DNA from: an uncultured delta proteobacterium
GTDB lineage: Bacteria > Desulfobacterota > Desulfobacteria > Desulfobacterales > Desulfosalsimonadaceae
Length of the DNA: 64,000 nucleotides
Direction: 5' to 3'
Assembly (NCBI GenBank): GCA_963826785.1
Contig: CAWGYD010000006.1
Span: 32,001 to 96,000, forward strand
The position numbers and the translations under genes were made by a program. Position 1 is the stretch's first letter. Each line of letters opens with the position of its first letter. Under the pieces are notes generated by a model. That model was not told where the DNA came from and did no database searches. It saw only the letters and a program-made list of their open reading frames with translations. Positions 1 to 64,000 of the stretch are shown here, piece after piece.

Positions 1-1
1 C

Positions 2-226
2 AGCCCGGCGCCCGGCGGACGGGGGACCCAAATCAAGGTGGCCCTCTCCTATGTGCCGCCCGGCGGCACCGCGGGGGCCAATCTGGCCTGGCTCATGGGC
101 CAGGAGCCTTCCCAGCAGATCGCCGAAGACCTGCGCAAATTCAAACAGCTCATGGAAGCCGGGGAAGTCGCCACCATCGAGGGGCAGCCGTCAGGCGCTT
201 CCCGCCCGGAAAAAAAGGAGGCATGA
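2..226 (+). CDS. SRPBCC/polyketide cyclase-family protein, C-terminal part (5' end outside window)
   Basis: Frame is open from the window edge: [22 protein letters not shown]...[30 protein letters not shown]. This is the typical C-terminus of SRPBCC cyclase proteins found upstream of FDH-like dehydrogenases. Confidence 0.75.
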
Positions 227-227
227 T

Positions 228-1402
228 ATGAAAGCCGTATGCTGGTACGGAATAAACGATGTGCGGGTGGAGGAAGTGCCGGACCCGAAGATTCTCAACC
301 CCAGAGACGCCGTCATCAAGGTGACCCTCACCGCCATCTGCGGATCGGATCTGCATCTTTACGACGGCTATGTGCCCACCATGGAAAAGGGCGACATCCT
401 GGGGCATGAATTCATGGGCGAGGTGGTGGAAACCGGAAGTGAGATCAGGTCCCTCAAGCCCGGCGACCGCGTGGTGGTCCCCTTCCCCATCTCCTGCGGC
501 CGGTGCTTCTACTGCAAGCAGGAACTCTGGTCCCTGTGCGACAATTCCAATCCCAATGCCTGGATGGCCGAAAAGCTCTACGGCTATTCCGGCGCGGCCC
601 TGTTCGGCTATTCCCACATGCTGGGCGGATATGCCGGCGGGCAGGCCGAGTACGTGCGCGTCCCGTTTGCCGATGTGGGCCCCATCAAGATCCCCGAAGG
701 CACACCGGACGACAAGGTGCTGTTCCTGTCGGACATTTTCCCCACCGGCTACCAGGCCGCGGAAAACTGCGGGATCAAGCCGGGCGATGTGGTGGCGGTA
801 TGGGGCTGCGGCCCGGTGGGGCTGTTTGCCATCCGCAGCGCCTACATGCTGGGCGCCGAGCATGTCCTGGCCATCGACCGCGATCCCCGAGCGGCTGCGC
901 CTGGCGCGAAGAGTTCGGCGGTGCGGAAACCATCAATTACGAAGAAACCGACGACGTCATCGAGACCCTGCGCCAGAAAACCGGCGGGCGCGGACCGGAT
1001 GCCTGCATCGATGCGGTGGGCATGGAATCCCACGGCACCGGGATGAGCTACTACTATGACAAGATTAAGCAGACCCTGCGGCTGGAAACCGACCGCCCCT
1101 ATGCCCTGCGGGAAGCCATCCAGTCCTGCCGCAAGGGGGGCACCCTGTCGGTCCCCGGCGTGTATGCGCTGTTTCTGGATAAATTTCCCTTCGGGTCCGC
1201 CTTTGCCAAGGGGCTGAATTTCAAGATGGGCCAGACCCATGTGCAGAAATATTTGCCCACGCTGTTGGGCCACATCCTGGAGGAGCGGATCGATCCGTCG
1301 GCCATCATCTCCCACCGCCTCCCCCTGGACCAGGCCCCTGAAGCGTACAAAAACTTTAAAAACAAGGAAGACCAGTTCATCAAGGTGGTGATGACGCCAT
1401 AA
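228..1402 (+). CDS. Zn-dependent alcohol/formaldehyde dehydrogenase-like protein (MDR family), split by two +1 frameshifts near 880-910
   Basis: RBS GGAGG, ATG at 228. Motifs [14 protein letters not shown], structural Zn CGRCFYC..C and GCGPVG. The protein continues IPERLRLAR in a second frame and then [11 protein letters not shown]...KVVMTP in a third. Confidence 0.85.
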
Positions 1403-1428
1403 AAAATCATTTGCCTGGGCCCGCGCCC

Positions 1429-2249
1429 ATGCCGCTGTATACCGTCATCCGCCGGTTTGCCGCCGGCAGGATCATTCTGGAAAGCCGGCAATATCCGGTG
1501 GGCCCCAAACCGGATCCACGCCCTGGCGGCACCCGGGCCGCATGCACCGGATTCGATCCCCGTGGTCCTGGTGCACGGCCTGGGCGTCTCCGGCCGATAC
1601 ATGATCCCGCTGGCCGGGCAGCTCGGCGCCTGCCTCCCCACCTATGTCCCCGATCTGCCGGGGTTCGGCAAAAGCAGCCGGCCGGCCGCCACGCTTACCC
1701 TGGCCGAACTGGCCGACGCTCTGGCCGCCTGGATGGATGCGGCGGAAATGGATACGGCGGTGCTGCTGGGAAACTCGTTTGGCTGCCAGGTGATCGTCGA
1801 GCTGGCAATGCGCCGAGCCAAGGCGCGCCGCCGCCCTGGTCCTGCAGGCCCCCACCATGGATATCGATGCCCGCAATGCCGGGGGGCAGCTCCGGCGGTT
1901 CATCATGGACAGTTGGCGGGAGCCGCCCGCCCTGATTCCGGTGGTGGTCTCAGACTACCTGAAGGCGGGTCCCAGGCGCATCCTGGCCACTTTCCGGGCA
2001 GCCCTGGACGATCCCATCGAACGCAAGGTGCCCGGCATCGAGGTGCCCGCCCTGGTTATCCGGGGGGAATCCGACCCCATCGCCCCGGAGCGCTGGACCC
2101 GGGGACTATGCCGGCGCTTTCCCCAGGCCCGGCACGCGATCCTGCCCAAAGCGGCCCATGCCGCCGTCTTTTCCGCACCGGCGCCCTTCTCCCGTCTGGT
2201 CATTTGCTTCATCGCCCGCCACGTTTTCCAGGCGGTATCCGGCCCATAG
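1429..2249 (+). CDS. Alpha/beta-fold hydrolase, split by two +1 frameshifts (~1507, ~1814)
   Basis: VVLVHGLG oxyanion motif, DLPGFG, nucleophile elbow GNSFG, then LVIRGESDPI and AAHA in the next frame. Confidence 0.75.
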
Positions 2250-2484
2250 GAGATGGCCCAGCCCGCCTGGGCATGGGGCAACTTCCCCCGCCTGACCTCC
2301 CCCATAAAGAAAGAAGTATCTCCAGATCGGGGAAAATTGTTCAGCGGCGATATCCGATATAATGATTATATTTTAGGCATTGCCTTATTGGGCGATGATA
2401 TAAGGAGATATTCGGCGCCTGATAATTGAAAACGGCATCTGCGCGCCGGTTTGCGTCATTTTACATACATACAAGGAGGCGTCC

Positions 2485-3099
2485 ATGAAAATTTTGACCG
2501 TTTATTATTCGATGTACGGGCACATGCTTGAAATGGCCAAGGCCGTCCACGCGGGGGTTCAACGGGTCGACGGCGTTGAAGCGGTGCTGCGCCGGGTCCG
2601 GGAATTCGATGAAGTGAACAAAATCATCGACGGGAATGAATTTGCCGCAAAGATCCGGGAAAATCAGAAGGAAATCCCGGTGTGCACTTTAGACGACCTG
2701 CGGGAAGCCGAGGGGTACATCTTCGGCTCGCCCACGCGCTACGGCAACATGACCGCCCAGATGAAACAGCTGTTCGACAGCACGGCCGACCTGTGGAGCA
2801 AGGGCGAACTGGAGGGCAAACCCGCCGGCCTGTTTACGTCCACCGCCTCCACCCACGGGGGCCAGGAAACCACCCTGCTCACCATGATGCCGCCCCTGAT
2901 TCACCTGGGAATGATCATCGTGGGGGTGCCCTATTCCACCAGCGGCATGCTCCACACCGAGGCCAGGGGCGGCACGCCCTACGGGCCATCCACCATTGCC
3001 GGCCCGAAAGGCGAGCTGACGCCGCATGAAACCGACCTTCAGATCGCCTCGTTCCTGGGCGAACGGGTGGCCAACATCGCCAAACGCCTCCGGGGATAA
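2485..3099 (+). CDS. wrbA: NAD(P)H:quinone oxidoreductase WrbA (flavodoxin-like)
   Basis: YYSMYGH, GSPTRYGNM, STASTHGGQETT and GGTPYG motifs; RBS AAGGAGG. Confidence 0.93.
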   Translation: MKILTVYYSMYGHMLEMAKAVHAGVQRVDGVEAVLRRVREFDEVNKIIDGNEFAAKIRENQKEIPVCTLDDLREAEGYIFGSPTRYGNMTAQMKQLFDSTADLWSKGELEGKPAGLFTSTASTHGGQETTLLTMMPPLIHLGMIIVGVPYSTSGMLHTEARGGTPYGPSTIAGPKGELTPHETDLQIASFLGERVANIAKRLRG

Positions 3100-3174
3100 A
3101 AGCGGCCGCGGCTTCCAGGGAACTTGACCCGGTAAAACGTTTTTCACCGTTTATTTTTTGATTTCGCAGGGTCC

Positions 3175-3292
3175 AACCCCCCCTGCCTTCCCTCGATGGG
3201 GGAATTTGAGACCTGCTCCCCCTCGAAGGGAGAATTCGGTCGCAATTTCAAGGCCTAATCCCCCCTTGAGGGGGGAATTAAAGGGGGGTGTT
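3175..3292. repeat. C-run/G-run palindromic REP/MITE-like element (three CCCTC..GGGG-AATT hairpin units, inverted ends)
   Basis: Units CCCTCGATGGGGGAATT, CCCCTCGAAGGGAGAATT and CCCCCCTTGAGGGGGGAATT. Left end ACCCCCCC, right end GGGGGGTGTT. Confidence 0.7.
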
Positions 3293-3449
3293 CCTTCCGG
3301 CTGCCGTGAAAAATTCATTCCGGCAAAAATACCGCCCTGCGGGGTCGAAAGCTTTCAAGAAAAGAACCTGCACCGGCACACAGGGGCGGCCCTGCGGGGG
3401 GGCACCGCCCAAAAGTCCCCTTTTGTCGAGAGTACCTTGGGGAGAAAAA

Positions 3450-3896
3450 ATGACCCGATCCACAACTGATGCACGCCATGCTTCAACGCTGCTGCTGATA
3501 GCTGTCCTTCTGGCCGCGCTTCTTCCGGGCTGCGGCCGGACATCGGAACCGGTGCTGCAGATCCCGGACTGGATCATCGGAACGTGGACCGGCGCCTTTG
3601 GATTCGAACACGAGCCGGTCGAATACGCGTTTGTCATGAAACTGGAAAAAAACGGAAAAGGCACCCTCACCCTGTCCGGTCGCGGGGCCAGTTTCAGGTT
3701 GACGATGGAATCGGCTTCACCCCGCCAGGTGCGGTATAAAATGACATCGGATGATCCGGATGCGGACGCCATCGTCTCGCCGGGGATTATGGACCTGATC
3801 CGTCTGCCGGAACAGCCGCAAGACGTCATCCATGTCCAGTTTTACCCGGCCGGAAAAGAAGAACTCTGGCTGGGCCGGGCCAGAAGAATGAAATAA
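3450..3896 (+). CDS. Putative lipoprotein
   Basis: RBS GGAG. Hydrophobic signal LLLIAVLLAALLPG-C (lipobox-like), followed by a beta-rich IIGTWTG domain. Confidence 0.6.
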   Translation: MTRSTTDARHASTLLLIAVLLAALLPGCGRTSEPVLQIPDWIIGTWTGAFGFEHEPVEYAFVMKLEKNGKGTLTLSGRGASFRLTMESASPRQVRYKMTSDDPDADAIVSPGIMDLIRLPEQPQDVIHVQFYPAGKEELWLGRARRMK

Positions 3897-3907
3897 CAGG
3901 CCGCTGT

Positions 3908-4504
3908 TCAGAGCCCCGGCACACCCGCGATCAAGCTTTTCAGCCGCTCGACCGGCTGCACGCCGGACAGCACCACCTTTTCGTCCATCACAAAGGCGGG
4001 CACCGCCCGCACATTGAACCTGGCCGCGTCCTGTACATCGGCAGCAACCGATTTTTCAAACAGCCGCCGCTCCAATGCGGCTTCCAGCGCGCTGCCGTCA
4101 AGGCCAAGGTCGGCCGCCAGCCGGACCAGGACATCGATTTCGCCGATATTTTCCCCGCGCTCGAAAAAGGCGCGGAAAACCGCCGCGTGATAAGTCTCGA
4201 ATGCGCCCTGTTCCCGGGCCCAGTGGGCCGCCTCGTGTGCCTGCCGGGACCGGGGCTGCACCGGCGGCAGGTTCATGGTGACATTCAGCCGCTGTGCCAG
4301 CGGCTTTACCGAATCCCTCCAGGCGTTCTGAATGTACGCGGAATTCGGGTCCAGAACCGGCACGGGCTCCGGCCGCAGCTCAAATGCCCGCCACCGGAAT
4401 TCCACATCCGGGTTTTCGGATTTAACGATTTCCATGGCCGGCTCCGCCAGCCAGCAGAACGGTCAAAGATAATCGGAAAAGACCTGTATCACCAGATTGC
4501 TCAT
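3908..4504 (-). CDS. FrnE/DsbA-family thiol-disulfide oxidoreductase, selenoprotein (Sec14, UPFC motif)
   Basis: AAGGAG RBS, then ATG at 4504 reads MSNLVIQVFSDYL-TGA-PFCWLAEPAM in frame with the tracked 175-aa ORF. cis-Pro AVPAF and SGVQP motifs are present. A SECIS-like hairpin follows the TGA. Confidence 0.85.
4435..4453 (-). promoter_or_regulatory. Bacterial SECIS-like hairpin
   Basis: mRNA UGGCUGGC-GGA-GCCGGCCA forms an 8-bp stem with one GU pair and a G-first apical loop 17 nt after the UGA at 4463-4465. Confidence 0.75.
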
Positions 4505-4507
4505 TTT

Positions 4508-5221
4508 TCACTCCTTGCAGCAGCAGCTGATTTCCTTCATTCGCTTGAGTATTAAACCTGCGCGAGCCTGGCTTGCCGGGTCCGGAGGCAGGTGGCCCGG
4601 CAGAGCTTCAAAAAAAGAACGATTTTTCAATAAAGAAATAATGCGCCCTTTGAGATAAGCATTCAACTTAGAATCCGATGCATTTACTTCTTCAACGATT
4701 TCCGGTCTGCCATCGAGTACGGCAACAATATCTTCCATGTCCCGGCTCATCAGGTAATCGGCATTCCCCCTGCCATCGAAGGCTTCCAACTTCGTCGCCA
4801 GAAAATAAGGCGCTGGCAATATCCGGATTTCGGTGCCATCTGAAAGGCAAATCCATTTAGATGCCGCAAATGCCGGACCATACCATTGATTTCCGAAACC
4901 AAGTATCTGAGAATCTACCGGCATAACATCCAGTATAATAATTTCTCTAATCCATCTGCATATCGGCGCTCCAGGGCTCAAATCTTCTTTAAATCCCCGG
5001 TCACGTAATGTTTCCGACAGCTTGTGATATGCGGCCAAAGATGAAACTTCAACTAAAACATCGACATCAATTGTTGGTCGAACCGGGGCGGCTGCGGGAT
5101 CTGTTATGAGCAGACCGGTTGCGCAACCGCCGAGAAAGACCATTTCATTTTTCATAGCGCCCAAAAAGGAAGCGGCTTTTTCCAGCAGAATGATATTGGG
5201 ATGCCGGCTCGACTTCATCAT
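4508..5221 (-). CDS. Nucleotidyltransferase, AbiEii/MenT-like putative toxin
   Basis: VFLGGCA, RPTIDVD, LATKLEAF..RG and SRDMEDI motifs of DUF1814-like Pol-beta NTases. The start overlaps the stop of the upstream gene. Confidence 0.7.
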   Translation of the reverse strand: MMKSSRHPNIILLEKAASFLGAMKNEMVFLGGCATGLLITDPAAAPVRPTIDVDVLVEVSSLAAYHKLSETLRDRGFKEDLSPGAPICRWIREIIILDVMPVDSQILGFGNQWYGPAFAASKWICLSDGTEIRILPAPYFLATKLEAFDGRGNADYLMSRDMEDIVAVLDGRPEIVEEVNASDSKLNAYLKGRIISLLKNRSFFEALPGHLPPDPASQARAGLILKRMKEISCCCKE

Positions 5222-5730
5222 TCAAGCTTTCTCCTGATTTCATGAACAGCCATTTCTTTTTCTCTTGCCCGGCCTCCCCTAATGGCATCGACCAGTGATA
5301 AAAGCGCATACAACTCCTGATCCTTCCGCGCCGCTTTCGGGACGGATTTGTACAGCGGTGAAAAAGCCGTACCCCTTGTTTCCCCCATTGGATCCGGCCA
5401 GATCGGGCAAGGCTCATCGGATGAAAGAAGAATGCCATTCAATGGCGGCACATTATAGATGGTGGGCATTCCACGGGTCATTTCGCCGCGTTCAGGAACA
5501 AAGACATACTTTAACCCATGACAAAGGAATTCTTTTAAAGCGCTTTTATTAACAGTGATATTCTCCTTAATCGAGGTCAGTAAATGTGCAGTAATGGAGC
5601 GTTTAACGGCTGCATGCACTTCCGAAGAACTCATCGAAAGATCCACCGCCAATTCATTATACGTCCATTGCGCCTGCTCCAGAGTAACAAGCTTCAGGAC
5701 CACCAAAACATCCTGCGGTTTTAATATCAT
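5218..5730 (-). CDS. HTH-containing partner protein (putative AbiEi-like antitoxin/regulator)
   Basis: MILKPQDVLVVLKL...LAVDLSMSSSEVHAAVKRS is an N-terminal HTH. C-terminus is LVDAIRGGRARE. Translationally coupled to the NTase gene. Confidence 0.65.
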   Translation of the reverse strand: MILKPQDVLVVLKLVTLEQAQWTYNELAVDLSMSSSEVHAAVKRSITAHLLTSIKENITVNKSALKEFLCHGLKYVFVPERGEMTRGMPTIYNVPPLNGILLSSDEPCPIWPDPMGETRGTAFSPLYKSVPKAARKDQELYALLSLVDAIRGGRAREKEMAVHEIRRKLE

Positions 5731-5741
5731 GATGATTACCC

Positions 5742-5776
5742 CTATTCTCTATTCGCGATTCGCAAATAGAGAATAG
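5742..5776. promoter_or_regulatory. 35-bp palindromic operator upstream of the HTH-NTase operon
   Basis: CTATTCTCTATT-CGCG-ATT-CGCA-AATAGAGAATAG: perfect 12-bp arms plus a 3/4 inner extension, 12 nt upstream of the ATG at 5730. Confidence 0.7.
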
Positions 5777-5890
5777 ATAATTCAAAGGGCTTTTTCAACA
5801 GTTTTTTAGTTAACCGCATCTTCTTTGCGGCAACGCACTGTTAAAAAACGTATCCTTGATTTGCCATTCTTTTTATTCTACTAAATTTCT

Positions 5891-6295
5891 ATGCATCATA
5901 TTCACGTCACCTGTGCAATTCTTGAGCACGGCGGTCGCGTTATGGCAGCCCAAAGGAGTGCTTCAATGAAGATGCCTTTCAAATGGGAGTTTCCCGGTGG
6001 AAAGATCAATCCCGGTGAAAGCCCTGAAGCCTGCCTTCAACGGGAACTTCTGGAAGAACTGGCTTTGACCGTATACATTAAGTTAGCGCTTCCGCCGACT
6101 ACACACGATTATCCGAATATGCGCGTGACCCTCTATCCCTATGTCTGTGCCATCCAGGAAGGCGAGCCGAAGCTGAACGAACATGCCGCACTAAAATGGC
6201 TTTCGCCGAAAGCGCTTGGCACGCTTGATTGGGCCGAGGCCGATCTACCCGTTATTGACGCCTATCGGCACTGGCTGGAAAAGTCATCGCAATGA
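5891..6295 (+). CDS. Nudix hydrolase, MutT/NudG-like (d)NTP pyrophosphohydrolase
   Basis: Nudix box WEFPGGKINPGESPEACLQRELLEE. Its stop overlaps the next ATG (ATGA). Confidence 0.9.
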   Translation: MHHIHVTCAILEHGGRVMAAQRSASMKMPFKWEFPGGKINPGESPEACLQRELLEELALTVYIKLALPPTTHDYPNMRVTLYPYVCAIQEGEPKLNEHAALKWLSPKALGTLDWAEADLPVIDAYRHWLEKSSQ

Positions 6296-9200
6296 CTTCC
6301 AAACTCCCCTTTGGCATCTATGATGCGCTGATCGACCGGAATCTGAGGGAAACCCTTGCGCAATATCCAGATCTGAGGGCAGTGCTGGGGAAAATTGATA
6401 CTGAGGAGCAACCGGCGCGGTATGCGGATTTCATTTCCAGAATCGTGGAGCAGGTCCTGCGCGAAGAATCCGACCCGGAAAAGCGGCTTGCGTTATGCAA
6501 CACGATTCTTGAGCACATATCAATAGATTTTGGCCATGAGGATGGAAAGAACCATCTGGTTTCCGGCAAAAAATCCCTGCTTTTGGAAATAATGCCGCCG
6601 CATTATGGTGCTGCGGGGCTTCCCCGCCCCCATACGCCTATATCAGAAAGCAGTCTCTTCACCGGATCACCGCGCGACCCCCAGCTTGTTCATGAACTGC
6701 AGGCTGAAATGCGCTCCGCCGACGCAGTAGACATTCTGGTTTCTTTTATCAAGTGGTCCGGCCTGCGCCTGTTGATGCCGGCTTTTGAAGACCTGAAGGA
6801 CCGGGATGTGCCGGTGCGGGTGATCACAACTTCGTACATGGGGGCATCCGATGCCCCAGCAATTGAATGGATAGCGGGCATGCCCAATGTGAACGTGCGG
6901 GTCTCCTATGATACAGAGAGAACCCGGCTTCACGCCAAAGCCTATCATTTCAAGCGCTTCTCTGGCTATTCTACCGCGTACATCGGTTCCGCAAACATGT
7001 CCCAGGCCGCCATGACGAGCGGCCTCGAGTGGAATCTGAAGGTTACCGAGCAGGACATGCTGCACATTCTTGAAAAGTTCGCGGCAGAATTCGAGACCTA
7101 TTGGAACAGCCGCGAGTTTGTCCCTTTTGATCCGTGTAATCCTGCTCCGCTGCGCAATGCGATCAGTCACGCCCGAAATCCGCAGGCACAGCAAATGGTA
7201 TTTTTCGACCTGCGGCCCCATCCCTTCCAGGAGCGGATCCTCGAAGCCCTGGAACGGGAGCGCAGCATTCGGCAAAACCATCGCAACCTGGTCATTGCAG
7301 CAACCGGCACGGGCAAAACCGTGATTGCCGCTTTCGATTACCATCACTTTTATGAACGCAAACAACGCCAGGCGCGATTGCTCTTTGTAGCCCATCGGCT
7401 GGAAATCCTGCAGCAGGCGCTGGGAACCTTTCGAAATGTCTTGCGGGACGCCAATTTCGGGGAACTGCTTGCCGGCACCCATTCGGCGGATCGGTACGAC
7501 CACCTGTTTTGTTCGGTGGGAATGCTTACCAACCGGCGCCTGTGGGAACAGGTAGGGCGAAACTTTTACGATTACATCGTCATCGATGAGGCGCATCATG
7601 GCACGGCAGCCAGCTACCGACCGATCTTCGAAAAATTCGATCCGGAAGTGCTGCTTGGTCTGACAGCCACCCCGGAGCGGATGGACGGCGGCAATGTGCT
7701 CGCGGATTTCGGCAACCGATTTGCCGCTGAAATCCGGCTGCCCGAAGCGCTGGAAGAAAAACTGCTCTGCCCGTTTCACTATTTCGGAGTGGCAGACCCG
7801 ATATCTCTGAAAGAAGACCGATTCTGGACGAACGGCAAGTATAACATCACAGAACTTGAAAATATCTATACCGGCGCCCACATGCTGGCCCGCCAGCGCC
7901 TCGACCTTATTCTCGACGCCCTCAAAAGATATGAGCCCGAGTGGGATCTGATTAAGGGAGTCGGCTTCTGCGTTTCCATTAATCATGCGAAATTCATGGC
8001 AGAGATGTTTACCCATCGTGGATTGGCATCGGCTGCATTCGTGTCCGGCATAAACGGAGACGACTGTGCCGCCCTCTTGAAAGATCTTAAATTCGGGCGA
8101 TTGAAGTTCCTGTTTACGGTGGATAAATTCAGCGAAGGCATCGACCTGCCGGCAATCAATGTTGTCCTGTTTTTGCGGCCGACCGAAAGCCTCACCGTAT
8201 TTCTCCAGCAGCTGGGTCGCGGGCTCCGGTTTGCACCGGGAAAAGACTGCCTCACGGTCCTCGACTTTGTTGGCCAGGCCCACCGGAAATACCGCATCGA
8301 TACCAAGCTAAAGGCGCTGCTGCCCAAACACCGCTTTTCCATCGACCGGGAGGTCGAAATGGATTTCCCCCATCTGCCCGCGGGATGCGCCATCCAGTTC
8401 GACCGGCTCTCCCGGCGGCACGTGCTTGAAAATATCCGGGAAAACCTGCGAAATCTGGCGCTGCAGGTACCCGAACGCATCCAGACATTTGAAAATGAAG
8501 CCCACCAGGAACTGACCTTCGGCAATTTTATCCGGCACCACGATTACGAACCCGAGCGACTCCTGGTCAAAGAAACATGGACCGGCTGGAAGGCAAAGGC
8601 GCAGCTAACTGCCCCGCCAAAAGACCCGGACCTGCAAAGGCTGAAAAAGGCCCTCGTCCGGTTCGCCTTCATTAACGGGCCACAGGAAATCGCGCTGCTG
8701 CAGCAAATTATCTCGCGGATACGGCAGGGGGCCATTGCCGATGCCATGGCCCTTGCCGGAGATACTGGAATTTTGGTGCACTTCCGGATCTGGGCGGACA
8801 AGGGGGAAAATTTGGGGATGACTTCACTTGCAGATTCCTTCCGGCGTCTTTCCCGAAATTCGTCGATCCTTGATGACATGGAAGAAATCCTGGCATGGGC
8901 GGAATCAGGAACGCCGGTGAGCGGATTGGTCCCCGATCTGCCGTTTTCGTGCCCGCTTGAGCTGCACGCGCAGTATGGATATACCGACATTCAGGCTGTG
9001 CTGGGGATGGCCAACCTTGACACGGCAGGGCAACGGGGCGTCGGAATTGTGCATCTCTCTGATCTCAAGGCCTATGCCCTCATGATCACTTTCCAGAAAA
9101 CCGAGCGGGAGTTTTCGCCCTCCACCATGTACGCCGACTACCCCATCAGCCGCGAACTCCTGCACTGGGAATCCCAGTCAAACACCACCCAGACATCCCC

Positions 9201-9417
9201 GACCGGGCAAAATTTGATTTACCATGACGAGCGAGGGTACACCATCCTTCTCTTTGCCCGCGGACAGAAAAACCAGAACGGCTGTACCGTCCCCTTCACC
9301 TATCTCGGCCCGGCCGACCGAGTGAGTTTTGAAAGCGAACGCCCCATCAAGATGATTTGGCGTTTACAATATTCGATGCCAGTGGAAATGTTTGAAGAGA
9401 ACCGAAAAGGAGGGTAG
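6292..9417 (+). CDS. PLD-nuclease/SF2 helicase/DUF3427 protein (SauUSI-like type IV, modification-dependent restriction enzyme)
   Basis: PLD LHAKAY..IGSANMS, Walker A ATGTGKT, DEAHH, TATPER and QLGRGLR motifs. The C-terminus YADYPISRELLHWESQS..PFTYLG..SERPIKMIWRL is DUF3427-like. Confidence 0.85.
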   Translation: MTSKLPFGIYDALIDRNLRETLAQYPDLRAVLGKIDTEEQPARYADFISRIVEQVLREESDPEKRLALCNTILEHISIDFGHEDGKNHLVSGKKSLLLEIMPPHYGAAGLPRPHTPISESSLFTGSPRDPQLVHELQAEMRSADAVDILVSFIKWSGLRLLMPAFEDLKDRDVPVRVITTSYMGASDAPAIEWIAGMPNVNVRVSYDTERTRLHAKAYHFKRFSGYSTAYIGSANMSQAAMTSGLEWNLKVTEQDMLHILEKFAAEFETYWNSREFVPFDPCNPAPLRNAISHARNPQAQQMVFFDLRPHPFQERILEALERERSIRQNHRNLVIAATGTGKTVIAAFDYHHFYERKQRQARLLFVAHRLEILQQALGTFRNVLRDANFGELLAGTHSADRYDHLFCSVGMLTNRRLWEQVGRNFYDYIVIDEAHHGTAASYRPIFEKFDPEVLLGLTATPERMDGGNVLADFGNRFAAEIRLPEALEEKLLCPFHYFGVADPISLKEDRFWTNGKYNITELENIYTGAHMLARQRLDLILDALKRYEPEWDLIKGVGFCVSINHAKFMAEMFTHRGLASAAFVSGINGDDCAALLKDLKFGRLKFLFTVDKFSEGIDLPAINVVLFLRPTESLTVFLQQLGRGLRFAPGKDCLTVLDFVGQAHRKYRIDTKLKALLPKHRFSIDREVEMDFPHLPAGCAIQFDRLSRRHVLENIRENLRNLALQVPERIQTFENEAHQELTFGNFIRHHDYEPERLLVKETWTGWKAKAQLTAPPKDPDLQRLKKALVRFAFINGPQEIALLQQIISRIRQGAIADAMALAGDTGILVHFRIWADKGENLGMTSLADSFRRLSRNSSILDDMEEILAWAESGTPVSGLVPDLPFSCPLELHAQYGYTDIQAVLGMANLDTAGQRGVGIVHLSDLKAYALMITFQKTEREFSPSTMYADYPISRELLHWESQSNTTQTSPTGQNLIYHDERGYTILLFARGQKNQNGCTVPFTYLGPADRVSFESERPIKMIWRLQYSMPVEMFEENRKGG

Positions 9418-9434
9418 ATATTTCGGAGTCAGAC

Positions 9435-11325
9435 ATGAAAATTCTTAAATTAACGGTTTGGTCGCTGATCGGGCTGTCGGTTTTCGCTGTGGCAGTGTAT
9501 CTCCTGCTGCCCCGGGGGCCGAGAGATCCCATGGCGTTTGATGATCCGCACCAGGTGCCGCGGGCGTCTGTTTCGGCCAAAAAGTATATGGCGGCGACCG
9601 GCACCCCCTGGGCCACGCGGGCCGCGATTGACATCCTGGACGAGGGCGGCAACGCGTTCGATGCCGGCATGGCGGCCCTGCTGGCGCTGAATGTGACGTA
9701 CCCGGAGGCGGCCAGCTTCCCTTCGATTGCGCCGACCCTCATCTATGATGCAGAGACGGACGAGATCTGGAGCTACTGCGGGGTGGGAACGGCGCCGGCA
9801 AAGGCGACCATCGATTACTTCACCGCCAAAGGGTACGAGACCATCCCCGAGATGGGCATCCTTGCGCAGCTGATCCCTTCCTCTCCGGACGCCATTATCG
9901 CTGTTTTAGACAAGTACGGGACCATGAGCTTTACAGAGATCAGCGCAGAAGCGGTTCGGCTGGCAAAAGAAGGTTTTCCGCTCCATGAGATGACGGTCGA
10001 GCACCTGGATCTCAACATCATCGAGCGCATCTGGTATTCTTATGCGATGCCCTACAATTCCGAAGTCTACCTGAAGGGCCAATGGTGGCGGCCATTATAC
10101 CACAAGGACCGCTTCCGCCAGCCCGACCTGGCCCGGACGCTCAAGGCCATGGCCGATGCGGAGCAGAAGGTGCTCACGGCCGGGGGAAGCCGCTCCGATG
10201 GGCTGAAGGCGGTGCGCGATTACTTCTACCGGGGGCCGGTGGCCGACGCCATCGTGAAACTGCATGAAGAGCAAGACGGATTGATCACGCGCAAGGACCT
10301 GGCCGATTACACGGGTTACTGGGAGCAGCCGCTTGCGGGCCGGTTCGGCGACTACACGATTTATGCGAATCGCACCTGGTGCCAGGGCGCGGTGGTCCCC
10401 ATGGCCCTGCAGATCCTGGAGGGGTGCGATGTGGGATCGATGGACCGGGAGTCTCCCGAATATATTCACACGGTGATCCAGGCCTTAGAGCTGGCCATGG
10501 CCGACCGGGAGGCATTTTTCGGCGATCCCGAATTTGTGGATGTTCCGGTCAAAGGGCTTCTCGAGCAGGGAATACGCGGACCTGCGGCGCAGGGCCATGA
10601 CGCCGGGCCGGGCATTCGGGAAGATGCCGCCGCCCGGCGACCCCTCGACATTTGATGTGGATGGAACTCCGGCGGTGGCTGATCCCGGGGGGCGGCCCGA
10701 TGCGCGGCCCGGCCGGCAGCATGCATACAGACCCATGGGGGAAATCGACACCAGCTACCTGGCGGTGACCGATCAATACGGGAATTCCATATCGCTTACG
10801 CCCAGCGACTTTCCCCTGTCGCCCATGGTGCCGGGAACGGGCCTGTGCCTGGGCATACGGATGACGCAGTTCCGGCTCGATCCCGCTCATCCGGCCGCCC
10901 TGGCGCCGGGGAAGCGGCCGCGGGTCACGCCCAACGCCAGCATGGTCACCAGGGACGGCCATCTCTTCATGACCTTCGGGACCCCCGAGGGGGACCAGCA
11001 GCCCCAGGCCCTGGTCCAGGTCTTTCTCAACCGGGTGGTTTTCGGCATGGACATCCAGGACGCCATCGACGCGCCGCGGTTCCGTTCGCACAATTTCCCG
11101 GATTCCTTTTCGCCCCACGAATACACGCCGGGGGTGGTCGAGCTGGAACAGGGGCTCTATGACAAGGTCGGCAGGGCGCTGGAACAGATGGGGTACACCG
11201 TCAAGGTGGTTGAGGACTGGCACTATGAAATGGGCGCCGTCTGCGCGATCATCCGGGACCCGGAGACGGGCCAACTCATCGGCGGCGCTGATCCGCGGCA
11301 GGAGAACTGGGCAGAGGGGCGTTAA
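9435..11325 (+). CDS. Gamma-glutamyltransferase family protein with N-terminal membrane anchor; +1 frameshift near 10563
   Basis: GGNAFDA motif, catalytic Thr in DTSYLAVTDQYGNSISLT, PGKRPRVT and GGADPR. The frame switches at KGLL/SREYAD. Confidence 0.85.
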
Positions 11326-11485
11326 ACTTTTAAAATTTCCTGAGTGATCCGGATTATTTCGGCAGGAATTAATGTGAGATGGAAATTTCGATATCTTCGA
11401 CAGGCCAGGCTGCATATCGAGGTGAATTTAATTTAATAAATCCTGATTCTATTGTCGCCATTTCCACTATTTCGTTAACCAGCTA

Positions 11486-11860
11486 TCAGTTACCTGCCAG
11501 ATCTTCGATGATACTTCTTTTGTTCGCTTGGACCTTCATATGCCTTTCGCATACAATAAAAATGGCCTCTTCATTAATGTCAAAATAGTGATGACTGATG
11601 ATGTCGCGTAAGGCCTTGGCCTTTGTCCAATCAACTTCAGGATAGTTTGGCAATAGCCTTTTGTCAGTTACCTTGTCGAGGTTTTTCAGCCCCTCTCCGA
11701 TGGCAATCAGTTGCATGCAAATGGCATCCAATTTTACCAGACCGGCTTCGGATCCGGTGAAATCATCCGGAGATTGGATCGATTCAAAGCGGCGCAAAAC
11801 GGTCTTTGATGATTCAAGGATTTGCGATAATATCTCAATCGCCAATTCCCGATCATACAT
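11486..11860 (-). CDS. HEPN (DUF86/HepT-like) RNase toxin
   Basis: Rx4H motif RDIISHHY and IGEGLK; overlaps the upstream MNT gene. Confidence 0.85.
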   Translation of the reverse strand: MYDRELAIEILSQILESSKTVLRRFESIQSPDDFTGSEAGLVKLDAICMQLIAIGEGLKNLDKVTDKRLLPNYPEVDWTKAKALRDIISHHYFDINEEAIFIVCERHMKVQANKRSIIEDLAGN

Positions 11861-12143
11861 AGACCGCCTCTTGGTCGATTTTTCTACGAAGGAAAGGGTT
11901 CATTTTGCTTCTATAGCTGACAATATCCACATGGCGGTTAAGCCTGTATTCGAGCTCTTGTTTAATCCCAATCAAATTGAATAAGTCCTGGTCATCAAGG
12001 ACGACAACAACATCCACATCACTTTCGCGATCCATCCTGTTTCTGGCACAAGAGCCGAAAATACCAATTTTTCGGATGTAATACTTCTCTTTTGCCTGAT
12101 CGTAAAATTCATTGATTACGGCGAGAACATCCTGTTTGTTCAT
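11853..12143 (-). CDS. Minimal nucleotidyltransferase (MNT/MntA) antitoxin
   Basis: GIFGSCAR..SDVDVVV and VDIV motifs; 96 aa. Confidence 0.85.
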   Translation of the reverse strand: MNKQDVLAVINEFYDQAKEKYYIRKIGIFGSCARNRMDRESDVDVVVVLDDQDLFNLIGIKQELEYRLNRHVDIVSYRSKMNPFLRRKIDQEAVYV

Positions 12144-12341
12144 GGCTCGAAGTCCCACACACAAATAAAGTCCAAAATTAAAAGCTTTGTCGGTTTGGGA
12201 GTAATTTATCGTTATTTCTATAAATTGTCAACTGCCGGGCATGGTCAGCTCGTGAACGTCACGCCAGGATAAACCATGGGCTTTTAGCTGGTTTCCTCCA
12301 GGGGCCGAGGCGATGAGCCATTTTTCTGCATAATTTGTAAA

Positions 12342-12760
12342 TTGAAGTTACAAATTATCCGTGAACGCTTGCTGGCGCAATGCGTCAGTTTCTGTTTTGA
12401 AACCGTTTTTTCGCCCCCTTCGAAGATCGATTTCATTGCAGCGGCCAAAGGACTGGGGTATACGGTGGTTCTCGTCTGCATCCACCTGAACACCCCCGGC
12501 CTGAACGAGGCCCGCGTTTCTCAGCGGGTTTCCGAGGAAGGGCACAGCGTCCCCATCGAAAAAATCCACACCCGCCTTCCCCGCACCCTGAAGCGCATTT
12601 CAACCGCTCTTCCGCTGGCCGATGATGCCAGGCTCCTGAACAACTCCTTCCGGGATGATCCTTTCCGGCTGGTGGCCATCGTGAAGAAAGGCAGGCGCAA
12701 ATGGACTTGCGACCGTCCTGCCGGATTGGGCCGGGCAGATAATGGAAGGCATTCCATGAT
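12342..12760 (+). pseudogene. 5'-truncated zeta-toxin-like/AAA P-loop kinase fragment
   Basis: SFCFETVFS..SKIDFI, ARVSQRVSEEGHSVP and NNS motifs are present. There is no N-terminal Walker A segment and no good start. The 3' end appears frameshifted (LPDWAGQIMEGIP*). Confidence 0.6.
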
Positions 12761-12883
12761 GGGGCGGGTTTTGCCTTTTCAGGGACTGGAGATTTCCCCC
12801 AGGAATTTTAAAAAGTTCCATTGAAAAAAGGAGAAAAGGTATATACGTTTGATTATTAAATTAATTTTAGAGAGGGCCAACCA

Positions 12884-13093
12884 ATGACACGAGAATTTAA
12901 TGTTGTAATTGAAAAAGATGAAGATGGATATTTCATCGCTTCAGTTCCTGCGCTTCGAGGATGCCACACGCAGGCAAAATCACTGGATGTTCTGATGAAA
13001 AGGATTAAAGAAGCCATTGAACTGTGTGTCGAAGTTGAGGAACCTGTTTTAAATGAGTTTGTCGGTGTTCAGCGGGTAGCGATCAGCGCATGA
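12884..13093 (+). CDS. hicB: HicB-family antitoxin (short form)
   Basis: VVIEKDEDGYFIASVPALRGCHTQAKSLD..IKEAIEL. Confidence 0.9.
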   Translation: MTREFNVVIEKDEDGYFIASVPALRGCHTQAKSLDVLMKRIKEAIELCVEVEEPVLNEFVGVQRVAISA

Positions 13094-13314
13094 CATCATT
13101 TCCATCTATTAAAGGAACTGCTTTAATCAAGGCCATTCAAAAAGCAGGATTTGAAGTAATCCGCACCAAAGGGAGTCATCGTTTTCTTAAACACCCGGAC
13201 GGGCGTTGTACTGTCGTTCCAGTTCATCGGGGTGAGCCTATCGGAAGAGGGCTCCTTGCCCAGATTCTTCGAGATTGCGAGATTTCAAGAAAAGATCTCC
13301 AAGATTTGCTTTAA
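13090..13314 (+). CDS. hicA: HicA-family toxin (mRNA interferase)
   Basis: GFEVIRTKGSH..HPDGRCTVVPVH; ATGA overlap with hicB. Confidence 0.9.
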   Translation: MTSFPSIKGTALIKAIQKAGFEVIRTKGSHRFLKHPDGRCTVVPVHRGEPIGRGLLAQILRDCEISRKDLQDLL

Positions 13315-13355
13315 GCTAAATCGATCTACTCGACTCCAAAGACTGTCCGACCGTC

Positions 13356-14465
13356 TCAGGCTTTCTTGTATAGACCCCTTTCCGGGGTGACGATCCTGCC
13401 CGATTTTCTCAGTTGAAAGATGATGTTGCGGAGCCGGGTTTCCGCAATCCCGGTTTTTTTCAGCAAGGCCGGGAAGCCGATCCCTTTGCGGCTTTTGCCG
13501 ATCACCGCTTCCACCCGGCCGCTGTCGCCGGCAAACGATAAAACCTGTTTTACTGCATCTGTTTTTGCGCCGGACGCTTCGGCGGTTTTAGGCGTTTTTT
13601 TCCTTCCTGCTTCCCGGGCCTGCTTTTTTCTTCCGGCAGGCTTTGCCCTTTCAGGGGGCTGCACTTCCCCTTTTTTCACCGTCTTCTTTCGGCGCGGTTT
13701 TTCCGGTGTGGCTGCCGCTTTCCCATAGGGCGCAACCGGTTCGTCCAGTTCGATGCCGAAGATATCGGAAAGATTTCCCTCGTTGATGACCCGGGCGCTT
13801 TTCCGGCCGGCCTTTCCCAGCAGCTGGCGGGTTTTGTCTTCGACGGCATGGGAGATCAATTCGTTTACATCCGCGTTTCGCAGGGTGAAAAAGAGCATGG
13901 GGTCATGGTCCAGGCGCGCGCCGATGCCATAGAGGGCGGCGGCCACGTGCTTGCACATGGAGGCCCAGTCCGGGCAGGAGCAGGAAAATTTAATCTCATT
14001 GGGCGTGGGGAACAGCCCTTTGCCGCTGGCCATGAAGATTTCGCCCAAAGACTTTGGGAATTTGCCTTCCAGAAGCTCCGGCAGGGAGCCGAAGGTCCCC
14101 TGGCAGGCATTTTTGATCTGCCGCCAGTTTGCTATTTTAATGGGCTCGATCTGCACGGAAACTGAATAGGGCTTTGCCCGGGTCCCCTGGACCAGGGCGG
14201 TGACTGCACCGGAGGCGATCTGAAGGTCGAGCACCATGCCGTTGCACACATAGCTGCGGCCCCGCCCGATGCGGTTGCTGTAGTCGGCGTACCGTTCCAG
14301 GTTGGTGTTCCAGGACTTGCCCCACCAGGTCCGGGCGATGGTGCGCCCCTCCACCACCACGGGGGCGATGTTCGGGTTCTTTTTCATGAGCTGTTCCAGC
14401 TTTTTTGCCGCCTTGGCCTTTTTCTCCGCCACGCTCACGTAGGGCGGATATTCCCAGTACGCCAT
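13356..14465 (-). CDS. SWIM zinc-finger protein with K/A-rich linker and C-terminal wHTH-like domain
   Basis: TWWGKSW, NRIGRGRSY and SWIM CSCPD..CKHVAAALY motifs. Confidence 0.85.
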   Translation of the reverse strand: MAYWEYPPYVSVAEKKAKAAKKLEQLMKKNPNIAPVVVEGRTIARTWWGKSWNTNLERYADYSNRIGRGRSYVCNGMVLDLQIASGAVTALVQGTRAKPYSVSVQIEPIKIANWRQIKNACQGTFGSLPELLEGKFPKSLGEIFMASGKGLFPTPNEIKFSCSCPDWASMCKHVAAALYGIGARLDHDPMLFFTLRNADVNELISHAVEDKTRQLLGKAGRKSARVINEGNLSDIFGIELDEPVAPYGKAAATPEKPRRKKTVKKGEVQPPERAKPAGRKKQAREAGRKKTPKTAEASGAKTDAVKQVLSFAGDSGRVEAVIGKSRKGIGFPALLKKTGIAETRLRNIIFQLRKSGRIVTPERGLYKKA

Positions 14466-14541
14466 TTCACCCTCGATTGTTAAAGTTTAAAGAAATCTGC
14501 TTATCCATGAAACTCCAGCAGCATTTTTGTTCTTTTATTTT

Positions 14542-14643
14542 CTTCCCCCCTTTCTTCAAAAGGGGGGCCGGGGGGGATTTAAATTTCGGCGCGTCAACAT
14601 CTCTTGAAATCCCCCTAAATCCCCCTTTTTCAAAGGGGGACTT
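14542..14643. repeat. C-run/G-run palindromic REP-like element (inverted pair)
   Basis: CCCCCCTTTCTTCAAAAGGGGGG..GGGGGGATTT and AAATCCCCC..CCCCCTTTTTCAAAGGGGGA are arranged as inverted copies. Confidence 0.7.
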
Positions 14644-14793
14644 TTGTGCCCGGTTCTCGACTTAAAGAGAGTTCATTTACTTGTTATCCGGATAACCAAG
14701 TTGATAATGTAAAGGGACCATGGCCGAAAAACAATTGAGAACTATCAATTACCAGTTGTAAATTATCAATTAGCAAATCAGACCCACAGCCGA

Positions 14794-17466
14794 TCATAGT
14801 GTCAGCCGGAACATGTCCATCAACTCGTCGGTCTTCATTTCGGTGATCCAGCTCTCGCCCGTGGCGGCCACCACCTCCCGGGTGAGTTTCTGCTTTTCTC
14901 CAAGCATCCGGTCGATCTTTTCCTCGACGGTTCCCCGGGTCAGGAATTTGTGCACCATCACGTTCTTCTTTTGCCCGATCCGGAAGGCCCGGTCCGTGGC
15001 CTGGTCCTCCACCGCCGGGTTCCACCAGCGGTCGAAATGGATCACATGGTTGGCCGCCGTCAGGTTCAGTCCTACGCCGCCGGCCTTGAGGGAAAGGACC
15101 ATGAACGGCACGTATTTTTCATTCTGAAAAGTTTCGATGAGCTTCTTTCGTTTCCCCACGGCAACGCTGCCGTGAAGGATAAGCCCTTCCCGCTGGAACA
15201 CGCCCGCGAGAAATTCACTCAACGGCTGGGTCATTTCCTTGAACTGGGTGAACACCAGGACTTTTTCGCGCTTCTCGTAAATGGTCTCGCAGATCTCCTT
15301 GAGCCGGGCAAATTTGCCGCTGTCCGCTTCGTCAAATCCCCCGGTCCCCAGGTACTGGTCCGGGTGGTTGCAGATCTGCTTGAACTTCATCAACGAGGCC
15401 AGGATCAGCCCCTTTCGCGCAATCCCATCGGTTTCGTCGATGATCCGGGCGAGGTCGGCCACCAGCTGGCCGTACAGGACCACCTGCTTTTTGCTCAGGT
15501 CCGCATAGGTTTTCATCTCCACCTTGTCCGGCAGGTCGCTGATGACCGCCCGATCGGTTTTCATCCGCCGCAGGATATAGGGGGAGATGATTTTCCGGAG
15601 CCGGCCATAGCCGGACGCATCGGTGCCGATGTTTTTGGCAAATGCGCCAAACTCTTTGGAGGTCCCCAGGAGCCCGGGGTTTAAAAAGTCGAACAAGGAC
15701 CACAGATCGGAGAGCCGGTTTTCGATGGGGGTGCCGGTCATGACGATCCGGTTTTGGGCTGAAAGCTTCTTGACCGCCCGGGTCTGCCGGGTCCCCGGGT
15801 TCTTGATGGCCTGGGCCTCGTCCAGGATCACGTAATTCCAGGTGTGCGTTCGGAGCCAGTCATATTTCTGGGCCAGGGCATAGGTGGTGATCACCAGGTC
15901 GAGGATATCGGTGTCCTCGGGTGGTTGGGCTTTTTTTCCATTGGCGCGGTGTGCCGACGGGTGGGCCACGTAGAACTTGAGATCCGGGGCGAACCGCTCG
16001 ATCTCGGATGTCCAGTTGGGGATCAGGGATGCGGGGATGATCAGCAGGCTGGCGTTTTGCTGATTTTTCGGGTCGGTTTTGAGGGCGCTTAAAAAGCCGA
16101 GCAGCTGCACGGTTTTCCCCAGGCCCATGTCATCGGCCAGGCATGCGCCGAATTTCAGCGAATGGAGAAACCACAGCCAGTCCAGGCCCTTTTGCTGATA
16201 CGGCCTCAGTTTTGCGCAAAACCCCTCTCCGGGGTCGGCCGACGGGATATCCACGGGATCGATCAGCTTGGCCATGACCGATTTCAGCCACTGACCGTTT
16301 GAAAATTCTATTTCCTTCGCGTTCTTTTCATCCAGGAAATTCTCCGGGTTCAGTTGTAAACGCAGGGCGTCTCGCAGGGTAAACCCTTGGGCCATCAACG
16401 CTTTCGCCTTTTCATAGGCTTCAAGGGTCTGCTCGATTTTCTCCGGGTCCGCGGCCACCCACCGATTTTTGATAAACGCCAGGCCCTCGGATTCCTCGAG
16501 CAGTTTTCTGGCCTCGGCCTCGGTGATTTCCTGGCCGCCCAGGAGAAGCTTCGGACTGAAATTCAAAATGGCATTCATTCCCACAAACGAAGGCTGCTTA
16601 TCGCCGATGCTGATCGTAAGGCCCAGGCTGGAGGTCTTTGCCTTCCACCAGTTGGGAATCCGGCACAGGATTCCGGCCTCCTCATAGAGGGGGACTTCCT
16701 TCAAAAAAGTAAACGCCTCCCCGGCCGTCCAGCCCAGGGGGTGGAAGAGTTCACCGGAATCGAGGATCTGTGCAATCAGCGCGCTCTTTTCCGCGGCCCG
16801 GTGGACCGTGACCAGAAGCTCCAGTAGCTTTGCGCTCTGCTCCCCGTATTCCTGGAGGGCATGGCGAAGGGGAAGATGCCTGGATTTTCCCTCCGCGTCC
16901 AGCCGGGTGGAATAAGTGGCCAGAAACGCAAAGGGGTACTCGCCGTCCTTGTTTTCCACCAGGTGAAAATACACACGGCCGGCCACGTGCACATCCGGGC
17001 GGTAGGATCGGATGAACGCCTCCACCGTGCCGTCGAAGGACTCGACCGCTACGGCAAAAGCGTTCTCCAGCCGATCCCACACGGACTGCAGAACCCCGGG
17101 ATTGACGTACTCCGCCCCGGTCATCAGGGGCATGCGTTGCAGAAATTCGAAACGTTCCCCTTCTTCCAGGGGGATATGCGCCCGGTGCCGAAGCGTCTCG
17201 ATATCCGGGATGCGCCGCAGTTTTCGGACAAAGGCGCTCGCAAAATCCCTCAAATAATCAAGAGAAGGCGACAGCGTGATGCTTTTGTCGCAAAACCCGA
17301 TAAACAAAAGGCATTCATCCGGATCGGCCGTCCACCGGCCATGGATTTTTTCCTGTAGCTGCTGCGAACGGGGTGAGGCGGCTGCCTCGCCGGTGCCGTA
17401 TTCCAGGTTCAGCGAACCGTCGGGCATGATGACAAGATCAAGCTGTCGGTTTAATCTCTTTTCCAA
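14794..17466 (-). CDS. SNF2-family helicase/ATPase
   Basis: LRPYQ, LADDMGLGKT, DEAQAIKN, TGTPIEN, LKAGGVGLNL and QATDRAFRIGQ motifs. Confidence 0.93.
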   Translation of the reverse strand: MEKRLNRQLDLVIMPDGSLNLEYGTGEAAASPRSQQLQEKIHGRWTADPDECLLFIGFCDKSITLSPSLDYLRDFASAFVRKLRRIPDIETLRHRAHIPLEEGERFEFLQRMPLMTGAEYVNPGVLQSVWDRLENAFAVAVESFDGTVEAFIRSYRPDVHVAGRVYFHLVENKDGEYPFAFLATYSTRLDAEGKSRHLPLRHALQEYGEQSAKLLELLVTVHRAAEKSALIAQILDSGELFHPLGWTAGEAFTFLKEVPLYEEAGILCRIPNWWKAKTSSLGLTISIGDKQPSFVGMNAILNFSPKLLLGGQEITEAEARKLLEESEGLAFIKNRWVAADPEKIEQTLEAYEKAKALMAQGFTLRDALRLQLNPENFLDEKNAKEIEFSNGQWLKSVMAKLIDPVDIPSADPGEGFCAKLRPYQQKGLDWLWFLHSLKFGACLADDMGLGKTVQLLGFLSALKTDPKNQQNASLLIIPASLIPNWTSEIERFAPDLKFYVAHPSAHRANGKKAQPPEDTDILDLVITTYALAQKYDWLRTHTWNYVILDEAQAIKNPGTRQTRAVKKLSAQNRIVMTGTPIENRLSDLWSLFDFLNPGLLGTSKEFGAFAKNIGTDASGYGRLRKIISPYILRRMKTDRAVISDLPDKVEMKTYADLSKKQVVLYGQLVADLARIIDETDGIARKGLILASLMKFKQICNHPDQYLGTGGFDEADSGKFARLKEICETIYEKREKVLVFTQFKEMTQPLSEFLAGVFQREGLILHGSVAVGKRKKLIETFQNEKYVPFMVLSLKAGGVGLNLTAANHVIHFDRWWNPAVEDQATDRAFRIGQKKNVMVHKFLTRGTVEEKIDRMLGEKQKLTREVVAATGESWITEMKTDELMDMFRLTL

Positions 17467-17646
17467 TGGGTTCCGAATGCTGAAGAATCATGTGCGTTTT
17501 TTACACTGCAGGATGCGTGTTTCGGGGCGCGCCCTTTCCATCCGCAAATGATTATTATTTCATGCCGGCTGGAAATTTTCAACGCCAGTTTACAGGGAAA
17601 AATCGATTTGCAAGCAGATGCTCCAGAAAAGCATTTTTCCTTCACA

Positions 17647-17985
17647 CTACTTATTCTGATCCAGTTCTTCCTGGATCCGTCTGACCGTTTCATTTTCCAG
17701 CAGCTTCATGAAATCCGGATTTTTGATCAGGGCCGGATAGTCGTTTTCATCGATTGCTTTCATGATGTCCGGATCATTGAGCGCTTTGATAAAATCCGGG
17801 TCATGCTGCAGGGCAACAATCATATCCATGATCTGCTGGTCACTCATCATGCTCTGCTGCAGGCCCTGGACTTCCTGCGGGATATTTGCGTTTGCATCAG
17901 AGTCGCTATCCGGATTTTGGGCATACGCGTGCGCTGCCAGAAAAATGGAAAAAATGCACAATATGATCATGGAATATGTTTTCAT
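17647..17985 (-). CDS. Hypothetical exported protein (STI1/DP-repeat-like helices)
   Basis: RBS AGGAG. Signal peptide MKTYSMIILCIFSIFLAAHAYA, then repeated DPDF/DPDI/NPDF. Confidence 0.6.
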   Translation of the reverse strand: MKTYSMIILCIFSIFLAAHAYAQNPDSDSDANANIPQEVQGLQQSMMSDQQIMDMIVALQHDPDFIKALNDPDIMKAIDENDYPALIKNPDFMKLLENETVRRIQEELDQNK

Positions 17986-18190
17986 AGAAGGTCTCCTCAA
18001 TTGATGAGCAGGTCAAAGCCGCGTTAACGGCGGATCAAAAAGCCTATCTTCCCCGGTTTCAAGAAATGATGCGCGTGCGAAAAGACCGGAAGTGATGCAA
18101 AGATGACAACAGGCCTTTTCGCCGGCACCATCAGGAGATGAACTAATAAATAATCACTGGATGGTTTGATTGCCGCCAGTTTTTGTCTTC

Positions 18191-18223
18191 CTGGATTCCG
18201 GCTTAGAGATTGGCGGAATGACG
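18191..18223. repeat. CGTC-type REP-like palindrome
   Basis: CTGGATTCCGGC..GCGGAATGACG; a second copy lies at 37058-37090. Confidence 0.65.
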
Positions 18224-18370
18224 CATTGTGTTTCGCAATCGAACTGGAGTTTTCCGGATAAATAGAAAAAAAACCAAAAAAGGATTGAAATTAAAAGGTT
18301 TTGTGATTATTTATAGCGTTGAATAAGGTTTTACCATCTGCGGGGAAACAATGAATTTAAATTCAGGTTG

Positions 18371-18670
18371 ATGATGGATAAACAGCAGGTTCTTGAAAAA
18401 TTAAAAAACGAAAGACATCAGTTGAATGAGTTCAATGTGGATGCTTTATACCTTTTCGGGTCAATCGTAAAAGGCGGGCAGAACCCCCAAAGTGATGTCG
18501 ATATTTTAGTCGAGTTTGAACCGGACGCGAAAATCGGATTTTTTACATTTGTCCGTCTGCAAAAATCACTTGAAATCATTCTGGGATGCAAAGTCGATCT
18601 GACCACCCGTGAGGCGCTAAATAAACACCTGAAAGATAAAATCCTGAAGGAATCGGTCCGTGCAGCATAG
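18371..18670 (+). CDS. Minimal nucleotidyltransferase (MNT/MntA) antitoxin
   Basis: LYLFGS..SDVDILVEF and KVDL motifs. Confidence 0.88.
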   Translation: MMDKQQVLEKLKNERHQLNEFNVDALYLFGSIVKGGQNPQSDVDILVEFEPDAKIGFFTFVRLQKSLEIILGCKVDLTTREALNKHLKDKILKESVRAA

Positions 18671-19013
18671 GGACTGGAAATTTAGAACAGCAGATATCCT
18701 TGACGCGATTGCCGCTATTCAGAAATATTCCGATAACATGAATTTTCAGCAGTTTGTATCTGATCGCAAAACCGTGGATGCAGTTATCCGCAACCTGATC
18801 ATCATTGGTGAATCAGCTTCTCATATACCCGAAGAAATATACCGGGAATTTCCGGAAATTCCATGGGCGGAAATGCGCGGAATGCGTAATCTGGTGGTTC
18901 ATGAATATTTTGGCGTAAACGATAAGATCCTGTGGGATACCATTCAAATTGATCTTCCGCAACTCTTGAAAAAGCTGCAAAACCTGATAGATAGAGGACC
19001 TGCTCCGTTCTGA
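18660..19013 (+). CDS. HEPN (DUF86/HepT-like) RNase toxin
   Basis: DAVIRNLIIIGE, IPW..MRGMRNLVVHEYFGV; GTG start overlapping the MNT gene. Confidence 0.9.
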   Translation: MQHRDWKFRTADILDAIAAIQKYSDNMNFQQFVSDRKTVDAVIRNLIIIGESASHIPEEIYREFPEIPWAEMRGMRNLVVHEYFGVNDKILWDTIQIDLPQLLKKLQNLIDRGPAPF

Positions 19014-19248
19014 AATTCCCCCGCCCCCGATACAAGAGGAAAAATCGCACATCCTTTCTTTACATTCCCCTATTGTATTGATATAGCGTGCTTTCCATTT
19101 ACCTGAACTTCCATCAAATTATTTGAAGCCGGAATTTACGCAGAAATGCACGGCGTTTCGGGGTATAAAGCCGGAGGCGATCGTTTCCGATGGCCCTGTG
19201 CGGGCATGACATTAAACCTGAATTGTATAACAATAGAAATATAGAAGT

Positions 19249-20838
19249 ATGGACAAACATTTTAAAAAAGAAATCGACCGGCGCCGTACGTTTGGGATCA
19301 TCAGCCACCCGGACGCCGGGAAAACCACACTTACGGAGAAAATCCTGCTTTTCGGCGGGGCCATCCAGCAGGCGGGGTCGGTCAAGGCCCGCAAGGCCCA
19401 GCGGCACGCTACCAGCGACTGGATGGCCATCGAAAAGGAGCGGGGGATCTCCGTGACCTCGTCGGTGATGAAATTCAATTACCGGGACTATGAGATCAAC
19501 CTGCTGGACACCCCCGGCCACGAGGATTTCTCCGAAGACACCTACCGGGTGCTCACCGCCGTGGACAGCGCCCTGATGGTCATCGACTCTGCAAAAGGGG
19601 TGGAACCCCAGACCGAAAAGCTCATGGCGGTCTGCCGGATGCGAAACACGCCCATCATCACCTTCATCAACAAGCTGGACCGGGACGGGATATCCCCCAT
19701 CGACATCCTGGGCGAAATCGAAGACAAGCTGCAGGTGGAATGCACGCCCCTTTCCTGGCCCATCGGAATGGGAAAACTTTTCAGGGGGGTATACAACCTG
19801 TACCATCGGCGGCTGCACCTGTTTTCCCCGGGAGAAGCCACCCGGGACCAGGACGGCATCACCATAAATGATCTTGCCGACCCCAAGCTCGACGAACTCC
19901 TGGGCTCCCAGGCCGATGCCTTGAGGGAGGACATCGAACTGCTCGAAGGCGCGGCCGACCCCTTTTCCATGGAGCACTTTCTAAACGGCAGCCAGACCCC
20001 GGTCTTCTTCGGATCGGCCATCAACAATTTCGGGGTGCGGGAAATGCTCGATGCGTTTGTGGAAATGGCCCCCCATCCCGCGGCGCGCGCTGCAGTCGAA
20101 CGCGACGTGTCCCCCTATGAGGAGGCGTTTTCCGGGTTTGCCTTTAAGATCCAGGCCAACATGAACCCGGCCCACCGGGACCGCATCGCCTTTGTCCGGA
20201 TCTGCTCGGGGAAATTCACCCGGGGGATGAAAGTAATGCACCACCGCATCGGAAAGGAAGTGGCCCTTTCCAACGCCACCATCTTCATGGCCCAGGACCG
20301 GGAAAACGTGGAAGAAGCCTATCCCGGCGACATCATCGGCATCCACAACCACGGCACCATCAAGATCGGCGACACCTTCACGGAAAAAGAACCCCTGAAA
20401 TTCACCGGCATCCCCAACTTCGCCCCCGAGCATTTCATGCGGGTGCAGCTCAAAAACCCCATCAAGGCCAAGGCCCTCCAGAAAGGACTGGTCCAGCTGG
20501 CCGAGGAAGGGGCCGTGCAGGTGTTCAAGCCCAAGAACGCCAACGCCTACATCCTTGGCGCCGTGGGCATGCTGCAGTTCGATGTGACCATGGCCCGGCT
20601 CAGGGCGGAATACGGGGTGGATGCGGTTTATGAACCCGTAAGCTTCACCGTGGCCCGCTGGGTCGAATCCGACGACCGCAAGAAACTGGCCGAATTCGAA
20701 GCCAGGCATCCAAGCAACATGGCCGTGGACGCCGAAGGCTGCCTTTCATTTCTGACCACCAGCGAATGGCAGCTCGGCTATGCCGTGGAGCAATGGCCGG
20801 CCATCCGGTTCCACAAGACCCGGGAGTTCAACCTGTAG
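19249..20838 (+). CDS. prfC: Peptide chain release factor 3
   Basis: [34 protein letters not shown] and [17 protein letters not shown] motifs. Confidence 0.97.
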
Positions 20839-20862
20839 GGGCGTGCCCCTGTGCCCGGCCCT
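20835..20862. repeat. Degenerate GTAG-type REP supplying the prfC stop codon
   Basis: GTAGGGGCGTGCCCCTGTGCCCGGCCCT; the TAG of GTAG is the prfC stop. Confidence 0.5.
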
Positions 20863-20889
20863 CCTGCCGACGAATGACGGAGCATCTTC

Positions 20890-21267
20890 CTACGACATGG
20901 TGTGGATCCCGATGCGGTTTCCTTCGCTGTCCTGAAAAATCCCGATGTATCCATATTCCCCGATACGGGTGCGGCTCAGCAGGACCCGGCCCCCCCGGGT
21001 TTCGACACGGGTAAGGGTCTTCATGATATCCGGCGTACTGAAATACACCAGGACCCCGCCGGAAGAGGGCTCATACCCTTCGCCTTTGGCCAGTGTCCCT
21101 GCGGCCCCCGGCACCCCTTCCCGCATGGGAAACCACGCCATCTGGACCTCGCCCACCATGTGCTCCTCCAGGTTCATTTCAAATACATGCTCATAAAATT
21201 TTCGGGCACGGTTGAAGTCTTTCACCGGGATTTCAAACCACCCCACTGGATTTGTCTTTTCGCTCAT
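20890..21267 (-). CDS. VOC/glyoxalase-family protein
   Basis: NPVGWFEIPV..RARKFYE, GVLVYF and DSEGNRIGIH motifs. Confidence 0.88.
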   Translation of the reverse strand: MSEKTNPVGWFEIPVKDFNRARKFYEHVFEMNLEEHMVGEVQMAWFPMREGVPGAAGTLAKGEGYEPSSGGVLVYFSTPDIMKTLTRVETRGGRVLLSRTRIGEYGYIGIFQDSEGNRIGIHTMS

Positions 21268-21524
21268 GGCCGTATCTCCTGTATACTTGCCGGGCACCGG
21301 TTTGCCAGCCATATACCTTTGACCAATCTGCCGGGCCCGGCCATATGGTGATGATAATGTTCCTGATGAACCGCCTTAAAATCCATCAGCCCCTTGCGCA
21401 TAGGATAGAACCGGATGCCCCGTTTTCAATTGGGCGCCTTCAATCAAACTTGTCAATCGGGGAATCTTCATTTAGAGTGATACCTTTAATCAATCGCTAT
21501 CGTTTAGCCTCCGCTGGCGGTCCG

Positions 21525-21625
21525 AACACCCCCCTTGGTCCCCCCTCGCAGGGGGGAATAAAAAAAGGAGTCCCCCCTTGTATGGGGAAGAAAGAACTCG
21601 GAGGGTGGAGTTAAGGGGGGGGGTG
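21525..21625. repeat. C-run/G-run palindromic REP/MITE-like element
   Basis: ACACCCCCCTTGGTCCCCCCTCGCAGGGGGGAAT ... TTAAGGGGGGGGGTG; same architecture as 3175-3292. Confidence 0.7.
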
Positions 21626-21736
21626 CTGGCGACGGCCGTTAGGATTCAAAAATTTCCTTGCTGCAAAACACCGTCCGGCGGGGGCGGAAGAGTTTATGAT
21701 TTCATCTTAACGGATGCATGGATCAAAGGGAGAAAA

Positions 21737-22933
21737 ATGGCGTCAGCCGGCAAAAAATATAAATGGATGATCGGGATGATCATCGTGGCGGGTCTTATCG
21801 GATGGGTCGTTTCCGGCCGGTTCGGTCATCAGTCGGAATCCGGGGGTCGAAACGATGCGCCTGAAGCGGTGCCCGTAAAGGTCGCTCCTGTTCGGCACGG
21901 CCCCATTGAACTGCGGCGCATGTTTTCCGGCGCCCTGGAAGCCACCGCCCAGTTCGTGGTGGCCCCCAAGGTGGGCGGCCGCGTGGAGCGCCTGGCCGTG
22001 GATCTTGCCGACCCGGTGGACCGGGGCCAGGTGGTGGCCCAGCTCGACGATGACGAGTACGTGCAGGCCGTGGCCCAGGCCCGGGCGGATCTTGCCGTGG
22101 CAAACGCCAACCTCTCGGAAGCCAAAAACGCCCTTGAGATCGCCAACCGGGAATATAACCGGCTGGAAACCCTGCGCAAGCGCGGGGTGGCCTCGGAATC
22201 CCAGCTGGATGTGGCCCGGGCGGGTCAGCTGGAGAAGCAGGCCGGGGTGGAGGTGGCCGAGGCCCAGCTGCTCAAGGCAGATGCATTTCTCGAAACCGCC
22301 AACATCCGGCTCGGGTACACCCGGGTGACCGCCGACTGGACCGGCGGCAATGAACAGCGGGTAGTGGCCGAACGGCTCATCGACGAAGGCAACATGGTAT
22401 CGGCCAACACCCCCCTGCTGGCCATCGTGGAACTCGATCCCATCACCGGCGTCATCTTCGTCACCGAGAAGGATTACGCCCGGATGGCCCCCGGACAGTC
22501 CGCCGACCTGACCACGGATGCTTTTCCCGGCGAAACCTTTACCGGCCGCATTACCCGCATTTCCCCGGTATTCCGCCAGGCCACCCGGCAGGCGCGGGTG
22601 GAGCTTTCCATCGACAACCCGAACCGCCGGCTCAAGCCGGGCATGTTCATCCGGGCCACGGTGGTGCTCGACCGGGTGGATGATGCCCTGATCATACCGG
22701 AGCAGGCGCTGACCCGGAGGGGGGATCGCGAAGGGGTGTTTGTGGTGCCGGACGACGGACAAACCGCCAAATGGCGCGAGGTGGAGCTGGGCATCCGGGA
22801 GGACGGCCAGGTGCAGGTCAAGGGAAATGCGCTTTCCGGCCGGGTGGTGGTGCTGGGCCAGCAGCTCCTGGACGACGGATCGACGGTCACCATTCCCCGG
22901 GAAAACCCGGCCGCCGAGGGTTTTGCACAATGA
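21737..22933 (+). CDS. RND efflux periplasmic adaptor (MFP)
   Basis: N-terminal TM, PKVGGRV..V..GQVVAQLD, coiled-coil hairpin, LKPGMF. Confidence 0.9.
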   Translation: MASAGKKYKWMIGMIIVAGLIGWVVSGRFGHQSESGGRNDAPEAVPVKVAPVRHGPIELRRMFSGALEATAQFVVAPKVGGRVERLAVDLADPVDRGQVVAQLDDDEYVQAVAQARADLAVANANLSEAKNALEIANREYNRLETLRKRGVASESQLDVARAGQLEKQAGVEVAEAQLLKADAFLETANIRLGYTRVTADWTGGNEQRVVAERLIDEGNMVSANTPLLAIVELDPITGVIFVTEKDYARMAPGQSADLTTDAFPGETFTGRITRISPVFRQATRQARVELSIDNPNRRLKPGMFIRATVVLDRVDDALIIPEQALTRRGDREGVFVVPDDGQTAKWREVELGIREDGQVQVKGNALSGRVVVLGQQLLDDGSTVTIPRENPAAEGFAQ

Positions 22934-25900
22934 ACCTCCCGCGCTTCAGCGTTCAGCGGCCCATCTTCACCACAATGGTCACACTGATCGTGGTCATCAT
23001 CGGAGCGGTTTCTTTAAGCCGCCTGCGGATCGATCTTCTGCCCGATATCGAAATGCCCACCGTCTCCGTCTCCACCGAGTACGAGGGGGCAAGCCCGGAG
23101 GTGATGGAGCGGCTGGTCACCCGGATTATCGAAGAAATCGTGGCCACCGTTCCCGGGGTGGAAGAGATCACCTCCCAGTCGTCCGAGGGGAGCAGCACCA
23201 TCCGGGTCAGCTTCGTCTGGGGAACCGACATCAACACCGCCGCCCTGGATGTCCAGTCCAAGATCGAAGACGAAATCAACGAACTGCCCGAAGATGTGGT
23301 CCGCCCCGGTATCCGGAAATTCGACATCTCCGGCTTCCCCGTGGTGATCCTGGGGGTATCGAGCAATCTCGACCCCGTGGAGATGACCGAACTGGTGGAA
23401 AACCAGATCCGCTACCGCTTCGGCCGCATCCCCGGGGTGGCCCAGGTGGACGTGTGGGGGGGGTTCAACCGGGAGGTCCGCATCGAACTGGACCCCGACC
23501 GGATCAAAGCCCTGGGCCTTCCGTTAAACCTCGTGATCGCATCCCTCGAGAACGCCAATGTCGACCTTCCCGCGGGCAAGATCGAGCAGGGCCGCTTCGA
23601 GGTGACCCTTCGGGCCCCGGCAGAATTCAACAACCTGGACCAGATCCGCAACACGGTACTTGTCACCCGAAACGGGGCCGCGGTCACTTTGGGACAGATC
23701 GCCGACGTCACCGACACCTATGAGAAGATCACGCGGGTTGTCCGGGTCAACGGCGAACGCGGCATCCGGGTGGGCATCCGCAAGCAGGCCGATGCCAACA
23801 CCGTTGAAGTCTCCAATGCCATATTAAAGGAAATCGATGCCGTGAACCGGGCCTTTCCCCAGGTTCACATCGTGCCGGTGATCAACCAGGGAAACTTCAT
23901 CGAGCGCTCCATCGACAACGTGGCCAACTCGGTGATGTACGGCGGCGGGCTGGCCATCCTGGTGCTGCTGTTTTTCCTGCGCAACATCCGCAGCACCGTG
24001 GTGATCTCCCTGGCCATTCCCATATCGATTATCGCCACCTTTGCCCTGATCTATTTCGGGGGATTCACCTTGAACCTGATGACCCTGGGCGGCCTGGCTT
24101 TAGGGGTGGGCATGATGGTGGATACCTCCATCGTGGTGCTGGAAAATATCTACCGGCGCCGGGACGAGGAGCATGAATCCGCCGAAACCGCATCCGTGGA
24201 AGGCACCCGGGAGGTCAGCGCCGCCATTGTGGCCAGCACACTGACCACCCTGGTTATTTTTCTGCCCCTGGTATTCGTGCGCGGGGTGTCGGGCATCCTG
24301 TTCAAGGAACTGGCTTATGTCATCATCTTCTCCCTGATCTGCTCCCTGCTGGTGTCGCTGAGCCTGGTGCCCATGCTGGCCTCGAGGCTGCTGCGGGCGC
24401 CCGGATCGGCAAAGTCCGGGGGGTTCGGAAAGTTCGCCGCCGCATCGGAGCGCTTTTTCACCGGTTTGACCACCGCATACCGCAACCTGCTCTCAAAGGT
24501 GCTGGCCCACCGGCTGATGACCGTGGCTGCGGCCGCGGCGATTCTTGGCGCCAGCCTGCTGCTGCTCCCCCTGATCGGCACGGAATTTCTCCCTCCCAGC
24601 GACGAGGGGGAGGTTCGGGTGACCGGAGAAATGGAGATCGGAACCCGCCTTGCACTGGTGGATCAGCAGACCCGGAAGATGGAATCCATCGTCATGCCCG
24701 CAGTCCCCGAAGCCATTTCATCTGTGGTGAGCGTGGGCGCCTCCGGCCGCCACGCCGCTGAATCCGCCCAGGGCGAGATCCGGCTGTCGCTCACCCCGTC
24801 GGCCCAGCGCAAGCGCTCCAACGTGGAGATCGCGGCAGACCTGCAGGCAGCGCCTGGCCGGCAAAATCCCCGGGATGGAAATCCGCACCCGGGCGCCCCA
24901 GGGCCAGTTTATCCTGGACCGGATTTTAGGCGGGGACGAGGGGGTGACCATCGACATCCGGGGATTTGAACTCGATACCCTGGATGAACTGGCCCGGCAG
25001 GCCGCCGGGGCCATAAAAGACGTGGAAGGGATCACCGACATCGATATTTCCAAGGAAGCCGGCATTCCCCAGCAGGAAATCCAGGTGGACCGGAACAAGA
25101 TCGCCGATTTCGGGCTTTCCGTGCGCGATGTCACCGAGGTGATCGAAACGGCGGTGGCCGGATCAAATGCCGGCGAATACCGGACTGAAGGAAACTCCTA
25201 CCGCATGCTGGTGCAGCTCAAGGATGCACAAAAGCGGTCCCTGGATGAAATCCTGGACCTTACCCTGGCCACGACATCGGGAGACCAGGTGTCCCTGCGC
25301 AACGTGGTCTCCACCGAGTCCGGACGGGGCCCCATCGTCATCGACCGCAAGGGGCAGCAGCGCCTGGTCACGGTTACCGCAAACGTGGCCGGACGGGACC
25401 TGGGATCGGTGGCCGCCGACGTGCAGACCCGGCTGGACAAAATCCCCCGGCCGGTGGGATATGACCTGACGGTGGCGGGCAATTTCGAGGAGCAGCAAAA
25501 GGCCTTCGGGGAACTGATCGTCTCCCTGCTGCTGGCCCTGGTCCTGGTTTACATGGTGCTGGCCTGCCAGTACGAATCCCTGATCAATCCACTGGTGGTC
25601 ATGCTCAGTGTTCCGGTGGCGGCCGTGGGCGTGCTGGTCACCCTGTTTCTGACCCACACCACCCTGAATATCCAGTCCTACATCGGCTGCATCATGCTGG
25701 GCGGCATCGTGGTCAACAATGCCATCCTGCTGGTGGACCAGGCCGGGCAGCTGGGCCGGACGGGGATGGGGGTGCGCGAAGCCGTGGCCGAAGCCGGCCG
25801 GCGGCGCCTGCGGCCCATCCTGATGACCACCCTGACCACCATCCTGGGGCTGATGCCCCTGGCGCTGGGCATCGGCGAAGGGGCCGAAGCCCAGGCGCCC

Positions 25901-26005
25901 CTGGCCCGCGCCGTGGTGGGCGGGCTCACCGGATCGACCTTGATCACCCTGGTGCTCATCCCGGCGGTCTATTCCCTGTTCCACAGGGAGAAGGCCGTCG
26001 GATAG
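22930..26005 (+). CDS. RND efflux permease (AcrB/AcrD/AcrF family); +1 frameshift near 24847
   Basis: [34 protein letters not shown] and [13 protein letters not shown] motifs. The frame switches at [13 protein letters not shown]. Confidence 0.9.
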
Positions 26006-26047
26006 AAATTTCTACATCGTGAATATGACGTACACGGAAATTTGATC

Positions 26048-26082
26048 AAGTCCCCCCCGCCCTCTTTGCGAAAGGGGGGAGA
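26048..26082. repeat. C-run/G-run palindromic REP-like unit
   Basis: AAGTCCCCCCCGCCCTCTTTGCGAAAGGGGGGAG. Confidence 0.55.
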
Positions 26083-26180
26083 AAGTGCACCCAAACGCAA
26101 TGCTGGAGTCATATAGATACGCACAAAAAATGTATCATGGGACATCGGGACATTGGGCAAGAAAAGGAAACCGAAGAAGT

Positions 26181-27809
26181 ATGCTCCAGAAAAATTTTTT
26201 AAATTTGAGGTCTCTTTCAGCCCTCCTGCTGATCCTGTTCATATCCGCCTGCGCCCCCGACCGATGGGCGATTTTCTCCTATGATCAAAACCGGTATGCG
26301 CCGGAGAAAATGGATTCGCCCGTCGACATCCCGGATACGGTCAAACCCGAATTCGCCGAAAAACCCATAGAGGCAGGCTCCCGTGCCTGCCCTGTCAACG
26401 GCACCCTGGACCTCTCCATCGAACAGGCGGCCATGCTGGCCCTGGGCCAGAATCGGGATCTTCGGGTCCGGCAGCTCAACCCGGTGATCACCGGCACCTT
26501 CGAGCAGATCGAGCGGGGGGTGTTCGACCCGGAGCTGTTTGCGGATTTTGAATACTTCGATGAACGGGCCACGGAAACCTCCCGGGCCACCGGCGAACAA
26601 TTTTCAGTGGAAGGAAGCGATACCATTTCCGAGGCCGGAGTCCGTCAGGACCTGCCCACCGGCACCACCCTGGAGGCATCCGTCGCCCAGCAGCGCAGCG
26701 CCTCCAACCGCACCCCCGAGGAGCAGACCGCCCGGGTGGGTTTGAGCATCACCCAGTCGCTGCTGCAGGGGTTCGGGCCCGCAGTCAACCTGGTGGATGT
26801 TCGACAGGCCGAACTGGAAACCGAAATCAGTTTTTATGAACTGCGGGGGTTTGTGGAAGCCCTGTTGGCCGAAACCGAAACCGCTTACTGGAATTTCGTG
26901 CTGGCCAAGAAGGAAATCGCCATTTTCGACCAGTCCCTGGCCATTGCCGAACAGCAGCTCAATGAGGTGGAGCAGCAGATCTCGGTGGGGCTGCTGCCGG
27001 AAGTGGAGGCCGCCGCGGCCCGGGCCGAAGTGGCCCGGCGGAACCAGGCACTGATCGAGGCCCGCAGCCTGCTGGAGGAGCGGCGCTTGAGGCTCCTGCG
27101 GCTGATCAATCCAGCAGAGGACGGATTTTCCCTCCACGTGAATGCCGTCAGCGAACCGCTTATCGATCCGGAGCCGATCACGGACCTGGCCGACCGCATC
27201 GAGCTGGCGCTGCACTCCCGGCCGGACCTGAACGAGGCCCGCCTGCGCCTGCGGCAGAACCGCCTGGAAACCATTCTCACCCGAAACGGGATGCTGCCCC
27301 GCCTGGACTTGTTTGCCGCCCTGGGACAAACCGGGTATGCAGACAGCTTTTCCCGTTCATTTAAAGAACTCGACGGCAACACCTATGATTTTTCAGCAGG
27401 TTTCCGCTTTTCCCATTACCTGGGCAACCGGGCCGCTAACGCCGCCGACCTGCAAGCCCGGGCAAGCCGGCTCCAGGCAGCCGAATCGGTGGAGAACCTG
27501 GCCCAGATCATTCGCCTGGATGTCCGGCTGGCCGCCAACGAAGTGGAGCGCACCCGGCAGCAGATCGGAGCCAGCCGGGCCACCCGCATCCTCCAGGAGC
27601 AGTCCCTGGCCGCGGAAAAGGAGCGCTTCAAGGTCGGCACCTCCACCTCCCTGCTCATCGCCCAGGCCCAGCGAGACCTCCTGGCCGCCAGCATCGTCGA
27701 AGTCACCTCCATCGTCAACTACCGCATCGCCTTAGTCCAGCTCTACCTGGCTGAAGGGACATTGCTGGAACGCCGGGGGGTGAAGATGGCCGAAATCGGC
27801 AGATTGTAA
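26181..27809 (+). CDS. TolC-family outer-membrane efflux protein (lipoprotein signal)
   Basis: LLLILFISA-C lipobox, ITQSLLQG, ETAYW, RPDL, and ERFKVGTSTSLLIAQAQRDL. Confidence 0.88.
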   Translation: MLQKNFLNLRSLSALLLILFISACAPDRWAIFSYDQNRYAPEKMDSPVDIPDTVKPEFAEKPIEAGSRACPVNGTLDLSIEQAAMLALGQNRDLRVRQLNPVITGTFEQIERGVFDPELFADFEYFDERATETSRATGEQFSVEGSDTISEAGVRQDLPTGTTLEASVAQQRSASNRTPEEQTARVGLSITQSLLQGFGPAVNLVDVRQAELETEISFYELRGFVEALLAETETAYWNFVLAKKEIAIFDQSLAIAEQQLNEVEQQISVGLLPEVEAAAARAEVARRNQALIEARSLLEERRLRLLRLINPAEDGFSLHVNAVSEPLIDPEPITDLADRIELALHSRPDLNEARLRLRQNRLETILTRNGMLPRLDLFAALGQTGYADSFSRSFKELDGNTYDFSAGFRFSHYLGNRAANAADLQARASRLQAAESVENLAQIIRLDVRLAANEVERTRQQIGASRATRILQEQSLAAEKERFKVGTSTSLLIAQAQRDLLAASIVEVTSIVNYRIALVQLYLAEGTLLERRGVKMAEIGRL

Positions 27810-27850
27810 ATAGAAAATTCGACGCCGCCGCCCCCGGGCATCAGTCCCCT

Positions 27851-29355
27851 TTGCCCGCTTCAGTGTCTAACGCGGTTACCCTGGGCAACCATGAGTTCGA
27901 CTGGGGGCCCCAGGGGCTGGCGATGCTGCTTGGCAACGGGCTGGCTAACGGATTTTCGGTGCCCATTGTGGCATCAAATATGGCCTCAAACGGTTCGGCC
28001 CTTGATTTGCTTCCGCCGGGCACAATTATCAACAAAAAAATATCCATTTTGCCCAACGGCTTTAAAATCGGACTCCTCGGCCTGACGGGGCCGGATTCGG
28101 ATGAAAAGGCACCCGTGGCCTCACCGGTGACCTTTAATCATGACTACGTTTTTATCCAGAACTGCGTAAATGATCTGCGGAACAATGACGAGGTCGACCT
28201 GGTGGTGGTGCTGTCCCACGGCGGAGTGGAAAACGACGGGTCCGGAGACGACGCCGACCTCGCTGAAAATGTCAGCGGCATCGATATCATCGCATCGGGT
28301 CATTTTCATACGGCAACGGAGGGAGCCGTGGTTTCGGGCGCTTCGAATTCCATCATCTTTTCCCCCGGTGAATACGGTGAATTTTTGAGCCGGCTGGATG
28401 TCACCTACAGCCCGGATCTGGACCGGGTGGTTGGATTCAATTTGAACCTGCTGGCTGTGGATGATACCGTGCCTGGAAATGAGGATGTCCAGGAAGTGGT
28501 GAACGAATATAACTCAAAGATCAACCTGGCACTCGCCAGTGGAGACCTTCCCCAACTGGCCGACACCGTCTCCAATACCGGTTTTGATCTCACGCTTTCC
28601 CCCTTCCAGGTGACCGGACTGGGCAGCCTCTGCGCGGACGCGGTGCGAAACGTGTCCAATGCCGTGGCAGAATTTGACTTTTAGGGACCCCCATTGACAT
28701 CGGCATCGTACCCAGCGGCGTGATCCGGGATCCGATCCTTGCCGGAAACACGGGGGTTATATCTTTTATGGATACTTACAACTGCCTGCCCTTAGGGATA
28801 TCGCCCTATCAAAACCCGAACGACCCTCCCGGCTACCCTCTGATGCATGCCTATCTAAATGGTATGGAAGTCTACACCATGTGCGAGGTCGGGATGACGC
28901 TTTCCCGGATGATCGGGTCGGATTATTACCTGAATTTTTCGGGACTCAAAATCGACTATGATCCATCCCAGGCAATGGACTTCCACGGGGTGCAGGCGGT
29001 ATACCTCTATTCACCTGCGGACCCGTTCTGCACGGGAACACCGACCGTGATCAACCCCTATGATCCGGACAATCTCTATCATATCGCTGTCGACCTCTAC
29101 GCCCTGCAAATGTTAAATGTAGTCACAGGTTATGGATTTCCCCTTGTTCCCAAAAAAGCCGATGGAACACCCCTTACCTCGGCCGACTACATCAACTACC
29201 GCATCGATGCGACACCCGACGCCGGTGTGATGGAACTCAAGGAATGGCTGGCCCTGCTCGAATATCTTCCAACTTTCGGGGGTGCCGTTCCTTCTGAGGT
29301 TTATGGTCCGGGCGGAGCAGTTATGGGCCGCGTAAATTACACAACTGCACCTTAA
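27851..29355 (+). pseudogene. 5'-truncated bifunctional metallophosphatase/5'-nucleotidase, with +1 frameshift near 28680
   Basis: Begins at AVTLGNHEFDWG and keeps LSHGG and IASGHFH. It lacks a signal peptide and the first DxH/GD metal motifs. The C-domain continues in another frame (LGTPIDIGIVPSGVIRD..NFSGL). Confidence 0.7.
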
Positions 29356-29378
29356 GTTTTAACTTCCAAGCATCCCTC

Positions 29379-29591
29379 TTGGTAATGATTAACGTTTGGA
29401 ACCGGCAAGAGATCCCTCCGCTTGCGGCCAAGCGCATTTTTCAGCGCAACTTCAGCACCAAGGCCGAGTACGGCCGGGGGATCGGCACCTATTCCATGAA
29501 AATCATCGGCGAGCAGATCCTGTCCGGAAATGTTTCCTTTTGCAGTTCGGCTGCGGAGGGGACGACGTTTTTTCTCAGCCTCCCGCTTTGA
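29379..29591 (+). pseudogene. Histidine-kinase HATPase_c C-terminal remnant
   Basis: RIFQRNFSTK..GRGIGTYSMK..GTTFFLSLP (F, G2 and G3 boxes only); no N-terminal domains. Confidence 0.65.
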
Positions 29592-32500
29592 GCGCCTCGT
29601 ATTCCCATTCCCGCCAACCCGCCAGCCGGGGATAATACAGCCCCAGACGGATGGGCCGGTCTTCCGATGCGGCCATGAGCCTGGCGTATTTCTGCATCTG
29701 GGGGAGATAGCGTTCCTGTTCCCGGTCGAGAAATTCGGCCGTGGATCCGCCTTCGTGGGTTCCGGTCTTGTAGTCGATAATCCAGCGGGTGCCGTCCGGG
29801 TCCACAAACGTCCGGTCCATCACCACGCTGATGACCTCATCGTCGATTCTGCCGGTCAGGGCGAACTCGCAGGCGCTTTTCTCGTGTTTCGACAATATCC
29901 AGGTTCCCCTTTCATCTGCCAGCATGTTGATTAATGCGGACATCACCTGGTTTGCCGCTTCCCCAATCGGGCTTTTGTTTTCAGGAGGGGCGCCCGGCGG
30001 CGGGTCGGGCACCATACCGGCCCGAACCAGATCCTGCTCAAAAAAATGGCGCATGTTCTTGATCCGTTCGACGGGCCAGCGTTCTATCCCCTGCTCACAG
30101 ATGATCCGGAGCCAGTCATGAATGACAATCCCCACCAGCCGGGCGGCTTCCCCCGCCCAGTCAAATACCGGCATTGCGTCGGGCACCTTTATTTCCGGGT
30201 GGTGCCGGTATTCGGGGCTTTTTTCTGCATCCGGCGGCGGCGCCGGCATTTTCCAGGTGCGATTCAGACGCCGGATATGGGGAATGGTGATCTGCCCCCG
30301 CGTGTCTTTGGAAGCCGGGGAAGCACATTTACCCTCTTGCGCCGCGGCACGGGTGAAACTGTCCTCCACCGCCGGCCAGAGGGCATGAAGCAGCGATTTT
30401 GAATCCGGGGACTTTACCCGCCCGGGTTCTTCCGCCGGAGCGGCGCCGCCGATCACGTGCAGCTGTTTTCTGGCCCGGGTGACGGCGACATAGAGGAGCC
30501 GGGTATCTTCGAAGGCGCGCTTTTTCGAATGGAGTGCACTGATAAAGTCATAAATGGGATTTTGCTGCCCCCCGGCCCCGGAGATGGGCGCCAGCAGCAG
30601 CCGGCTTTCCTCATTTACGCTTCGCTCCAGCCAGAGCAGAAGCTGCTTTTCCGAACCATGGGGTTTGCGTTCCAACCCCGGCAGGATGACCGTATCAAAT
30701 TCCAGCCCCTTGGCCTTGTGGATGGTCATGACCTGGAGATTTTCCTCCGACTCGGCATCGAAAACCGCATACAGCTTCGAAAGCGCCGATTCCAGGGCGG
30801 CCGCATCAATCCAGGGGTCTGCCTGCTGATCCAGAAGATCGAAAAAAGCCCTCGTATCCGTAAGATCGGATATGGAGAACACGCAGGCCGGTCCGCCCAA
30901 CGCCAGCCAGGCCCCTTCCACCTGCCGCCGGAATGATCTTTTGGACCGGTTACCCATAATCGGCGCCAGGACACTCATGACCCGGGTCAGCCGCTCCCGG
31001 CCGTCTTGGCTCAGTTCCGCCAGGCGCGCGGGATCTCTTGCGATTTCATACACGGTCCGCCCGGGGGCGCCGTCCACCAGTTTGTACATATCCGAAAGCA
31101 GCAGCCCGCACCAGGGGGCCCTCAGCACCGCCAGCCATGCGATCCGGTCCGCCGGGTGGGAAAGGGCCCGGGCCAGGGAGACAAGGTCCCGGATAACGAC
31201 CCGGTCCTTCAGGGATTCAATCTCCACTGCCCGGAACTTAAGCCCGGCCTCCTTTAATTTTGGCACGATCCGTTCCAGGTGGGGACGGCTTCGCACCAGG
31301 ATGGCGATGGTTCCATCGGGGTCCCGGCGGCGCGCCTGATGAATGCATTGGACCACAAGTTTGGCCTCCCCTTCCTTGTCCGCGGGCACCAGCGGGTGGA
31401 CGGCCACGGATGCGCCCACACCTTCGGGATGAAAGGCCGCGGCTTTCGCATAGGAGACCGCACCGGTGGTGATATTCTCTACTGCCGGCATGATGACGGG
31501 AAAACAGGCGTTTACCCATTCCACGATCTGCTGCTGGGAGCGGAAATTGACCGAAAGTGTAAGCGGATGCAGGTCGATATTTTCCAGGCCCTGCTTTCGT
31601 GCCTTGAGAAAAAGCCCCACCTCGGCCTCCCGGAAGGCGTAAATGGACTGCATGGGATCGCCCACGGCAAAAAAGGTGCGGCCGTCACCCGGTTCCCACC
31701 CGGCAGTGAGCTGTTCCAGGAGTTTGAACTGGGTAAAGCTGGTATCCTGAAATTCGTCAATCAGGATATGCCAAAGACGGTAATCCATTGACAGCGTCAG
31801 ATCGGTGGGCTGGTCCGGGGGGCCCAGGGCGGCTCCTGCCCGAAGCGCCACCTCGGCAAAATCCACCTGCCCCGCCTGGGCAAACACCAGCTGCAAGTGG
31901 CCCACCGCCACGGTGAGGATTTCAAACAGAGCGCGCATGATCTGCCACTGATCGTCCTCATACCGGTCCGGAGGCAGCCCCCTCACCCCCTGCAGAAGTC
32001 CGGCCAGCTCCGCATCGACGCTCAGCGATTCAAGCAAATCCTTGAATGCCTCTTTTTTTTCCTGATACAGGGCCTTTTTTGCCGCATTGCCTTTGACGCC
32101 GCTGGGGGCGGGAAATCCGTTTTTCTTGGTTGCGGTTTTCCGCCATTCACCCTTCTGGGTCAGCAGCAAGTCGCAGAGGCCCCGCCACCGGGGCACCTGG
32201 TCCGCCGTCTCCCCGGGCATCGCTTTTATGCCCCGGCAGGTGCACAGGGGGGAATCGGGTTCGGTTTCAATGAGGTTTTCTGCCGCAAAGCAGGCAAGAT
32301 CAATGACATTTTCCCATTGCTGCTCTTGAAACCGGCAGCAGACGTCATTGAGGTGTTCCTCGATGATTTCTTCAAGATTTTTTTCCAGCATCTCCCGCTG
32401 GCGCACCTCGTCATCTGCGGCGGCCACATGGCGCAGCCACTGGTCTCTTCGGGCCAGCATGCCGGCGATCAGTTCCTCCACCCGGTCCAGATGGTTATCC

Positions 32501-33051
32501 AGGTGCCGGATCAGGGATTCAATGGACGGGCTCCACCGGGCGCCCGACTCCAGATCCGCCACGGTGTTTCCGGCGGCCTCCCGGTAGAGGTCGTCCGCCT
32601 GCTCGGTAATCGCCGGGGATGCGCCCATCCGGGATAAAAAGGGCATCTGCCTGACCAGGCCCGCGCACAAAGAATCAATGGTCTGCACCCGCAGCCGGGA
32701 GGGATTTTCAGAAAGGTTCCATTCTTTCTGCTCGTTGCGCAAAAGCGCATCCCTGGCCAGCATCCAGGTCCGGCGGGCATGGGGGGCCTGGGGCGGGTCT
32801 GGGCATTTTGCCGCTGAAAGCGCCTGCATGATGCGTCCGCGCATTTCAGCGGCGGCTTTCCGGGTAAAAGTGATGGCGATGATCTGCTCGGGCTCCTCCA
32901 CCCGGGAAAGCAGCTTGAGATACCGCTGGGTCAGCAGTTCCGTCTTGCCGGACCCCGCCGGCGCCTGGACGATAAACGACTTTTCCGGATCAAGTGCGGC
33001 TTCCCGCTCATTTGCATCGACGATTTTGTTTACCATTTTGTGCTCATCCAT
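29575..33051 (-). CDS. addA: AddA-like UvrD helicase with C-terminal PD-(D/E)XK nuclease
   Basis: APAGSGKT, DEFQDT, VGDPMQSIY, TIHKAKGLEFD, YVAVTRA and DR..WIIDYKT motifs. Confidence 0.85.
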   Translation of the reverse strand: MDEHKMVNKIVDANEREAALDPEKSFIVQAPAGSGKTELLTQRYLKLLSRVEEPEQIIAITFTRKAAAEMRGRIMQALSAAKCPDPPQAPHARRTWMLARDALLRNEQKEWNLSENPSRLRVQTIDSLCAGLVRQMPFLSRMGASPAITEQADDLYREAAGNTVADLESGARWSPSIESLIRHLDNHLDRVEELIAGMLARRDQWLRHVAAADDEVRQREMLEKNLEEIIEEHLNDVCCRFQEQQWENVIDLACFAAENLIETEPDSPLCTCRGIKAMPGETADQVPRWRGLCDLLLTQKGEWRKTATKKNGFPAPSGVKGNAAKKALYQEKKEAFKDLLESLSVDAELAGLLQGVRGLPPDRYEDDQWQIMRALFEILTVAVGHLQLVFAQAGQVDFAEVALRAGAALGPPDQPTDLTLSMDYRLWHILIDEFQDTSFTQFKLLEQLTAGWEPGDGRTFFAVGDPMQSIYAFREAEVGLFLKARKQGLENIDLHPLTLSVNFRSQQQIVEWVNACFPVIMPAVENITTGAVSYAKAAAFHPEGVGASVAVHPLVPADKEGEAKLVVQCIHQARRRDPDGTIAILVRSRPHLERIVPKLKEAGLKFRAVEIESLKDRVVIRDLVSLARALSHPADRIAWLAVLRAPWCGLLLSDMYKLVDGAPGRTVYEIARDPARLAELSQDGRERLTRVMSVLAPIMGNRSKRSFRRQVEGAWLALGGPACVFSISDLTDTRAFFDLLDQQADPWIDAAALESALSKLYAVFDAESEENLQVMTIHKAKGLEFDTVILPGLERKPHGSEKQLLLWLERSVNEESRLLLAPISGAGGQQNPIYDFISALHSKKRAFEDTRLLYVAVTRARKQLHVIGGAAPAEEPGRVKSPDSKSLLHALWPAVEDSFTRAAAQEGKCASPASKDTRGQITIPHIRRLNRTWKMPAPPPDAEKSPEYRHHPEIKVPDAMPVFDWAGEAARLVGIVIHDWLRIICEQGIERWPVERIKNMRHFFEQDLVRAGMVPDPPPGAPPENKSPIGEAANQVMSALINMLADERGTWILSKHEKSACEFALTGRIDDEVISVVMDRTFVDPDGTRWIIDYKTGTHEGGSTAEFLDREQERYLPQMQKYARLMAASEDRPIRLGLYYPRLAGWREWEYEALKAGG

Positions 33052-33111
33052 CCGCCGGGTCCGGGCGCGGTCCTTCGCTCATCTTGAAACGAAAGAGGGG
33101 TTGGCTGCATT

Positions 33112-35838
33112 TTATTCCTCCAGCAGGTCGGCCTCGCCAATACGGCACAACGGCCCCAGGTCGCAGTACCGGCAGCTTATTTCTTTGGACACGGGGGCCA
33201 CCGCCGCCTGGCCTCGGCGGACCTCCATGGCCAGGGACTCGATCTTGATCCGCCAGCAGTTCATGATCTCATCCATTGACGAAAACACTTGCGAATTCTT
33301 ATTGGCTGCCTGAAGCCCCCGGATCCCCGGGGCAACGGTCTCATCGAAGGCAATTCCCCGGTACCGGGAATCGCCCCTTCGGACCTGGGCGAACAAAACG
33401 CCGGCCACCGGTTCTGCGGCCATGGTGCTGTAAAGGGGCAGCTGCGGTTCAGTCAAACGTTCGGAAAACCAGTCCGATTCACTGGTTGTGCCGGTTTTAT
33501 AGTCGATGATGACCAGTCCGCTATCCGTCTTGTCGATTCTGTCCGCAAAGGCTTTGAGTGAAATACCGCCGATCACCATTTCAATTCGTTTTTCCCGGTC
33601 CGCCACGGAAAAATCGCCTCTTTGCCGCTCCAGGCCCAGCCATTCATGCATCAGCGCCACCAGCCGTTCCTGTTCCAGGCGGGTAAATGCCGGGGTAAAC
33701 ACCTCCGGATGCTTTTCTTTCAACATGGCGATGGAGCGATCAACCGCATCGCGGACAGCTTCGCCCAGCGCGTCTTCCGCCCTGGACAGCAGTCCCGAAA
33801 GGGATGCCAGATCCTGCCACAGGTACTCCAGCGCCCCGTGCACCAGTGTACCCCGATCCCTGGCGGAAAGCCCCGAAACCGGTGTTTCCAGACCCTCGGC
33901 GCATAACCGGTATTGCGCAAAAGCGGAAAACGGGCAGAGGGCCTGGGCTTTGAGCAGACCGGTTCCGCCCCGGGCACCGGCATTTTCCGGTATTTCGGGG
34001 CCGGTCATATCCTCAATCTTTTCCATTTCAGCCGATGCCGCGATTTGGGCCCGCCAGTTCGCAGAGCGATTTTCGAACTCAATCGGTCCGCTTTCGGCCA
34101 GGTGGGTGACCAGCGGACTGGGGAACAGCTGCGCATCGCCTTGCGCTGCCGGATAGCTGACTACAATGTGATCCGCGGACTGGAGCAGGCGGTCCGTGAT
34201 TGTTTTGGCAAAGCGGCATTCCCGGCCGGCTGAACTGTGCGCCACATCATATTTTCGCTGAACCCCCACCGGCAGGAAGGGATTGGGATCGGCGGGTTTG
34301 GGCCACTGCCCGTCGTGCATTCCCATGATCCAGAGATGATCGAAATGCTCACCGGCCGCTTCAAGCACCCCCATGATCTGGACAGGGGCATCGGCGGATT
34401 CCGGCTGAAAGGTCTGTGCGCTCAAGAGGGTTTTAAAATCTGACAGCGCAGTGTGCAGGTCTGTTTCTGCACCGGTACGGTCCAGGCCGCAGAACTCGGA
34501 CAGCGCCGCCCGCCAGGCCTGAAGGGTTTGGAATTCAATGGAGGAGAGCGGGCGGTCCCCCGGCCACCCCAGGGCATCGAGCAGAAGGGAAAAGGCGCGT
34601 GCCCATTGGGACGGATGCTGCTGTTCCGGCTGCTTGTCCATCAGGGCAAGAAAATCTTTCAGACGGGCGGATAGCGCCGGGCAGATAAAAAATCGCGGAT
34701 GATGCCCGTCGGTGATCCGCCTGAACAATTCCGCATAACTGATACAAGAAACATTGTCTTTTCTCAGCCGGGCGTCCAGCACGGCCCGGCGCGACCCTTC
34801 GGCCGATGCGCCGCCGATATACTCCGAGCATAAAAACGCGCTGTATTGATTCACATCCATGGGCTGCATGGCAAAGACCAGCATTTTGAAGGCGGCGCTG
34901 ATAACCGGCAGGCTGTAAAGCGCCTCGCCCATAGAGATGTTATACAGCCGGTTCGGTGCCTGATCCAATGACAACACCCGGCCGGGATGAAATTCATCAT
35001 CAAAGACCCGGATCATTTCCCGGCGCCGGGCCTGCAGGTCCGGGACAATAATCCCGATGCGGCCGACTCCTTTTTCCACCAGGCTCCGGGCCCAGCAAGC
35101 CGCCGCAGCCGCTTCGGAGGCGGCATCTGCAAATTCATGGCGTGCGGCATGCCCGGTCTTCAAAGGGGATTTCAGCACAAATACCCGGCCGCCTGCGGCT
35201 GAAAAGGCGTCCAGCAGGGTCTTTTCTCCGGGGGTAAATTCGTCAAACCCGGCAAAGACAACTGTTTTGGGCGGAGGCAGCGTCCCGGAGGCGATCATCC
35301 CCGCAATCTTTGCCGGAAGGGCGGCGCTGTCCACCCACCTGTTTTTTTCGCAGCGGGCTTCGAAAGACTCCGCCCATTTCAAAAACACCGTTGTCTCCGG
35401 CCCCGGCAGCTGCCGGATTTCTGAGACCGGAATCTGCCAGGCGTGCATGATCTCCCAGGCCTGCCGGGCAAGGTTGGCGGCCTCGGTAATATTGAGCAAG
35501 TGCGCGCCGGATTTGGAATGCAGTATGATCTGTGTCCAGAGGTGCCGCTCCTGAACGGAAGAGAGCAGGAGCATCGGGGATGCCGTACTTTCGATTTTCT
35601 GTAAAGAGACGGCCTGATCTGCCATTTTTCGCAGAAAGGCGGCATAAGGAAGAATATCCGGGGTTTCCCAGACCGCATGCCCGGAGCGGATTTGATGGTC
35701 GGTGTACTGATCAAACAGGTTCCGGGCAAGTCGCCGGTTTACGGTGACCACCGTGGCCCCGTCCGTCACCAGCGGCAACAGCCGGTCTTCGGGAATGTTT
35801 TCCGGATGCGTCATCGCCATATTTGAAGAATCGGGCAT
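33112..35838 (-). CDS. addB: AddB-like inactive-helicase/PD-(D/E)XK nuclease subunit with Fe-S cysteines
   Basis: TVNRRLAR, ALCPF, ADRID..IIDYKTG, PQLPLY and CRYC..PLCR motifs. Confidence 0.82.
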   Translation of the reverse strand: MPDSSNMAMTHPENIPEDRLLPLVTDGATVVTVNRRLARNLFDQYTDHQIRSGHAVWETPDILPYAAFLRKMADQAVSLQKIESTASPMLLLSSVQERHLWTQIILHSKSGAHLLNITEAANLARQAWEIMHAWQIPVSEIRQLPGPETTVFLKWAESFEARCEKNRWVDSAALPAKIAGMIASGTLPPPKTVVFAGFDEFTPGEKTLLDAFSAAGGRVFVLKSPLKTGHAARHEFADAASEAAAAACWARSLVEKGVGRIGIIVPDLQARRREMIRVFDDEFHPGRVLSLDQAPNRLYNISMGEALYSLPVISAAFKMLVFAMQPMDVNQYSAFLCSEYIGGASAEGSRRAVLDARLRKDNVSCISYAELFRRITDGHHPRFFICPALSARLKDFLALMDKQPEQQHPSQWARAFSLLLDALGWPGDRPLSSIEFQTLQAWRAALSEFCGLDRTGAETDLHTALSDFKTLLSAQTFQPESADAPVQIMGVLEAAGEHFDHLWIMGMHDGQWPKPADPNPFLPVGVQRKYDVAHSSAGRECRFAKTITDRLLQSADHIVVSYPAAQGDAQLFPSPLVTHLAESGPIEFENRSANWRAQIAASAEMEKIEDMTGPEIPENAGARGGTGLLKAQALCPFSAFAQYRLCAEGLETPVSGLSARDRGTLVHGALEYLWQDLASLSGLLSRAEDALGEAVRDAVDRSIAMLKEKHPEVFTPAFTRLEQERLVALMHEWLGLERQRGDFSVADREKRIEMVIGGISLKAFADRIDKTDSGLVIIDYKTGTTSESDWFSERLTEPQLPLYSTMAAEPVAGVLFAQVRRGDSRYRGIAFDETVAPGIRGLQAANKNSQVFSSMDEIMNCWRIKIESLAMEVRRGQAAVAPVSKEISCRYCDLGPLCRIGEADLLEE

Positions 35839-35839
35839 T

Positions 35840-36940
35840 TTAATCGGTTTGAAGATACCCCATGACCTTCAGGGCTGTTTTAGAAAACGCGTAGCGGTCA
35901 AGGCTTTGCCGCCGCACCCACTGGTGGCTGATCCAGCCGTCCAGATTCACGCGGCCTGAAATATACTGGCAGATAAAAATCTGCGACACAATCTTAAAAT
36001 GGGTGAAGGCATGCCGGACCGCGGCCGGCTGTGCGACGATCCTGGCTTTCACGTTAAGACTCAGAAAAATCAGTCGTTCGCAGGCGCTTTGCGCCCTTTC
36101 GCCCGCTTCCACGCGGGCGCCGGGGAACTCCCACAATCCGCCCAGCAACCCCTCTTCCGGCCGGCGCACGATCAGCACCCGGTCATTTTTTAAAATCACA
36201 GCCGAAACCATCTGGTGTTCGGGAACCGGACGCCGGGGCTGACGCCGGGGATAATCGTCGACGACATCGTCTGCACAGGCCAGGCAGCATGTATTCAGCG
36301 GACATGCCGGGCAGTTTGGGTTTTTGGGCCTGCAGATCAGGGCCCCCAGTTCCATGACCGCCTGGTTATGCGCGGAAGGGTCCTTGCGGCAGAGGAGGTT
36401 TACGGCAAGGGATTTGTAGATGCCATGTGATGCAACGGCATTGACCGGTGCATCGACCCGGTAGAGGCGGGAGAACACCCGCTTGACATTGCCGTCCACC
36501 ACGGCATGCGATTTGGCAAAGGCAATGCTCAATACGGCCGAAGCGATATAATCGCCCACCCCGGGCAGGGCAATAAACGTCTCCCAGTCATCGGGCACCC
36601 GGCCGGACCACTTATCGGCCACCGTCTTTGCCGCCCGGTGGAAATTCCGTATCCGGGCATAGTAGCCCAGCCCTTCCCACAACTTGATCACCGTTTCCAA
36701 ATCCGCATCCGCCAGGGATCGGATATCGGGAAACCGGTCAATAAACCGCTCGTAATAAGGAATCACCGTATTCACCTGGGTCTGCTGGAGCATGATCTCC
36801 GATACCCAGATATAATACGGATTGTCTGTCCGGCGCCAGGGAAGGTCCCGCCGGTTTTTGATGTACCAGGACAGAAGATATTTTCGGATTTTTGCGGTGT
36901 TATCGGCGCTTGGACCGGGGCGGATGCTGTCTTCTTTCAT
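35840..36940 (-). CDS. mutY: A/G-specific adenine glycosylase MutY
   Basis: RRDLPWR, WVSEIMLQQT, LPGVG, VDGNVKRV, Fe-S C-x6-C-x2-C-x5-C, and the C-terminal GLWEFP Nudix-like domain. Confidence 0.95.
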   Translation of the reverse strand: MKEDSIRPGPSADNTAKIRKYLLSWYIKNRRDLPWRRTDNPYYIWVSEIMLQQTQVNTVIPYYERFIDRFPDIRSLADADLETVIKLWEGLGYYARIRNFHRAAKTVADKWSGRVPDDWETFIALPGVGDYIASAVLSIAFAKSHAVVDGNVKRVFSRLYRVDAPVNAVASHGIYKSLAVNLLCRKDPSAHNQAVMELGALICRPKNPNCPACPLNTCCLACADDVVDDYPRRQPRRPVPEHQMVSAVILKNDRVLIVRRPEEGLLGGLWEFPGARVEAGERAQSACERLIFLSLNVKARIVAQPAAVRHAFTHFKIVSQIFICQYISGRVNLDGWISHQWVRRQSLDRYAFSKTALKVMGYLQTD

Positions 36941-37057
36941 GCCTGCAGTCTATGGGATGAGATCGAAAAAGTCCATTCAAATGCCCGGATAGCCCCTCCC
37001 CTTTCATAATGATCTTTACCAAACAGGGAATGGATATCGCTGGCTGCCTGCTCATTT

Positions 37058-37113
37058 CTGGATTCCGGCTTAAAAACGGCCGGAATGACGGAGAGGATAA
37101 TCGTGGAATGACG
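37058..37113. repeat. CGTC-type REP-like palindrome plus partial second copy
   Basis: CTGGATTCCGGCTTAAAAACGGCCGGAATGACG followed by GTGGAATGACG. Confidence 0.65.
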
Positions 37114-37572
37114 AATCGGGTTTCACATCAATGGTGTATATAACACCTCAGTCATTGAGTTTGCATTTGTGCCTTGCATGGCGGGCGCGTGAACAGGGAT
37201 CTGGAGAGCGGATTTGAGATTTTTGCATCGAAGCCGATCCTGATACAGTCTGCCGATGCCGAACTTGAATTCCTGGCCGATCCCAATTGCCACGGGCGGC
37301 AAAAAGATCATTGAGCGGCCAGACCCCTGTTTGCGCGACCCGCCAGACCAGCACGGCCAAACTGCGGAAATTTCCCATGCAAAAGACTGCGGAGGTGGTG
37401 AAGGTTTTACATTTCTGCCCCGCAAAATCGCCCCCCGCCCCCCTCGAGAGGCGGAATAGCGCGTACATAGCAGTTTTGGATCGGCTTCTATGGACTGTGC
37501 CCGGCCTGCCAAGGGGGATGCTTTTTCTGCAGGACACAGCTGATCGGGATATATGATCCAGCCGTTTGGTTT

Positions 37573-38943
37573 TTACTTGAACACCGTCTTCAGCAGCTTC
37601 AGGCTGTTTGAAAACGGCGGGTACCGAAACGGGTTGTCGATCAGGAAAGAATTTTTCATGATGCTTTTCTGATGGGAAAAGGCGTCAAACCCGAATTTTC
37701 CGTGATAACTGCCCATGCCGCTGTTGCCCACGCCGCCGAAGGGGAGCTTGGGATTGGCAAAATGGATCAGGGTGTCGTTGATGCAGCCGCCGCCGAAGGG
37801 CACCCGGTTCAGAACAGTCTCGGCCGTGCGGTCGTTTCGGGTGAACAGGTACAGGGACAGGGGTTTGGGCCGGCGGTTGACCTCGGCCATGACATCCTTC
37901 ATGGCGTTAAAGGTCATCACCGGCAGGACCGGACCAAAGATCTCCTCTTCCATCACCGGGTGGGACCAGTCGATGCCGTCGAGCACCGTGGGTTCGATAT
38001 ACAGCTGATCGGCATCCGTTTCCCCTCCCCGCCAGAGCTTTTCCCGGTCGATTAAGGCCGACAGCCGGTCGAAATGCCGTTGATTGACAATGCGCGGGTA
38101 ATCGGTGCTCTTTTTGATATCGGCCCCGAAAAATGACCCGATATGCTTTTCCAGCGCCCCCAGGAATTCTTCCCTGACGGTTTCATGAACATATACATAA
38201 TCGGGGGCGATGCAGGTTTGTCCGGCGTTGATGAATTTTCCCGATGCCACCCGCTTTGCCGACAGATCGATATCCGCATCCGCATCGATGATGCACGGGC
38301 TTTTGCCGCCCAGTTCCAGGGTGACCGGGGTGAGGTGTTTTGCCGCCGCCTCCATGACGATCCTGCCCACCCCGGGGCTGCCGGTAAAGAAGATGTAATC
38401 AAACGGCTGCTCCAGCAGGGCTTTGCTCACCCCCGCATCGCCCGTAACCGTGGCGATGTAGTTGGGATCAAAATACTGCTCACAGAGCCATGCAATGATA
38501 TCGGATGTGGCCGGCGAAAACTCGGAAGGCTTGATCACCGCGCAGTTGCCCGCTGCCATGGCATTGATCAGCGGGTTGACGGCCAGCTGAAACGGGTAAT
38601 TCCAGGGGGAGATGATCAGGGCCGTCCCATAGGGTTCGGGATAGATGTAGCTCTTGACCGGAAAATGATAAATGGGGGTTCTTACCCGCCTGGGCCGGGC
38701 CCATCGCCGGGTATTGCGGATCATGTGCCGCACCTCGTCCCGGGCCAGCCCCACCTCGGTCAGATACCCCTCGTAGCGGGTCTTTTTCAAATCCTGGTGC
38801 AGCGCGGCCAGGATCTTTTCTTCATTCTGGATAATGGCATGCTGCAGCAGGCGCAGCTGCTTGACCCTGAAGGAGATGTCCCGGGTCCGCCCCGATAAGA
38901 AAAATTCCCGCTGCCCCCTGAACAGTTCCGAAATATCGGTCAT
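37573..38943 (-). CDS. Aldehyde dehydrogenase (ALDH3-like)
   Basis: PWNYP, FTGS, LELGGKSP, NAGQTCIAPDY, EEIFGP and PFGGVGNSG motifs. Confidence 0.93.
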   Translation of the reverse strand: MTDISELFRGQREFFLSGRTRDISFRVKQLRLLQHAIIQNEEKILAALHQDLKKTRYEGYLTEVGLARDEVRHMIRNTRRWARPRRVRTPIYHFPVKSYIYPEPYGTALIISPWNYPFQLAVNPLINAMAAGNCAVIKPSEFSPATSDIIAWLCEQYFDPNYIATVTGDAGVSKALLEQPFDYIFFTGSPGVGRIVMEAAAKHLTPVTLELGGKSPCIIDADADIDLSAKRVASGKFINAGQTCIAPDYVYVHETVREEFLGALEKHIGSFFGADIKKSTDYPRIVNQRHFDRLSALIDREKLWRGGETDADQLYIEPTVLDGIDWSHPVMEEEIFGPVLPVMTFNAMKDVMAEVNRRPKPLSLYLFTRNDRTAETVLNRVPFGGGCINDTLIHFANPKLPFGGVGNSGMGSYHGKFGFDAFSHQKSIMKNSFLIDNPFRYPPFSNSLKLLKTVFK

Positions 38944-39343
38944 GATGCCCCCTCTCGACAGATGGTTGTCAAATTTTTATTTCCGCATGGCCGCAACTAT
39001 TAAAACATGATTATGACAAATACATAGGCTCCATAAGGCCGCCCCGCAAATATGGGCCGCATTTGAAAATGCCGTCTCCGCCCGGATTTACGTCCTCTTT
39101 AGCAGATGATAATCATTGCATCAGATAATAAAAAGGCACAGCCGGGCTAATGAGTGGGCATTTTTATCAATTGCGGAAATGAAATCCTTCAAAGTTCCGG
39201 TGCCGGGGGGGGACATTTATGATGTATGTGTAGAAAATCCATCATTTATAGATGGACACAAATCTTTTTTTGTCATATCAGATCTCTTGACATGTAAACG
39301 GGTATCTGGTCTGTTAAACAGATTGGAGCCAGACAAAATCATT

Positions 39344-41035
39344 ATGCAGACATTTACCGAGATGAATTCACAGTACAAAGAATCGGCCAATAAGGAACTG
39401 GTAGCGGACTGGGATCGGCTGTTCAAGGTGTTTATCCGACCCGAGGATGACGACTGCCAGGCCGTTTTGATCAAATACATGGAGCGGATCCTGTTTGAGC
39501 TCCATGATTTTCTTAAAAAACACGTGGGCATCACCGAAGCCAGGAGCTTAAAAGAGCTCTCCGAGAGGTTCACCGATACGGTGATCAGTGAAAACCCGGA
39601 AAAGAAACTGGCCGACGTGATCACCTGCCTGATCAAGGACATCGCCCCCCAGGCGGTAAATGTGACCTCCCCCTATTTTGTGGGGCACATGACCTCTGCC
39701 ATCCCGTTTTTCATGGTGCATCTCAAAACCATCGTGGCGGCCTTAAACCAGAATATGGTCAAGCTGGAAACATCCAAGGTGGTCTCCATCATCGAAAAAC
39801 AGGTGATCGCCAAGATTCACCGGCTGATCTTCGAGGAAAGCGAGGCCTTTTACCGCACCCACGTGCAGAACACGGAAACCACGCTGGGCGTGTTTGTGGA
39901 AGGGGGCACCACCGCCAACCTGACCGCCCTGTGGGTGGCCCGCAATGCCAAATTCCCGCCGAAAAACGGCTTCCACGGGATTGAATCAGACGGTCTTGCC
40001 GCCGCTTACCATGCCTATGATATCAGCCGCTGCGTGGTTCTGGTCTCCCGGCTGGGGCACTATTCCCTGCGCAAGTCCGCCGGCGTGCTGGGGATCGGCA
40101 ACCAGAACATCATTCCCATCGACATCGATGATAACAACCGGGTCGATCTGTCGGCCCTGCGGCGGACCATTGCCCATTTCAAGAAAAACGAACCGAAAAC
40201 GACCATTCTGGCCATTGTGGGCGTCGCGGGAACCACTGAAACCGGAACGGTGGACGATCTTGAAAGCCTGGCCGACATTTGCGACGAAAATGGCATCCAT
40301 TTCCACGTGGATGCCGCCTGGGGCGGCCCCACCCTGTTTTCAAAACAGTATAAATATTTGCTGAACGGCATCAAGCGTGCCGACTCGGTCACCATCGACG
40401 GCCACAAGCAGTTCTACATGCCCATGAGCTGCGGCATGCTCTATTTAAAAGACCCGACACACATGGACATGATCGCCTACCATGCCAACTATGTGAACCG
40501 CTGGGGATCGGTGGACCTGGGCATCAAGTCTTTAGCCGGCTCCAGGGAAGCCAATTCCCTTATCTTAGACAGCGCATTGAAAATCATGGGCACCAGGGGG
40601 TATTCCCTGCTCATCGACCATGGCATCGAAACCGCCCGGGAATTTGCCGAAGAGATTGAAAAAAGGGATTTGTTTGAACTTACCACCCGGCCGGAACTCA
40701 ACATCCTTACTTACCGGATCTGTCCCCGGCCGATTCGGGAAAGACGAGCGTCTGCAGACCCTGTTGAGCGCCGCCAGATCGACGAACGCTTGAATTCCGT
40801 CAACCGCAACCTCCAGCGCATCCAGCGGGAAGCAGGATTCAGCTTTGTATCCCGCACCAAACTGAGGCTTCACGAAGACCCGGGAAATGAAATCGTGGTG
40901 CTCAGAAGCGTGATCATGAATCCCATGACCAGCATCGACATTTTAAAAGAAATCCTGGACGAGCAGGAAAAGATCTTTAAAACCCGACTGCAGGGAAAGC
41001 TGACGATGGAGGCCCATACAACGGCATCTGTTTAA
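39344..41035 (+). CDS. panP: PLP-dependent group II decarboxylase, PanP-like aspartate 1-decarboxylase
   Basis: FVGHMTSA, LNQNMVKLETSK, GTTETGTVD, HVDAAWGG and DSVTIDGHKQ (PLP Lys). Start placed at ATG 39344 (39362 is an alternative), not at the track's TTG. Confidence 0.8.
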   Translation: MQTFTEMNSQYKESANKELVADWDRLFKVFIRPEDDDCQAVLIKYMERILFELHDFLKKHVGITEARSLKELSERFTDTVISENPEKKLADVITCLIKDIAPQAVNVTSPYFVGHMTSAIPFFMVHLKTIVAALNQNMVKLETSKVVSIIEKQVIAKIHRLIFEESEAFYRTHVQNTETTLGVFVEGGTTANLTALWVARNAKFPPKNGFHGIESDGLAAAYHAYDISRCVVLVSRLGHYSLRKSAGVLGIGNQNIIPIDIDDNNRVDLSALRRTIAHFKKNEPKTTILAIVGVAGTTETGTVDDLESLADICDENGIHFHVDAAWGGPTLFSKQYKYLLNGIKRADSVTIDGHKQFYMPMSCGMLYLKDPTHMDMIAYHANYVNRWGSVDLGIKSLAGSREANSLILDSALKIMGTRGYSLLIDHGIETAREFAEEIEKRDLFELTTRPELNILTYRICPRPIRERRASADPVERRQIDERLNSVNRNLQRIQREAGFSFVSRTKLRLHEDPGNEIVVLRSVIMNPMTSIDILKEILDEQEKIFKTRLQGKLTMEAHTTASV

Positions 41036-41162
41036 AAGATTTCAAAGACCATCGTAATATCGTCTCCATGACGTATTGATGTTGTTTTACGCATCAAATT
41101 CTAATTGGCAGGAATCTTTGCTCTTGAATATGAATCAAGGCATTTCCCATAGGAGGCGCATC

Positions 41163-41372
41163 ATGAAGCTCAAGTACTGGATTCCGTTTATCTGCTTTAT
41201 CATCCCCACCCCGGTCATCACCTACTTCATGTGGGAAACCCATGTCTGGCAGCCCTTTCCCTTTGAAGAAACAAAAGCCATTATCGGAATGCTGGTGATG
41301 TGGTTTTTTGTGGGCGTAACTTATTTTTCGGGCATTCATGCTGTTTTAAAGGATGTGAAAACAACCGGATAA
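41163..41372 (+). CDS. Small two-TM membrane protein
   Basis: AGGAGG RBS; two hydrophobic helices; 69 aa. Confidence 0.6.
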   Translation: MKLKYWIPFICFIIPTPVITYFMWETHVWQPFPFEETKAIIGMLVMWFFVGVTYFSGIHAVLKDVKTTG

Positions 41373-41391
41373 ATCGGATGTTTTCGCTACG

Positions 41392-41982
41392 CTATCCCGT
41401 CACCGCCTTCCGGCCCAGTTCAAAGGCCTTGAGGTTGGTCTCCACAAAGGCCTGCTTGGTGGTGTCGGCGATGGCCGCGGTCACATTTTCTGCAGTGATG
41501 GGAAGAACGCCGGTTTCGATCAAGGCCCCCAGCAGCACGATGTTGACCGCCAGTTCGTTTCCCGCCTCCCTGGCCAGGGCATTGGCATCCAGGGTAATCA
41601 GTCTGCCCGTTTTAGACGCGATCAGGTCCTTGATGGTATCCAGGGTCGGATAGACGCCCTTGCCGATGGCCGCGGTAAATGGGGGAAGCGGCGAAGTGTT
41701 GGTGATCACCACAGTTTTTTTGTGGCACTTGTTCAGTGCCCGCAACGCTTCCAGGGGTTCGAACCCCAACAGGATGTCGGCCTCGCCATCGGAGATAATG
41801 GTGCTTTTGGCGTCGCCGAAAATCATGGCGGACTCCACCACGCCGCCCCGCTGGGCCATGCCGTGGATTTCGCTCATCCGCACCGGGATGTCCTGCCGGG
41901 CCGCGGCCTCCCCCAGCACCTTGGAAGCCAGCAGGTTTCCCTGACCGCCCACCGCCACTATGATCAATCGCGTTGTTTTCAT
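41392..41982 (-). CDS. iorB: Indolepyruvate:ferredoxin oxidoreductase beta subunit
   Basis: AVGGQG, SEIHGMAQRGGVV and NLKAFELG motifs. Confidence 0.93.
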   Translation of the reverse strand: MKTTRLIIVAVGGQGNLLASKVLGEAAARQDIPVRMSEIHGMAQRGGVVESAMIFGDAKSTIISDGEADILLGFEPLEALRALNKCHKKTVVITNTSPLPPFTAAIGKGVYPTLDTIKDLIASKTGRLITLDANALAREAGNELAVNIVLLGALIETGVLPITAENVTAAIADTTKQAFVETNLKAFELGRKAVTG

Positions 41983-41994
41983 TCGATTTTTCTC

Positions 41995-43845
41995 CTATTC
42001 CTTCAACGGCACGATGGCGTGTTCCGGGCACACCTGGGCGCAGACGCCGCAGCCGGTGCACAGGGATGCATTGATCTGCACCCGGTCATCTTCCACGAAA
42101 AACGCCGGGCAACCCAGGTCATTGATGCAGCTGCGGTGATTGGCGCACCGGTCGCTTACGGTAAAAGGCCTTCCCGTCAGCCGTTTCATGTTCTTGTCCA
42201 TCAGGGTGCAGCTCTGCTTCGCAATCACCACGGAAATACCCGGGTGGGAAATGGCTTCCTTTATGGCCGCGATGCTCTTTTTGACATTGTATGGTTTGAT
42301 GACGCTGACATGGTCCACCCCGATGCCCCGGACCACCGATTCGATGGACACCCGGCCGTAGCCCTCGCAGTTGAAATTGGCCATGTCCACGCCCGGGTGG
42401 GGCTGGTGGCCGGTCATGGCGGTGGTCTGGTTGTCTAAAATCACCAGGGTGAAATCATGATTGTTGAATACGGCGTTGATCAGGCCCGGGATGCCGGAAT
42501 GGAAAAAGGTGGAGTCGCCGATAAAGGAGATCACCTTCTTGTCGATGACCTGGGAAAACCCGCACCCGGTGCCCACGGACGAGCCCATGCAGATGAGAAA
42601 ATCGCCGTTTGAAAGCGGCGGCAGAAATCCCAGGGTGTAACACCCGATATCCGTGGGCCGGATGTTGTCGATCCCCTCCGTGGCCTTGTTCACCGCATAG
42701 AAGGTCGCCCGGTGGGAGCATCCCGCGCACAGGTTGGGCGGCCGCTGGGGCAGTTCGGGAAGGTCCGACAGATCCGGCGTATCCGCCGCCTCGCAGGCAA
42801 TGCCGAAATACCCGGCTATTTTGGTCCGGACCAAGGCAGGGTCGTATTCAAACAGCCGGGAAAAAAGCGTCTCACTCTTTCCGGCAATGGAGCGGGTAAA
42901 TCCGATCTCCTGGGCAAAGGCTTTGACCGCCTCTTCCATGTACGGCTCGCCTTCTTCCACCACCAGGACTTTTTCACACCCATCGAGAAACGATTTGACC
43001 AGACCCGCCGGCATGGGATGGGAAAACCCGATGCGCAGGATTTTGACCTTCTTTTCGATCCCCAGATCCCTTACCGCATCGGCCACGTAATTGTAGCTCA
43101 CCCCGTTGCAGATGATCCCCCAGGCGCCGGTCCCCTCGGTGAAATTGTAGGGGGAATTGACCGCCAGCTGCTCGGCCTCCCCGATCCGCTTGAGCAAACG
43201 GATGTGCAGTTTGCGCGATACGGCGGGCACGGTGACGAAATTGAAGGGATCTTTGGAAAAATCGCCCCGGGTGACGGGCTTTCGCAGGTTTCCGAATTCC
43301 ACGGTGGCCGTGGAATGGTTCAGACGGGTGGTGGTCCGCAAAAACACCGGCTCCTGGAGTTTTTCGGACAGATCGAAAGCATAGCCCATCATCTCCTTGG
43401 CTTCCTGGGCCGAGGACGGCTCCAGGACGGGCAGGCCGGACAATTTGCCATAATAACGGTTGTCCTGCTCGTTCTGACTGGAAAACATATAGGGATCGTC
43501 GGCGGTGAGAATCACCAGACCGCCTTTGACGCCCACATAGGCGAGCGTCATCAGGGCGTCGGCGGCCACATTAACGCCCACGTGCTTCATGATGCACATG
43601 GAGCGCACGCCGGCGTTTGCGGCCGCGGCCGCCACTTCCAGAGCCACTTTTTCGTTGGTGCTGTATTCGAAATACAACTCGCTTTCCCGGCTGATCTGAA
43701 AAAAATTGGCCGATATTTCAGACGAAGGCGTGCCCGGATAAGTGGAAGCAAAGCCGATGCCCGCTTCCAGCGCCCCCCGGACGATGGCTTCATTGCCCAG
43801 CAGAAACATCTTTTTGCCGGGCGCATCATGTAAAAGCTTGTGCAT
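41995..43845 (-). CDS. iorA: Indolepyruvate:ferredoxin oxidoreductase alpha subunit
   Basis: LLGNEAIVRG, YPGTPSSEI, RPPNLCAGCSH, GDSTFFHSG, and a C-terminal 4Fe-4S CTGCGVCAQVCP. Confidence 0.95.
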   Translation of the reverse strand: MHKLLHDAPGKKMFLLGNEAIVRGALEAGIGFASTYPGTPSSEISANFFQISRESELYFEYSTNEKVALEVAAAAANAGVRSMCIMKHVGVNVAADALMTLAYVGVKGGLVILTADDPYMFSSQNEQDNRYYGKLSGLPVLEPSSAQEAKEMMGYAFDLSEKLQEPVFLRTTTRLNHSTATVEFGNLRKPVTRGDFSKDPFNFVTVPAVSRKLHIRLLKRIGEAEQLAVNSPYNFTEGTGAWGIICNGVSYNYVADAVRDLGIEKKVKILRIGFSHPMPAGLVKSFLDGCEKVLVVEEGEPYMEEAVKAFAQEIGFTRSIAGKSETLFSRLFEYDPALVRTKIAGYFGIACEAADTPDLSDLPELPQRPPNLCAGCSHRATFYAVNKATEGIDNIRPTDIGCYTLGFLPPLSNGDFLICMGSSVGTGCGFSQVIDKKVISFIGDSTFFHSGIPGLINAVFNNHDFTLVILDNQTTAMTGHQPHPGVDMANFNCEGYGRVSIESVVRGIGVDHVSVIKPYNVKKSIAAIKEAISHPGISVVIAKQSCTLMDKNMKRLTGRPFTVSDRCANHRSCINDLGCPAFFVEDDRVQINASLCTGCGVCAQVCPEHAIVPLKE

Positions 43846-44264
43846 GTCTATTCCTTACAAATAGGGGTTACCCGAAAATCCGCACCTTGCGTTCAGGTAA
43901 GCCAAGGTGTCTCAAATGGCGGCGATCCGCCGCTTTTTGCGATTAAAACGCCAATATACCAGCCATTCCCGATGTGTAAAGTCTTTTCTATTTTTACCCG
44001 GCATTTCGCCCGGGGAAGCCTTTTTTGATCTTCATTGAAAAAGCTTCATGTTTTTCAATGTCATCGTTTCTGTATTTCAGCAGTCGCACGTATGTTTGGG
44101 GAAAAAGGTCTTTACAACCCGGACGACAAGGGATATAGTATAAAATATAGTTATTTACAAAGCCCGCATCGACCATGGTGCAATTTACGATTGGCGATGC
44201 TCATTTTTTTTTCATTTGCGGTGCGCACACCGCATTTTTTTTTAAAGGAAATATATCGAGTCAT

Positions 44265-44885
44265 ATGGAACCTTACGCCACGATCGTCATCGCCTCCCGG
44301 AATGCGGGGAAAACCAGGGAAATCAGGGAGCTTTTGGAAGGATTTCCGGTGGAAATCAAAAATCTGGATGATTTCGGACCCATTCCGGAAGTGGAAGAAG
44401 ACGGCAGCACCTTTGATGAAAATGCCTACAAAAAATCGAGCTTTACCGCGCGAGTTCTCGGATACCCGGCCCTTTCCGATGATTCGGGACTCTGCGTGGA
44501 CGCACTGGGCGGTGCGCCCGGCGTCCATTCGGCGCGGTTTGCGGGCGAAAACGCCTCAGACGATGAAAAATGCATCCGACTGCTTGAAAAACTGAAAGGG
44601 GCCCCGAACCGCAGCGCCGCTTTTGAGTGCGTCATCTCCCTGGCCGTGCCTTCCGGTGCGGCCCTGACCTATGACGGCCGATGCGACGGCATCATCACCG
44701 AAGAACCGCGGGGCGAGAATGGCTTCGGTTACGACCCCGTGTTTTTCTATCCCCCCATGGACAAGACATTTGCGCAGCTGACCCGTGAGGAAAAAAGCCG
44801 CGTCAGCCATCGCGGCAAAGCCCTGCGGGAGCTGCGGAACGAATTTGAAAAGGTGCTGGAATGGATCCGGCAGCAGATGGAATAG
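44265..44885 (+). CDS. rdgB: XTP/dITP diphosphatase (Ham1/RdgB)
   Basis: ASRNAGK, DDSGLCV, GFGYDPVF and SHRG motifs. Confidence 0.93.
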   Translation: MEPYATIVIASRNAGKTREIRELLEGFPVEIKNLDDFGPIPEVEEDGSTFDENAYKKSSFTARVLGYPALSDDSGLCVDALGGAPGVHSARFAGENASDDEKCIRLLEKLKGAPNRSAAFECVISLAVPSGAALTYDGRCDGIITEEPRGENGFGYDPVFFYPPMDKTFAQLTREEKSRVSHRGKALRELRNEFEKVLEWIRQQME

Positions 44886-44922
44886 AAGAAAAGTCAGGCG
44901 TCAGGAATCAAAAGGAGCCGCC

Positions 44923-45504
44923 ATGATCGAGGATTTAGTCAAAAGGACCCGGAGCTGCCGGCGATTTAACCAGGACCGGCCCGTTTCGATGGAAATGCTG
45001 GAGTACCTGGTCAACCTGGGCCGCCTGTCCGGGTCGGCCGCCAACCGCCAGCCGCTGAGATACGTCATTTCCTGTGATCGAAAGGTCAATGCGGAAATTT
45101 TTGCCTGCCTGGCCTGGGCCGCCTACCTGAAGGACTGGAAGGGGCCTTCGGAAGGACAACGCCCCGCGGCCTACATCGTCATGCTGGGAGATACCGGGAT
45201 TACCAGCCAGTTCTGGTGCGACGACGGCATCGCCGGACAGAGCATTCTATTGGGGGCGCGGGAGAAGGGAATCGCCGGGTGCATGATCGGCGCCATCCAA
45301 CATGACAGGCTCAAAAAAGTGCTTAGTATTGAAGACAGATATAAGATCATGCTGGTTATCGCACTGGGCGAACCGGCGGAGGAAGTGGTGATCGAAACCG
45401 TTGCCGAAGGCGGAGATATCCGGTACTGGCGGGATGAACAAGGCGTTCACCACGTTCCGAAGCGGCCGATGTCCGAAGTGATCATCGGCAGATATACGGG
45501 ATAG
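44923..45504 (+). CDS. Nitroreductase-family protein
   Basis: RSCRRF, SAANRQP and HHVPKR motifs; RBS AAGGAG. Confidence 0.88.
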   Translation: MIEDLVKRTRSCRRFNQDRPVSMEMLEYLVNLGRLSGSAANRQPLRYVISCDRKVNAEIFACLAWAAYLKDWKGPSEGQRPAAYIVMLGDTGITSQFWCDDGIAGQSILLGAREKGIAGCMIGAIQHDRLKKVLSIEDRYKIMLVIALGEPAEEVVIETVAEGGDIRYWRDEQGVHHVPKRPMSEVIIGRYTG

Positions 45505-45545
45505 GATTATGAAACGGCCCTAAATTCTAAAATGGGGAGAGGGAT

Positions 45546-47189
45546 ATGAAGCTCCAAGCCGAACTCAGAAAAATCAGAAACACGCAGTACAATGTGTACA
45601 ATAACCTGAAACGATCGGATTTGATCCGGCAGGTGGTCCAGTTCAATGAAGCCATCCTCACCAGAAACGGCGCCCTTTCCACGTGGACCCCGGCGGATTC
45701 CACCGGTCGCTCACCCAAGGACACGCTGATTGTCAAGCGCCCTGAATCCGAGATATTCATCGACTGGAGTTCGCCCAACAACCTGCCCCTCGACCCGGAA
45801 ACATTCGACATGCTGCTGGCCGATGCACTTGCCTGCATCCGGAAAAAGGACCGGCTCTATTTTACCGACCGGGTGGTGGGCGCAGACCCGGCATTCGCCG
45901 TTCCGGTGAGAACCATCACCGACCGTGCGCTCACCAGCCTGTTCACCAAGAACATGTTTCGCCCCATCCCCGAAAATATCGATTCCAGCGTATTTATCGA
46001 AAACGACTTCACGCTGATCGTGCTCCCCTATGACAAGCTGGACAAGAAAAAATACGAAGGCCGCCTGCGCAAGACCGAAAACGGCGAGACCACCGACATG
46101 GTCATCGCCATGGATTTCGTGCGAAAAGTCGGGCTGGTTTACGGTTCGGCCTATTGCGGCAGCGTAAAGAAGCTCATGTTCACGGTCATGAACTACTACC
46201 TGCCTTTTGAGAAGATCCTGCCGCTGCACTGTTCGGCCAATGAGGGATCGGCCGGTGACGTTACCCTGTTTCTGGGGCTTTCCGGAACCGGCAAGACCAC
46301 GCTTTCCGCCGACCCGCACCGGGCCCTGATCGGGGATGACGAGCACGGCTGGAGCGACAACGGCATCGCCAACTTCGAATATGGATGCTATGCCAAGCTG
46401 ATCGATCTGGACCCCAACAATGAGCCGGAAATCTTCCATGCCGTCTTCCAGGAACGCGAGTATCTCAATCACGGCGCCATTATCGAAAACTGTATGACCT
46501 ATCCCGACGGCAGCGTGGACCTGTCGGACGACAGACTGACCCCCAACAGCCGGGCATCCTATCCCCTGTCCTTTTTGCAGAACATCAAAAAAGAGGCCAA
46601 GGGGGGGCACCCCAATACCATCATTTTTCTGACGGCGGACGCCAACGGCGTACTCCCCCCGGTGGCCCGTCTGAATCCGGAACAGGCTATGTTCTGGTTC
46701 CTGATGGGATACACCAGCAAGCTGGCCGGCACCGAAACCGGCGTGGTCACCCCGGTGTCCACTTTTTCGCGCTTCTTCGGCCAGCCGTTCATGCCCAAGA
46801 ATCCGGGCAACTATTCCTCCCTGCTGGGACAGAAAATGAAGCAGCACAACACCCGGGTCTACCTCATCAACACCGGGTGGAGCGGCGGACCGTTCGGCGA
46901 GGGCCGCCGGCTCGCCATCAAGAATACCCGGGCCATGGTGGACGCCGCCATCGCCGGCAAGTTCGAGGGGATCGAGCACACCCGGGACGACCTGTTTCAC
47001 CTCGATGTCCCCCATTCCTGCCCGGGCGTTCCCGACGAAATCCTGCAGCCGAAGAACACCTGGGACAACAAAAGCGCCTTCGATGACCGGGCAAGGGCGC
47101 TGAGCCATGAATTCTGCGACAGCTTCACCAAGAACTACAAGGACAGCGATATCGATGAGTCCGTCGCTTCCCAGTGCCCCGGGATGTAA
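45546..47189 (+). CDS. pckA: Phosphoenolpyruvate carboxykinase (ATP)
   Basis: TGRSPKD, LHCSAN, GLSGTGKTTLS, IGDDEHGW and YLINTGW motifs. Confidence 0.95.
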   Translation: MKLQAELRKIRNTQYNVYNNLKRSDLIRQVVQFNEAILTRNGALSTWTPADSTGRSPKDTLIVKRPESEIFIDWSSPNNLPLDPETFDMLLADALACIRKKDRLYFTDRVVGADPAFAVPVRTITDRALTSLFTKNMFRPIPENIDSSVFIENDFTLIVLPYDKLDKKKYEGRLRKTENGETTDMVIAMDFVRKVGLVYGSAYCGSVKKLMFTVMNYYLPFEKILPLHCSANEGSAGDVTLFLGLSGTGKTTLSADPHRALIGDDEHGWSDNGIANFEYGCYAKLIDLDPNNEPEIFHAVFQEREYLNHGAIIENCMTYPDGSVDLSDDRLTPNSRASYPLSFLQNIKKEAKGGHPNTIIFLTADANGVLPPVARLNPEQAMFWFLMGYTSKLAGTETGVVTPVSTFSRFFGQPFMPKNPGNYSSLLGQKMKQHNTRVYLINTGWSGGPFGEGRRLAIKNTRAMVDAAIAGKFEGIEHTRDDLFHLDVPHSCPGVPDEILQPKNTWDNKSAFDDRARALSHEFCDSFTKNYKDSDIDESVASQCPGM

Positions 47190-47213
47190 GATTTTACGAT
47201 ATTGATGTGCAGC

Positions 47214-47256
47214 AAAAGCCCCTGTGCGGTGAAAACACCCGCACAGGGGCTTTTTC
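47214..47256 (+). terminator. Intrinsic terminator after pckA
   Basis: AAAAGCCCCTGTGCGG-loop-CCGCACAGGGGCTTTTT. Confidence 0.85.
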
Positions 47257-47463
47257 ATTCGGCCTTTCCCCCGCCTCAATACCCCATGATCCCATTCCCA
47301 TCCCGGTCGCCCCACTTCCCCCGAACAGGCAGATGAACACCCCGTATTGCAGCAGCAAAATACAATATGCACCTTATCGACTGTCCTCTTGACAAAATTT
47401 ATCATGTGTCCAGATGCGCCGCATCGGATTTGATACGAATTTACATTGGAAAGCGGATCGAAA

Positions 47464-48522
47464 ATGGCGATAAAAGGGGAAATCCAGAGTTATGGCGAAT
47501 TCAGCAAACGCGTGCTCATCGCGATGGCGATTGCCATATCCATGGTGGGGGTCATGGCCCTTTTATGGTACACGGTGCGCGTTCTGGAACTGATCTTTTT
47601 TGCCATTCTGGGGGCAGCTTTTCTAAGAGGGATCGGCGGTTGGGTGACGAGTTGGTCCAAGCTTCCCCACAGTGTTGCCATTGCACTGGTCCTATGCTTC
47701 ATTTTTGCATTGATCGGCATAGCGGTCTGGCTTCTGTCCCCCCACGTCCAGGAGCAGGTCAATAAAATGCAGCAGGAACTGCCCCGCGCCATCGATGAGA
47801 TCAACAGGTTCATCCGGACGTATGCGGACGGGTTGGCCGGACAGGAAAACCCGGAAAAAAAACTGCTGGGAAACGTCGGGGAGGCCGCCGGCAAAGTGGG
47901 AAAGGTTTTTTCGATTACACTGGAACTGGTGGAGGATTTCGTTATCTTCTTTTTCCTGATGCTGTACCTGGCCTTTACCCCGGAGACTTACATCCGGGGG
48001 ATTGTCCTGCTGTTTCCGGTCGACCGCCGCCAATCCGCCGCCGCAATCATTGAAGATCTGGGCTCCACCCTGAAATGGTGGCTGATCGGAAGATTTTCCA
48101 CCATGACCATAGTGGGCGTCTTGAGCGGCATCGGGCTGTGGCTGCTGGGCATACCGCTTGCCCTGACGCTGGGCATTCTCGCCGGACTGCTCACGTTTAT
48201 CCCCTATATCGGCGCGATTATCTCCGGCATTCCCGCAATTTTGATCGCCCTGCTCATCAGTCCCACGTACGCCACTTACGTCATCCTTCTTTATACCGCC
48301 ATCCATGCGGTGGAAGGATATATTCTGGCCCCGCTCATCCAGGAACGCACCGTTTTTGTCCCCCCCATGCTCCTGTTGTCCATGCTCACCGCAATGACCA
48401 TTCTTATCGGCATCCCGGGCCTGGTCATTGCCACACCGCTGACCGCCGTCTCCCTGGTATTGATCAAGAAGATCTATATCGAAGGAATACTGGGCGATCA
48501 CTCCGTGCTGCAATCAGAATGA
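47464..48522 (+). CDS. AI-2E family transporter
   Basis: Multi-TM protein with FIPYIG, EGYILAP and GLVIATPL motifs. Confidence 0.88.
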   Translation: MAIKGEIQSYGEFSKRVLIAMAIAISMVGVMALLWYTVRVLELIFFAILGAAFLRGIGGWVTSWSKLPHSVAIALVLCFIFALIGIAVWLLSPHVQEQVNKMQQELPRAIDEINRFIRTYADGLAGQENPEKKLLGNVGEAAGKVGKVFSITLELVEDFVIFFFLMLYLAFTPETYIRGIVLLFPVDRRQSAAAIIEDLGSTLKWWLIGRFSTMTIVGVLSGIGLWLLGIPLALTLGILAGLLTFIPYIGAIISGIPAILIALLISPTYATYVILLYTAIHAVEGYILAPLIQERTVFVPPMLLLSMLTAMTILIGIPGLVIATPLTAVSLVLIKKIYIEGILGDHSVLQSE

Positions 48523-48997
48523 GACCGGCGTCTTTCGGCCGGAAGCAATAGGGCCGGCAAGCAGCCTTTTGCCCTTCCATCTTTTTAAATCATCATCTCC
48601 TCAAAAACGGCAGCTTCTGATTATCGGCGAAGGTTGGCTGTCTCGCCGAGAAGACCCCAATACCAACCGCTTCGGACGCAAAGAAAAAGACTTGAAGTCC
48701 GTATGTTAAGCTGATATAAAAAGTACCACAATGTGGTAGCTGTACACATGCCCGATTTTGGATGCCCAACTCTTACCAAAGGCCACTGAACTGAACCGGA
48801 ATCGCCCCCCCGCCTCAAACTTCCTCAGCCCGATGACAAATGTGAGGACGACAACACATGTCCGGAACACATTGAACTTACAGCCTGGTTGCGCATCTCC
48901 ATGTGATGCATACCTTCGATATGAAGCCATGATCCCGTTTTCGTGGCCTGTTCGTGATGAAACATGCACGTAATTCCAAAAACAAGCAGGAGGTCTT

Positions 48998-50224
48998 ATG
49001 CGAAATATCGTCATTCTCGGCGCCGGCGCCGGCGGAACCATTGTTGCCAACCAGCTGCGCCGTGAGCTGGACGACAGCGAATTTCGGATCATTATCATCG
49101 ACAAGGACGAACAGCACCACTACCAGCCCGGGTACCTGTTCATTCCATTTGGCATTTACGGCAAGCAGGATGTTCTGCGGCCAAAACGCGAATTCATCCC
49201 AAAAGACGTTGATTTTGTGATCGACACGGTGACCCGGGTCGATCCGGAAAAGCGGCAGGTGACCACTCAAAGAGGCAGTTATGATTACGACTGGCTGGTG
49301 ATCAGCACGGGATGCCGGATCGCGCCGGAAGAGGTCGATGGCCTGCCCGAAACCTGGCAGGAAACCGCCTTTGATTTTTATACCCTGGAAGGGGCCCTCA
49401 ATTTGCGCCGGCAGCTCAAGTATTTCGATTCCGGCAGATTGGTGCTAAATATTGCCGATACACCTTATAAATGCCCCATCGCCCCCATCGAGTTCGTGTT
49501 CATGGCCGATGCGTTCTTCACCCGAAACGGCGTCCGGGACAAGGTGGAGATCGAAATGGTCACCCCGCTGGACGGCATTTTTACCAAACCGGTGGCCACC
49601 CGGGAGCTGACCCAGATGGCGGTGCAAAAAAACATCAAGCTGCGAACCCACTTCACCCTGGCGGAGGTTGACGGCAAAAACAAGACCATCATTTCGGCCA
49701 AAGGCGAGGAGGTGGGCTACGACCTGCTGGTCTCCATTCCGCCGAACATGGGAGACAACAGCCTGCTCGAATCCGAGCTGTCCGATCCCATGGGGTTCAT
49801 GCGGACCGACAGATACAGCCTGAAATCCCTGGATTTTGATCGGGTTTACATTCTGGGCGACGCCACCAATGTGCCGACCTCCAAGGCCGGTTCAGTGGCC
49901 CATTATGAATCCTATACCGTTACGGAAAATATTCTGCGCGAGATTGACGGTCAGGAGCCGAAGGGAACCTTTGACGGCCATGCCACCTGTTTTCTGGCCA
50001 CGGGGTATGAAAAGGCCACCTTGCTCGATTTCAGCTACACCGTCGAGCCATTGCCGGGCAAGTTCCCCCTGCCGGGCCTGGGGCCATTCAATCTCCTCAG
50101 TGAAAGCCTGGCCAATTACTGGGGCAAAATGCTTTTCCGTTGGGTTTACTGGAATCTGATGATGCCCGGCCATGAACTGCCGCTGGAACCGCAGATGAAT
50201 CTGGCCGGTAAAACCCGGCAGTAG
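48998..50224 (+). CDS. sqr: Sulfide:quinone oxidoreductase-like flavoprotein (type III SQR)
   Basis: GAGAGG, HHYQPG, YKCPIAP, GDATNVPTSKAGS and FDGHATC motifs. Confidence 0.82.
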   Translation: MRNIVILGAGAGGTIVANQLRRELDDSEFRIIIIDKDEQHHYQPGYLFIPFGIYGKQDVLRPKREFIPKDVDFVIDTVTRVDPEKRQVTTQRGSYDYDWLVISTGCRIAPEEVDGLPETWQETAFDFYTLEGALNLRRQLKYFDSGRLVLNIADTPYKCPIAPIEFVFMADAFFTRNGVRDKVEIEMVTPLDGIFTKPVATRELTQMAVQKNIKLRTHFTLAEVDGKNKTIISAKGEEVGYDLLVSIPPNMGDNSLLESELSDPMGFMRTDRYSLKSLDFDRVYILGDATNVPTSKAGSVAHYESYTVTENILREIDGQEPKGTFDGHATCFLATGYEKATLLDFSYTVEPLPGKFPLPGLGPFNLLSESLANYWGKMLFRWVYWNLMMPGHELPLEPQMNLAGKTRQ

Positions 50225-50256
50225 AAGAATCGGTTGTTTAAAGGAGGAAAGTCCGT

Positions 50257-50922
50257 ATGCCAACCATGGAAGATATTGATGCGCGCCTGGAGCGCATAGA
50301 GGAAATGCTTCTGCCGCTGAGCCGTTCGGCCAGGGCGGCAAACGAACTCAAGCATGAACTGGAGCCGCGGGTCAACGAAGCCGTCAAAGCCATTACCATC
50401 GAACTTGCCGAACTCGAGCCGTATTTTCAAAGTGAGGATCTGGTTCTTTTGATCAAGCAGATGGCGATGAGCGTCCGGCATTTGACCTACGCTTTAGGGA
50501 TGATGAACAAGGGGATCGATTTTATAGATGTGAGTGAGCCGTTGCTGCGCGACAGCATGCGCCAGCTGATCGAAACGCTTGACCGGCTGGAAAGAAACGG
50601 GGTGTTTGCGCTTGGCAGAAGCCTTCTTCAGGTGGCCGAAGAATTCGCGAAGCACCACAGCGAAGAAGAGATTGACGGGCTGCAAAAAACCATGCTGGGG
50701 CTCATGAAGGCGGGCGTAAAGCTTTCCGGCGATCGCTCCCTCCAGAATATCGAAAAACTGGCTCAGATTCCGGGCCTGCTGGAACTCGATGGCGTGCAGA
50801 AAGCCGGCTTCCTGGATCTGTTTAAAGCCCTGCGGGAAGACCGTGTCAAGCAGGGGCTTGGGGCGCTTCTCAACCTGATGCGCGCATTGGGGGCGGCGGT
50901 GGAAGCGGGCCAGGCCCGATAA
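50257..50922 (+). CDS. DUF1641-like helical protein (SQR partner)
   Basis: AGGAGG RBS. C-terminal GFLDLFKALREDRVKQGLGALLNLMRALG is typical of DUF1641. Confidence 0.7.
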   Translation: MPTMEDIDARLERIEEMLLPLSRSARAANELKHELEPRVNEAVKAITIELAELEPYFQSEDLVLLIKQMAMSVRHLTYALGMMNKGIDFIDVSEPLLRDSMRQLIETLDRLERNGVFALGRSLLQVAEEFAKHHSEEEIDGLQKTMLGLMKAGVKLSGDRSLQNIEKLAQIPGLLELDGVQKAGFLDLFKALREDRVKQGLGALLNLMRALGAAVEAGQAR

Positions 50923-50940
50923 TGACAGCGGCTCGGGTAT

Positions 50941-51754
50941 TTAAGCCATTCCGGCCTGACATTTCGTCTGCCCATGTGCGGCTATATATTGGTGATCAAA
51001 GGCCACACCGATTTCCCGGGCGGCCAGGCGTGCGATTTTGCCCTGGGCCCGGATATATCTTCCCATCCGGGGGTGTTTAAAATTCAGCGTGACCGGGTCG
51101 CCGGGCGCGTATTTATGCATTCCCGCCTTTTCCGTACGGATGGAGATGCCGCTGTCGCTGATGTTGTGGGTAAACTCGCACTGAAGAAATCCTTTTACGG
51201 AAAAATGGACAGGCGTCATGTAATCTGTGCGCGCAAAGCGCCTTCGGGAACTCCCCGAGACTTGATTTGCAGATGCCCAGCAGCCGGCATCGCTCAGCCA
51301 GGGACATCTTCATGATCATATCGATCAGCTTCTTGGTGACCCCACCGGAATTTTTGCCGGCAGGATGATCCGGATGGGGGGAGTTGGCCTGCAGCAATTG
51401 CAGCTTTTCGCCATCCGGCATATTCATTACCGCCTGGATCAGCTCCCGGGTGACCTGTGAAATATTGATGTTCTGCAAAGCGCGCGGGCGTGGGGATTTA
51501 GAAGATCCGCCAGTGCCCGGTTCGGCAGTCTTTAACGGAAGCGAAAATGTCTTTGTTTCCGGTCCGGTGTCTGTACCTGCAGGTTGAAATGCACGGGTTT
51601 CCCGGAACAGAACAAAAGGTTTGCCACCATTACAAAAATCGTTTCCGCCCCCCGCATCCATTTCCGGGATCAGCAATTGCCGATTTTCCCCCATAAACAG
51701 CATCAGCCCGACGGCCGCCCCCACCAACAGGATAAACAGAATTATCAACAACAT
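50941..51754 (-). CDS. Membrane-anchored PilZ-domain protein; +1 frameshift near 51255
   Basis: N-terminal TM. After removing one G from the GGGG run it reads SRRRFARTDY..NISDSGISI (RxxxR and D/NxSxxG) ..IGVAF. Confidence 0.7.
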
Positions 51755-52068
51755 GACAGCACCCCTGCAAGAACATTTCAGATACAGATAAATGGAAGCT
51801 GGTCAGCAGCCCGCCCACACCAGAAAAAACGGCTGCCCAAAATCCATTTAAAAACCCCGTTCAATTTTTCATCGACGCCTGGGTTTCACCAGATCATAAT
51901 ATCAGATCCTCTGCATCAAATTTAAATATCCATTTCCTTTGCAAAATAAGTTTATTTGATGCGGATTGTCAAATTTTGAAACGCAAAAAAAAATCTCTCT
52001 TTACGGCCATTAAATGCTATACATTTTGTTTTTAAACAACCCGTCACATCCCAGACAGCTTTGAATCG

Positions 52069-53343
52069 ATGCTAATTGCGCAGAACAAATCCCTGATCCG
52101 GATCATCTTTACCCGAAGGATGCTGGTGGCACTGATGATGGGGTTTTCCAGCGGGCTTCCCCTGATGCTCACCTTATCCGTGCTCCAGGCCTGGATGACC
52201 CTCGAGGGGGTGGATCTGTCCGTGATCGGGCTGATGGCGCTGGTGGGGCTTCCCTACACCGTCAAATTTCTGTGGGCGCCGGTGCTGGACCGCTTTGTCC
52301 CGCCGGTTTTCGGGAGGCGCCGGGGATGGCTGCTGATCGCCCAGGCGCTTCTGGCGGGGGCCATCATCTGGCTGGGGTTTTCGGAGCCGGCCGGGCGGCC
52401 GGCCCTGACCGCCTTTGCCGCATTCCTGGTGACCTTTTTTTCTGCCTCCCAGGATATCGTGGTGGATGCCTACCGCCGGGAGGACATCCCGGATGCCGAA
52501 CTGGGGTTCGCCTCATCCCTGTACATCAACGGATACCGGATGGGCATGCTCCTTTCCGGCGGCGGCGGGCTGATCCTGGCGGGCTACCTGCCTTTTCGCA
52601 TGGTCTACCTGGTGATGGCCGGGTGCATGCTCCCCGGCATCATCACCACCCTGCTGGCCCCGGAGCCCGCCATGCATGCCGGACCGCCCAAAAGCATGCG
52701 GGCGGCGGTGATCGATCCCCTGGCCGAATATTTCAGCCGGCCCGGCGCCGTCTGGATTCTATTGTTTATCCTGCTCTACAAGATCGGGGATTCCATGGCC
52801 TCGGCCATGACCACGCCCTTTTACCTGGAAGTGGGATACACCACCGCGCAGATCGGGGCGGTGGTCAAGATTTTCGGGTTCTGGGCCGTTCTTGCCGGGG
52901 CCCTGCTGGGCGGTATCATGACCCTGCGGGTGGGCATTTTCGGAGGGCTGTGGGTTTTCGGCATTCTCCAGGCCATTTCCACCGCCTGCTTTGCCTGGCT
53001 GACCCAGACGGGGCCGAGCATTTCCGCCCTGGCCGCGGTGATCGGGTTTGAAAATTTAACCAGCGGAATGGGGACCGCCGCGTTTGTGGCGTTCATGGCC
53101 CTGCTGACGGACAAACGGTTCACCGCCACACAGTATGCGCTCCTGAGCAGCCTGATGGGCGTGCCCCGGGTGTTTGCCGCGGCCCCCACCGGTTTTCTGG
53201 CCGGCGCTGTGGGGTGGGCGCCATTTTTTCTCATCTGTGCGGCCGCCGCCATTCCCGGACTGTTGCTGCTGTTTAGGTTCGGCGGCTGGCAGTTCGCCTC
53301 AACGAAACCGGACGCCGCCCATGCGGCCGATACGGCGGCATAA
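52069..53343 (+). CDS. ampG: AmpG-family muropeptide MFS permease
   Basis: GFSSGLP, KFLWAP, GRRRGW, SQDIVVDAYR and TATQYALLSSL motifs. Confidence 0.92.
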   Translation: MLIAQNKSLIRIIFTRRMLVALMMGFSSGLPLMLTLSVLQAWMTLEGVDLSVIGLMALVGLPYTVKFLWAPVLDRFVPPVFGRRRGWLLIAQALLAGAIIWLGFSEPAGRPALTAFAAFLVTFFSASQDIVVDAYRREDIPDAELGFASSLYINGYRMGMLLSGGGGLILAGYLPFRMVYLVMAGCMLPGIITTLLAPEPAMHAGPPKSMRAAVIDPLAEYFSRPGAVWILLFILLYKIGDSMASAMTTPFYLEVGYTTAQIGAVVKIFGFWAVLAGALLGGIMTLRVGIFGGLWVFGILQAISTACFAWLTQTGPSISALAAVIGFENLTSGMGTAAFVAFMALLTDKRFTATQYALLSSLMGVPRVFAAAPTGFLAGAVGWAPFFLICAAAAIPGLLLLFRFGGWQFASTKPDAAHAADTAA

Positions 53344-53552
53344 AACCGGGACCCAGCGCGCCTTATTACGCCTTTATTTTTCCGATCCAGTGATTATGTT
53401 TGCAGTTCATTGCCTTGTTACGGCGATCATCCGCTTACTCCCCTGTGATCCCCGATTGGTATTGAAAAGCCGGGCGATCATGTTAAGATTGAACCGAACC
53501 GGAACCATCTCCGGTGTGAAATTAAAATCGACTTGGATAATAAGCATTTATT

Positions 53553-55340
53553 ATGACGCAACATATAAGTGATGTACAGGAATGGCGGCAGCATCTCAAA
53601 CGGATCGAGAAGCTGACTGAACAACGGCGGCGGATCCTTTCGCTGCCGCCGGAACAGGCCATCAACGATATTCTCGATCACCCCCAGGCCACCGCGCTGG
53701 TCCATTCGTTTGCAGAAGAAGATTTCTTTTTCCTGATCCACGATATCGGCCCGGGCGATTCCCTGGAACTGCTGTCCCTGGCTTCGGACCGGCAGTGGGA
53801 ATTCATCCTGGACGTGGAAACGTGGCAGCGCGACCAGCTGCATCTTCCCGCCATGATTCACTGGATGAACCTGATGATGCAGGCGGACCCGAACCGCTTC
53901 GTGCGCTGGGCCATGTCCGACAAGCAGGAAATGATCGAATACTGCCTGTTCAAGTCCATCGACGTGATCATCCGGGAGCATGACCAGGACCCTTCCGACT
54001 TCGATGATGGTTTTACCACCGTGGACGACATCTTTTATTTCCGCATTCCGGAGGCATCCGATTCGGACATGGAGGCTAAATCAGAAGCGGATAACAAAGA
54101 CGATCCCGATACGGATGATGCCGAGGATACCCGCAAGGCGTTTCTCACCAATATGCTGCACCGCATGGCATCAAACGACCATGTGGCCTTTCAGCAGCTG
54201 CTGCTGCGTTCCCTTACGGTCATTCCAGCGGAAAGCGAGGAAGAGGCCTACCGCTTTCGGAATGTCCGGCTGGCAGAAAAGGGCTTCCTCCCCTTTGACG
54301 AAGCCGTGGGCATCTACCAGCCCATCAACACCGAATACCTGAAAAAGCAGAAAAAGCATGTCGCAGAGCGGGTGGAGGAAGGCTTTTTTATTCCGGCCCC
54401 CATCAACCATGCGGCGCTGATGGGGGTGGACAATCTCTTCAGCCGGAACCTGGCCCGGATCACGCTTGAGGATTCCTTAAACCAGATCCAGATCGAATTT
54501 GCGGCCCTGTGCAACCGGATCATCGCGGCCGACCAGGAGCCGATCCGGAGCCGGGAAGAACTCCGGGCGGTGGTCAAGAAGACCTGCGCCTACCTGGAAA
54601 TCGGGCTGGAAAAGATGGCCGGCGGCAAAAACCGGGCCGACGACAGCCGGATTGCGGCCTACATCCGGACCTACCCGCTGATGGATATTTTCCGGATCGG
54701 GTACTCCCAGGTGGCCAATCTGCGGAACAAGGCCCTGAGATGGCGCAAAAACAGCTGGTTTGCCGAAAGGAAGCTGGCGCTGAGCTTCTGGGGAGAGCAC
54801 CTGGTGGGCATGATCGGCGGACTGCTGCTCAAGCGTCCCCGGTTTTTCGATAATTTTGAAACCGGCGTGATGTATCGGGAATTTGAGTCCATTAAGGACG
54901 TCAAGCGCGCCCGGGCCGCCCTGAAGGAAGCGATGGTCTTCGACGACCTGCTCTCCTGCATGGCCATCCGGACCGATATCTTCCCGGAAAATCATTTCAT
55001 CACCTTCAAGAACCTGCTGCTCACCCTCTGGGCGCGCCATGAACTGAAAATGGCGTCCATCCCGCAGGAAATCCCGGTGGAGCGATTCCGCTCCTTTTTC
55101 GAAGATCTGTGGGAAACCGGGGGGGAGACTGTCGCCATCCGGGAAGAAAAGAAAACCGGGTTTTTACGGTGGCTGTCCGCGGAATCCGGATTCACCGATG
55201 GGGAAATTTCGGAAAACATGGGACATTTCCTGGAGGGCCTGTTTGCGGAAATGGCGGATGAATACCGGGAAGTGCGTGCAAAAGAACTGGAACCCCGGTT
55301 CGTTCATCTGTTCCTGCTGAAGGATGGCCATAAGGCCTGA
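53553..55340 (+). CDS. Conserved hypothetical protein (DUF6178-like)
   Basis: 595-aa ORF with ILDVETW, EEEAYRFRNVRLAEKGF and IFRIG segments. The family name is from recall, not from a search. Confidence 0.65.
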   Translation: MTQHISDVQEWRQHLKRIEKLTEQRRRILSLPPEQAINDILDHPQATALVHSFAEEDFFFLIHDIGPGDSLELLSLASDRQWEFILDVETWQRDQLHLPAMIHWMNLMMQADPNRFVRWAMSDKQEMIEYCLFKSIDVIIREHDQDPSDFDDGFTTVDDIFYFRIPEASDSDMEAKSEADNKDDPDTDDAEDTRKAFLTNMLHRMASNDHVAFQQLLLRSLTVIPAESEEEAYRFRNVRLAEKGFLPFDEAVGIYQPINTEYLKKQKKHVAERVEEGFFIPAPINHAALMGVDNLFSRNLARITLEDSLNQIQIEFAALCNRIIAADQEPIRSREELRAVVKKTCAYLEIGLEKMAGGKNRADDSRIAAYIRTYPLMDIFRIGYSQVANLRNKALRWRKNSWFAERKLALSFWGEHLVGMIGGLLLKRPRFFDNFETGVMYREFESIKDVKRARAALKEAMVFDDLLSCMAIRTDIFPENHFITFKNLLLTLWARHELKMASIPQEIPVERFRSFFEDLWETGGETVAIREEKKTGFLRWLSAESGFTDGEISENMGHFLEGLFAEMADEYREVRAKELEPRFVHLFLLKDGHKA

Positions 55341-55466
55341 TTCCTTTGATTTCACATCCGGACACGATTGACCGATTCGTCCGGCAGGACTATCCGCTGG
55401 GGGCTGCCTCTCTGCCGGGATAACCCCATTTAAAAAATCTTTACTCATTTAAAAACGGAGGAAACA

Positions 55467-55832
55467 ATGAATGGCAACCAATTGAACGACCTTGACCTGT
55501 CCGTCGACAAACAAAACCTTTACCGGGAAGAATCCATGACCGACCTGAAGGTGGCTTCCATCCGGCAGCTGATCCCCATCAAGACCGACGGATCGGTGGA
55601 TCCGGAGCGAAAACCCGTATTCATCGGGCACACCCAGCTCATGTCACCCGATGGCCCCCTGCCCGTCCAGGCGCACCTGGAAGCGGATTCGTTCGAACAG
55701 GCTTTGGAGAAATTTCCGGCCATCATGAAGCAGGCCATTTCGGAGATGATCGATGAACTCAAGAAATGGCAGCAGGAACAACAGCAGCAGGGAAAAGGCG
55801 ACGATTCCCGCATTATCATTCCCCGCATGTAA
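55467..55832 (+). CDS. Conserved small cytoplasmic protein, copy A
   Basis: GGAGG RBS; NLYREESMTDLKVASIR..GPLPVQ..SRIIIP. Confidence 0.8.
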   Translation: MNGNQLNDLDLSVDKQNLYREESMTDLKVASIRQLIPIKTDGSVDPERKPVFIGHTQLMSPDGPLPVQAHLEADSFEQALEKFPAIMKQAISEMIDELKKWQQEQQQQGKGDDSRIIIPRM

Positions 55833-55950
55833 ACAGCCCGCTTCTCCGATTGCCCCGATTGCCCTGCGCCGGCTCTAAGCCGCCGCAGGGCAGCACCTCA
55901 TACATCCTGGCAGGGGCATTACATGTTCCTGCCGGTGATCAATTTCTTGC

Positions 55951-56021
55951 AGCTCCCCCTGCCCCCCTCAAAAGGCGGGTTAAAATTTTTCATGGCAGCG
56001 ATTGCTGAGGGGCAGGGGGCT
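55951..56021. repeat. Inverted repeat related to the C-run/G-run element
   Basis: AGCTCCCCCTGCCCCCCTCA ... TGAGGGGCAGGGGGCT. Confidence 0.5.
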
Positions 56022-56293
56022 CAGACCCATCTTTTCATCTGTTTTACCGCTCAAGATAATGGTTGTATCCGGGTTTTGCCCGTGTTATTAGCTCTGACCG
56101 ATTAGAACATCCGGAAAATCCGTCCGGGCAGTACAACTGAAAATAAATGTCATGGAAAATTTCTTCACGTTCCCGTCCCCCCGGCGATATCGTCAGATGC
56201 CGCCGTTCTCGACGTCCATGTAAAAAAGTCTGAAGAAAACCGTTCCCAGCCCAGTTCACATGCGCTTTGCGTTTTAATTTCCATTGAGCCCGT

Positions 56294-57682
56294 ATGCACG
56301 ATTCCCATTGGACCGACCTGAAGTATTCCTTTATTGACGGAGTGTTCGCCCATATTTTCGCCACGCTGACCGGCGGGTTGTTTCTGACCGGTTTTGCCCT
56401 GTTTCTGGGAATGAACGAGCTGATGATCGGGATGCTGGCCGCCATTCCGTTTTTGGCCACCATATTCCAGTTTCCGACCTGCTATTTCCTGGAGCGCCGG
56501 GGAAGCCGAAAACGATTCACCGGAAGGGCCGCCCTGATCGCCCGGACCCTGTGGATGCCGATCCTGATAATCGCCCTGCTGCCCGGAAACGGATACGGGG
56601 TGAAAGGATGGATCATCCTCGGGCTCATCTTTGCCTCCCATGCGGCTATTTCCGTCAGCTATGTTTCCTGGCTGTCCTGGATTTCCGATCTGGTGCCCGC
56701 GGGGATACGGGGCCGATTTTTCGGTTCGCGAAATATGCTCTGCGGGGCGGCGGGCATGACGGGCATGCTGGTGTTCGGCAATCTGCTGGATCATTTGCGG
56801 CACAACGGCGACCCGGCCATCGGGTTTTCCATCGTACTGACAGCAGCGGTGCTCTCCGGGCTGATCAGCCTTTTGTTCCAGAGACGCATTTCAGAACCGG
56901 CCTGCAGGATTTCTCCTGAACCTTTAATCCCTTTTGCCAAGGGGATCCTGCTGCCGTTTAAACGGAAAAACTTCCGCCGGTTCATCCTGTTTTCTTTTTT
57001 CTGGAATTTTTCCGTCTATTTCGCCAGCCCGTTTTTCACCCTGTATTTCCTGAGAAACCTTCATTTCAGCTATTCATTTGTGGCGCTTCTGGGAACCGTG
57101 TCCGCCCTGGCCGACCTTCTGGGAATGCAGGTATGGGGCCGCATTGCCGACCGGGTGAAAAACAAGGCGGTGATCCGGCTGGCGATGGGGTTTGTCGTCT
57201 TTCTCCCCCTGGCATGGTCGGTGATCGGGCCGGACAGCCTGGTTCTGCCGATCCTGTTCCATTTCCTGGGGGGAGGCTTCTGGGCCGGCATCACCCTTTG
57301 CACCAACAACCTGCTGTTCGGCCTGGCTCCGGCGCAAAACAAATCCTTTTACCTGTCGGGCTACAATCTGGCCGCCGGTCTGGGAGCGGCCATCAGCCCG
57401 GTGGCCGCCGGACTGATCTTAAAACTCATCGACGGCATGCCGTTTCAGATCGGAGCCATCCCCATCCTGCCGCTCCAGATGATCTTTATCACCTCCAGCG
57501 TCCTGCGGCTGGTCAGTTCCCAGCTCATCCTGGCCGTGCGGGAACCGGAAGAGGCATCCCCGGTTCAGGTGATCCGGATACTCAAAAATGTCCGGGTGCT
57601 CAATATCGCTTCCGGATTCAACCAGCTGCTGCATCCGTTCGTGGAAATTTCCAAAGAGGCCCAATGCGAAAAACATAGATAA
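56294..57682 (+). CDS. MFS transporter
   Basis: About 12 hydrophobic segments; RGRFFGSRN and WGRIADRVKNK loop motifs. Confidence 0.85.
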   Translation: MHDSHWTDLKYSFIDGVFAHIFATLTGGLFLTGFALFLGMNELMIGMLAAIPFLATIFQFPTCYFLERRGSRKRFTGRAALIARTLWMPILIIALLPGNGYGVKGWIILGLIFASHAAISVSYVSWLSWISDLVPAGIRGRFFGSRNMLCGAAGMTGMLVFGNLLDHLRHNGDPAIGFSIVLTAAVLSGLISLLFQRRISEPACRISPEPLIPFAKGILLPFKRKNFRRFILFSFFWNFSVYFASPFFTLYFLRNLHFSYSFVALLGTVSALADLLGMQVWGRIADRVKNKAVIRLAMGFVVFLPLAWSVIGPDSLVLPILFHFLGGGFWAGITLCTNNLLFGLAPAQNKSFYLSGYNLAAGLGAAISPVAAGLILKLIDGMPFQIGAIPILPLQMIFITSSVLRLVSSQLILAVREPEEASPVQVIRILKNVRVLNIASGFNQLLHPFVEISKEAQCEKHR

Positions 57683-57779
57683 ATTATCTGTTGCAGCTTC
57701 CGCCGATTCGTGAAAGATTTGACAGAATATTTTTCGGAACCTATTTTATTAATAAATCCAATATAAAGGGAGGTCTTTC

Positions 57780-58148
57780 ATGAATGGTGAGCAGCAGTTG
57801 GACAGCATCAGTTTCACGGTGGACGAAAACAATCTGTACCGGGAGGAATCCATCACGGATCTCAAGGTGGCATCCATCCGGAAGCTGGTTCCCATCAAAT
57901 CCGACGGAACGGATGATCCGGGCAGAAAGGCGGTTTTCATCGGCCACTCCCAGCTCATGTCCCCCCAGGGACCGCTGCCCATCCAGGCCCGCCTGAATGC
58001 TGACAACATCTCCGACGCCATGAAGGAATTTCCCGGGGCCATGAAGCAGGCGCTGGCCGGCATGGTGGAAAAATTGAAGCAGTACCAGGATCAGCAGGCC
58101 CGCCAGAAACAGCAGGGCGAATCCCGTATCATCGTCCCCAAAATGTAA
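57780..58148 (+). CDS. Conserved small cytoplasmic protein, copy B (paralogue of 55467-55832)
   Basis: GGAGG RBS; NLYREESITDLKVASIR..GPLPIQ..SRIIVP. Confidence 0.8.
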   Translation: MNGEQQLDSISFTVDENNLYREESITDLKVASIRKLVPIKSDGTDDPGRKAVFIGHSQLMSPQGPLPIQARLNADNISDAMKEFPGAMKQALAGMVEKLKQYQDQQARQKQQGESRIIVPKM

Positions 58149-58193
58149 TCTCCTCAATTCTCATTACACTCCGGAAGAAGAAAGGCGCTTTTG

Positions 58194-59465
58194 ATGCCTT
58201 CGCGACTTTGTCTGCACAATACCCTGACCGGACGCAAGGAAATCTTCAAACCGGCGGATAATCACCATGTAAAGATCTTCACCTGCGGCCCTTCCATTTA
58301 TGACTGGCCGCATATCGGCAACTACCGCACCTTCCTGTACGAGGATATTCTCCAGCGGTATCTGGAATATAGCGGGTATGAAGTCGAACGGATGATCAAC
58401 TTCACCGACGTGGAAGACAAAGCCATCGAGCGGGCCCGGAAGAAAGGCATTTCCCTGGATCAGCTCACCCAGCCGGTGGCCGATGCATTCCTGCAGTCCT
58501 GCCGGATTCTCAAGATCAAGCTGCCCGCAGACATCCCCCGGTCGTCCACCACGGTGGAGGCGGCGGCGGAGCTGACCCGGGCGCTGATGGAAAAAGGATA
58601 TGCCTACCGGCACGGACAGGATGTTTATTATGATCCTTTGAAATTCAAGGGTTTCGGGAAGCTTTACGGCCTGGACATGAGCAAGTGGCCCAAAAAGAAA
58701 GTCCGTTTCGGCAGGGACACGTACCCGGGTCAGCGGTGGAACCTGGGAGACTTCATCCTGTGGAAAGGGGGGCGCTGCCGGCCGGAAGACGACGCCTGCT
58801 GGGACACACCCCTCGGCCAGGGGCGTCCCTCCTGGAATATCCAGGACCCGGCCATGATCTCAAGCCGCCTGGGCTTTCAGGTGGACATCAGCTGCGGCGG
58901 CGTGGACAACCTATACCGGCATCATGACTACATCATCGCCATCATGGAGGGTGTGTCCGGTAAACCGTACGCGCAGTACTGGCTTCACGGGGAGCATGTT
59001 CTCTCCGACGGGAAAAAAATGTCCAAGAGCCGGGGCAATATCCTCTATATCAAAGATCTGCTCACCTCCGGATACCTTCCTCACCATCTCCGCTTTTTCC
59101 TGATCTACGGCCATTACCGGGAGAAAATGAATGTCTGTGACGATCAGCTGCAGCTTGCCCGGGGGAAAATCGACACCTTTGCGGACCTCGCCTGTTACCT
59201 GAAAGATAACATATCGACGTATGGCGGCTCCGAAAAGGCCGCATCCCATCGGGTCGACCGCATCAGAACCGATTTTGAAAAGCACATGAACGATGATCTT
59301 AATGTCCGGGCCGCCTTTGACGCCACCTACGAAAATTTGAAAAAACTGGTCCAATTCAAAACCGAGGGCAAACTGAAGCAAAACGACTGCGAAAGGGCGC
59401 TTGCGGAAATAAAACGGATCGATCAGGTGTGGCAGGTTCTCAGCTGCAGGATTTTTAAGGACTGA
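58194..59465 (+). CDS. Cysteinyl-tRNA-synthetase-like class I ligase paralogue (altered Zn site, no anticodon-binding tail)
   Basis: NTLT, TCGPS, HIGN, NFTDVEDK, DFILWK and KMSKS are retained. WNIQDPAM replaces WHIECSAM and HHDYI replaces HHENE. The protein ends after the DALR-like helix bundle. Confidence 0.8.
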   Translation: MPSRLCLHNTLTGRKEIFKPADNHHVKIFTCGPSIYDWPHIGNYRTFLYEDILQRYLEYSGYEVERMINFTDVEDKAIERARKKGISLDQLTQPVADAFLQSCRILKIKLPADIPRSSTTVEAAAELTRALMEKGYAYRHGQDVYYDPLKFKGFGKLYGLDMSKWPKKKVRFGRDTYPGQRWNLGDFILWKGGRCRPEDDACWDTPLGQGRPSWNIQDPAMISSRLGFQVDISCGGVDNLYRHHDYIIAIMEGVSGKPYAQYWLHGEHVLSDGKKMSKSRGNILYIKDLLTSGYLPHHLRFFLIYGHYREKMNVCDDQLQLARGKIDTFADLACYLKDNISTYGGSEKAASHRVDRIRTDFEKHMNDDLNVRAAFDATYENLKKLVQFKTEGKLKQNDCERALAEIKRIDQVWQVLSCRIFKD

Positions 59466-59469
59466 GGTT

Positions 59470-61362
59470 TCAATTCCCGGCTTTTGCGGTCTGCCGCCTA
59501 TCCAGATCGTAGTGGAACATCTCGATGCGCGTGTCGTCAAGGCCTGCGCCATGAACTTTCCGGCAGGCCTGGTGAACGAAATTGACGATCTGAGGATCGA
59601 CGAGATAGCTGTATGACGTTTCCCAGGTAATCCAGCCGCACCGGGTGTTTTTCAGCAGCAGGACAAAGTCGATAAAATTTCGGGGCAGATCCTTCATCGA
59701 CTTGATCGGTTTAGATTCTGAATCATAGTAGTATGGTCTGAAATAGGGCCCCGCCACCAGGGTTTCCCTGTCCGGGTTGTATTCTTTCTGCAAGGTCTTG
59801 TAGGCAACCGATGGGCTGCCGTAGAGCGGGTGACGATTGTACAATCCGTCATATTCCATGTAGAAAACAAATCCGACCCTGGCCAACAGCAGAAAGGTCA
59901 GAATAAAAAGCGCGGTTTTCGATCTGAAACTGCGGCCCAGAAGAATAAACAGATATACGATCAGCATGATCCCAAAGACATTGCAGTGGGCGCTGTACTT
60001 GAAACCCGGGTATCGATTGGCCGTAAAGACGAAGAAAATAATGGCCACCGCCGTGATCAGGTACAAAAAAGCCAGACGGTCCCTGAAGGATTTCTGCTTT
60101 ATGCAGCATACGACCGCCCCGCCGATGAGCAGGATGGAAATGCCGGCTTCCATGGAAAAAGGGTAGGCAAACAGGTATTTGAAATACACATAGTTGTGGA
60201 TTTTAAAAAAATGCAGGTTGTCCAAAAACCATTTCATGGGAAGATAGTGGATCAACACCGGCAGGGTCAAGGCAGACAGCATGAAGATAAAAATATATTT
60301 CTTTTGGGGTGCGGTGACGGCAAGATATAGAAAAAACAAAAACCCGATCGGCAGGATGAGAAGTGAATTCGGGTGGATGATATACGCAAGGGGCAGTAGT
60401 GCCAGTGCCGCCAGAAAATACCCGTAATGAAAATTCATGAAGGTCTTGTAAAAACCGGCGACCCTTCCCGAATGTTCACCGATGTCGAGTTCCTCGGTCA
60501 GCGTCCGGTAAACCGCATAGCCCAGAATCAGAAACAACGGGATCAGCAAGGCGTACATCCGGGTCCACCGGAAAAAATCCACGTATTTCGGATAGAGCAT
60601 GATGGTTGCGGCAAAGATATACGCAGAAAACCGGTCCCTTGAGAAATGATGCGCCACGATATAGGACAGGAGCACGAACAGGACACCGAACAGGACCGAA
60701 ATGATTCGGGAGGACCATTCCGATATGCCGAAGATTTTATATGACTGGGCCACCAGCCAGGTATGTGGCCATGACCGGGTATAAACGTTTTCTGAAAGCC
60801 GGTTTTCCAGAAAATCCCACTGGTTGAATTTTCCGGCATGGTAGTACCCGGCCGCACTGCCCACCACCAGGTACTCATCCGTCCGAAAATCCAGATTGTC
60901 CAGTTTATAGCTGTAAATCGCCATGGATGCGGCCACCAGAATCATCAGGCCGGCTGCATACACCCGTTTCCCGGAATATGTTGCGGACCTGGAACTTCCA
61001 GATGCAGTCCTGCATTCCCCGGCAGGCCTTTCGCCGCTTTCTTCTGCCAGAAGCGCATTGATCTGCTGCCGATGGAAAAATACATATGCGATCCCGATCA
61101 GCGTTGTCAAAATGGCAAGACTGACGCGTAATATTGAAACCGGCGTGTGATAGAGGGTGCGGTCATAATCGGAAAAAGAAGCGCAGACCGACAGGACCAG
61201 CAGCACAAAAAACAAGGCCGTTAAAATTCGGCCGGCAGTAAACCATGCATACGCATTTCCGTCCTGCCCGGGCGGCGTATTTTTTGGGGAGGCCGCTTTT
61301 GTCCCGGCTGATTTGGAGGCAGAATTATTTATTCGGCCATTTTTCTGCCTGCTCTTTTTCAC
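59470..61362 (-). CDS. GT-C fold (PMT/ArnT, GT39-like) integral membrane glycosyltransferase
   Basis: Many TM helices, TDE acidic loop motif, FGISEWSSR and RMYA; GTG start overlapping the upstream stop. Confidence 0.7.
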   Translation of the reverse strand: MKKSRQKNGRINNSASKSAGTKAASPKNTPPGQDGNAYAWFTAGRILTALFFVLLVLSVCASFSDYDRTLYHTPVSILRVSLAILTTLIGIAYVFFHRQQINALLAEESGERPAGECRTASGSSRSATYSGKRVYAAGLMILVAASMAIYSYKLDNLDFRTDEYLVVGSAAGYYHAGKFNQWDFLENRLSENVYTRSWPHTWLVAQSYKIFGISEWSSRIISVLFGVLFVLLSYIVAHHFSRDRFSAYIFAATIMLYPKYVDFFRWTRMYALLIPLFLILGYAVYRTLTEELDIGEHSGRVAGFYKTFMNFHYGYFLAALALLPLAYIIHPNSLLILPIGFLFFLYLAVTAPQKKYIFIFMLSALTLPVLIHYLPMKWFLDNLHFFKIHNYVYFKYLFAYPFSMEAGISILLIGGAVVCCIKQKSFRDRLAFLYLITAVAIIFFVFTANRYPGFKYSAHCNVFGIMLIVYLFILLGRSFRSKTALFILTFLLLARVGFVFYMEYDGLYNRHPLYGSPSVAYKTLQKEYNPDRETLVAGPYFRPYYYDSESKPIKSMKDLPRNFIDFVLLLKNTRCGWITWETSYSYLVDPQIVNFVHQACRKVHGAGLDDTRIEMFHYDLDRRQTAKAGN

Positions 61363-62264
61363 CGCCGGCCTCCGGGAAAAACGCGCGTTGAAATAGCCGC
61401 TTCAGGGATCTCACGCATTTCTTCCTTTACTGTTGTCGGGGCAAGCATAAATTCCACGAAAAGTGGTTTGTGATCCGATGACACGGCACTTTCCAGCACC
61501 ACCGGGCTTCCCGGCTTTACTGAAAGATACCTGGGGCTGTAGAATATGTGATCCAGCGGGCAAATGAATGCTTGCATCTGGCGCGATTCCGGGTTGAAGC
61601 CGACCGGAAAAAGCCCCAGAGATTTTGCAATGTCTTCCAGATAGCGCATCCGACTTTTTTTCCAGGTATTAAAATCCCCTGCCAGGATAACCGGCCCTTC
61701 ATGGTTTGCAATCCGCAGTGCGATATGCTGCAGCTGTTCCTGAAATTCGGCAAAACTCCCGAAATTAAGGGCGTGCAGATTGGCCACCATCAGCTGGGTC
61801 TTCGATGGAGAGAGGACATAGCGGGACAGCAGGGCGGATTTGGGCGTGTTCAGTATCGGCTCCAGGCCATTTGAAAGCAAGGCATCGGCATCCACGGGCT
61901 TTGCCCGGGAACCGGTGAGAACCCCGGAATAGGCATTTTGATCCCCCTGGAAAATATTGGGGGAAAAGGCCCATCCCACGCCCGTCACAGACATCATTTG
62001 AATAAATGTTTCTTCCAGGCAAACTTCCTGGAGCAGAAAAAGATCGGGTTTTTTAAATTCGACAATGTGTTGAAATTCCCGCTGCCACCCGGGTCGGCCG
62101 CTCTGCTTGTAAACGTTCCACGAAAGCACCCGGATGGCACTTTCATCGGTACACAACGCCGGATAGTCCGGACTGCTGACGACAAAGGCATTTCGAACCG
62201 GGACCAGGGTGCAGGCGGCCAGAAGCAGGATAGAAATTAAAATGATCCGGCAGATGGATTTCAT
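61359..62264 (-). CDS. Endonuclease/exonuclease/phosphatase (EEP) family protein, YafD-like, with signal peptide
   Basis: SWNVYK, LQE, NLHALNF, AGDFNTW, LDHIFY and SDH motifs. Confidence 0.88.
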   Translation of the reverse strand: MKSICRIILISILLLAACTLVPVRNAFVVSSPDYPALCTDESAIRVLSWNVYKQSGRPGWQREFQHIVEFKKPDLFLLQEVCLEETFIQMMSVTGVGWAFSPNIFQGDQNAYSGVLTGSRAKPVDADALLSNGLEPILNTPKSALLSRYVLSPSKTQLMVANLHALNFGSFAEFQEQLQHIALRIANHEGPVILAGDFNTWKKSRMRYLEDIAKSLGLFPVGFNPESRQMQAFICPLDHIFYSPRYLSVKPGSPVVLESAVSSDHKPLFVEFMLAPTTVKEEMREIPEAAISTRVFPGGRR

Positions 62265-62360
62265 GAACCCTTTTCGCTCCCGCCGTTAACCCGGTTCAGG
62301 TTACTGCATTTTTCTAACCCGTTATTCCTTTAAACGCAACCCGTTGTTTATCGTTGCCCA

Positions 62361-64000
62361 TTAATTGACAACGGCCTTTCTGCTGCCCTTCCGGACCAGG
62401 CGGATGGTCTCCTTGATCTCCTGGGGGGAAACGCCTTTTCTCAATGTTTCCATCTTTTCCATCACCCTGGCAAACACGATGCCCTCGGCCGCGCTGATCC
62501 ATTCCAGCTGGAGCCGCTCGGTGCGGATGCCCAGCTTCTCCATTTTTTTATGAATCTTCTCGATCCGCTTTTCGGTCCAGTGGTTGGCATTGATGTAGTG
62601 GCAGTCGCCGATGTGGCAGCCGCTCACCAGGATCACCGGGGCGCCCTTGGCAAATCCGTGCCAGATGTACTTCTCGTCCACCCGGCCGGAGCACATGGTG
62701 CGGATGATCCGGGCGTTGGCCGGGTACTGGAGCCGGGAAACCCCGGCGTAATCGGCCCCCGCATAGGAGCACCAGTTGCAGGCGAAGGTCAGCACCTTGT
62801 CTTCGGGGTTTTCGGCCAGCATGGCATCGATCTGGTCCGTGATCTGCTCGTCGGTGTAGTGGTTCATGATGATCGCGCCAAACGCGCATTCGGCCGCGCA
62901 GGTGCCGCACCCGGCGCAGGCCGCCGAATTGATCACCGCGGGCGTCTTCTTTTTCACATCCACGGTGATGGCATTGTAGGGGCACACATCCGCGCACTTG
63001 CCGCACGACTTGCACTGTTCCGCCACCACCTCGGAGGTGATGGCCTCGGTGGTGATCTTCCCCTGGTGCATCAGCCGGATGGCCCGGGCCGCGGCGGCCG
63101 AGGCCTGGGTGACCGACTCCTTTATGTCCTTGGGGCCTTCCGCGCATCCCGCATAGAAGACCCCCCGGGTGGCCGCGTCCACGGGCTGCAGTTTGGGATG
63201 GGCTTCCAGGAAAAAACCGTCCGGGGTCAGCTGCAGCCCCAGGATTTCCTGGAGCCGGCGGGTGCCCGAAGACGGCTGCATGCCCAGGGCCAGCACCAGC
63301 ATGTCCAGATCATGAAACTCGATTTTGCCCGTGGCCGTGTTTTCCACCGCCACCCGCAAACTGCGGTCGGCGGTCTCCTCCACGGTTCCGGGAAGGCCCC
63401 GCACGTACTGCACGCCCTGGCGGCGGCTCCGGGTGTAGAGGTCTTCAAAGCCTTTGCCGAAAGCGCGGATATCGATATAAAACACCTTAATGTCGATCCC
63501 GGGATAATGTTCCTTGAGCACAAGCGTACTCTTGACGGTGTTCATGCAGCAGGTATTGGAGCAGTACTCCTTGCCCTTGCGGGCGGAGCGGGATCCGACG
63601 CACTGGATGAACCCCACCGATTTGGGATGCCTTCGATCCGTGGGGCGGATGAGTTCCCCCTGGGTGGGCCCGCCGGCATTGACCAGCCGCTCGAATTCCA
63701 GGCTGGTCAGCACGTTTTCAAAACGGGTATAGCCGTATTCGTCAAGTTCCGTGGGATCGTAGGGGGAAAGCCCCGTGGCCACGATGATGGACCCCACGCT
63801 CTCCACGATCTCCTCGTCGGACATGCTGAAGTTGATGCAATTTTTGTCGCAGGCCTCCATGCACTTGGCGCACACGGTGGGGTTGTGCCCCAGACATTCG
63901 TTGACATTGACCACATAGGCGGAGGGGACCGCCTGGGGAAAGGGCGAATAAATCGCCCGCCGGGAGGACATCCCCATGTTGAACTCGTCGGGGCGCACCA
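62361..64000 (-). CDS. hdrA: HdrA-MvhD fusion protein, C-terminal part (5' end outside window)
   Basis: IQCVGSR..YCSNTCC, GCAEGPKDI and two ferredoxin CxxCxxC motifs, then MvhD CNWCSYAGAD, MCSGRV, GCHIGDCHY and WISAAEG in the same frame. Confidence 0.9.
   Translation of the reverse strand, partial: VRPDEFNMGMSSRRAIYSPFPQAVPSAYVVNVNECLGHNPTVCAKCMEACDKNCINFSMSDEEIVESVGSIIVATGLSPYDPTELDEYGYTRFENVLTSLEFERLVNAGGPTQGELIRPTDRRHPKSVGFIQCVGSRSARKGKEYCSNTCCMNTVKSTLVLKEHYPGIDIKVFYIDIRAFGKGFEDLYTRSRRQGVQYVRGLPGTVEETADRSLRVAVENTATGKIEFHDLDMLVLALGMQPSSGTRRLQEILGLQLTPDGFFLEAHPKLQPVDAATRGVFYAGCAEGPKDIKESVTQASAAAARAIRLMHQGKITTEAITSEVVAEQCKSCGKCADVCPYNAITVDVKKKTPAVINSAACAGCGTCAAECAFGAIIMNHYTDEQITDQIDAMLAENPEDKVLTFACNWCSYAGADYAGVSRLQYPANARIIRTMCSGRVDEKYIWHGFAKGAPVILVSGCHIGDCHYINANHWTEKRIEKIHKKMEKLGIRTERLQLEWISAAEGIVFARVMEKMETLRKGVSPQEIKETIRLVRKGSRKAVVN

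Follow-up and report, generated by a model that had tools for sequence, protein, structure and literature searches.

A shortened CysRS paralogue with a rebuilt metal and side-chain pocket, and its possible role as an accessory adenylate-forming ligase

RESULTS

The locus and its reading frame

The window, by which we mean the whole 64,000-nucleotide stretch of DNA that was analysed, carries on its forward strand an intact open reading frame at 58194..59465, which starts with an ATG at 58194, ends with its stop codon at 59465, and encodes a 423-aa CysRS-family paralogue, as assigned by profile matches and an AF2 model. Both adenylation signatures that the sequence-only reading had placed in an intact frame were confirmed, HIGN, the class I HIGH signature, at aa 40-43 (58311..58322, + strand), and an intact KMSKS at aa 275-279 (59016..59030, + strand). 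An alternative TTG start lies one codon upstream of the ATG and would give a protein of 424 aa. A 122-aa ORF (57780-58148) ends 45 nt before the paralogue, and ahead of it is a promoter-like site, TTGACA-17-TATTTT, scoring 10/12 (57719..57747, + strand). No terminator-like site was found between the two ORFs and, given the 45-nt gap, they may be co-transcribed. The 122-aa protein had no relative in 80 related loci, and ARAGORN detected no tRNA gene in the window. In a search of sequencing runs for signs of expression, no RNA run was listed, and one DNA run contained a tenth of the sampled words.

Family assignment and fold

The 423-aa protein matched the Pfam family tRNA-synt_1e with an E value of 2e-76. 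With the NCBIfam cysS model TIGR00435 it gave 306 bits (305.3 in the genome search) against a cut-off of 340, and was therefore below the cut-off; the match covered model positions 2-396 of 466. As the match ended at position 396, the C-terminal ~70 positions, corresponding to the alpha/beta anticodon domain (ABD), are missing, which bears out the earlier claim that this domain had been lost; the protein stops at residue 423, right behind the helical bundle. The MshC model TIGR03447 yielded 183.1 bits against a cut-off of 485.1. The AF2 model (pLDDT 93) had CysRS 8qhp as its top structural match (TM 0.88/0.91; 34% identity), with TM values of 0.81-0.91 against CysRS structures versus 0.79 against MshC, and the ESM Atlas returned only CysRS- and MshC-like clusters. 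We concluded that the protein is an extra, shortened paralogue of CysRS, the enzyme that charges tRNA-Cys with cysteine, and that it is predicted to have kept the adenylation chemistry.

Residues of the pocket and the CP1 loop

Alignment to E. coli CysRS (1li5) paired C28 with C31, C209 with D218, H234 with H243, and E238 with I247, exactly as the sequence-only reading had it. Of the canonical set of four Zn ligands, only C31 and H243 remain. C31 lies in TCGPS (aa 30-34; 58281..58295, + strand), in which Thr is replaced by Ser family-wide. WNIQD (aa 214-218; 58833..58847, + strand) stands in place of WHIEC, with H206 changed to N, E208 to Q, and C209 to D218, and E. coli H224 is lost in DISCGG (aa 231-236; 58884..58901, + strand), the counterpart of DIHGGG or DIHCGG. 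RHHDYI (aa 242-247; 58917..58934, + strand) retains H243, the equivalent of E. coli H234; relative to PHHENE, P (P233) is changed to R, E to D, and N (N237) to Y, and the E238 position is occupied by I. The pocket changes were read correctly in the sequence-only reading; HIGN, however, is usual in a large part of canonical CysRS, and the Cys of DIxCGG is found in many canonical CysRS as well (DIHCGG), so that neither marks the family. The putative holders of the alpha-amino group, G32, S34 (for Thr), and T71, are kept.

Comparison of 127 family sequences with 99 canonical ones gave type-II changes at T34S, H215N, E217Q, C218D, H233x, P242R, E245D, and N246Y. Common to both sets were C31, G32, T71, W214, G235, G236, D238, H243, and H244, together with K275, K278, R300, H307, and R309. 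The changes thus cluster in the Zn/Cys pocket and spare the ATP motifs, as had been proposed from the sequence. KIIK is the motif of cysteine persulfide synthase; at this candidate motif the family consensus is DKAIxxA. In the CP1 loop the family carries a specific basic insertion, WPKKK (58686..58700, + strand), in place of the canonical M-A-G-A acceptor-stem loop; the 423-aa protein reads WPK-KKV-R-FG where the canonical CysS of the host genome has M-A-G-A (residues 164-167). According to the excerpted text of PMC5389517, the CP1 loop of CysRS reads the first acceptor base pair. In the corresponding excerpts on MshC, Zn is bound by three protein ligands and the thiol, and the amino group is held by T46, T83, and G44 (PMC9736012).

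Extent, conservation, and ancestry of the family

The protein belongs to a family of ~417-aa proteins found in Thermodesulfobacteriota, Spirochaetota, and Bathyarchaeia, across which it has spread horizontally; more than 100 members share 50-65% identity with the 423-aa protein, about 244 stretches of DNA carrying a family gene were detected, and of 300 genomes sampled from the phylum only 6 had the family. By their record titles the carriers are anaerobes, many of them from sediment metagenomes. Motifs were counted in 120 proteins, the 423-aa query and its 119 closest relatives, and TCGPS was found in 118, H-x-G-N in 119, and KMSKS in 114. Near-invariant in the family are CGPS, WN(I/V)QD, DIx (for DIH), and RHHDY(N/T). 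The C209 position is D in 99% of the family, and the His of DIH, present in 99% of canonical CysRS, is variable. At the E238 position N occurs in 77 of the 120 proteins, T in 35, and I in 2; the change of E238 to Ile noted earlier therefore holds for the 423-aa protein, but Ile is rare in the family. The family is under purifying selection, with a median dN/dS of 0.116 over 67 family pairs and a maximum of 0.30. The recurrence of the motifs across the 120 proteins, taken with this median, is more than chance. A candidate tandem duplication at two loci (L039 and L059) was rejected, as each holds one full copy.

In the host genome, in five of five carrier genomes of other phyla, and in five of five checked carrier genomes of the host's own phylum (cysS model), a canonical cysS above the cut-off accompanies the family gene. 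The pocket changes are shared by the whole family and are not private to one assembly.

In a tree rooted on canonical cysS the family was monophyletic with support of 100/100 (100 in one tree). It sits in a 98/96 clade made up solely of ABD-less ~410-aa proteins, of which the other five, P0144 (Ca. ainarchaeum), P0146 (Micrarchaeia), P0145, P0150, and P0177, form the nearest branch and keep the canonical pocket; two of the five are annotated as CysRS of DPANN archaea, and from annotation we infer that these proteins are CysRS. They share with the family its length and the lack of an ABD, and three of them (P0144, P0145, and P0146) also have CGPS. Unlike the family, they keep WH(I/V)EC (WSIEC in P0144) and HH(E/D)N(E/G), the second Cys ligand being retained in all five, and they lack the WPKKK insertion. 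As the family is nested among ABD-less proteins with canonical pockets, loss of the ABD preceded the change of the pocket and is, therefore, no argument for tRNA independence, which had originally been argued from that loss.

Database labels for the family are either "class I tRNA ligase family protein" (for example, WP_281793640.1) or CysRS, and with the latter label family genes are wrongly annotated. Our literature search found no paper characterising the family, which is widespread and apparently unstudied.

Charge of the core

The family core had a median pI of 9.16 and a net charge of +10 (n=123), versus 5.85 and −9 for the same core in canonical CysRS (n=99), so that by group medians it is ~19 charge units more basic. 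Within the host genome the core of the 423-aa protein has a net charge of +9 versus −14 for the canonical CysS, and the proteins have pI values of 8.9 and 5.5, respectively. Four of the five ABD-less proteins with canonical pockets are also very basic (pI 9.7-10.3); the fifth (P0177) has a pI of 7.6. Nesting of the family among such CysRS, together with its strong basicity, gives a slight lean toward an RNA acceptor; basicity and the basic CP1 insertion are no less compatible with RNA or another polyanion as acceptor than with a small molecule.

Other cysS, tRNA, and sel genes in the host genome

The host genome has three cysS-like genes, of which the 423-aa paralogue is the third. Elsewhere in the genome are a canonical cysS scoring 586 bits with TIGR00435, a gene for a CysK-CysRS-like fusion, and, also away from the paralogue, a single tRNA-Cys(GCA). 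The expectation that the paralogue stands beside a canonical cysS, and is not the sole CysRS, was thus upheld. With its G73 and long variable arm the only UCA tRNA is like true tRNA-Sec, and a whole-genome ARAGORN scan revealed no odd tRNA besides this normal tRNA-Sec; a 96-nt "tRNA-Trp" at C1:229358 was treated as a false call because of its poor pairing. No SelB above the cut-off was found in the host genome.

Neighbourhood across related loci

The ORFs of the 80 related loci were clustered and Pfam was run on 146 of the 174 neighbour-cluster representatives; the other 28 comprised 24 locus representatives and four window ORFs, three of which were covered separately. Six window neighbours gave zero tblastn matches in the 80 loci, seven candidate neighbours were also searched by tblastn against the related loci, and no partner conserved across lineages was found in the 80 loci. 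The paralogue stands alone, with no partner conserved beside it, and does not form part of a multi-gene system. Of the earlier proposal of an undescribed system, the first word is consistent with our literature search, but the second does not apply to a single gene.

Neighbours recurred within certain lineages. An OsmC-hydrolase fusion, HPF-CSD, and CorC lie upstream in 17 loci of Syntrophobacterales/Desulfarculales type; redox and stress genes include peroxiredoxin at 2 loci and MsrB at 4; and DinB occurs in 10 of the 80, starting ~45 nt downstream on the same strand in 7, all from Bathyarchaeia. A FemAB-family gene lies two genes away from a relative with 63% identity (locus L007), at 1 of the 80 loci. 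Of the 80 loci, 60 were scanned for tRNA genes, and in none of these does one adjoin the family gene; only three of the 60 had any, for Met and Pro, at distances above 1.5 kb. The scanned neighbours also lacked mshA, mshB, and mshD, none of which adjoins the gene in the window; Zur, COG0523, and znu were absent from the 146 scanned representatives; and none of the 80 loci has a conserved selB-like neighbour.

In the five carrier genomes examined for these genes, SepCysS was above the cut-off in none and SelD in one. Neither the phosphoserine-to-Cys route nor the selenium route is, therefore, linked to the family, and we rejected both, the former on the SepCysS result and the latter on that for SelD. 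The evidence speaks neither for nor against the acidic substrates, such as cysteate and phosphoserine, that the sequence-only reading had put forward.

DISCUSSION

A possible accessory ligase

The explanation that we favour, with a probability of roughly four in ten, is that the gene product is an adenylate-forming ligase with an accessory role, which arose from an ABD-less CysRS and uses a metal, a Cys-like substrate, and an RNA acceptor. All of the class I ATP apparatus is retained in the protein, namely, H-x-G-N, KMSKS, and the GG-D-HH segment. Its metal would probably be held by Cys31, Asp218, and His243, a predicted three-ligand site of the kind described in the excerpts on MshC, with a geometry deduced from the alignment; the rest of the side-chain pocket is rebuilt alike throughout the family, with Arg242 and Tyr246 as new residues. 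Cysteine or a close analogue would be activated as the aminoacyl-adenylate, and the aminoacyl group would then be passed to the 3′ end of an RNA, for which the likeliest candidate is a tRNA that the rebuilt, basic CP1 loop and the basic surface would recognise solely at its acceptor end. Such an enzyme would work beside the housekeeping CysRS, not replace it, and probably under particular conditions, for example, of stress or metal supply; an accessory role is favoured by the canonical cysS that accompanies the gene in the genomes checked and by the occurrence of the family in only 6 of the 300 sampled genomes. The family would perform a joining reaction related to that of CysRS.

In its overall architecture the protein resembles canonical H-x-G-N CysRS (TIGR00435; PF01406; 8qhp, 1li5/1u0b), with the same Rossmann core, CP domain, stem-contact fold, and helical bundle, and with HIGN, KMSKS, GG-D-HH, W214, C31, H243, and the alpha-amino binders in common; it differs in its sub-cut-off score, the lack of the alpha/beta ABD, the change of C209 to D, the loss of E238, the basic CP1 insertion, and its higher pI. 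The basic WPKKK is a pointer to an RNA acceptor, as it lies in the loop that reads the acceptor in CysRS, on the excerpted evidence of PMC5389517. Against an RNA acceptor stand two observations: there is no tRNA in the window, nor does one adjoin the gene at any of the 60 loci scanned out of 80, and the host genome has one tRNA-Cys and nothing odd beyond the normal tRNA-Sec. The coordinated, invariant rebuilding of the pocket exceeds the needs of a metal swap and suggests a non-cysteine substrate, and a non-cognate aminoacyl-tRNA made without a dedicated tRNA would be harmful; both points also count against the favoured explanation. Nor does the basic surface single out RNA, since it would suit an acidic protein, a membrane, or a small polyanionic molecule just as well.

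Alternative substrates and acceptors

It is possible, although in our judgment doubtful, that the protein instead works without tRNA, as a ligase akin to MshC, EpmA, or GluQ, and that it activates cysteine or a new amino acid and attaches it to the side chain of a protein or to a small molecule, for example, a low-molecular-weight thiol precursor. MshC, the L-Cys:GlcN-Ins ligase of mycothiol synthesis (TIGR03447; 3c8z, 8hfm), is, as far as the excerpted descriptions go, likewise a CysRS paralogue of ~410 aa without an ABD and with KMSKS, which matches the layout and length of the family (~415 aa) closely; since MshC is proven to be tRNA-independent, retention of these domains cannot separate this reading from the favoured one. 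The same excerpts give MshC three protein metal ligands, the number to which the family would be brought by the lack of conservation at the E238 position, and an alpha-amino group held by two hydroxyls and a Gly carbonyl. Rebuilding of the pocket suggests a new substrate for a ligase of this kind, and the redox and stress neighbours of some lineages (the OsmC-hydrolase fusion, peroxiredoxin, MsrB, and DinB) fit it, but these neighbours are lineage-limited and may reflect plain synteny. The MshC Zn site consists of C43, C231, and H256 in the available part of PMC9736012, whereas the family has Asp at the second Cys (C231); on that partial record, a ligand kept by both Cys-specific enzymes has been replaced. 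MshC is actinobacterial, and we saw no mycothiol-type partner gene beside the family; nor was a glycosyltransferase, deacetylase, acetyltransferase, or carrier protein conserved alongside in the 80 loci. The score of 183 against a cut-off of 485 bits with the MshC model and a fold closer to CysRS also speak against this alternative, and the basic surface and descent from ABD-less CysRS suit an RNA acceptor better.

That the enzyme charges tRNA with a new specificity, placing a non-cysteine analogue bearing an O, an N, or an acid on RNA for non-ribosomal transfer or conditional recoding, seems unlikely. The ligand set is harder, with Asp for Cys and Glu lost, and is accompanied by the new invariant residues Arg242 and Tyr246. 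The ATP site is kept, as is the alpha-amino site insofar as the excerpted MshC structure defines it, and the pointers to an RNA acceptor (ancestry, basic core, and CP1 insertion) apply here as they do to the favoured explanation. Zinc sites composed of Cys, Asp, and His can still bind a thiolate, as in protein farnesyltransferase, which counts against a change of specificity. The FemAB family takes aminoacyl-tRNA as donor, and a member lies near the L007 relative, but it does so in only 1 of the 80 loci, and the surroundings of the gene contain no conserved dedicated tRNA and no conserved transferase that uses aminoacyl-tRNA. SepCysS was absent from all five carrier genomes and SelD above the cut-off in one of five, which likewise weighs against a new specificity. 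We consider it improbable, to the same degree, that a CysRS descendant in these anaerobic bacteria and archaea is a natural aminoacyl-RNA synthetase outside the standard set, with a non-cysteine load and no reading of the anticodon.

Back-up and recoding enzymes

Zinc is scarce in sulfidic sediments and the carriers are anaerobic, many of them from sediment metagenomes, which would suit a back-up CysRS of the Zur-regulon type, induced under zinc shortage to spare the metal. Zur-controlled CysRS paralogues do exist in beta- and gamma-proteobacteria, but those in the excerpted account keep their zinc ligands (PMC2770081), whereas our family also lacks the ABD and has many second-shell changes. 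As no Zur, COG0523, or znu gene was found among the 146 neighbour representatives, we rejected this explanation, which is very unlikely.

Least probable of all, and rejected on the evidence of locus, CP1, and SelB/SelD, is identity with CysRS*, a CysRS without an ABD that in Desulfobacterales loads the selC* tRNA-Cys(UCA) so that UGA is read as cysteine (Mukai et al. 2017): the published description, in the part available (selC*/selB*/cysS*; PMC5389517), shares with our family the missing ABD, an altered CP1 loop, and a place beside canonical CysRS in hosts of Desulfobacterales type, but it sets CysRS* apart by a gene downstream of selC* and selB* and by PTVS in place of MSGA, whereas we found no tRNA in the window or next to the gene at the 60 loci scanned out of 80, no selC*/selB* linkage, WPK-KKV-R-FG in CP1, and a remodelled pocket. 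The host genome is without SelB above the cut-off and its UCA tRNA resembles true tRNA-Sec, SelD was above the cut-off in only one of five carrier genomes, and the family also occurs in Bathyarchaeia and Spirochaetota.

Significance of the family

The family is well populated, and in it the adenylation machinery has been kept while the metal site and side-chain pocket were uniformly rebuilt. Paralogues of aminoacyl-tRNA synthetases have turned out to have unexpected chemistry, as in MshC (mycothiol), EpmA (EF-P), GluQRS (tRNA), and CysRS* (UGA recoding). In the present case, either the product could be new, as an aminoacyl-RNA or as a metabolite conjugated with a thiol or an amino acid, or the enzyme could be a CysRS variant for stress. 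If the enzyme were a non-cysteine aminoacyl-RNA synthetase, its product would feed non-ribosomal transfer or conditional recoding. Settling the function would correct the annotation of the family genes, and one carrier, Desulforhabdus amnigena (WP_281793640.1), is in culture, so that substrate, metal, and acceptor are open to direct testing.

The short CysRS paralogue and its family

The gene for P0001, the short CysRS paralogue of the window, is an unbroken forward-strand frame running from the ATG at 58194 to a stop codon ending at 59465 (423 aa); a TTG one codon before this ATG is an alternative start adding one residue, and the ATG is preceded, at about 9 nt, by a GA-rich stretch. The protein carries TCGPS (residues 30-34), HIGN (40-43), WNIQD (214-218), DISCGG (231-236), RHHDYI (242-247) and KMSKS (275-279). 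It matched the CysRS catalytic domain PF01406 in Pfam (E 2e-76) and scored 306 bits with the NCBIfam cysS model, under the 340-bit cut-off, and 183 bits with the MshC model, whose cut-off is 485. As the cysS-model match stopped at position 396 of 466, we concluded that the C-terminal alpha/beta anticodon-binding domain (ABD) is absent. The sequence-only reading of an intact ORF with these motifs and no anticodon domain thus agreed with the frame, the motif positions, the alignment to E. coli CysRS (1li5) and the end of the model match. AlphaFold2, given a 73-row alignment, produced a confident model (mean pLDDT 93, pTM 0.93); by Foldseek its closest structures were CysRS, then MshC, with TM-scores of 0.88/0.91 to 8qhp, 0.81/0.89 to 1li5 and 0.79 to MshC 8hfn.

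The name paralogue proved apt, since the genome of the window (GCA_963826785.1; 4.43 Mb, 11 contigs, 87.8% complete) contains three CysRS-like genes including that of P0001. The canonical cysS on contig 10 (476 aa, 586 bits) has CGPT, HIGH, WHIECSAM, DIHGGG, PHHENE and KMSKS. The third, on contig 5 (L002:592-2856, + strand; 754 aa, 350 bits), joins a domain of cysteine-synthase (PLP) type to a body resembling CysRS, which keeps WHIQC and PHHENE, has HLGE in place of HIGH and lacks KMSKS; this CysRS-like part is also present in frames of about 780-800 aa from many genomes of the phylum. The genome contains a single tRNA-Cys(GCA) according to ARAGORN.

Among 5.8 billion clustered proteins, over 100 relatives of about 417 aa were recovered with 50-65% identity to P0001; in the databases they go either by 'class I tRNA ligase family protein' or by 'cysteinyl-tRNA synthetase', and one comes from a cultured organism, Desulforhabdus amnigena (WP_281793640.1). 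In a collection of species-representative genomes, 244 stretches encode a relative, and the record titles of the best 80 of these assigned 46 to Thermodesulfobacteriota, 17 to Spirochaetota, 9 to Bathyarchaeota and 8 to other labels. Among P0001 and its 119 closest relatives, TCGPS occurred in 118 of 120, H-[IVLM]-G-N in 119 and KMSKS in 114, and RHHDY was followed by N in 77, by T in 35 and by I, the P0001 state, in 2; the substitutions are therefore not private to this assembly. Pairwise dN/dS (Nei-Gojobori, 67 pairs with dS below 2.5) reached at most 0.30, with a median of 0.116, which demonstrated purifying selection.

An even sample of the phylum yielded relatives of at least 47% identity in 6 of 300 genomes. 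Canonical cysS scored above the cut-off in all five same-phylum carriers checked with the cysS model, in the genome of the window and in all five carriers from elsewhere (two spirochaetes, two members of Bathyarchaeia and a Syntrophobacter); in the sixth same-phylum carrier, G210, which lay outside the cysS-model check, the second match is a frame of 494 aa, the size of a canonical CysRS. From this co-occurrence and the frequency of 6 in 300 we concluded that the gene is sporadic, accessory and horizontally spread. P0001 is a real finding, an uncharacterised CysRS offshoot under purifying selection.

Substrate pocket

In a phmmer alignment, E. coli C28, T68, W205, H206, E208, C209, H224, G225, P233, H234, H235, E236, N237 and E238 correspond to P0001 C31, T71, W214, N215, Q217, D218, S233, C234, R242, H243, H244, D245, Y246 and I247, respectively. 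An alignment of 260 CysRS-like proteins then allowed us to set 127 family members against 99 canonical CysRS, each 440-520 aa long. The family differs by T34S, by the change of WHIEC to WNIQD (H215N, E217Q and C218D) and of PHHEN to RHHDY (P242R, E245D and N246Y), by loss or variability of the DIH histidine (99% in canonical CysRS), by a W165-P166 insertion and G179 in the CP domain, and at a few peripheral positions. Common to both groups are C31, G32, T71, W214, G235, G236, D238, H243 and H244, as well as K275, M276, K278, S279, R300, H307 and R309. The claim that the changes fall in the substrate pocket while the ATP motifs stay intact thus held family-wide, with the KMSKS residues kept. 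WNIQD, RHHDY and the Ser of TCGPS set the family apart from the canonical CysRS; HIGN and the DIxCGG cysteine do not mark it, as many canonical enzymes share them (e.g. DIHCGG).

In the available part of PMC9736012, the zinc of MshC is bound by C43, C231, H256 and the substrate thiol, and T46, T83 and the G44 carbonyl bind the alpha-amino group. On that account the metal ligands correspond to P0001 C31, D218 and H243, and the amino-group binders to S34, T71 and G32. These correspondences suggest that the P0001 site may still accept an L-alpha-amino acid oriented as in CysRS, that a metal is probably held via three protein ligands, and that the side-chain surroundings appear to have been rebuilt.

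Ancestry and acceptor

The family formed one clade both in a quick tree of 84 rows (SH-aLRT 100) and in a careful IQ-TREE analysis of 41 rows (UFBoot/SH-aLRT 100/100). When rooted on the canonical cysS of the same genome, it was nested in a 98/96 clade in which every protein is about 410 aa long and lacks the ABD. The five members outside the family (P0144, P0145, P0146, P0150 and P0177) have WH(I/V)EC (WSIEC in P0144) and HH(E/D)N(E/G) and so retain the second Cys ligand; two, from the DPANN archaea Ca. ainarchaeum and Micrarchaeia, are annotated as the CysRS of these organisms, and from this annotation the lineage looks like working CysRS. Note that a metagenomic protein, P0181 (430 aa), forms a long branch in the family clade and lacks the catalytic signatures, having TSGPG, HLGQ, FCIQE and RMTAR; it may be a pseudo-enzyme offshoot.

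The nesting indicated that ABD loss preceded the pocket change, and the missing ABD, which had been taken as a sign of tRNA independence, is therefore no argument for it. A tRNA-independent, MshC-like ligase, which we consider a somewhat doubtful identity for P0001, ranks closely behind the reading that we prefer. We propose, with a probability of roughly 0.4, that P0001 serves as an accessory ligase of the adenylate-forming kind whose metal site consists of Cys, Asp and His; cysteine or a close analogue would be activated as the adenylate and then handed to the acceptor end of an RNA. Over the region aligned to P0001, the family core had a median pI of 9.16 and a median net charge of +10 (n=123), versus 5.85 and -9 for the canonical CysRS core (n=99); P0001 itself had 8.86 and +9, and the canonical CysS of its genome 5.54 and -14. 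Of the five ABD-less proteins with a canonical pocket, four were likewise strongly basic (pI 9.7-10.3), and P0177 had 7.6. The CP1 loop of CysRS reads the first acceptor base pair, according to the available part of Mukai et al. (PMC5389517). Where the canonical CysS of this genome has M-A-G-A (residues 164-167), P0001 has WPK-KKV-R-FG, and the WPKKK insertion is family-wide. The basic charge and this loop are compatible with, though no proof of, a polyanionic acceptor such as RNA.

We rejected the identification of P0001 with the ABD-less CysRS* of the selC*/selB*/cysS* locus as described in the available part of that paper: no tRNA was found in the window or as an adjoining gene in the 60 of 80 related loci scanned, no SelB scored above the cut-off in the 87.8% complete genome, the CP1 loop is not PTVS, and the only UCA tRNA (contig 2, 46605-46702) is a tRNA-Sec whose variable arm is long, whose acceptor stem has 8 bp and which carries G73. 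Links to the phosphoserine route and to selenium use were dismissed because SepCysS occurred in none of five carrier genomes and SelD exceeded the cut-off in only one of five. Zur-type back-up CysRS paralogues retain the zinc ligands (PMC2770081, available part), and the scanned neighbour representatives included no zinc-homeostasis gene. In the accessible portion of a 2022 review of aaRS duplications, the only CysRS paralogues are CysRS* and MshC. The full-text literature searched, with subscription-only papers outside its scope, held no description of the family, nor did the available parts of PMC5389517, PMC9437257, PMC2922099, PMC11580382, PMC9736012, PMC2770081, PMC10957091 and PMC8762117.

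Gene neighbourhood

Clustering the ORFs of 80 related loci revealed no neighbour conserved across lineages, the commonest cluster occurring in 19 loci, and six window neighbours gave zero tblastn matches in these loci. Pfam searches with 146 of 174 neighbour-cluster representatives returned a heterogeneous set. Upstream of the family gene, and in its orientation, 17-18 loci of the Syntrophobacterales/Desulfarculales type encode an OsmC-hydrolase fusion, a fusion of HPF with a cold-shock domain, and a CorC-type transporter. DinB was found in 10 of the 80: in seven Bathyarchaeia loci it begins about 45 nt after the family gene and runs the same way, and in three Desulfobacterales loci it is convergent; MsrB occurred in four and peroxiredoxin in two. 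These lineage-limited neighbours lend a loose stress flavour, which could be plain synteny, and such stress-type genes are absent from the window.

In the window, P0001 is preceded, after a 45-nt gap, by an ORF of 122 aa (57780-58148, +) that belongs to no known family, with a promoter-like site ahead of it and no terminator-like site between the two genes. This ORF follows an MFS transporter gene and is 58% identical to a 121-aa paralogue (55467-55832, +) that comes after a DUF6178 gene (53553-55340, +; 595 aa, full-length match, E 2.5e-158); neither paralogue has a Pfam or NCBIfam family or a relative in the 80 loci. Convergent with P0001 is a pair on the reverse strand, a putative multi-pass membrane protein gene, so called from its sequence (59470-61362; 630 aa, no Pfam or NCBIfam match), and an endonuclease/exonuclease/phosphatase-family gene (61359-62264), whose end overlaps the start of the former by 4 nt. 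Beyond them a protein of 545 aa is encoded at 62361-63998 (-), reaching the window end; its 4Fe-4S ferredoxin domains, together with an MvhD/FlpD domain at the C terminus, form an HdrA-MvhD-like arrangement of the heterodisulfide-reductase type. The FemAB family uses aminoacyl-tRNA as donor; a gene of this family (L007:4144-5262, -), present in one of the 80 loci, lies two genes upstream of the closest relative of P0001 (63% identity), on the opposite strand.
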